A stretch of 32,000 nucleotides of DNA from Microcystis aeruginosa NIES-2549 (GTDB lineage: Bacteria; Cyanobacteriota; Cyanobacteriia; Cyanobacteriales; Microcystaceae), in NCBI RefSeq assembly GCF_000981785.2, contig NZ_CP011304.1, forward strand, positions 3,390,001-3,422,000, given 5' to 3'. The first letter of the stretch is position 1; each line of letters opens with the position of its first letter. Under the pieces are notes generated by a model, which searched no databases, was not told where the DNA came from, and saw nothing but the letters and a program-made list of their open reading frames with translations. This document shows positions 1-32,000 of the stretch, one piece after another. The position numbers and the translations under genes were made by a program.

Positions 1-43
1 GGTAATCTAACATTATGGCACGAGTGTATGGCTAATTTAGCAG

Positions 44-180
44 TTAGGGACTTGCGCTTTGATAATGTACCTTTTGGGCGAACGCAGTTCGCCCCTACAT
101 TGTGGACAAAATCCGTTACTGTAGGGGCGCAAAGCTTGCGCCCTCCGATCGATTGGGATATTATTCCCACGCAAGTCCCT
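44..180. repeat. Nested palindromic REP/MITE-like intergenic element
   Basis: agggacttgcg (46-56) is complementary to cgcaagtccct (170-180). Inside are two GC-rich hairpins, gggcgaac-gca-gttcgccc (76-94) and gggcgcaa-agc-ttgcgccc (125-143), plus cccctac (92-98) against gtagggg (121-127). Confidence 0.6.
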
Positions 181-333
181 TAGTTATTAGCTGACTTCTT
201 TGTGCTTCAGTATGGCTAGAATTGCCTGACATCGGAGATGGGGAGCCAAACTAAGGTAATCTGATTAACAGAGGCCCAAAATTACCGATTAGCCCCAGCA
301 TTAACCCCATTCTTCGCCATTATCGGCCGGTAA

Positions 334-354
334 GTCCTGACTCCTCACTCCTCA
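334..354. repeat. Heptamer tract GTCCTGA CTCCTCA CTCCTCA (reverse complement of the GGAGTCA family)
   Basis: Three tandem 7-mers read directly, ending 15 nt upstream of the glcE-like ATG. Confidence 0.7.
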
Positions 355-369
355 ATTCTTTTCTCAAAT

Positions 370-1656
370 ATGACTGCGATTGCTGCCCAGATAACTTCTA
401 TTTTACCCCCCGACACGACGGTTATTGCCTGGCCACAAGTGCCAAAAGAGGAACAAGAAAGATTATCAAGGGCAATTAGGGGCAAAAGTCCTGAAATTCT
501 AGTTTATCCCGCTAATACGGCCGCTTTAGCCTCTCTGGTGCGTTTTGCCAACGAAAATCGTCTGTCTTTATTGGCCTACGGTCAAGGCAGTAAATTAGAT
601 TGGGGTGGATTAGTCGAGTCGCCGGATATTTTAGTCAGTACCCAAAATCTCAACCGGATTATTGACCATGCTAGGGGAGATTTAACTATAACCGTGGAAG
701 CTGGGCTTAAACTAGCAGATTTACAGGCTTTTTTGGCTCCTAGCGGTCAATTTATTCCTCTAGATCCCAGTTATGCCCATAATGCCACGATTGGCGGTAT
801 TATGGCCACGGCCGATGCGGGAACATGGCGGCAAAGATACGGTGGTGTCCGGGATCTGATCCTAGGATTCTCCTTTATCCGTCACGATGGCGAGATTGCT
901 AAAGCTGGAGGGCGTGTGGTCAAAAATGTGGCGGGATACGACATGATGAAGCTATTTACGGGTTCCTACGGCACTTTAGGGATTATCGATCAAATTACCC
1001 TACGACTCTATCCCGAAACTGCTAACTCAGAAACCCTGATAATTAGAGGAAATAGCGAAAATATTAGCAAATTGAGTCAATTTATTCGGCAATCGTCCTT
1101 AACTCCCACCGTGGCTGAATGTTTAAACCCAGAGATGACGCAAGCACTAGGATTAGGGGAAAAAGTCGCTTTACTGCTGCGTTTTCAAAGCATTCCCGAA
1201 AGTATTAGCGAACAATCGCAACAGGTGAGTTATTTAGGACAACAGTTAGATTGTCAGACTAATTATTATCGGGATGAGGAAGAAATTTCTCTATGGCAAA
1301 GATACCGAAAAACAATGGATAATTATGACCAAGAGGGCAATTTTTTCGGCAAAATAGGATTATTACCCAGCAATTTAGCTCTAGTTATCGACCAAATTAA
1401 CGGACTAGCCTCGATTAATATTAGTAGTGGGGTGGGTAAAGTTATCTTAAAATCGGAGGAAAATCTTGACAAAATTCGCTCTTTATGCAGCGCCAATCAG
1501 GGTTATTTAACGGTGTTAACTGCGCCTCCATCGCTAAAAGAAAAAATTGAACCTTGGGGTTATACAGGTAACGCAATTACCACGATGAAAACCCTAAAAA
1601 CTAAATTCGATCCTCAAGGTATTTTTAGTCCTAAACGCTTTCTTAACAAAATCTAA
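370..1656 (+). CDS. glcE: FAD-linked oxidase, glycolate dehydrogenase/oxidase subunit GlcE-like
   Basis: 428-aa ORF with FAD-binding PCMH-type motifs (GQGSKLDWGG, VKNVAGYDMMKLFTGSYGTLG). A GlcF-like Fe-S subunit follows after 9 nt. Confidence 0.7.
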   Translation: MTAIAAQITSILPPDTTVIAWPQVPKEEQERLSRAIRGKSPEILVYPANTAALASLVRFANENRLSLLAYGQGSKLDWGGLVESPDILVSTQNLNRIIDHARGDLTITVEAGLKLADLQAFLAPSGQFIPLDPSYAHNATIGGIMATADAGTWRQRYGGVRDLILGFSFIRHDGEIAKAGGRVVKNVAGYDMMKLFTGSYGTLGIIDQITLRLYPETANSETLIIRGNSENISKLSQFIRQSSLTPTVAECLNPEMTQALGLGEKVALLLRFQSIPESISEQSQQVSYLGQQLDCQTNYYRDEEEISLWQRYRKTMDNYDQEGNFFGKIGLLPSNLALVIDQINGLASINISSGVGKVILKSEENLDKIRSLCSANQGYLTVLTAPPSLKEKIEPWGYTGNAITTMKTLKTKFDPQGIFSPKRFLNKI

Positions 1657-1665
1657 TTTAAAATC

Positions 1666-3021
1666 ATGCAAACCTCCGAACATTCCGTTAACTTTCAAGA
1701 ATTAATCGACCAAAAAAATCAAGGATTTGACCCCAAGAATCCCCCCGCTCAAGAATTAATCGATAGTTGTGTTCACTGTGGTTTTTGTCTATCTACCTGT
1801 CCCAGTTATCGAGTCATTGGCAAAGAAATGGACTCCCCCCGGGGCAGAATTTATCTGATGAATGCCATCAATAAAGGGGAAGCAGTTTTAGACGAAACCA
1901 CTAGCCAACATTTTGATACTTGTTTAGGCTGTTTAGCCTGTGTTAGTACCTGTCCATCGGGAGTACAATACGATCAATTAATCGCCGCAGTTCGTCCGCA
2001 AGTGGAACGCAATCAACCCCGCAGTTTTAAAGATAAAATTATTCGTTTTCTCATTTTTAATCTCTTTCCCTATCCCGTCCGTCTCAAATTATTTTTACCC
2101 TTCCTCTGGTTATATCAAACCCTGGGATTACAAACCCTAGTCAGGAAATCGGGTATCTTAAAAATGCTCTTTCCCCGTCTAGCGGCCATGGAATCAATTT
2201 TACCCCAAATTACTCTAAATTCTCTGTTTAAAAACTATGCCGATGTTATTCCCTCCCAAACGGAAAAACGCTATCGGGTGGGAGTAGTTTTAGGTTGTGT
2301 GCAGAGACTCTTTTTCTCGCCGGTAAATGAAGCAACAGTGCGGGTTTTAACTGCTAATGGTTGTGAAGTGGTTATCCCAAAAACCCAGGGTTGTTGTGCC
2401 GCTTTACCCGCACACCAAGGACAGGAGAAACAAGCGCAAAGTTTAGCCAGACAAATGATAGATAGTTTCGCAGCAACCGAGGTCGATTATATTATTATCA
2501 ATGCGGCGGGTTGTGGTCACACTCTCAAGGAATATCATCATATTTTAGCCGATGATCCTGAATATAAAGATAAGGCTAAGGAGTTTGTGGCTAAAGTACG
2601 CGATGCTCAAGAATTTTTAGATGCAGTGGGGTTAACTGCTGATTTATCGCCGATTACCGAGACAGAATTAACCCTAGTTTATCAAGATGCCTGTCATCTT
2701 TTACACGGACAAAAAATCTCGGTGCAGCCACGACAATTATTGCAAAAAATCCCCAATATTAACTTAAAAGAACCTATCGATGCGGCCTTGTGTTGTGGTA
2801 GTGCCGGAGTTTATAATATGCTACAGCCAGATACTGCCGATCAATTAGGTCAGCAGAAAGTACGCAATTTATTAAATACTGGGGCTGCGGTGATTGCTTC
2901 TCCTAATCCGGGTTGTTCCCTACAAATTAAAAAACATTTACAATTACAGGGAAAAGATACACCCGTTATTCATCCTATCGAATTATTAGATTATGCGATT
3001 CGCGGGCTGAAAATTGGCTAA
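1666..3021 (+). CDS. glcF: Glycolate dehydrogenase/oxidase iron-sulfur subunit GlcF
   Basis: Two ferredoxin-type cluster motifs (CVHCGFCLSTCP, CLGCLACVSTCP) and two cysteine-rich CCG-type regions (QGCCAALPA, ALCCGSAGVYN). Confidence 0.85.
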   Translation: MQTSEHSVNFQELIDQKNQGFDPKNPPAQELIDSCVHCGFCLSTCPSYRVIGKEMDSPRGRIYLMNAINKGEAVLDETTSQHFDTCLGCLACVSTCPSGVQYDQLIAAVRPQVERNQPRSFKDKIIRFLIFNLFPYPVRLKLFLPFLWLYQTLGLQTLVRKSGILKMLFPRLAAMESILPQITLNSLFKNYADVIPSQTEKRYRVGVVLGCVQRLFFSPVNEATVRVLTANGCEVVIPKTQGCCAALPAHQGQEKQAQSLARQMIDSFAATEVDYIIINAAGCGHTLKEYHHILADDPEYKDKAKEFVAKVRDAQEFLDAVGLTADLSPITETELTLVYQDACHLLHGQKISVQPRQLLQKIPNINLKEPIDAALCCGSAGVYNMLQPDTADQLGQQKVRNLLNTGAAVIASPNPGCSLQIKKHLQLQGKDTPVIHPIELLDYAIRGLKIG

Positions 3022-3162
3022 CTCCCACCATTTAAGCTGTGTTAGTGGCCTAGGGGAAGCAAAAGAAAACCCCACAGACAAAGACCTTGTAATGATAAAA
3101 TCGACAATGGCGAGGGCTTGGCCATTAGTATTTTTTGCGTCGGACTAGCAGGAGATAAAAGC

Positions 3163-4461
3163 GTGACCTTTAAGATTGGTTTACTCGGTTTCGGGGTTGT
3201 GGGGACGGGAACAGCGAAAATCCTCCTCGATCCTTTTGGTCGTCATCCCGTACTCAAAGAGATTACCATTGGACGAGTGGGAGTTAGATCCCTAGATAAA
3301 CCGAGAGAAATCGAGCTTTCCCCCCAACTGTTGACCACTGACCTAGAATCGATCGTTACTGACCCCGAAATTGATATTATTGTCGAATTATTGGGGGGTT
3401 TGGAACCAGCACGCTCTTTAATTCTCCAGGCAATCGCATCGGGAAAGCACGTTGTTACGGCAAATAAGGCGGTTATTGCCCGTTTTGGTGACGAAATCTA
3501 CGCAAAGGCCAACGAAAAAGGGGTTTATGTCCTTCTAGAAGCGGCCGTGGGTGGTGGCATTCCCGTCATTAAACCCTTGAAACAATCCCTCGGCGCTAAT
3601 CGTATCAGCAGCATCATGGGAATTGTCAACGGCACAACTAACTATATTCTCACGGAAATGAGCCAAAAAGGGGCAGATTTTAGCGAAGTGCTGGCCAAAG
3701 CGCAGGAATTAGGCTATGCAGAAGCGGATCCCACTGCGGACGTGGATGGATTCGACGCGGCCGATAAAATCGCCATTTTAGCTTCTTTGGGTTTTGGAGG
3801 TCGGGTAAAACGGGAAGATGTTTACTGTGAAGGTATCCGACAAGTTAGCGCCGTCGATATCGCCTACGCTGATAGACTGGGATTTGTGATTAAATTATTA
3901 GCGATTGCGAAAGATACGGTTAAGGAGGATTCCGATACCCTAGAGTTGCGGGTTCATCCAACCCTAGTACCGAAAAACCATCCCCTCGCTAATGCTAACG
4001 GAGTCTATAACGCTATTCTCGTCGAGGGGGAACCCTTGGGACAAGTGATGTTTTATGGACCGGGTGCCGGTAGCGGACCGACGGCCAGCGCGGTAGTATC
4101 GGATGTGATGAATATCGTCGGAATTTTAAAAAGTAGTGGCAAAACCAAGGAACTTGACCCGCTTTTAAGCTGTGTTCACCAGCATTATTGTCAAATCGCC
4201 CCGATGGAGGATTTATCGACCCGTTTTTATGCTCGTTTTCTCTGTCGCGATGTGCCGGGGGTCATCGGTCATTTAGGTATGGCTTTCGGCGACCATGGGG
4301 TTAGTCTAGAATCCGTGGTACAAATTGGTATTAGGGGTGATTTAGCCGAAATTGTCGTTGTCACCCACGATGTGCGCGAGGGCAATTTCCGCAACGCTTT
4401 AGTGGCAATAGAGTCTTTAGAAGCTATTGACAGTATTCCCAGTATTCTCCGGGTTTTGTAA
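3163..4461 (+). CDS. hom: Homoserine dehydrogenase
   Basis: N-terminal Rossmann motif KIGLLGFGVVGTG, then VVTANKA, and an ACT-like C-terminus. I prefer the GTG at 3163 (GGAG at 3151-3154) over the TTG at 3118 in the ORF track. Confidence 0.9.
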   Translation: MTFKIGLLGFGVVGTGTAKILLDPFGRHPVLKEITIGRVGVRSLDKPREIELSPQLLTTDLESIVTDPEIDIIVELLGGLEPARSLILQAIASGKHVVTANKAVIARFGDEIYAKANEKGVYVLLEAAVGGGIPVIKPLKQSLGANRISSIMGIVNGTTNYILTEMSQKGADFSEVLAKAQELGYAEADPTADVDGFDAADKIAILASLGFGGRVKREDVYCEGIRQVSAVDIAYADRLGFVIKLLAIAKDTVKEDSDTLELRVHPTLVPKNHPLANANGVYNAILVEGEPLGQVMFYGPGAGSGPTASAVVSDVMNIVGILKSSGKTKELDPLLSCVHQHYCQIAPMEDLSTRFYARFLCRDVPGVIGHLGMAFGDHGVSLESVVQIGIRGDLAEIVVVTHDVREGNFRNALVAIESLEAIDSIPSILRVL

Positions 4462-4480
4462 TTAAGAAATCGCTTTTTTT

Positions 4481-5389
4481 ATGGTCATGGGTCGGAGAAT
4501 CAAACGTGAGAAAATTTGGCTAAGTTTCACTAGCACAATTTTGTTTTTTTGTCTAGGTTTTTTGGGCTTAAATCAAAAATTAATTTTTGCCCAAGGGTCT
4601 GATAATGTTTGTCCCCTGCCGATTTTATCAAGGTTACAACGCCATAAAATCCAAGCGGGAGAAACAATCGCCTCCATCGCCGAAAAATACGCTCTTATCC
4701 CGGCAACGATAATTAAACTCAATCCGACTATTCTCAAAAATGGTTTGGCCCCCGTCGGTCAAGAAATCTTCATTCCCCCCATAAACGGCATTCGCATCGA
4801 AGCACCCAAGGGTTCCACTTGGCGAGATTTAGAAGCAGCATCAGGTATTCGTGCTGATATACTCTTTGAGCTTAACGGTTGTGGTCGTCGGCCGACAATA
4901 GTTTTTATCCCCGGCACCAATTGGTCTGCCGCCGGCAAGCGCTCGGATTATACTGGATTAAGTTCTTATCCCTTACCCTTGGCCAGTACCGTCGGATTAG
5001 CCTACGGTTGGCAAAAAAGCCCCACGGAACAGAAAAATCTCTTTCATAGTGGTATTGATGTTCTTTCCCCTATTGGTACAAATGTTTTAGCTGCCGAGGA
5101 TGGTCTAGTGATTTATGTGGGTCAGGAAGGGGCCTATGGTAATTTGGTAGTGATTAATCATTTAGGTCGCCGGCAGACCCGTTATGCCCATTTAAGCAGG
5201 GTTACAGTGAGAATTGACCAACGGGTACGAGCAGGAGACGTTATCGGTGCGGTTGGGACCACGGGACAACCGGATATTATTCCCCCCCATCTTCATTTTG
5301 AGGTGCGCTTAGATACTCCCGTCGGTTGGACAGCGCAGGATCCAGCTTTGCATTTGCCCCAAATTGGCCCGCAATCAAGTCAAAAGTAA
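4481..5389 (+). CDS. LysM-domain M23 family metallopeptidase with N-terminal membrane anchor/signal
   Basis: Hydrophobic N-terminus, LysM-like HKIQAGETIASIAEKYALIPATIIKLNP, and M23 motifs HSGIDV and GTTGQPDIIPPHLHFEV. Confidence 0.85.
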   Translation: MVMGRRIKREKIWLSFTSTILFFCLGFLGLNQKLIFAQGSDNVCPLPILSRLQRHKIQAGETIASIAEKYALIPATIIKLNPTILKNGLAPVGQEIFIPPINGIRIEAPKGSTWRDLEAASGIRADILFELNGCGRRPTIVFIPGTNWSAAGKRSDYTGLSSYPLPLASTVGLAYGWQKSPTEQKNLFHSGIDVLSPIGTNVLAAEDGLVIYVGQEGAYGNLVVINHLGRRQTRYAHLSRVTVRIDQRVRAGDVIGAVGTTGQPDIIPPHLHFEVRLDTPVGWTAQDPALHLPQIGPQSSQK

Positions 5390-5442
5390 ACGGTCAAGTG
5401 GGATTAAGTAGTTGGACAAAAGTAAAGTTAACTGTGGGGTAA

Positions 5443-5464
5443 GGAGTCAGGAGTCAGGAGTCAG
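5443..5464. repeat. Heptamer tract (GGAGTCA)x3
   Basis: ggagtca ggagtca ggagtca g read directly in the spacer. Confidence 0.8.
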
Positions 5465-5530
5465 TAGCCGGTCGTTTCAGGCTTTGTTGCCCTCTTTTTT
5501 TGTACCAAATAATGATAATGCAAGGTTTTT

Positions 5531-5675
5531 GGCTCTCTTATTCTTTGTATGATAAGTTTAACTTATATAGTAGCGATCAGTCTTTGTGTCCTTTGTGTCT
5601 CTGTGGTTCTTTCCACTCACTTGCCCGGAAGACTGTATCTTAGAATACATTTTACCCACCAAACCTAAGAGAGCC
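5531..5675. mobile_element. 145-bp MITE-like element, copy A
   Basis: Terminal inverted repeat ggctctctta ... taagagagcc. It aligns over its whole length (13 mismatches by my count) with 23731-23875 and has no ORF. Confidence 0.7.
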
Positions 5676-5719
5676 AAAAATCCCCCTCTTTGGGGAGAAG
5701 GGGAAAAGCCAACCCAAGA

Positions 5720-6874
5720 TTAACCCTGCACCATCACAGAGGCAGCCGCAGCCACACCGGCGCCGGGGGTGACACCTTCGACACCTAACTCGATTAAAGT
5801 CGCTTCAATGGCAGCGATAACCGTGAGGATATCCCTCTCACTGGCAAAACCTAAATGACCGATACGGAAGATTTTACCCTTGAGGTGATCCTGACCACCA
5901 GCCACAGCGATGTCGAACTTTTTATTGAGAGTCGAACGAATTTTTTCCGCATCTACTAGAGTGGGGGCCACCGCAGTAATCGCCGTGGAAGCGCAGGAAT
6001 CCGCCGCGTAGAGGGGCAAATTCAGGGCCTGCATACCGGCCCGCGTCATCTTCGTTAAGCGTTGGTGACGGGCGAAAATTGCCGCTAATCCCTCTCTTCT
6101 CATCATTTGCAGAGAAGCTTGTAAACCGTACATCAGGTTAACTGGAGGGGTAAAGGGGGAACTATCCTCATCGGTGGCTTTTTTGTATTTGCCCAAATCT
6201 AGATAAAAACGGGGCAGTTTGGCGGTTTCGTAGGCTTTCCAAGCTTTTTGACTTACGGAAACAAAACCTAAACCGGGAGGAATCATATAACCTTTCTGGG
6301 AACCAGAACCGACCACATCTAAACCCCATTCGTCGATGGGAATATGATAAGCCCCTAAACTGGTGACGGCATCGACGATGATTAAAGCTTCCCCGTGGTT
6401 TTTTACCGCTTTGTTAATGCTTTCCAAGTCATTGAGGACCCCGGTGGAAGTTTCCGAATGGGTGATAATTACCGCTTTGATGGCTTTTTCCTTGTCTTCG
6501 GTCAGTTTAGCAGTGAATGCCTCGTGATCTAGGGGTTTACCCCATTCTGCCTTAATGATATCCACATTTAAGCCGTAGGCTTTCGCCACTTTCGCCCAAC
6601 GTTCCCCAAATTTACCATTATCCCCCACCAAAACTCGATCGCCGGGGCTGAGAAAATTAATAATTCCCGCTTCCATGACACCGGTTCCCGAAGCGGTTAA
6701 CATTAAAACATCGCCACTGGTTTGATGCAACCATTTGAGATTTTCGGTTAATTCGGCGATTACCTTGCTAAAAGCACCCGTCCGATGACCTATCGGTGCT
6801 TTAGCCATAGCCAATAATACCGCTTCCGGCACTGGTGTGGGGCCGGGAATCATCAACATATTTTTATTTTCCAT
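5720..6874 (-). CDS. Class V PLP aminotransferase (alanine-glyoxylate / serine-pyruvate aminotransferase type; the so-called soluble hydrogenase small subunit of cyanobacteria)
   Basis: 384-aa ORF with N-terminal MLMIPGPTPVP, the PLP-lysine region GSGSQKGYMIPPG, and FRIGHLG near the C-terminus. Confidence 0.85.
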   Translation of the reverse strand: MENKNMLMIPGPTPVPEAVLLAMAKAPIGHRTGAFSKVIAELTENLKWLHQTSGDVLMLTASGTGVMEAGIINFLSPGDRVLVGDNGKFGERWAKVAKAYGLNVDIIKAEWGKPLDHEAFTAKLTEDKEKAIKAVIITHSETSTGVLNDLESINKAVKNHGEALIIVDAVTSLGAYHIPIDEWGLDVVGSGSQKGYMIPPGLGFVSVSQKAWKAYETAKLPRFYLDLGKYKKATDEDSSPFTPPVNLMYGLQASLQMMRREGLAAIFARHQRLTKMTRAGMQALNLPLYAADSCASTAITAVAPTLVDAEKIRSTLNKKFDIAVAGGQDHLKGKIFRIGHLGFASERDILTVIAAIEATLIELGVEGVTPGAGVAAAASVMVQG

Positions 6875-6997
6875 GGTTCGTCCTCTCTCGTTGGGCCATA
6901 TTTAACAAAGATAAAAAACCAAATCTCGATCGCATCAATTCTGAGGGGTTGATTTAAGATTTGGCAAACTCTGATTATATCCCGGCAGATAGCCTTG

Positions 6998-7087
6998 TCA
7001 GTTATCAGTGATCAGTTAGCAGTTATCAGTTATCAGATGTGAGTTTTCAGTTCACTGATTACTGTTTACTGTTTACTGATCACTGAA
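6998..7087. repeat. Long imperfect palindrome built from CAGTTAT-type heptamers
   Basis: The left arm gtcagttatcagtgatcagttagcagttatcagttatcag faces the right arm cactgattactgtttactgtttactgatcactgaac. It lies in the leader of the aminotransferase gene. Confidence 0.7.
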
Positions 7088-7260
7088 CTTGCTATGGTTC
7101 GATAGGGTGGCATAAATCGACTAAATCCTTATCTGGCAAGAGTTCTATTGATTAGTTCCTTCTAGAGCGAAAACAATTGACAAAAATCGCTAAATGTCTT
7201 TTTCTATAAGGGTTTCATCCCTTATAACCCCGTCCATTGCATAGCACAAACCGAAGAACC

Positions 7261-7281
7261 ATAACTGATAACTGATGACTG
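7261..7281. repeat. Heptamer tract ATAACTG ATAACTG ATGACTG
   Basis: Read directly, 9 nt downstream of the trpC stop. Confidence 0.75.
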
Positions 7282-7289
7282 AAAAACCC

Positions 7290-8180
7290 CTAACCGAGAT
7301 TTTCAAAGAGTTTTTGGATACCTGCGGCAGGATCGGGCAGTTTTACCAAAGATTCGCCGATTAGAACCGCATTTGCTCCCGCTTGCTTCACTTTCGCCAC
7401 ATCTGTTGCTGTGTGTAATCCCGATTCGCTGACGATCAGAATACCTTTTTCTCGCACCTTTTCGCCCCTGGCTTCTAGTAATTGGCGAGTATTGTCTAAA
7501 TCGACTTTAAATGTCTCTAAATTGCGGTTATTAATGCCGATTAGTTCGATTCCCTCAATGGCTAACACTCGATCGAATTCGGCCAGACTATGCACCTCTA
7601 CCAAAGCTGTCATCCCTAAACCCTTGACAATTTTGACAAAATATGCTATGTCTTGATCGCTTAAAATAGCGGCAATTAAAAGGACAGCATCGGCTCCTTG
7701 AGAGCGAGCGTAGTAGATTTGATAGGGATAAAGGATAAATTCCTTGCATAATAGGGGTAAAGATACCGCTTGCCGGACGAGGCTAAGATTTTCGTAACTA
7801 CCTTGAAAAAACTTACTATCGGTTAAAACCGATAAACAAGTGGCCCCTCCCTGTTCATAGGTACGGGCGATCGCTACAGGATCAAAATCTTCGCGGATGA
7901 CTCCCTTGCTAGGGGAAGCTTTTTTCACTTCGGCAATCAAAGCGGGTTGGGTTTTACCCTGTTTTAAGGCGGCTAAAAAGTCGCAAGGTGGCGCAGTATT
8001 GGCTATTTTTTTGCGTAATTCCAATAAAGGCAACCGCTCGCGCAATTTATCGACTTCGATCTCCTTATGCCAAACGATTTCTTCTAAAATATTTTGTGGT
8101 TGTGCCTCTGGCACTTTCACCACATAACTCAAACTCTCAACTTTGACGGCAGGATTGGGGTGTTTTCTTCGGATCTGCAT
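7290..8180 (-). CDS. trpC: Indole-3-glycerol phosphate synthase
   Basis: Motifs [29 protein letters not shown] and VSESGL. Confidence 0.92.
7867..7874. repeat. HIP1 octamer GCGATCGC (representative copy)
   Basis: The same octamer also occurs at 10704, 11696, 14984, 17957 and 22648, among others. HIP1 abundance is a cyanobacterial hallmark. Confidence 0.8.
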
Positions 8181-8201
8181 TTTCTCACTGTCCAGAGCGT
8201 G

Positions 8202-8230
8202 AACAGTGATTAGTTTAACAGTGATTAGTT
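8202..8230. repeat. Tandem 14-mer aacagtgattagtt x2
   Basis: Copies at 8202-8215 and 8217-8230 are identical and lie in the trpC leader. Confidence 0.75.
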
Positions 8231-8235
8231 ATCGG

Positions 8236-8279
8236 GAATATCTCTAGAGACGCAGTCAACCACGTCTCTAGAGATATTC
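8236..8279 (-). terminator. Perfect 17-bp stem hairpin, likely terminator of the small ORF upstream or a protein-binding palindrome
   Basis: gaatatctctagagacg (8236-8252) and cgtctctagagatattc (8263-8279) flank a 10-nt loop. Each arm contains the self-complementary tctctagaga. There is no U-tract. Confidence 0.45.
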
Positions 8280-8327
8280 ATCTATAACTTTTGTGGATAT
8301 TGCCAGTCTTCACCAATCTCCTCAAGG

Positions 8328-8540
8328 CTATTGCATAGCTTCGATCGAACGTTCTAAAATTTGATCTTGACGTTTTTCTTCTTCTTGGCGATTTTCAGTT
8401 AACAAAACCCGTGCTTTCGCAGTTTCTGCCTCTCCTTCCCCCAAAAGCTCCCCTGTACGAGTTAAGACATTTTCTTCGAGCATTCCTTCTGCTTGTCGTT
8501 CTTGGGTTAAATTAAGACGTGCTTTTTCTTCAATATTCAT
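8328..8540 (-). CDS. Small highly charged hypothetical protein (70 aa)
   Basis: The ORF has AAGGA about 8 nt upstream of the ATG and a strong hairpin about 50 nt downstream. I recognise no family. Confidence 0.4.
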   Translation of the reverse strand: MNIEEKARLNLTQERQAEGMLEENVLTRTGELLGEGEAETAKARVLLTENRQEEEKRQDQILERSIEAMQ

Positions 8541-8839
8541 AAATTTATCCTTGCCACAGGTGCGATCAACTTCTACCTTCAGTCTGACACAAATTTACTA
8601 TTCTGTATCATTAACTACAGAAAAATTTAGAATCTTATTAGTGAAACTGAGATTTAGGTATTTGTTCTCATTCTTTAAATGGACAGGGATCGATCGACCT
8701 AAAGCTATAAAATAAAACCTATGGAACAATTCCCCAGCGTAATCAAGCTTGTATATCGGGGTAATAATTATCGATTGCCTAAACCAACAGATTTCTGGAC
8801 AGTATCCGACTCTATCGTAATATCCTATTTGCAGAGCTT

Positions 8840-9517
8840 ATGACTAAAGGTAATTTAAACGATCTCATCCGTAAAGAAGCTAATAAAGAGGTAGAATCCC
8901 AACCCTCTCCTTCTCCCAAACGTTCTAAGGAAACAAACGCCACCCTACAGGCAAAAATTAACGACTTGACGGCAGAGTTAGAAAAAACCGAGAAAAATGG
9001 GCAAACTCTCCAAGAAAAAGTTATTTCTCTGGAAGAAGAACTTAAAGAACATCGGGAACTCTCTGTCAGTTTACAGCAGTTACAACAACAGACTGAGCAG
9101 TTAGAATCTGTCCTCTCGGAAAAAACTACTTTGGTGGCACAATTATCGAGTCAATTAAGTCAATCCCAGACGGAATTAACCGAGAAAAAACAGTTAATTG
9201 AAAAATTATCGAGTCAATTAAGCAAGACAGAAACAGAAGTGACTGATAAAAAACAGTTAATTGAAAAATTATCGAGTCAATTAAGCAAGACAGAAACAGA
9301 AGTGACTGATAAAAAACAGTTAATTGAAAAATTATATAATCAAATTAAAACCCTAGAAAATAGTCCCACCCCCACCCCTGAACCGTCAGCAATTACCAAA
9401 CCTGTGCCTAAGAAACCCAGTCTTTATAACTTTGAAATGGCCACTTTAGCCCGTTATATTGCCCCCAATCCTACCCCCACAGAGTTAACGGATTCCGAAA
9501 TCGGTTGGTTCGATTAA
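8840..9517 (+). CDS. Coiled-coil-rich protein with 21-aa tandem repeats
   Basis: Heptad-rich Q/E/K/L sequence with KKQLIEKLSSQLSKTETEVTD repeated. The C-terminal tail is Pro/Thr-rich and ends in SEIGWFD. Confidence 0.7.
   Translation: MTKGNLNDLIRKEANKEVESQPSPSPKRSKETNATLQAKINDLTAELEKTEKNGQTLQEKVISLEEELKEHRELSVSLQQLQQQTEQLESVLSEKTTLVAQLSSQLSQSQTELTEKKQLIEKLSSQLSKTETEVTDKKQLIEKLSSQLSKTETEVTDKKQLIEKLYNQIKTLENSPTPTPEPSAITKPVPKKPSLYNFEMATLARYIAPNPTPTELTDSEIGWFD
9185..9336 (+). repeat. 63-bp perfect in-frame tandem repeat (2.4 copies)
   Basis: Units start at 9185, 9248 and 9311. The first two are identical and the third is partial. A degenerate unit lies upstream (about 9133-9184). Confidence 0.9.
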
Positions 9518-9519
9518 TT

Positions 9520-9810
9520 ATGGCTAGTAAAAATCAAGAACAACAACATCCACAGGAAAGACTCGATCGCCCGATTGTTGATCAGCTGCTGCAATCAGAA
9601 CCCAATGATTTAAACTTAGCTGAATGCGCTCGTTTACGCATACGTTATCAAAACTTTCCGGGGGCAAGAGAAATCCAAAGAGATTTAGATTTAATCCTAG
9701 AAAAATGGCAGTTAGATGAAGCTAGTTTATGGGCAAAAACTCGACAACTGCACAGTCACGGACAAGTGTATCAAATTCGCCAAAGCGAGGAGCAACAGGA
9801 TTGGAGTTAA
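9520..9810 (+). CDS. Conserved small cyanobacterial protein (DUF3288-like, from memory)
   Basis: The ATG at 9520 lies 2 nt after the upstream stop. The motif LAECARLRIRYQNFPGAREIQRDLD resembles that family. Confidence 0.6.
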   Translation: MASKNQEQQHPQERLDRPIVDQLLQSEPNDLNLAECARLRIRYQNFPGAREIQRDLDLILEKWQLDEASLWAKTRQLHSHGQVYQIRQSEEQQDWS

Positions 9811-9853
9811 ATTGCAGCAGTTATCTTAAATGGTGCGAGAGGAAAAATCAAAC

Positions 9854-10759
9854 CTATAATTTGATTTTATCTAATAATTTCTGAAACCGATTTTTTGGTT
9901 TGCTTGCTGGCGGATCTGTGGGGGGATTAGGATCATCTAGATAACGATAATATTTCCATATATCCCAGTAGGGACATCCCGGTTCAATGCGAATTCCTGC
10001 CCAATGTAAATATTTTAAGGGCTGATTTAATCTCGGATCGATTAAAATATTTCCCTGACGTTGAAAATGAGAACTTCTCCCCCAATTTCCCGCTTGACAA
10101 CCCGGGACGCGGACAAGATTAAATCGATTGGGAACTCGTTTGAGAATGGTATAATTAATAATCGGTTGATCGGAGGTTTTTTGAGAAAAATCAAAATATT
10201 CTGGATGAGCGGCACATTCTTGAAAAGCACTATATAATTCCTGTTCTGAGAATAGATTCTTTTTACTAGCCCAAAAACCACCGTTAAACATTCCAGTTAG
10301 ATCGTTTTCCGTGAAGATTCCTTGTTCTAAAACAATCGGATTAAAGACATCAGTAATCCCTTTTTTGTGTTGATAATCACAGCAGAGAAAATCGTAGGTA
10401 TCGAGGAAATTTAGATTATCTATTATTTTTTCAAAAACTACGATATCGGTATCGATATAAAGAAATTGATCTAGTTCTCCAAACCAACACACCTGCTTGC
10501 GAAATTGATTAGGACGAGCAAAGAATTTTTCTCCAAAAATATCATAGATTTTCTGTGCCAATTCTTCCACTAATTGCAGATCAGGATAGAGAATAACGCC
10601 ATATTTTTCGGACAATAAATCGGCAATTTTTTGATAATTATTGTCGTAGGGAATCAAGATGACGGGAGAATCGGGATCGTACAAACGAATACTATTCATT
10701 AATGCGATCGCCTGCTCGATAACTCGATCATTAGCGGTAATGTAAATCCCTCGCTTCAT
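9854..10759 (-). CDS. GT-A fold (GT8-like) glycosyltransferase-like protein
   Basis: 301-aa ORF with a DxD motif in FLYIDTDIVVF and an N-terminal Rossmann-like GIYITANDR. Confidence 0.55.
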   Translation of the reverse strand: MKRGIYITANDRVIEQAIALMNSIRLYDPDSPVILIPYDNNYQKIADLLSEKYGVILYPDLQLVEELAQKIYDIFGEKFFARPNQFRKQVCWFGELDQFLYIDTDIVVFEKIIDNLNFLDTYDFLCCDYQHKKGITDVFNPIVLEQGIFTENDLTGMFNGGFWASKKNLFSEQELYSAFQECAAHPEYFDFSQKTSDQPIINYTILKRVPNRFNLVRVPGCQAGNWGRSSHFQRQGNILIDPRLNQPLKYLHWAGIRIEPGCPYWDIWKYYRYLDDPNPPTDPPASKPKNRFQKLLDKIKL

Positions 10760-10874
10760 AAATATCCTCGGGGTAAGAGTTAGAAATAATTATATAGCAG
10801 TTATCTTAATGGTGAAGTAGAAAGTTTTCTTTTTGGGGAGTCAGCCATCAGCTTTTTTCTCCCGATATCCCTGT

Positions 10875-10914
10875 TCACTGATAACTGATCACTGATAACT
10901 GAATAGCTGATCAG
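10875..10914. repeat. Heptamer tract TCACTGA/TAACTGA
   Basis: tcactga taactga tcactga taactga atagctga tcag read directly. Confidence 0.75.
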
Positions 10915-10946
10915 TCTTTCTCTGTCAACTCTTAAAGTTGATGCCT

Positions 10947-11942
10947 TTACTTAAACAGTTTTTTCTTAAGTTTAGCCAGAGAACTCTGCATCCATAATTT
11001 TTTAAGTCGCAGGGGTTCTAAACCTTCTATATCAGCCAGATATCGTTTTTTAATATCAAAGAAATCATTAATTTCTCTTAAAATTGTTTCAAAACGTGGT
11101 ATTAATTTTTCGGGATGATAATCATCGAGAAAATTAGCCGGTAAAGAATTAACGGGAAAATTACGGGCATAATTAAGAATACGTTCCAGATCGTATTGAG
11201 TGGAATAAGCCCCGATTTTTTGACAATTGAAACCGGGATCGAGATAATCGGCTAGAGCGCTATTGACGCTAGAAAATACCGTACAACCACAGGCTAAAGC
11301 TTCCAGGGGCGGTAAGCCAAAACCCTCCGTTAAACCGTTTACAGCCCAATATTCAGCCGAATCGTAGAGATAAACCCGACTGCGATTGAATAATCCCACT
11401 AAATCCTCTACATAGCTATCTAAAACCTTAACGCGACAGTGGGGACGGAGGGCGGGAACTAGACGATTGAGAAGATACTTTGAGGATTTGCGCCCCTGTA
11501 CTAGGACATCGATATCCCTTTCTAAGCCTAAATTGAGAAATTCTGAGCCAATTTGATTAGGAAGATGGTAAATCAAAGCATTAGGGGCTTTTTCTCCCCA
11601 ATACCCCATAGTATTACGGCTAACAGTGATAATTGGTATTTCAGATGGTAAACGGAAGCCGTAACCTGTACTATGGGCATGATAAATGATATTATGCGAT
11701 CGCAATCTTTGCACCAGTTTAGGAACATCAAAACCCCAGCTAACCACAAAAATACTGTCATCTGAGTTTATTTTCGCGAGTATATCCTCTAAAAAAGGAT
11801 AATTTAACTCTTTTTGACGATAAGTCACAATCTGGGCGCTACAAATTTGACTAGCCAAATTGACAGTTTTCATTTCTGCCCACAGTCCACCCCCACCAAA
11901 AGGAGAAGTAGTACCGGGCAAGAGAAAATAGAGGTTTCTCAT
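10947..11942 (-). CDS. GT-B fold glycosyltransferase (GT4/group 1-like)
   Basis: The C-terminal motif TEGFGLPPLEALACGCTVF is E-x7-E type. Confidence 0.7.
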   Translation of the reverse strand: MRNLYFLLPGTTSPFGGGGLWAEMKTVNLASQICSAQIVTYRQKELNYPFLEDILAKINSDDSIFVVSWGFDVPKLVQRLRSHNIIYHAHSTGYGFRLPSEIPIITVSRNTMGYWGEKAPNALIYHLPNQIGSEFLNLGLERDIDVLVQGRKSSKYLLNRLVPALRPHCRVKVLDSYVEDLVGLFNRSRVYLYDSAEYWAVNGLTEGFGLPPLEALACGCTVFSSVNSALADYLDPGFNCQKIGAYSTQYDLERILNYARNFPVNSLPANFLDDYHPEKLIPRFETILREINDFFDIKKRYLADIEGLEPLRLKKLWMQSSLAKLKKKLFK

Positions 11943-12095
11943 CAGGATAATAGAAGTTTTGGTTAAGCGGTAGTCTGGAGACTTGGCTATTCTATACTTA
12001 ATTATTAGGGTGTGAGGTATCTAAAGGCAATAGTCGATCAACCATAGATATTATTAAGTACCTAAGCAAAATTAATTACACATATCTAACCCCCC

Positions 12096-12123
12096 CTTGC
12101 CTCTTGCCTTTTGCCTTTTGCCT
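12096..12123. repeat. Heptamer tract CTTGCCT/TTTGCCT x4
   Basis: cttgcct cttgcct tttgcct tttgcct, 40 nt upstream of the HigA-like ATG. Confidence 0.8.
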
Positions 12124-12163
12124 TTCTTCACTAGGAAATTTATTTTGCACGACTACTTAAATT

Positions 12164-12559
12164 ATGTTTGCCACTGATAAATACTTAGAATTATTAAAGC
12201 AATATCCTCCTCGTCCTATTGACAATGAGGAAGACTTAGAAATGATGCAGGAGGTTATTAATCGCCTTTTAGACAAACCCCAATTAACGGTAGAAGAAAG
12301 GGAATATCTAAATGTTTTAGGGTCTTTAATTTATGATTATGAGGAAAATCAAGAGCCAATACCTGATATTTATGGACTTGAATTGTTGAAATTTATATTA
12401 GAGGAAAAAAACCTACAAAAGCAAGATTTGCTATCTATTTTTGAAAGCAAGTCAACCTTGGATAACATTCTTGATGGCCAACAAGAGTTAACTCCTGTCT
12501 ACATTCAAAAATTAGCCAATTTTTTAAATATATCTCCTGATTTATTTCTTCCTAGTTAG
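12164..12559 (+). CDS. HigA/XRE-type HTH protein (COG5499-like antitoxin architecture), no cognate toxin visible
   Basis: C-terminal HTH region LKFILEEKNLQKQDLLSIFESKSTLDNILDGQQELTPVYIQKLANFLNISPDLF, with an N-terminal extension carrying YPPRPIDNEEDLE. Confidence 0.6.
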   Translation: MFATDKYLELLKQYPPRPIDNEEDLEMMQEVINRLLDKPQLTVEEREYLNVLGSLIYDYEENQEPIPDIYGLELLKFILEEKNLQKQDLLSIFESKSTLDNILDGQQELTPVYIQKLANFLNISPDLFLPS

Positions 12560-12563
12560 TCAC

Positions 12564-12606
12564 AAAAAATGCGCTAGACAGTTAAGCTTATTTCCTGTCT
12601 TAACGC
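12564..12606 (-). terminator. Intrinsic terminator between convergent genes (U-tract on the shc strand)
   Basis: gcgctagacag (12571-12581) pairs imperfectly with ctgtcttaacgc (12595-12606). The A6 run at 12564-12569 gives U6 after the stem on the minus strand. Confidence 0.55.
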
Positions 12607-12619
12607 ATAGGTTAACGGA

Positions 12620-14527
12620 CTAAATCAAAGCCCGATAACGCCCCAAAGCCAGTAAAGGAAAATACTGCTGATAGAAATGATATTTCAGGTAAAAATGACA
12701 GGGAAAACCTGTACCGGTGAAGTAATCTTCATCCCATGTACCATTTTCTTTTTGGGTAACAAGAAGATAGTTAACGCCCTTTTCAATCACTTCTCGCTGA
12801 TAATTGCCGGTGACTTTCCCGACGGCTAATAAACCGATTAATGCCCAAGCAGTTTGGGAAGCGGTACTATTTCCCTGTCCTTTAAATTTAGGGTTATTGT
12901 AACTAAAACAGGTTTCACCCCAACCACCATCAACATTTTGACAACTGCTTAACCAATTGGCTCCTTTTTGCAATTGCTGGCGATATTTATTCGGTTCCAG
13001 AAAAGCCAAAGCAGATAATGCCCCACTGGTTCCATAAATATAATTTACACCCCAACGACCAAACCAACTACCATCAGCCTCCTGTTCTTTTTCCAGATAA
13101 TCCAACGCTTTTTTAACTCGATTTTCCTCCATTTTAACATCACAAGTACCTAACATTTCTAGAACTCTGGCAGTAACATCAGCCGTATTAGGATCGATCA
13201 TTGCTTTTAGATCGGAATATGGCAAAGAATTAAGCCAGTTTTGATCGTTATCGATGTCAAAAGCTCCCCAACCACCAGCTTTACACTGCATAGTAGCCAT
13301 CCAATTAACTGCCCGTTTCATCACACCTTTTTTAATATTTTCATCGGGCATTTTAATTAACTCTAAAGCCATCACCACCACTGCCGAATCGTCTAAATCG
13401 GGGTACCAGCGATTGTCAAATTCAAAAGCCCAACCGCCGGGGGTTCCGATTTTATTTTTAATCGCCCAATCGCCATAATCAAGAATTTGTTGATCGATTA
13501 ACCATTGTCCCGCTTTAATTATAGCTGGATGAGCAGGATTTAGCCCGGATTCAATTAGCGATCGAATTACCCAAGCCGTATCCCAAACTGGCGACACACA
13601 GGGCTGTACACAATAGGTATTGTCTGTCTGAATGGCAAAATTATCCACGGCTTTTAAACCCCGGGCAACAATCGGATCGTAAACATCATAACCTAGGGCT
13701 TTTAAAGCTAACAGAGAATTTAACATCGCTGGGATAATTCCCCCCCAATCGCCCGTGTCTTCCTGTCGTTCAATTACCCATTTTTCCGCCGCTTTCAGAC
13801 TTTCTTGACGGAAGGGAACTAAATTAGTTTTTTCTGCCCATTTAAACAGCCCATCTAACCAGAGGAAAACATCTGACCAATCGTTATTTTTTGGTAACTC
13901 ATACTTGACATTATTCACCCCTTCTGTATAGAGTTCATCGAGATTAAAACCCATTTTATACACGGGTTTTTTGTCAAAAACAATTAATAAAGGAACCGTA
14001 CTTCCCCGCGCCCAACTGGACATTTCATAGATAGTAAAAGGGAAATTTTCCGGCAGTAGCATGATCCAAGCGGGGATAGAGGGAACCCCCTGCCAATCGT
14101 AACAACCAATCAAAGCGAGGTGCATTTTGGTGAAAATGCGGGTTTTACTGATGCCACCTTTAGCTAAGATAAATTCTCTAGCTTTTTCTAAAGCAGGATC
14201 ATTAAGGGGAATTCCCAATAGTCGCAGCCCCATGTAGGCTTCCACAGTGGTGCTAAGATCGCCACCATCCCCATAAAATAACTCCCAAGCGCCGTTAGGA
14301 CACTGTTGCTGACGCAGATAGGTGGCTGCTTTGTCTAGGGGGCGATTTTTGTCAGTTTTCCAGATTTTGTGCAGTAAAATTGCTTCTGAGGTGATGGTGA
14401 CATTAGATTCTAATTCTGCCCACCAGTAACCCTCAGAGTATTGGGTAGAAAGTAAATAATTTTGAGAAAGTTCGATCGCTTTCGCTGTTTTAGCGGCTAT
14501 TTCGGTGATTTTTTCCTGAATCTGCAT
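12620..14527 (-). CDS. shc: Squalene-hopene cyclase
   Basis: DxDD motif (YPDLDDSAVV) and multiple QW-type repeats (GGWGE, DGSWFGRWG). I prefer the ATG at 14527 (MQIQEKI) over the GTG at 14557. Confidence 0.92.
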   Translation of the reverse strand: MQIQEKITEIAAKTAKAIELSQNYLLSTQYSEGYWWAELESNVTITSEAILLHKIWKTDKNRPLDKAATYLRQQQCPNGAWELFYGDGGDLSTTVEAYMGLRLLGIPLNDPALEKAREFILAKGGISKTRIFTKMHLALIGCYDWQGVPSIPAWIMLLPENFPFTIYEMSSWARGSTVPLLIVFDKKPVYKMGFNLDELYTEGVNNVKYELPKNNDWSDVFLWLDGLFKWAEKTNLVPFRQESLKAAEKWVIERQEDTGDWGGIIPAMLNSLLALKALGYDVYDPIVARGLKAVDNFAIQTDNTYCVQPCVSPVWDTAWVIRSLIESGLNPAHPAIIKAGQWLIDQQILDYGDWAIKNKIGTPGGWAFEFDNRWYPDLDDSAVVVMALELIKMPDENIKKGVMKRAVNWMATMQCKAGGWGAFDIDNDQNWLNSLPYSDLKAMIDPNTADVTARVLEMLGTCDVKMEENRVKKALDYLEKEQEADGSWFGRWGVNYIYGTSGALSALAFLEPNKYRQQLQKGANWLSSCQNVDGGWGETCFSYNNPKFKGQGNSTASQTAWALIGLLAVGKVTGNYQREVIEKGVNYLLVTQKENGTWDEDYFTGTGFPCHFYLKYHFYQQYFPLLALGRYRALI

Positions 14528-14676
14528 TTTTTCCGTTCGACAACCTCTAGGGACCACCAGTGCAAATAAGATAATCTTATTTACAAAGTTTTTAATAAGT
14601 AGGTAAAAGATAGGCTTTTGTTCCCAAAGAATCCAGTAAAGGAATCTGCTTTAGTTGCCACTTTCTTTTTTCTTTT

Positions 14677-14699
14677 GACTGATTACTGATAACTGATCA
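14677..14699. repeat. Heptamer tract GACTGAT TACTGAT AACTGAT
   Basis: Read directly in the shc leader. Confidence 0.75.
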
Positions 14700-14721
14700 A
14701 GTACCCCCACTCCCCTGAAGA

Positions 14722-14747
14722 CAAAAAGGGTACGAAACTCGCACCCC
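14722..14747 (-). terminator. Intrinsic terminator of tsf
   Basis: The minus strand reads GGGTGC-GAGTTTC-GTACCC followed by TTTTT, about 20 nt after the tsf stop. Confidence 0.65.
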
Positions 14748-14769
14748 ACCAGATTGATCTTCATTTAAC

Positions 14770-15525
14770 TTACTTTTTCTTTTTGCCTTTAGCGGGCGGA
14801 TTATCCTTCGCTGCCGGTTCCGGGGCTTTTTCCTCCACTTGCGGGGCTGCTGCTACCGGTTCCGGGGCTTTTTGTCCCATTTGGGCGGCTACTTCGGCGG
14901 CGAAATCCGTTTCTTCTTTTTCGATCCCTTCACCTAGTACAAAGCGTTGGAAACGACGCACCTGAATATTTTCTCCTAAAGCGGCGATCGCTTGTTTAAT
15001 CAACTCCTCAATACTGATGTTCTGATCGCGGATAAAGGGTTGATCGAGCAGAGAAAGTTCTTTCAAACGTTTTTCAATGCGACCGGCGACGATTTTTTCT
15101 TTGATATTATCGGGTTTATTGGCTAAATCGTCCCGTCCCATCTCAATTTCTTTTTCTTTGGCGGAGATTTCGGCGGGAATATCGGCCACTTTTACATATT
15201 CGACGTTAGGACAAGCGGCAATCTGCATCGCCACGTCATTAACCAATTTTTTGAACTCCTCGCGACGGGCCACAAAATCGGTTTCACAGTTCACTTCCAC
15301 TAACACACCGATGCGACTGCCGGTGTGGATGTAACTGCCGATTATCCCTTCTGCCGCTACCCGACTAGCTTTTTTCTCGGCGGAAGTAATCCCTTTTTGA
15401 CGCAACCATTCGATCGCTTTAGTTATATCCCCCGCGTTTTCCGTCAGCGCCCTCTTACAATCCATCATGCCGGCGCCGGTCTTTTCCCTAAGTTCTTTAA
15501 CCTGTTGTGCTGTAATTTCCGCCAT
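14770..15525 (-). CDS. tsf: Translation elongation factor Ts
   Basis: N-terminal [24 protein letters not shown], then [10 protein letters not shown]. It has a Pro/Ala/Lys-rich C-terminal tail. Confidence 0.93.
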
Positions 15526-15579
15526 AATATTCTTAACCTACTGCTTATAATTGATCATGCCACGAGAGGGGCAGGTTTT

Positions 15580-15622
15580 GCCGCTCGCTAGGTCCGGAAA
15601 GTTTCCCCCCGAACCTAGCGGC
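15580..15622 (-). other. Imperfect stem-loop in the rpsB-tsf spacer
   Basis: gccgctcgctaggtccgg (15580-15597) pairs with ccgaacctagcggc (15609-15622), with one mismatch and a 4-nt bulge. Confidence 0.35.
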
Positions 15623-15641
15623 GATCAATAGCTAATTTTCC

Positions 15642-16439
15642 CTAGTTATCGTCATCTCCACTGGCAAATTCGGCGGCGTATTGGGAATAATCACTTTCTT
15701 GCTCGTACTCGGTTTCATCCTCGTAGTCTTCCTCGTATTCTTCCACCGCTGCCTGGCCACCGCGACGACCTTCGATGATCGCATCGCTAATTTTGCCTAA
15801 AATCAGTTTGACTGAGCGAATTGCGTCATCGTTGGCGGGAATCGGCACATCTACTAGGTCAGGATCGCAGTTAGTATCCAAGAGGGAGATGATGGGAATG
15901 CCCAATTTTTGACATTCTTGGATAGCGTTGTATTCCCGACGCTGATCGACTACGACGACTAAATCCGGCAGCCGGCGCATGGTTTTAATGCCACCGAGGT
16001 ATTTTTCCAGTTTGCCCAATTCCCGACGCAGTACCGATGCTTCTTTTTTCGGTCGTTTATCGAGGGCGCCGCTATTTTCTAATTCTTCTAATTCTTTGAG
16101 TCTTTCTACCCGGCCGCGAATGGTTTCCCAGTTGGTTAACATTCCCCCTAACCAGCGTTGGTTAACGAAGTGGCTACCGCTGCGTAAAGCTTCCTGTTTA
16201 ATGATTCCTGCCGCTTGCCGTTTCGTACCGATGAATAAAAAGCGTTTACCGCGATCGGCTTCTCCTCGGACAAATTCGTAAGCTTCTTCGATTAATTGGG
16301 CGGTTTGCACCAAATCAATGATATGAACCCCATTTCGGGCAGTGTAGATGTACTGAGACATTTTCGGGTTCCAACGGCGCGTTTGATGGCCGAAGTGAAC
16401 CCCAGACTCTAGCAATTCTGCGAGAGAGACAACGGGCAT
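15642..16439 (-). CDS. rpsB: 30S ribosomal protein S2
   Basis: Motif [14 protein letters not shown] prefer the ATG at 16439 ([10 protein letters not shown]) because AAGGAG lies about 8 nt upstream. The C-terminal tail is acidic. Confidence 0.93.
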
Positions 16440-16595
16440 ATTTTTCTCCTTTTCGGGTTTATCCTCCATCTAGGGCTGGATTTCTAGATTCCTAGAAACA
16501 CCCGATCGCCTAGATGTGCGATTTTTGACAACTTTTCTAGTCTAACACGAAAGGGCGCGATTGCCTACCCGTAAATATTGGGTACTGAGGGCTTG

Positions 16596-17063
16596 CTACT
16601 GCAATTCCTCAAGTTTTTTCAAAACGGCTTCTGCATGGGCTTTTACCTTGACATTTGACCAAATATAGGCAATATTTCCCTGGGGGTCGATCAGAAAAGT
16701 GGATCGTTTAATCCCCATATATTCCTTACCCATAAATTTTTTTAATCCCCAGACTTGATAAATTTCCGCCAGTTGATGTTCGGTATCGCTCAATAATTGA
16801 ATAGTTAAATTGTGTTTTTCAATAAAACGACAGTGGGACTTCTCTGAATCGGGACTAACTCCCAGAATTACCGCATTTAATTGCTGAAATTGCGGTGACA
16901 AAGCGGTAAAATCGATCGCTTCTGTGCTGCAGCCCGGAGTGTTATCTTTGGGATAAAAATATAAGACCAACCATTGACCGGCAAAATCTGCTAATTTGCT
17001 AATTTCCCCCCTTTGGTTGGGGGTGGCAAATTCGGGGGCTTTTTGTCCAACTTCTAGGGTCAT
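16596..17063 (-). CDS. bcp: Peroxiredoxin, BCP/PrxQ type
   Basis: Active-site motif FYPKDNTPGCSTEA in a thioredoxin-fold-sized protein (155 aa). Confidence 0.88.
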   Translation of the reverse strand: MTLEVGQKAPEFATPNQRGEISKLADFAGQWLVLYFYPKDNTPGCSTEAIDFTALSPQFQQLNAVILGVSPDSEKSHCRFIEKHNLTIQLLSDTEHQLAEIYQVWGLKKFMGKEYMGIKRSTFLIDPQGNIAYIWSNVKVKAHAEAVLKKLEELQ

Positions 17064-17065
17064 TT

Positions 17066-17914
17066 TTAGGAGTGCAAAGGCAAGAGTAAGAAAGGAGCGA
17101 GGGAGAGGGAAAGCAAGAGCCAGACTTGATAGTTAAATCTGGGCAGTTCGGGTTTTTCTGACTCGACTAACGCTTCAATTCTCTCTAATAAACGATTATT
17201 TAAGGAATGATCATTGAGAGCGACACAGCAACTATCGGAGAAACTTATTTCCGCCACTTGATTAACTTTTTCTGCCACTAAAAGTAGGGATTCAGCTAAT
17301 AGTAAATAATCCACTTTTCTGGAAGCGTACTTATCGGCGCGTAATTCCCGCAAGAAGACCAATTCTGACCATAAATTCTCACTATTGGGCAGCCAAGAAG
17401 ACATTGATCGCAGCCAACCTAACCAGAAAAACCAGAAAGTGTCATGATATTCTTGATGAGCTTGTTCGTGGGCTAAAACTGCCTGTAAATGTTCTTTATC
17501 TAAGAGATTTAATAATCCTTGGGTTACAATTAATTCCGACTTCCAGAAGCCAACTCTGGCACTGTAGGGAAAATCCACCGCTAAAACTCTCGCCTTCTGA
17601 GCGGTGATTTTTTTGAGGGGATAACTGCTAAAATCCCGATGGGTTTGCCAAGTTTGATAGGAGAGTTTTATCAAACAAAATAGAGCAAAAACTAGCCAAA
17701 TTATAGCACTAAAGTAACTAATTAAACTGGAGTTATAGCCCAACATTTGCCCCCGATAGCCCATACAAACCACCGATATAACTGTCATTAACAGGAGCAA
17801 AGGCGGAAAGAGAAAGAAAAATAGCGTTATCTGCCAACGACGCTGATAGCTAGGCAGAAACCAACGTAAACCAATGGCGATAGTTAATGCTAGTAATAAC
17901 ATTGAACCGTGCAT
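17066..17914 (-). CDS. BlaR1-type M56 membrane metalloprotease, sensor domain absent
   Basis: Several N-terminal TM helices and an HExxH motif (LAHEQAHQEY). At 282 aa there is no C-terminal penicillin-binding-type domain. Confidence 0.7.
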   Translation of the reverse strand: MHGSMLLLALTIAIGLRWFLPSYQRRWQITLFFFLFPPLLLLMTVISVVCMGYRGQMLGYNSSLISYFSAIIWLVFALFCLIKLSYQTWQTHRDFSSYPLKKITAQKARVLAVDFPYSARVGFWKSELIVTQGLLNLLDKEHLQAVLAHEQAHQEYHDTFWFFWLGWLRSMSSWLPNSENLWSELVFLRELRADKYASRKVDYLLLAESLLLVAEKVNQVAEISFSDSCCVALNDHSLNNRLLERIEALVESEKPELPRFNYQVWLLLSLSLAPFLLLPLHS

Positions 17915-18333
17915 TAGCTTTCTCTCCGTTGTTGACGCAGGGTATCTAAACGAGAGGCGATCGCTTTTAATTGTTCGACACTAGCAGTATCGAGACTATC
18001 GGCAAAAGAAGCCACCACATCGGCATTACCAATAGCCAAAAAACGATGTAATTGTTCGTAGGCTTTAATTGCTTGTGCTTGTTCCTTAGAAACCATCGGT
18101 TTCCAGTAGAAAATCCGACCCTGTTTATAACAACTTAACCAGCCTTTATTAGTTAAACGACGCAGTACCGTAGTCACCGAAGTATAGGCCAGATCCCTTT
18201 CCGGATCCGCTAAAATGCGATCATGGACATCCTTAACGCTAACGGGTTCCAATTCCCAGACAATATTGAGAATTTCCGCTTCTAGGGGGCCCAGGGATAA
18301 CTGTTTTGGTTGATAGGTCGGCAATTGAGCCAT
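17914..18333 (-). CDS. BlaI/MecI/CopY family winged-helix repressor
   Basis: LGPLEAEILNIVWELEPVSVKDVHDRI ... YTSVTTVLRRLTNKGWL. I prefer the ATG at 18333 (MAQLPTYQ). Its stop overlaps the blaR1-like ATG (TAATG). Confidence 0.8.
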   Translation of the reverse strand: MAQLPTYQPKQLSLGPLEAEILNIVWELEPVSVKDVHDRILADPERDLAYTSVTTVLRRLTNKGWLSCYKQGRIFYWKPMVSKEQAQAIKAYEQLHRFLAIGNADVVASFADSLDTASVEQLKAIASRLDTLRQQRRES

Positions 18334-18422
18334 AGTTACACAGAAATGAAGATTACTTTCCTGATCATAGCGGCGGATGTCGATCGCCTGATAAAATAGC
18401 AACGATCTTTTATATTATCTTT

Positions 18423-18722
18423 ATGTCCACCGAAACTAATTTAACCACGACTACGGGCGCTGATGCCATTGATGTGGCGATCGCTAATGGTATTGATTTT
18501 GATGGTTCCCCGATTCCCCCAGCAAAATTGGAACTTTATCACCGGGTAATGGGTTTGGAAGCAGGACGACAAAGAAGCGGGGTTTCTAACACGATGAGAT
18601 CGCGAATTGTCCGCATCGGGGCCAAACATATCCCCCAAGAGGAATTAAATCAGCTGTTGTTAGCCGCCGATTTTGCCCCTCTCAAGGAGAAAGAAATCGC
18701 TTTTTACTATAGCGTTTCCTAA
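18423..18722 (+). CDS. Conserved-looking hypothetical protein (99 aa)
   Basis: Clean ORF divergent from the blaI-like gene. I recognise no family. Confidence 0.5.
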   Translation: MSTETNLTTTTGADAIDVAIANGIDFDGSPIPPAKLELYHRVMGLEAGRQRSGVSNTMRSRIVRIGAKHIPQEELNQLLLAADFAPLKEKEIAFYYSVS

Positions 18723-18727
18723 GCTAG

Positions 18728-18804
18728 TGAGGTACACATATTTTTCTTCCCTTTTGACTTTTGCCTCTTGCCTTTTGCCTAAAACCCATAACTTTTGTAC
18801 CTCA
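18728..18804. repeat. Hairpin-bounded heptamer element
   Basis: tgaggtaca (18728-18736) and tgtacctca (18796-18804) flank the tract cttttga cttttgc ctcttgc cttttgc (18751-18780). The related motif tacacatat plus heptamers occurs at about 12078-12123. Confidence 0.6.
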
Positions 18805-19020
18805 GCAGACTGAAAAACGCTATATCTCAAGTAGTCAAATTTTTGCTCGCCATTTTTCGCCTAGACTGCTTGGGGTTGACCGGATTGTTGGGGAAATTAG
18901 GCAGGGAGTCTAGGTTTATCTAATGGTCAAGAGGATCGATAACCACTGATTCCGAGCCAGTAATGATACACTAGGCATGATTTAACTTCAGACCTCGATC
19001 GCAAAAGGAAATAAACATCG

Positions 19021-20181
19021 ATGAAAGCCATGATTTTGGCGGCAGGCAAAGGAACTCGTGTCCGTCCGATTACCCATACGATCCCCAAACCCCTGATCCC
19101 GATTTTACAAAAGCCGGTGATGGAGTTTTTGTTGGAACTGTTGCGACAGCATGGCTTTGATCAGATCATGGTCAATGTCAGTCATTTAGCCGAAGAAATT
19201 GAGAGTTATTTCCGCGATGGTCAGCGTTTTGGGGTGCATATCGGCTATTCTTTTGAGGGTAGAATCGAAGATGGCGAGTTAATCGGTGATGCCCTGGGAT
19301 CTGCGGGCGGTTTACGACGAATTCAAGATTTTAATCCCTTTTTTGACGATACTTTTGTGGTTCTCTGTGGTGATGCGCTGATCGATCTCGATTTAACCGC
19401 AGCCGTTAAATGGCATCGAGAAAAGGGAGCGCTCGCCACTATTGTCACCAAAACCGTCCCCAGAGAGGAAGTATCCAGTTATGGGGTGGTGGTTAGCGAC
19501 GAGGAGGGAAGGATTCTCAGTTTCCAAGAAAAACCCGCCATCGATGAAGCTTTAAGTACCTGCATTAACACGGGTATCTATATTTTTGAGCCAGAAATCA
19601 TTGATTTTATTCCCCCTAATAGTAAATACGACATCGGGGGCGAGTTATTCCCCCAATTAGTCGCTAAAGGTGCGCCTTTCTACGCTTTAAACATGGATTT
19701 TGAATGGGTTGATATCGGTAAAGTTCCCGACTACTGGCAGGCAATTCGCGGGGTGTTATCCAGGAAAATTAAAAATGTTGCTATCCCCGGCATCGAAGTT
19801 AAACCGGGCATCTACACGGGCTTAAATGTGGGGGTAAACTGGGATAAAGTCGATATCACCGGACCTGTGTATATCGGGGCAATGACACGCATTGAAGACG
19901 GGGCGAAAATTGTCGGTCCGAGTATGATTGGCCCAAATTGTTGGATTTGTGGCGGCGCGACGGTGGATAATAGCGTTATTTTTGAATATTCTCGCCTCGG
20001 TCCGGGGGCGCGTTTGGTGGATAAGTTGGTCTTTGGGCGCTATTGTGTTGATAAAACCGGCGCCGCGATCGATGTGGAAGCGGCTGCCTTGGATTGGTTG
20101 ATTACTGATACCCGCAAGGTTCCCCCAGAATTTGATCACCCTAAACATCAGGCAATTCGTTCTTTATTCAATAGCAAGTAG
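19021..20181 (+). CDS. NDP-sugar pyrophosphorylase (mannose-1-phosphate guanylyltransferase-like) with C-terminal left-handed beta-helix
   Basis: N-terminal motif ILAAGKGTRVRPIT. The C-terminal third has hexapeptide-repeat character. Confidence 0.8.
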   Translation: MKAMILAAGKGTRVRPITHTIPKPLIPILQKPVMEFLLELLRQHGFDQIMVNVSHLAEEIESYFRDGQRFGVHIGYSFEGRIEDGELIGDALGSAGGLRRIQDFNPFFDDTFVVLCGDALIDLDLTAAVKWHREKGALATIVTKTVPREEVSSYGVVVSDEEGRILSFQEKPAIDEALSTCINTGIYIFEPEIIDFIPPNSKYDIGGELFPQLVAKGAPFYALNMDFEWVDIGKVPDYWQAIRGVLSRKIKNVAIPGIEVKPGIYTGLNVGVNWDKVDITGPVYIGAMTRIEDGAKIVGPSMIGPNCWICGGATVDNSVIFEYSRLGPGARLVDKLVFGRYCVDKTGAAIDVEAAALDWLITDTRKVPPEFDHPKHQAIRSLFNSK

Positions 20182-20283
20182 GCAACACCGCAACAGGGAA
20201 CTTTTTACTTTTTACTTGATCAGCTAAGAGGCATCTTAACCTCCTATCCTTAGATTAGCTGAATCTTTCTCAATCCCTTTACT

Positions 20284-20311
20284 GTTGCCTCTTGCCTCTT
20301 GTCTTTTGCCT
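20284..20311. repeat. Heptamer tract GTTGCCT CTTGCCT CTTGTCT TTTGCCT
   Basis: Read directly. It overlaps the spurious 5' extension of the next ORF. Confidence 0.8.
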
Positions 20312-20348
20312 CATCTCAACAAGCAATTTAATGCGCGGGCAGCTTATC

Positions 20349-21587
20349 ATGTTTGATTCTCCTGTTGATCTTCTCATTCTCTCCAATGGTCCTGGAGAAA
20401 TATCTACATGGGTGCGTCCAGTTGTCAAGAGATTGCGACAAAACTTAACAGAAGATCGATCGCGGTTGCGGATTTCGGTGATCCTTTCCCCTTGTACTCA
20501 TTCTATGGGGGCGGAAACGGAAGTAGTTAGGAAATATCCAGAGGTCGATCGAGTCCAGTCGCCAGAAAACTTCTTTAATTTTCTTTTCTGGGGAAAAACC
20601 GCCGATAATTGGGATTGGCACTCCAAGGGCATCGTTTTATTTTTAGGGGGCGATCAATTTTTTGCCCTCACCATCGGTAAACGTTTGGGTTATCGCACGA
20701 TTATCTATGCGGAATGGGAAGCGCGTTGGTATCGGGGGATCGATCGCTTTGCCGTAATGAATACAAGTGTATTAAATAATATTCCCCAACAATATCAGCA
20801 TAAATTTACTGTTATCGGCGATTTAATGGTGGATTTGCCCAATGCTATCACCCCGGATGATGCTACCTTAATTGCACTTCTCCCGGGTTCTAAACCCTCG
20901 AAATTAGCCCAGGGTGTACCCCTAACCCTAGCCATTGCCGAAAACATACACGCGCAGAATCCCCGGACTAAATTTTTAATTCCCGTCGCTCCTACCCTAA
21001 ATTTAGCTTATTTGGCGAAATTTGCCGATCCTAGCTATAATCCGATGATCACTAAAACCGGTTGGAGTGCTGCTAAATTAAAAAACGGTGAAAAACCCTA
21101 TCTAGAAACAGCTAAGGGGGTAAAAGTTGACCTAATTACCGATTTTCCCGCCCATAACCAGCTTTCTCGCTGTCATTTAGCTTTAACGACGGTGGGTGCT
21201 AATACTGCCGAATTAGGGGCGCTGGCAATCCCGATGATTATTTTACTACCGACTCAGCAACTAGACGCGATGCGAACTTGGGACGGTTTACCCGGTTTAT
21301 TAGCTCAACTGCCAGGGGTGGGTTCTTTATTTGCTAAGATAATTAATCTCTATATGTTGCGGAAAAAGCGTTTATATGCTTGGCCAAATATTTGGGCTGG
21401 TGCCGAAATTGTTCCGGAATTATTAGGGGAATTACAACCAGAGGAAGTAGCAAATATGGCTATATCTTGGTTAGAAAATCCCGAACAATTAGAGGCTATC
21501 CGGCAAAAATTGCGGGCAGTGCGCGGGCAACCAGGAGCAGTGGATAAGTTAGTATCTATTATTGCCGAACAACTGTCTAGTTTCTAA
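20349..21587 (+). CDS. Lipid-A-disaccharide synthase-related (LpxB-like GT-B) protein
   Basis: N-terminal LLILSNGPGEISTWVRP. The family call is from memory and only moderate. I prefer the ATG at 20349 (or 20331) because 20292-20311 is heptamer repeat. Confidence 0.6.
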   Translation: MFDSPVDLLILSNGPGEISTWVRPVVKRLRQNLTEDRSRLRISVILSPCTHSMGAETEVVRKYPEVDRVQSPENFFNFLFWGKTADNWDWHSKGIVLFLGGDQFFALTIGKRLGYRTIIYAEWEARWYRGIDRFAVMNTSVLNNIPQQYQHKFTVIGDLMVDLPNAITPDDATLIALLPGSKPSKLAQGVPLTLAIAENIHAQNPRTKFLIPVAPTLNLAYLAKFADPSYNPMITKTGWSAAKLKNGEKPYLETAKGVKVDLITDFPAHNQLSRCHLALTTVGANTAELGALAIPMIILLPTQQLDAMRTWDGLPGLLAQLPGVGSLFAKIINLYMLRKKRLYAWPNIWAGAEIVPELLGELQPEEVANMAISWLENPEQLEAIRQKLRAVRGQPGAVDKLVSIIAEQLSSF

Positions 21588-21599
21588 TCAATCAGAGAA

Positions 21600-23480
21600 T
21601 TAAGCTTGTTGGTAGTGAGGATCAATTGCGATTAATTTATTAACAGTTTGATAGAATTCCTGCTGATAAAATTCCCGTTGATTACTGTCGAGAGCATTAA
21701 TTAATTGTTCTTGACAGTAGCGACGATATTCCATTAAACTAATTTTTTCCATAGCTATAATGGCATCTTTAATTTGTTCTTCTGGCTGCAAAATTTGCTG
21801 ACTGGTATGTTCATTTAAGTGAAATAAAGAATTAAAATCACGATTTTTGTCTGTGGTGATTATCAATAAATGATTCTGTAAAGCTGACATCAAATCTCTT
21901 GGTTTAGTAATTTGGGTTTCTAACTCTAGAATTACTTGCCATAACCAACGATAATCAGGGACATTAAAAATTAAATCTTTTTCATCCAAAAGTTCACAAA
22001 TTAGCCTCCGATATTCCGGAGAATTGAGATAAATTAATAATAATAACCATTCGGCTTTTTCTGAGCCGTTTTTTTCGGATTTATCTAGGATATTTTTTCT
22101 TGTAATTTCTGGGGATTTTCCCAGTGGTTTATTAACTTGCTTTGAGAGATTTTTTAAAATATATGGCAAACGAGCGGCATCTTTTTGAGCCAAAATTTCA
22201 GCACAATAATCTAGGTAAAAAGTCCGTTGATTACCATCGATTAACTTTTGCAGCAAACTAACCATACTACTAGACACTTGTTGAAAATGTAGTCCCTGTT
22301 TTAAATCTTTATTCACCAACATTTGCGAGATTTGCCAATCAATCCAAAAAGGAGATTTTTCGATTAATTCTCGATAACTATTTACCCCGTCAGCACGAGA
22401 TTTAAGAAATTCATCGGCATCTTTACCATCGGGAAGATTAAGGATTTTTAGGTTAACTTGTCCTGAATAAACTAGGGAGTTAATTTCCTCGATCGCCCTT
22501 TGTGTCGCTTTAATTCCCGCTTGATCGGCATCAAAATTAAAGATTATTTGTTTACTTTCACTGTAGCGCAAAAGTAGCTTAATTTGCTCTTGACTTAAAG
22601 CTGTTCCTAAACAGGCAACCACATTATTAATACCGGCTGCATGGAGAGCGATCGCATCAAAATAACCCTCCACAACTATCGCTAAATCTTGCTGAATAAT
22701 TGTCTGTTTAGCTCGATCGAGAGCAAAGAGAGTTTTTCCCTTTTCAAATAGAGGAGTATCGGGAGAATTTAGATACTTTGGTTGTTCATTACCTAAAGTA
22801 CGACTACCAAAAGCGATCGCCCGTCCTTGACTATCAAAAATAGGAATCATTAAACGATCTCGAAATTGATCGTAATAACCACTACCATTTTGACGCGCTT
22901 TAATTAATCCCGCTTGTTCCACTAAAGCCACAGGATAGCGCTTTTGTTCCACTAAATAACGATAGAGAGTTTCCCAACCTTGGGGAGAATATCCCAGTTG
23001 AAAATTAGCGATGGTTTCTGGGGTTAGTTGTCGTTGTACCTTGAGATAATCTAACGCTTTTTCCCCTTGAGGTTGACTAAGGGCGTGTTGATAAAAACTC
23101 ACCGCTACGGCCATTATTTCGTATAATTGTTCTTTGAGGGATAATTTCTGCTCTAATTCCTGACGCTGTTCTACTGCCAGAGTTTTAATCGGGATTTGAT
23201 ACCTTCTAGCAAGCTCAAAAACCACCTCACTAAAAGATTGTTTCCCCACCTCCATAAAGAATTTAATCCCGTTTCCCCCCGCACCACAGCCAAAACAGTA
23301 ATACATTTGTTTGGCAGGACTAACCGTAAAACTAGGGGATTTTTCCTCGTGAAAGGGACATAAACCGACGTATTCCCTTCCCCTTTTTTTGAGGACGACT
23401 CTCTCGGAAATTAAATCCACAATATCAATTCTTTGTTTAACTTCTTCGATCGTATCTGGATGTAGTCTCGGTGTATCCAT
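21600..23480 (-). CDS. dnaG: DNA primase
   Basis: Zinc finger CPFHEEKSPSFTVS...YYCFGCGAGGN and TOPRIM motifs VVEGYFDAIAL and NFDADQAG. Confidence 0.93.
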   Translation of the reverse strand: MDTPRLHPDTIEEVKQRIDIVDLISERVVLKKRGREYVGLCPFHEEKSPSFTVSPAKQMYYCFGCGAGGNGIKFFMEVGKQSFSEVVFELARRYQIPIKTLAVEQRQELEQKLSLKEQLYEIMAVAVSFYQHALSQPQGEKALDYLKVQRQLTPETIANFQLGYSPQGWETLYRYLVEQKRYPVALVEQAGLIKARQNGSGYYDQFRDRLMIPIFDSQGRAIAFGSRTLGNEQPKYLNSPDTPLFEKGKTLFALDRAKQTIIQQDLAIVVEGYFDAIALHAAGINNVVACLGTALSQEQIKLLLRYSESKQIIFNFDADQAGIKATQRAIEEINSLVYSGQVNLKILNLPDGKDADEFLKSRADGVNSYRELIEKSPFWIDWQISQMLVNKDLKQGLHFQQVSSSMVSLLQKLIDGNQRTFYLDYCAEILAQKDAARLPYILKNLSKQVNKPLGKSPEITRKNILDKSEKNGSEKAEWLLLLIYLNSPEYRRLICELLDEKDLIFNVPDYRWLWQVILELETQITKPRDLMSALQNHLLIITTDKNRDFNSLFHLNEHTSQQILQPEEQIKDAIIAMEKISLMEYRRYCQEQLINALDSNQREFYQQEFYQTVNKLIAIDPHYQQA

Positions 23481-23481
23481 A

Positions 23482-23516
23482 ATCAGTTATCAGTTATCAG
23501 TTATCAGTTATCAGGA
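23482..23516. repeat. Heptamer tract (ATCAGTT)x4-5 directly abutting the dnaG start codon
   Basis: The minus strand reads cctgataactgataactgataactgataactgatt then ATG. No Shine-Dalgarno-like purine run is present. Confidence 0.85.
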
Positions 23517-23547
23517 GATTTGCTTTTATTTATTCTCCCCGTCTCCC

Positions 23548-23583
<36 letters not shown>

Positions 23584-23607
23584 ACTCCCCTCTCCTTCTC
23601 CCCCATC

Positions 23608-23654
23608 TCCCCACTGCGATGGCGGCATTTTGTCCTCCGAACCCGAAACTAAGA
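23608..23654. repeat. 47-bp perfect duplicate of the KAS gene 3' end (partner at 24262-24308)
   Basis: tccccactgcgatggcggcattttgtcctccgaacccgaaactaaga is identical at both positions. Confidence 0.9.
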
Positions 23655-23656
23655 AC

Positions 23657-23721
23657 GTAGGTTGGATTGAAGCATGAAACCCAACACCCGCTCATGTTAC
23701 GCTACCCCTAACCCATCCTAC
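23657..23721. repeat. Cyanobacterial dispersed palindromic repeat (gtaggttgg...cccaac type)
   Basis: gtaggttggattgaagcatgaaacccaac ... ccatcctac. It resembles a repeat class common in cyanobacterial spacers, recalled from memory. Confidence 0.5.
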
Positions 23722-23730
23722 AAATAATTG

Positions 23731-23875
23731 GGCTCTCTTCTTCTTTGTGTGATAAGTTTAACTTATATAGGAGCGCTCAATCTTTGTGTCCTTTGTGTCT
23801 TTGTGGTTCCTTCCAGTCGCTCGCCAGCAGGACTGTATCTTAGAATACATTTTACCCACCAAACCTAAGAGAGCC
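23731..23875. mobile_element. 145-bp MITE-like element, copy B, with 7-bp target-site duplication
   Basis: Full-length match to 5531-5675. It is flanked by ATAATTG at 23724-23730 and at 23876-23882. Confidence 0.8.
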
Positions 23876-24241
23876 ATAATTGTGCCTCCCTACTTATATT
23901 AAGTGAGCAGTATTAAATAAGAAGTGTCCCACCGTCTTTGTTTACCAATCGCTGATCACTGAAAAATCTCCCCAACACCTAGCACCCCCACTAATACCCT
24001 TTTTGACTCCTAGAAATTCGCACCCATAAGTAATAAGAAAGGACTTGACTTTGCCGGCGGCTTGTGCTATGCTTTTCTCATAATGGGAATCCGTGCAAAT
24101 TTCAGCAAACCTAAATATTTCTATTATGAATAAAATCCTTTAAAAATATTATCTCAAAATCTCCCGACAAAAGCAAGCAAAATTTTCCCCATAATTGTTA
24201 AGTTTTCTTAAAAATGCAGAGACGGGCAAGGAAAGAACTGA

Positions 24242-25366
24242 TCACTGATCACTGAAAAACTTCCCCACTGCGATGGCGGCATTTTGTCCTCCGAACCCGA
24301 AACTAAGACAGAGACAATTGTGCAGAGAAAAATTAACAGCCGATCTAGCTAAATTTAATTGAAAAGGCGACTCGCGCACACCGACACAGGGGGGAATTAG
24401 CTTATTTTTCAGAGCCATTAAACAAAAAGCCACACCTAACGCCCCCGAAGCCCCTAAAGTGTGTCCTGTTGCGCCTTTTGTCGAGCTTACAGCCACTTGC
24501 GAGCCAAAAATGCTGGCGATCAGGTTTGACTCCCGTTCATCGTTTAAACGGGTGCTAGTGCCGTGGGCGTGAATGTAATTAATTTCATCTTTTCTTAATT
24601 GACTTCTGTGCAAACATAGTTCTATCGCTTTGGTAGCACTACGATTATCCACCGCCGGGGCGCTAACATGATCGGCATCGCAGGTAAAACCATAGCCCAA
24701 AATTTGCCCGTAGATGGGGGCATTTCTGCTTAAAGCCAGTTCTTCCGATTCAAGGACTAAAATCGCGCCACCTTCGCCCAAAACCAAACCCTCTCTAGCT
24801 ATATCAAAAGGATAACAGCCCGTTTTCGCCAAAGCTCCCATCTGTTCAAATCCCACCAAAGTTAAGGGAGTGATCGGAGTTTCGATCGCCCCGGCTAAAA
24901 CTCGATCGCATTCTCCCATTTTGATTAATTCTACACCCTGGGCGATCGACCAGATGCCCGTGGCACAGGCCGCCATCGGTGCTAACACTGGGGCCCTGGT
25001 TTCTATCAATCTAGCGGTCAATACCGAGGCGCGATCGGGTAAACTATCTAACCAGTTTTCTACTATTCCCGTCGCTGCCATCCGTTCCCATAAACCCTGA
25101 CAACCGCGACTAGAACCGATAGTGACACCACAATCCTTTAAGGGAGGCGTTAACTTCGCGTCTTCAAGGGCGGCAATCAGGGCAATTTTGGTTAAATCCT
25201 CTAAAAATGCCGGTTTGTGACCGATTAAACCCAAAGGTAACGCGGGTAAATCAGAAAAGGGTTGTTGCCTATTTATACCAGTTTTGCCCTCTAGTAATCT
25301 TTGCCAACTCTGACTTAAATTTCCCAGAGAACTGATCAACCCAATTCCCGTCACCACAACATTCAT
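24242..25366 (-). CDS. Beta-ketoacyl-ACP synthase family protein (KAS I/II type, short form)
   Basis: Cys-His-His triad context PMAACATGIWS, YIHAHGTST and GATGHTLGASG. At 374 aa it is shorter than typical FabF. Confidence 0.8.
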   Translation of the reverse strand: MNVVVTGIGLISSLGNLSQSWQRLLEGKTGINRQQPFSDLPALPLGLIGHKPAFLEDLTKIALIAALEDAKLTPPLKDCGVTIGSSRGCQGLWERMAATGIVENWLDSLPDRASVLTARLIETRAPVLAPMAACATGIWSIAQGVELIKMGECDRVLAGAIETPITPLTLVGFEQMGALAKTGCYPFDIAREGLVLGEGGAILVLESEELALSRNAPIYGQILGYGFTCDADHVSAPAVDNRSATKAIELCLHRSQLRKDEINYIHAHGTSTRLNDERESNLIASIFGSQVAVSSTKGATGHTLGASGALGVAFCLMALKNKLIPPCVGVRESPFQLNLARSAVNFSLHNCLCLSFGFGGQNAAIAVGKFFSDQ

Positions 25367-25401
25367 TTATCAGTTATCAGTTATCAGGTATCAGTTATCG
25401 G
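25367..25401. repeat. Heptamer tract (TTATCAG)x5 directly abutting the KAS start codon
   Basis: The minus strand reads ccgataactgatacctgataactgataactgataa then ATG. Confidence 0.85.
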
Positions 25402-25472
25402 AATATTAAATGATTGGGGGGGGGGACGGCGAAGATTAAATTATTGTCGCCTGGTCCCACCCTAACCGATCG

Positions 25473-26210
25473 CTATTTTTTCAGATTTTCTGCACCAGAA
25501 ATAACTTTGGCCGAGTCAATTTTATCCCCTTGTTTAATCGTATCGATCACTTCCATTCCCTTAGTGACATAACCAAAAACGGCATAATCACCATCGAGGA
25601 AATTGATATCCGACAGGGCAAAATAAAACTGAGAAGAAGCCGAATTAGGCTGTTGAGAACGGGCCATCGCGATCGCACCGCGTTTATGGGGTAAAGCGAC
25701 GATGGGAGTGCGGGCCGTGGCCTGTTGACCGATTGCTTTCCCATAAATCGGCTCTTTTTCGTCTTTAAGGAGAATTTCCAAGGGAACATAACGGGGCTGC
25801 TTGGTTTCCGGGTCAACAAAACCACCAGTTCCGCGACCTTGGGGATCACCACCTTGGGCGACAAAAGGCTGCGGTTCTGTAACCACGCGATGGAAAGTTA
25901 AACCATTATAAAAACCTCTCCCCACCAGATCCACAAAGTTACCGGCGGTAATTGGGGCTGCATTGCCATCAATTTCGATCGTTACCGGTTTACCTTTGAT
26001 GATCATCTCGACGACGGCAGTTCCATCTAAGCGGGGTTTGTAATTATCCATGTTGACACTGCCCGAACTGGCAGGTTGAGAGGTTTGGGTGATACTAGAA
26101 TTATCGGGGGTGGAGTTAGCTTCTGGGGAAGAACAGCCGAAAAGTGTCGTCGTTGTGATTAAAAAAACACAAACCACAGACAGCCAGCCAGATTTTCTTA
26201 TCTTCATCAT
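25473..26210 (-). CDS. Cyclophilin-type peptidyl-prolyl cis-trans isomerase, lipoprotein signal
   Basis: Signal peptide with lipobox LFGCSS, plus cyclophilin motifs [23 protein letters not shown] and YAVFGYV. Confidence 0.88.
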
Positions 26211-26238
26211 TTTATAGCCAAAAAGAGCGAAAAAAGGC

Positions 26239-26805
26239 CTACAATCCCTCTAGAGGAATTTCCAGAAAACGAGCGAGTTCCGCTCCTTGATTTTCCAATT
26301 CCGAGAGGGACATCGGATCACCGACGCGAGTTAAAGGGATATCGCGACGCTGTTTAATCCGCAGGAATAGTTCCCGTTTCGGGTTGAGTCCTTCTCGCAC
26401 TTCGGCCCGCACAGCTTGCACATCTTCCATGGGCCAATCGAGATCAATGCGACGATTTTTGCCGGGGTAGCCCCAACGAAAGATTTTAACTTTGCCGGTT
26501 TCCTTATTAAACTCGTTGTAACCACCTCCGACATTCCAGAGGAGAGATAACCAGAGATAGATGGCTAAAAGGGTCCCCGCAGTGCCATAAAAGAGGAGGG
26601 CGACTCCTTGGGGAATAAATTGTAAGGCACTGGTATCGCTAACGAGAAGTAGATTGACCTTCAAATAACTGGAAAGACCGGCGAGGAGAAACCCTAGACC
26701 GCCAATAGAGACGATTACAGCCCAAAAATAGTTACTAGGGCGACGCGCTCCCACTACTTCTTGCCGTAGGATCAGGCTATCTTTACTTGTTGTTTGCGCT
26801 TTCAT
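26239..26805 (-). CDS. ycf4: Photosystem I assembly protein Ycf4
   Basis: Two N-terminal TM helices and motifs [18 protein letters not shown] and [10 protein letters not shown]. Confidence 0.9.
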
Positions 26806-27152
26806 GAATTCTTTTTAAGGTTGCCTAGAGTTATTTTACCAGCTTTTTTCTCGCCACTTCCCCAACCCCGACCCAGGGATGCAGCCGTTGATTTTTCTGG
26901 ATGTACCCGTGTTTATCATAATATTTACTTATAGGTGAGTGGGGGAAGTTTAGGGGAAAATTCCCTAATCGTAATTCTCCTCGGCAACAATCATGCGTTA
27001 GATTTATTCGGGGTTTCCTTAATTTGTACCCAGTAACAACACATCAGATACAGCACGGGTTATGGTCTTTTGTCAAGGGGGAAGTCCAATAATTAAATCT
27101 CTACCTTTTAAAATACAAATGAACTATTAAAAGTAAATCCGTAGTCAATTAC

Positions 27153-27613
27153 TCATAACTTCGGTGGCTGCTCGTAACTTTTAAGGTGTTTGTCCAAAGA
27201 CCATATATAGACGCGGCGGCTTGGATTTTGATCACAAATTTTCTGCCAATCATGAATGATAGAAAAGTCCCCAGTCCCCTACGTTGCATCGCTTGATCAG
27301 GAAACTCTTTTAACCATCCTTGCAGGTCTTCTTGCTTTAGAAAATTAATAGGGGTGAAGGGAGATTTTCCTTCAAGAGCTTGTGTTACCTGATTTACAAA
27401 TTTTTCTGCACAAGTGCGTCGCTGATTGCCATCTCCATTTTGGGCAATATGATTGCCAGTTTCCAGAATAGTCGCCATTGGCAAAAAAAGAGATTCTCTA
27501 GCTTCAATTTTCTCTTTTAACTCTTGAAATATTAACTCAGATTGACTCGCTTTGTGGGGTACATTAAGTATCTCTAAAAAGATCGAAGTATCGATCAGAC
27601 AAATAGCTCCCAT
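27153..27613 (-). pseudogene. PIN-like nuclease ORF coupled to the upstream ATPase, frame broken at a GGGGACT GGGGACT repeat
   Basis: The ATG at 27611-27613 overlaps the ATPase stop (TGATG). The sequence reads CLIDTS ... ILETGNH and then switches frame at 27266-27279. The other frame continues GTGDFSIIHDWQKICDQNPSRRVYIWSLDKHLKSYEQPPKL to a TGA at 27153-27155. The ORF as given ends at 27149. Confidence 0.5.
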
Positions 27614-28938
27614 CAGGCTACTTCTCCCTGTTTTAATTGCTCTAACCAACTTAGCGCGTTTTGTTGACGTTGTTCTGCTGTGGACTTATCCTTTAAGAAC
27701 TTATCTAATACTTGTTTAGTCATCAACTGACCAAGAGTTCCCTGCACAATTAATTCGGGGAAACGCTCTAAATCAGCTAATCGGACAATACGACTATCTC
27801 CTGCTTGCGGATCTCGGTAACAACAAAGTACATTTCCAATATCACTATCGGGTACTGCATCTAATAACGCCGGGTTATGGGAGGTGATCAGTACCCTCAG
27901 TTTTCTTTCTAAGGCGATCTCCCGAATTTGCTTAACTAAATTATCTGCACGACTGGGATGAACACCATTATCGATCTCTTCAATAATTACGAAAGTTCCA
28001 GGATTTACACTTAGTAGAGTTGCAGCAATCGCTAAAACTCTCAGAGTACCATCAGACAACAAAGGAGCATCTATCTGATGTTCTTTGTTCCCAAAAGACT
28101 CTATTAGTTTCACCATAACATCCTTGCGGTCTGTAATGATAAAGCGAATATCGGTAATATCCTGTTCTGGTAATGAACGAATGAAATCAAGCAACTTGTT
28201 TTTTTGAGTCTCTCCCTGCTGACAAACTGCGTAAAGAACACTAGAAAGGTTAGAGCCATCTTCTTTAATATCATCATCTTTAGCGTAAGCATAATCCCGC
28301 ATTACTGCTGGACGAGGATCAAGAAAGACGATATTTCTCAAGGTTTCTCGAATTACTTTAGTAACTGCTGGAATAATTTTTTGTGATTTAGTATGACTTT
28401 GCTGGAACCGACTGGGAGTTTCCAATTGATAAAAAATAGCTTGTCGGTTAGAGCAAGGTATGTGGGGCTTTTTACCACCTTTATTAAAATTGTTATACAT
28501 CACCCTAATTTCATCGGTGTGCGGGTTAGGATCGCCATCAATTTTGTAAAGTGTTAATTCCTGATCTTTACTAGCTTTACTGACACTTTCTCCGATTATA
28601 ATAAGTTGGTCTGATAATAGCCCAATTTCAATCTCAAAATCAGTCCAACCGTCAGGAGCGTTATCAATGTGTGTTGCCAAGGTAAAATACTCTTTTTCTG
28701 CACCGAAAAGATCGATCGCTTGTCCACGAGCAATTGCATTCCCGCTTTGAATGTTGCGTTCAATGTCATCTAACCTGCTGCCTTTCGCTAACCACGAAAG
28801 TAAGCGAATTGCTTCTAGTGCATTACTTTTTCCTGACGCATTAGCACCGATTAAAAAGGTGATGGGTGCTAGAGACAAGGTTGCCTCCTGATAGCTTTTG
28901 AAATTCCGAAGAGTCAGCGATGTTAACATACTTTTCAC
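27613..28938 (-). CDS. ABC/SMC-like AAA_15/AAA_21-type ATPase
   Basis: Walker A GANASGKSN, signature-like LSDGTLRVLAIA, Walker B FVIIEEIDNG and H-loop ITSHNP. There is no fused nuclease domain. Confidence 0.85.
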   Translation of the reverse strand: MKSMLTSLTLRNFKSYQEATLSLAPITFLIGANASGKSNALEAIRLLSWLAKGSRLDDIERNIQSGNAIARGQAIDLFGAEKEYFTLATHIDNAPDGWTDFEIEIGLLSDQLIIIGESVSKASKDQELTLYKIDGDPNPHTDEIRVMYNNFNKGGKKPHIPCSNRQAIFYQLETPSRFQQSHTKSQKIIPAVTKVIRETLRNIVFLDPRPAVMRDYAYAKDDDIKEDGSNLSSVLYAVCQQGETQKNKLLDFIRSLPEQDITDIRFIITDRKDVMVKLIESFGNKEHQIDAPLLSDGTLRVLAIAATLLSVNPGTFVIIEEIDNGVHPSRADNLVKQIREIALERKLRVLITSHNPALLDAVPDSDIGNVLCCYRDPQAGDSRIVRLADLERFPELIVQGTLGQLMTKQVLDKFLKDKSTAEQRQQNALSWLEQLKQGEVA

Positions 28939-28957
28939 CCATTAAATCTTGACTGGT
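28761..28957. repeat. 197-bp direct repeat, copy 1 (ATPase codons 1-59 plus 19 nt of leader)
   Basis: It matches 30808-31004 with 2 mismatches, one synonymous (TCG/TCA) and one Leu/Val. Confidence 0.9.
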
Positions 28958-29659
28958 GCAGTTTGAGCATTTGTACTAAAAGTTCCAATACCAGCGCAGC
29001 TTATAGACTCTAACAAGTACCGAAAACTAGCACCCATAACCTTGAAAACTCAAACTGTAGGGCAGGGCATATCCGAACAGTATAATCTAGGCTTGGGGAG
29101 ATAAGATCGCTGTTTATTGGCATTAGGGCGGAACCCTTACCCTTACTGCAGGTCGCTTCTCAGAAAAAATTGAAAAGACGCTACTGGGTACATTTTCCCC
29201 TTGAAAATGGCTGTACCGTTGACTGTATCTAGAGTAGAGCGATTCTGTGGAGTTGGCTGTATGGTGATCGCTAACCTTATGATCACAGATGATGTCATTA
29301 ATCTTTAGAGTAAGCAATTCCCTCTGTAGCCATGTTTTTGCTGGTTTTCTGCCCCGAAACAAGCTATAATGATCTAAGGGTCAAATTAGAAGATTTTTGC
29401 CGCAAACCCTATCTGCGTAAAGACTTCAGGATTTTGTGTTCAGTAGCTCATTGGTATTATATGGCTTTAACTCAGGCTCTGTAAGACTTTTAGCCATAGC
29501 TAGTATTTTTGTACGGGTAAAGTCCAGAGCTAAATGGTTGCCTTTTTTAACTTTTTTATTGATCTCATTAAGCATTTCTACTTATTGCAAGGGTGAGATG
29601 CTCCCTTATGAAATATGAAACTAGAGGCAAAGTCAAAATTAATAATCGTCTTAATTCCA

Positions 29660-30010
29660 ATGAAATTAAAAGATATTGTCAACAAAGTCAAAATAGATTC
29701 TAGAAAATTAACCCAATATGCTCTCAATTTAGACAATCCAAAAGGATTAAATAAAGCCATCATGTTTCAACGCCACTTAGGATATACTCAAGATAATTAT
29801 GAGCCACTTCTACAACAAATCGCTAACAAATCCCTTGAAGCAAAAGCTGTTTATCAAAGTACAGATCGACATGACAAACGCTATCAAGTTGACCTAGAAA
29901 TTACAGGAATTGAACCAGGGCAACAAGAAATAGTGAGGACTGGATGGATTGTTGATCCTGATAGTGATACAGCTAAATTAGTAACTTTATATGTGAGAAA
30001 AAGACCATGA
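29660..30010 (+). CDS. DUF6883-like protein (putative toxin-like partner)
   Basis: MKLKDIVNKVKIDSRKLTQYALNLDNPKGLNKAIMFQRHLGY resembles that family, recalled from memory. I prefer the ATG at 29660 over 29615. Confidence 0.55.
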   Translation: MKLKDIVNKVKIDSRKLTQYALNLDNPKGLNKAIMFQRHLGYTQDNYEPLLQQIANKSLEAKAVYQSTDRHDKRYQVDLEITGIEPGQQEIVRTGWIVDPDSDTAKLVTLYVRKRP

Positions 30011-30315
30011 TTAAACCAGAATTATTTGACCTTGTGGAATTATTAGTTGACTTGCCTGAACATAACTTAATAATGGGAGAACAAGGGACAATTGTTGAAG
30101 ACTACAATGATGGTTGTTACGAAATTGAATTTAGTAATGATCTAGGGGAAACTATAGCCCTTTGTTCTCTCCCAATGCAGCAATTTATTGTTATCTGGAA
30201 AGCTCAGAACAAAACTTGGTTATCTTTAACAGAAAAGCTAACAGCTTTAATCGATAAATTACCCAAAGAAAAGCAACAAAAAGTTTTAGATTTCACCCGC
30301 TCTTTGTATCAATAA
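30007..30315 (+). CDS. DUF4926-like protein with a C-terminal antitoxin-like tail
   Basis: ATGA overlap with the upstream ORF. The N-terminal two thirds resemble DUF4926 (ELFDLVELLVDLPEHNLIMGEQGTIVE...EIEF). The tail is LPKEKQQKVLDFTRSLYQ. Confidence 0.55.
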   Translation: MIKPELFDLVELLVDLPEHNLIMGEQGTIVEDYNDGCYEIEFSNDLGETIALCSLPMQQFIVIWKAQNKTWLSLTEKLTALIDKLPKEKQQKVLDFTRSLYQ

Positions 30316-30482
30316 AATCGGAAAAAATAGGCTATTCCAGAATTGTTATGCAAATAATTAACTTAAAATAAAAGCTAAAATTCATATAGGGAAGGACTTA
30401 AGGCACAAACAAGTTAAGGCCACAAAGATAGACAATAGAGTTAAGATTTGATATAATCGCCAAAAACGAGAGTATTTTACCT

Positions 30483-30807
30483 ATGATAGTTGATAAATTT
30501 TTGAACCTAAAAGGAACCTCTATTCAAGGCTATCGACACCTAGAAAATATCGGTATATTTTGACGAATTGAATCAAAAAATAAAAAAGCAACGGCTCGAC
30601 TGAGCGTTCGACTGAGCTCACGCCGAAGTCTCGCCGAACGTCCTGTCCTCGTTGTGGGTTAGAGAGCGATAAACTACACCAAAATCATCGACATTTAGTC
30701 AAAGATTTACCGCTCTCAGGCTAACCAGTGTACCTACAAGTTAATCGTCGTCAATTTAAGTACGTTAATTGTCAGAAACCCTTTAGCAAAGAGTTAGATT
30801 TTGTCGC
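30483..30807 (+). mobile_element. Degraded ISL3-family transposase N-terminal remnant
   Basis: It reads MIVDKFLNLKGTSIQGYRHLENIGIF-stop, then in another frame SCPRCGLESDKLHQNHRHLVKDLPLSG-stop-PVYLQVNRRQFKYVNCQKPFSKELDFV, and ends abruptly at the ATPase fragment. It has two in-frame stops, a frame change and a truncation. Confidence 0.65.
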
Positions 30808-30985
30808 CAATGTCATCTAACCTGCTGCCTTTCGCTAACCATGAAAGTAAGCGAATTGCTTCTAGTGCATTACTTTTTCCTGACGCATTAGCACCGATTA
30901 AAAAGGTGATGGGTGCTAGAGACAAGGTTGCCTCCTGATAGCTTTTGAAATTCCGAAGAGTCACCGATGTTAACATACTTTTCAC
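30808..30985 (-). pseudogene. Truncated second copy of the ATPase (first 59 codons only)
   Basis: MKSMLTSVTLRNFKSYQEATLSLAPITFLIGANASGKSNALEAIRLLSWLAKGSRLDDI is near-identical to the N-terminus of 27613-28938. The repeat continues to 31004. Confidence 0.85.
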
Positions 30986-31230
30986 CCATTAAATCTTGAC
31001 TGGTAGTGATTTTATTGTAGTGGTGATAGCTCATCTTAATAGTGAGGTAAGCTGTTGACTATCTAAATTACTCGTTAAGATTGGATGGGAGAAGGGTGAA
31101 GGAGTTCGAGCATTTGTGGTAAAACTCGCAATACGCAGTTAAATGCAGTACAGCTTACGACTGCTTATTATACTAAATCTGGTTATTAAAGACTGATTAT
31201 TTATTCCCCTTTTTGCATGAGTGCATGAGT

Positions 31231-31263
31231 AGAAAACGGGTTTCTCCGAGAAACCCGTTTTCT
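31231..31263. other. 33-nt perfect palindrome
   Basis: agaaaacgggtttctc (31231-31246), c, gagaaacccgttttct (31248-31263). It lies immediately distal to the rbcS terminator and has no U-tract of its own. Confidence 0.5.
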
Positions 31264-31266
31264 ATC

Positions 31267-31294
31267 AAAAAAAAGGGAGGTTTAAGAACCCCCC
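31267..31294 (-). terminator. Intrinsic terminator of rbcS
   Basis: The minus strand reads GGGGGG-TTCTTAAA-CCTCCC followed by T8, about 30 nt after the rbcS stop. Confidence 0.7.
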
Positions 31295-31324
31295 TCAACA
31301 GTTAATAATTAGATGACAACCAAA

Positions 31325-31660
31325 TTAGTAGCGGCCGGCATTGGGTTTATGAACAATAAAGCTCATGGTTTGACATTGTTTGATGTTGTCAAAAGCGATA
31401 ACGCGGATGTAGCAATCAGAATATTCAGTGCGGCACTCGCGAACTTCATTAAGAACTTCTTGGGGGCCAGAAACAGAGAATAAAGGCAGTTTCCACATCG
31501 TCCAATGATAATCTGCGGGTTTGGGATCTTTTTCAAATTCCACAGCAGGAATATAACCCTGATCGATCATGTATTGAATTTGTTTAGCAATTTGTTGATC
31601 GGTGAGGGGGGGCAAGTAGGAAAGAGTTTCGTAACGCTTCTCTTTAGGTAAAGTTTTCAT
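31325..31660 (-). CDS. rbcS: RuBisCO small subunit
   Basis: [43 protein letters not shown] ... [10 protein letters not shown]. Confidence 0.95.
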
Positions 31661-31675
31661 GGGTTTCTTGATTCC

Positions 31676-32000
31676 TTATGGGTTGGGTAGATCATCAACA
31701 TCGAGATTTAATTCCGATGTCTCTGGTTGACTTATAGCAGTACGGGTGAGACGTTCCAAAAGTTGCCGACGATGTTCGGTATTGTCATTAATAATTCCCG
31801 TTTTTACCATCTCTGGCAAGAACTCTAAAACCTGTTCGGCTAGATGTTCTCTTACCGTCATGATCCGCAAAACTAACTCTTTATTCTCAGTCATTAACCC
31901 CGCAATATAGGCCTCGCCATCCTGAATGGAATGGCTAGAAGTATAGTGACTCAGCCAAATAGCCAAAGTGGGATTAGTTTCTGACAATTGATCGATAATC
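31676..32000 (-). CDS. rbcX: RuBisCO assembly chaperone RbcX (5' end beyond the window)
   Basis: ETNPTLAIWLSHY ... DGEAYIAGLMTENKELVLRIMTVREHLAE, lying between rbcS and the expected rbcL. The frame is open to the window edge. Confidence 0.85.
   Translation of the reverse strand, partial: IIDQLSETNPTLAIWLSHYTSSHSIQDGEAYIAGLMTENKELVLRIMTVREHLAEQVLEFLPEMVKTGIINDNTEHRRQLLERLTRTAISQPETSELNLDVDDLPNP

Follow-up and report, generated by a model that had tools for sequence, protein, structure and literature searches.

A two-gene locus of Microcystis aeruginosa NIES-2549 is probably the Microcystis copy of the catalogued candidate PDC-M07, in which an ABC-type ATPase would serve as sensor and a PIN nuclease would abort infection, and the copy reported here is most likely a remnant. 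The locus lies on the minus strand of a 32,000-nucleotide stretch (NZ_CP011304.1, positions 3,390,001 to 3,422,000), called the window here; all coordinates below are those of the window.

The large protein matched the PADLOC profile PDC-M07A (PDLC04393) at 3.4e-225 with 745.9 bits, its residues 4-439 aligning to positions 1-433 of the 435 in the profile, and the small protein matched PDC-M07B (PDLC04394) at 1.6e-45, over profile positions 1-130 of 154 only, a partial match attributable to a frameshift. At E ≤ 0.1, PADLOC gave the small protein matches to PDC-M07B models only. The pair has the PDC-M07 layout (A then B, adjacent, on the same strand), and only A is intact, B being broken after residue 115.

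PDC-M07 is a two-gene system, number 07 of the multi-gene “phage defence candidates” (Payne et al. 2024, bioRxiv 10.1101/2024.01.29.577857). It originates in supplementary table 8 of that study (“CAS_00050 ... Assign as candidate PDC-M07”, count 406), in which such candidates, and they are candidates only, were derived from genes found inside BREX, DISARM, and type I restriction-modification (RM) loci. No paper names “PDC-M07” in its searchable full text, the definition standing only in a supplementary table, and a search for “PDC-M” returned mostly unrelated papers. The initial annotation had presented the pair as a candidate module of unnamed architecture and had named capture by an existing defence-system model as an outcome that would refute this; PADLOC has such a model, and the claim of an unnamed architecture was wrong. 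Judged by these profile matches, the architecture is already known and the pair belongs to PDC-M07; the window locus is a decayed copy of a catalogued candidate and, as such, an ordinary finding.

The ATPase and PIN genes

The ATPase gene (27613-28938, minus strand; PDC-M07A family) is intact and encodes 441 amino acids when read from the GTG at 28938. Its true start is more likely the ATG at 28929 (M4), giving 438 amino acids, since residue 4 is where the profile alignments begin and the shorter product is on record: an exact-protein look-up matched it in CP012375.1 and returned no record of the 441-amino-acid GTG form. Four motifs were read from the sequence, all on the minus strand, namely, Walker A/P-loop GANASGKSN (28822-28848, residues 31-39), the ABC signature-like LSDGTLRVL (28033-28059, residues 294-302), the Walker B and D-loop region FVIIEEIDNG (27964-27993, residues 316-325), and the H-loop ITSHNP (27871-27888, residues 351-356). 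Pfam scores exceeded the cut-offs for AAA_21 (102.8 bits, cut-off 27; E = 4.8e-29), AAA_15 (76.5 bits, cut-off 32.1; E = 3.9e-21), and SMC_N (51 bits, cut-off 40), and the same search found no Toprim family in the 441-amino-acid protein. The initial annotation had listed these motifs in this open reading frame and placed the protein in an SMC/RecF/OLD-like class, which these scores bear out; by profile, it is an ABC/SMC-class ATPase, OLD/AAA_21-like.

The PIN-like gene (27149-27613, minus strand; 154 amino acids, assigned to PDC-M07B by its profile match) is a pseudogene allele. Its ATG shares one base with the ATPase stop TGA in the sequence TGATG (27611-27615, minus strand), from which a single operon had been proposed, a reading supported by the family-wide recurrence reported below. 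The open reading frame starts at 27613 with MGAICLIDTS and includes both CLIDTS and ILETGNH; as it stands, its first 115 residues are authentic and are followed by 39 that are out of frame. After G115 it departs from the family frame, and the sequence GDFSIIHDW...SLDKH...PPKL* continues in another frame to a stop at 27153, the coordinate from which the initial annotation had counted its interval. This displaced C-terminal coding part (27153-27269, minus strand; DFSIIHDW...SLDKH...PPKL*), recognised from its reading frame and the conservation of its acidic residues, accounts for D116 and D141, third and fourth of the catalytic acids, and for the last beta strand, and only D8 and E51 of the tetrad remain in frame.

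The break already suspected in this gene proved to be a 1-nucleotide deletion, one A missing between 27269 and 27270 (minus strand), where relatives read CTGGGAGAC and the window reads CTGGGGAC. Alignment with four relatives and CP012375.1 places it as CTGGGAGAC to CTGGG-GAC. A 7-nucleotide tandem (GGGGACT GGGGACT) was also considered as the cause and rejected, as taking it out shifts translation into a frame that soon terminates, and the alignment supports a simple 1-nucleotide deletion. Inserting one base repairs the protein to 153 amino acids, the modal length among intact relatives, and the repaired form, aligned along 100% of its length, shows 93% identity with intact Microcystis proteins of 153 amino acids. 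Because the deletion removes two of the four catalytic acids, D116 and D141, the window copy of the pair is probably dead, with an intact ATPase and a non-functional effector.

The surrounding islet carries the toxin-antitoxin (TA)-like genes and insertion sequence debris that had been noted there. A DUF6883 gene (29615-30010) and a DUF4926 gene (30007-30315), identified with Pfam profiles, overlap by 4 nucleotides on the plus strand (29615-30315); this pair had no significant PADLOC match and is not part of the ATPase-PIN module. Farther along, a fragment of an ISL3-family transposase zinc ribbon with an internal stop (30644-30807, plus strand; Zn_ribbon_ISL3, 2.4e-11) abuts a truncated duplicate of the ATPase, an orphan copy of its 5' end plus 19 nucleotides of leader (30808-31004, minus strand; 99% identical to 28761-28957). 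A promoter and terminator scan of 26800-29400 was uninformative, with sites no more numerous than in shuffled sequence.

Predicted fold of the small protein

The window protein scored below threshold against both Pfam PIN (14.7 bits, cut-off 23.6) and PIN_12 (14.9 bits, cut-off 32). Sub-threshold PIN matches recurred in 53 of 68 family members (1.8e-4 at best), with no other Pfam family recurring. No NCBIfam model matched the small protein, and a search of PDB sequences with a profile of the PIN family yielded nothing meaningful, so the PIN relationship was revealed by fold comparison only.

AlphaFold2 (AF2) was run on an intact homologue (P0002) 93% identical to the repaired window protein, with an alignment of 123 sequences (50%-identity representatives) as input, and gave a pLDDT of 96.9 and a pTM of 0.90. 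When the alignment was shallow, with only 36 close homologues, the pLDDT was 57 and the model unusable. The P0002 model has strands at residues 4-7, 41-44, 86-88, and 135-138, arranged as a parallel sheet in an alpha/beta/alpha fold. Its best Foldseek matches were PAE0151, FitB, VapC, VapC20, and AF1683 (probability 1.00; TM, 0.58-0.69), and PIN/VapC-type domains made up 36 of the best 40 PDB matches, at E values that were modest (2.6e-3 at best). A viral structure library returned one weak PIN match only and nothing pointing to a phage origin. In the 123-sequence alignment, the tetrad was conserved at D8 (123/123), E51 (120/123), D116 (119/123), and D141 (119/123). The small protein is thus predicted to be a single-domain PIN-fold nuclease with a conserved D-E-D-D metal-binding tetrad, as had been guessed from the spacing of its acidic residues.

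Gene neighbourhoods

A profile search for PDC-M07 returned 938 clusters at 50% identity, from many bacterial phyla and from Methanothrix and Methanosarcina. Among 80 loci with a PIN homologue, the ATPase gene lay directly upstream on the same strand in 78, and the other two were contig ends; the arrangement thus holds wherever there is upstream room (78/78). Stop and start codons overlapped in 69 of 76 loci, and the two genes' identities to the query were strongly correlated (r = 0.92). The ATPase and PIN genes co-diverge across bacteria and archaea, and the overlaps indicate that they form one translationally coupled unit.

The pair adjoined brxC and/or pglX in 23 of the 80 loci, lying between both in 20, and 3 further loci carried hsdR; these neighbours were identified at E values at or near 0 (BrxB, BrxC, PglX) and of 7.7e-223 (HsdR). 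In the BREX loci that were inspected, the pair was on the same strand as its neighbours with near-zero spacing. In the remaining 54 loci, flanks of up to 6 kb on either side of the pair showed no BREX gene and no hsdR. Microcystis copies sit between ycf4 and rbcS and not within BREX or RM, and several strains keep intact copies at this non-BREX site. Given the adjacency to brxC and pglX, together with the hsdR loci, the defence role first proposed is the best reading of the pair.

PDC-M07 is both widespread and strictly linked and, being still only a candidate, would reasonably be chosen for validation. At one chromosomal site, Microcystis strains carry intact or frameshifted alleles, and these natural variants could be compared for cyanophage susceptibility.

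Mechanism and alternatives

By analogy with AriA/AriB of PARIS and with HEC-03, the ATPase would be both sensor and scaffold, keeping its PIN partner in check. ATP-dependent release or activation of the nuclease would follow a signal from the phage; as family members are embedded in BREX and RM loci, an anti-restriction protein is a plausible trigger. The nuclease would then cleave RNA and abort the infection. PIN domains are typically RNases, and RNA is on that ground the presumed substrate.

The alternative that survives best, though we consider it improbable, is a TA or addiction module with no antiviral role, in which a VapC-like PIN toxin is paired with an ATPase that serves as protein antitoxin in place of VapB and stabilises the islet or mobile DNA. 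VapC and FitB toxins are among the best structural matches, the two genes are packed into one operon in which stop and start overlap, and the patchy spread of the family over bacterial phyla and archaea suggests horizontal transfer. TA modules typically decay by losing the toxin gene and keeping the “antitoxin”, as seen in the window, and strains expressing HEC-03 were grown without IPTG owing to apparent toxicity (10.1101/2024.01.29.577857). The locus, however, has no VapB-like DNA-binding antitoxin, and a 441-amino-acid ATPase with intact catalytic motifs seems excessive for simple neutralisation. The module also recurs beside brxC, pglX, and hsdR, HEC-03, the closest architecture that has been tested, is antiviral, and TA and abortive-infection roles are not mutually exclusive.

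The BREX and RM neighbours could also mean that the pair is a backup-effector subunit dependent on the surrounding system, in which case the lone Microcystis copy would never have been autonomous. OLD-ABC-centred modules have been proposed as a backup effector layer of BREX (PMC12839542), and the 23 loci adjoining brxC and/or pglX would fit. This dependence is nonetheless quite unlikely, given the 54 loci with neither system in their flanks and the persistence of intact Microcystis copies away from BREX; moreover, PARIS and HEC-02 to HEC-08, which are embedded systems too, are active when cloned by themselves (10.1101/2024.01.29.577857).

That an error in sequencing or assembly produced the frame break, and that the module is in fact intact and functional, is very improbable. 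Single-base deletions beside a short G run are a common error type, yet the identical out-of-frame tail occurs in the independent assembly of M. aeruginosa NIES-3806 (P0032, BJCJ01000017.1) and in a Logan read-set assembly. The deletion also falls within a patch, interpreted as recombinant, over the PIN gene and its 3' flank (26901-27560), which contains 42 of the 45 differences from CP012375.1 across 10.4 kb; these clustered substitutions, spanning about 660 bp with the deletion inside, mark a distinct PIN allele. A third cluster of 154 amino acids (P0055), compared by length and coverage alone, is alike in both (76% coverage). With the tail shared by NIES-3806, we regard the frameshift as a real allele and no read error.

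A housekeeping pair, made up of a RecF/SMC-like DNA-repair ATPase and an RNA-processing PIN nuclease, can practically be dismissed. The resemblance to RecF, Rad50, and SMC head motifs that would suggest it is weak, with scores far below family cut-offs and confined to P-loop or signature regions. The distribution is patchy, the context variable, and a single genus already shows polymorphism and pseudogenisation at this locus.

Several points count against the preferred reading, a defence pair of which the window contains a remnant. The Microcystis copies lie outside BREX and RM, and the PIN assignment stays below Pfam thresholds by sequence and has modest Foldseek E values. Within Microcystis, the ATPase has a dN/dS of 0.17-0.45, which fits ongoing constraint even where the PIN partner is broken, and a dead remnant does not explain this. 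A bolder extension, which we consider doubtful, is that PDC-M07 is a mechanistically distinct form of abortive infection, whose OLD-like ATPase would guard BREX or RM by sensing phage anti-restriction proteins and then release a stand-alone PIN RNase, with Microcystis displaying the autoimmunity cost. If this were true, that cost would be seen in an effector that alone was swapped and knocked out by the patch of about 660 bp, next to a constrained ATPase gene that is 100% nucleotide-identical to its copy in CP012375.1, and the ATPase might even keep a function without its nuclease.

Related systems

Three ATPase-containing systems were considered and rejected. The OLD nuclease and GajA of Gabija do not fit, as no TOPRIM is fused to the window ATPase and the nuclease is a separate PIN protein. 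Membership in Septu and in MADS was rejected because the NCBIfam scores of the ATPase fall far below the cut-offs (PtuA, 43.6 bits against 500; MAD3, 90 bits against 420), and the locus has no HNH partner as in Septu.

Menshen (NsnA-NsnB-NsnC) resembles the pair in combining an ABC ATPase, NsnB (a PADLOC match at 4.3e-22), with a protein that has a PIN-like domain. It has three genes, however, and its PIN-like domains lack the catalytic residues and occur as fusions to a distinct nuclease domain, whereas the PDC-M07 PIN stands alone and keeps D-E-D-D. VapBC and FitAB share the PIN fold and the D-E-D-D tetrad, and VapC and FitB were among the best structural matches; in those systems a small DNA-binding antitoxin lies upstream, whereas here it is a 441-amino-acid ATPase, and the family has an ATPase in 78 of 78 loci.

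PARIS (AriA and AriB) likewise couples an ABC ATPase as sensor to a nuclease as effector, and it can lie inside BREX or RM loci. It senses the DNA mimic Ocr and then releases an RNase that cleaves tRNA, and it is the mechanistic template used here. The window ATPase matched AriA models at 2.2e-28, a partial match far weaker than that to PDC-M07A. The effectors differ: AriB is a DUF4435/TOPRIM protein, whereas that of the window is a PIN protein with no AriB match.

OLD-type ABC ATPases paired with PIN endoRNases have been described inside BREX (NAR 2026, BREX survey, PMC12839542), and HEC-03, a DUF3696-type ABC ATPase with a VapC-like PIN protein, protects against phages and requires both genes (10.1101/2024.01.29.577857); the combination of ATPase and PIN, initially taken to be new, thus has a validated precedent. 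HEC-03 nevertheless belongs to a different family, its PIN component (HEC-03B) aligning with our PIN profile at an hhalign probability of 2.5%. HEC-03A was absent from the best 25 PADLOC matches of the window ATPase and shares with it only the P-loop and Walker B/H-loop blocks. BLASTP against the HEC-03A sequence (399 amino acids, incomplete) gave 8e-10 over 89 amino acids and 2e-6 over 171 amino acids at 26% identity, with FMEQPEIHLHP of HEC-03A aligned to the FVIIEEIDNG stretch of the window. The family and its architecture were already in PADLOC, and the theme of an ABC ATPase with a nuclease is populous (PARIS, Gabija, Septu, and HEC-01 to HEC-04). Within that theme, HEC-03 has the same plan as the Microcystis pair, one operon encoding an ABC ATPase and then a small PIN protein, about 155 amino acids long, from genes that in HEC-03 overlap by 14 nucleotides, and it too was found through its embedding in defence systems.

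The ATPase and PIN pair at 27153-28938 (minus strand) belongs to PDC-M07, a defence candidate family that has been catalogued before, and is a decayed copy. Against the PADLOC-DB profiles, the ATPase matched PDC-M07A over its full length (3.4e-225), and the small protein matched PDC-M07B (1.6e-45). PDC stands for "phage defence candidate"; PDCs are curated gene cassettes discovered inside BREX, DISARM or type I RM loci, and 145 of them entered PADLOC as candidates (Payne et al. 2024, bioRxiv 10.1101/2024.01.29.577857). Supplementary table 8 of that paper assigns CAS_00050 to PDC-M07 and gives it a count of 406. The initial annotation was right about the biology (ATPase and PIN), but its "unnamed architecture" does not stand, because both proteins fall in existing PADLOC models. 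The window locus adds a decayed copy to a known candidate family, and the architecture of the pair is not new.

The ABC-type ATPase ORF (27613-28938, minus strand, 441 aa) carries Walker A GANASGKSN (residues 31-39), a signature-like LSDGTLRVL (residues 294-302), Walker B FVIIEEIDNG (residues 316-325) and an H-loop ITSHNP (residues 351-356). Direct reading bore out these four motifs and, together with Pfam matches over threshold (AAA_21, 102.8 bits; AAA_15, 76.5; SMC_N, 51), the ABC-class assignment. The true start is likely the ATG at 28929, because profile and homologue alignments begin at residue 4 and a public genome lists a 438-aa product with an ATG start. The TGA stop overlaps the ATG of the small ORF (TGATG, 27611-27615, minus strand), as had been noted previously.

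Pfam PIN and PIN_12 matched the small protein below threshold (E ~0.04); sub-threshold PF01850 matches were found in 53 of 68 family members, with no unrelated family recurring. A profile search yielded 938 clusters (E <= 1e-3), from which 50%-identity representatives were gathered into a 123-sequence alignment as input for AF2. The resulting model of P0002, an intact homologue, had a pLDDT of 96.9 and a pTM of 0.90 (pLDDT 57 from an earlier shallow alignment). Foldseek against the PDB with this model returned PIN domains almost exclusively (PAE0151, FitB, Mycobacterium tuberculosis VapCs, VapC20 and AF1683, with Utp24 and SMG6 lower), the top matches having probability 1.00 and TM 0.58-0.69. 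The acidic tetrad is conserved (D8, 123/123; E51, 120/123; D116, 119/123; D141, 119/123) at canonical sites, namely past beta-1, in the helix after beta-2, ahead of helix 114-129 and past the final strand. The earlier PIN guess, including the residues named for it, was correct on structure prediction and Foldseek search, the checks proposed for it.

For a neighbourhood census, also proposed in the initial annotation, the PIN alignment was scanned against one genome per species, and the best 80 of >550 loci were examined. An ATPase homologue lay directly upstream on the same strand in 78 of the 80, with PIN at a contig end in the other 2. Of 76 measurable loci, 69 had an overlapping stop and start (56 ATGA/GTGA, 9 TGATG/TAATG and 4 of 23 nt), and identities to the query co-varied between ATPase and PIN (r = 0.92). 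Bacterial hosts were Cyanobacteria, Gamma- and Deltaproteobacteria, Planctomycetota, Verrucomicrobiota, Acidobacteriota, Chloroflexota, Salinibacter and Spirochaetota; archaeal hosts of PIN relatives were Methanothrix and Methanosarcina. The pair adjoined type 1 BREX brxC and/or pglX in 23 of the 80 loci, and hsdR was present in 3 further loci. Both BREX genes flanked the pair in 20 loci (among L005-L043, e.g., L007 579-9942), at an identical insertion place and on the same strand, with spacers near zero in those inspected, across proteobacteria, Snowella (cyanobacterium), Verrucomicrobiota, Planctomycetota and Methanothrix. The census independently reproduces the guilt-by-embedding signal behind PDC-M07. 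The ATPase motifs are intact, PIN is obligately linked and translationally coupled with its active site intact in the family, and embedding in defence loci is recurrent. A plain toxin-antitoxin module is not favoured. Separately, in Thiohalocapsa marina (L034), the gene directly downstream of the pair (6443-8296) encodes a 617-aa protein matching MADS mad3 (1.2e-31) and mad8 (4.6e-10), another ATPase-type defence gene beside the module.

A role as a BREX-dependent accessory is likewise not favoured; the Microcystis module lies outside BREX, in an islet of ~4.4 kb flanked by ycf4 (26239-26805) and rbcS/rbcX (31325-31987), a placement common to CP012375.1 (a comparison genome with an intact PIN allele) and M. 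aeruginosa NIES-3806. The TA-like genes and IS debris reported for this islet were both found. A DUF6883 (131 aa) and DUF4926 (102 aa) pair (29615-30315, plus strand, 4-nt ATGA overlap), without significant match in PADLOC, is situated between both copies of the ATPase 5' end. The orphan of the two is a direct repeat of 197 nt (30808-31004, 99% identity to 28761-28957), including 19 nt of leader and carrying a 63-aa ORF (30794-30985, minus strand); it also occurs in CP012375.1, NIES-3806 and one M. novacekii MAG, and it seems to be missing from M. ichthyoblabe L003. An ISL3 transposase zinc-ribbon fragment with an internal stop (30644-30807, plus strand; Zn_ribbon_ISL3, 2.4e-11) ends exactly at the truncation point of the duplicate, as would be expected if the duplicate arose by IS-mediated rearrangement. 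Past DUF4926, ~260 nt (30340-30597) are probably a MITE or other small dispersed repeat, with an 84% identical copy elsewhere in L001 (263-548), a Microcystis locus.

The small ORF opens MGAICLIDTS and loses the family frame past G115; the residues that should follow (DFSIIHDW...SLDKH...PPKL*) are encoded in a different frame, which terminates at 27153, leaving D116 and D141 out of frame. Alignment with four relatives and CP012375.1 confirmed the suspected break as a single A absent between 27270 and 27269 (CTGGGAGAC -> CTGGGGAC). Repaired, the protein has 153 aa, the modal length among intact relatives, and 93% identity to intact Microcystis proteins. The frameshift is a real allele; a sequencing error is not favoured, since the identical tail occurs in NIES-3806 (P0032, BJCJ01000017.1) and one Logan assembly. 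A third, 154-aa cluster (P0055) matches in length and coverage, the two features compared. In other Microcystis genomes this chromosomal site carries an intact allele (L001-L003, CP012375.1). The window copy is most likely non-functional because its effector is truncated, despite which ATPase dN/dS is 0.17-0.45 between Microcystis strains. A housekeeping role is not favoured either.

The window and CP012375.1 are 99.6% identical across 10.4 kb (45 differences). The ATPase gene matches base for base (100%) and 42 of the 45 differences lie inside 26901-27560 (660 bp; PIN gene and 3' flank), as if a recombination patch had replaced the effector allele alone; the broken allele was therefore brought in on, or born within, this short patch. 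Another intact PIN allele, 155 aa long (L081 7317-7784 and L003 6001-6468, both Microcystis), has HIAKAKKVDG(H/N)QRR in place of HIAQNGDGNQRR, a 2-residue insertion in the loop directly past the conserved ETGNH motif. Microcystis as a genus is therefore polymorphic for the effector.

PARIS and HEC-03 suggest, by analogy, an ATPase that would sense a cue from the phage (plausibly an anti-restriction protein) and would govern whether the PIN RNase is released or activated, with abortive infection as the outcome. A 2026 BREX survey places pairs of OLD-type ABC ATPase and PIN endoRNase among "backup effectors" within BREX (PMC12839542). In Menshen, too, an ABC ATPase is partnered with PIN-like domains, but these lack catalytic residues. 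HEC-03 joins a DUF3696-type ABC ATPase to a VapC-like PIN and protects Escherichia coli from phage, with both genes needed (bioRxiv 10.1101/2024.01.29.577857). It shares with PDC-M07 an ABC ATPase with a PIN partner, but by BLASTP its ATPase matches that of the window in motif blocks alone, and HEC-03B aligns to the PDC-M07 PIN profile with an hhalign probability of 2.5%; HEC-03 is an analogue of PDC-M07 and a separate family.
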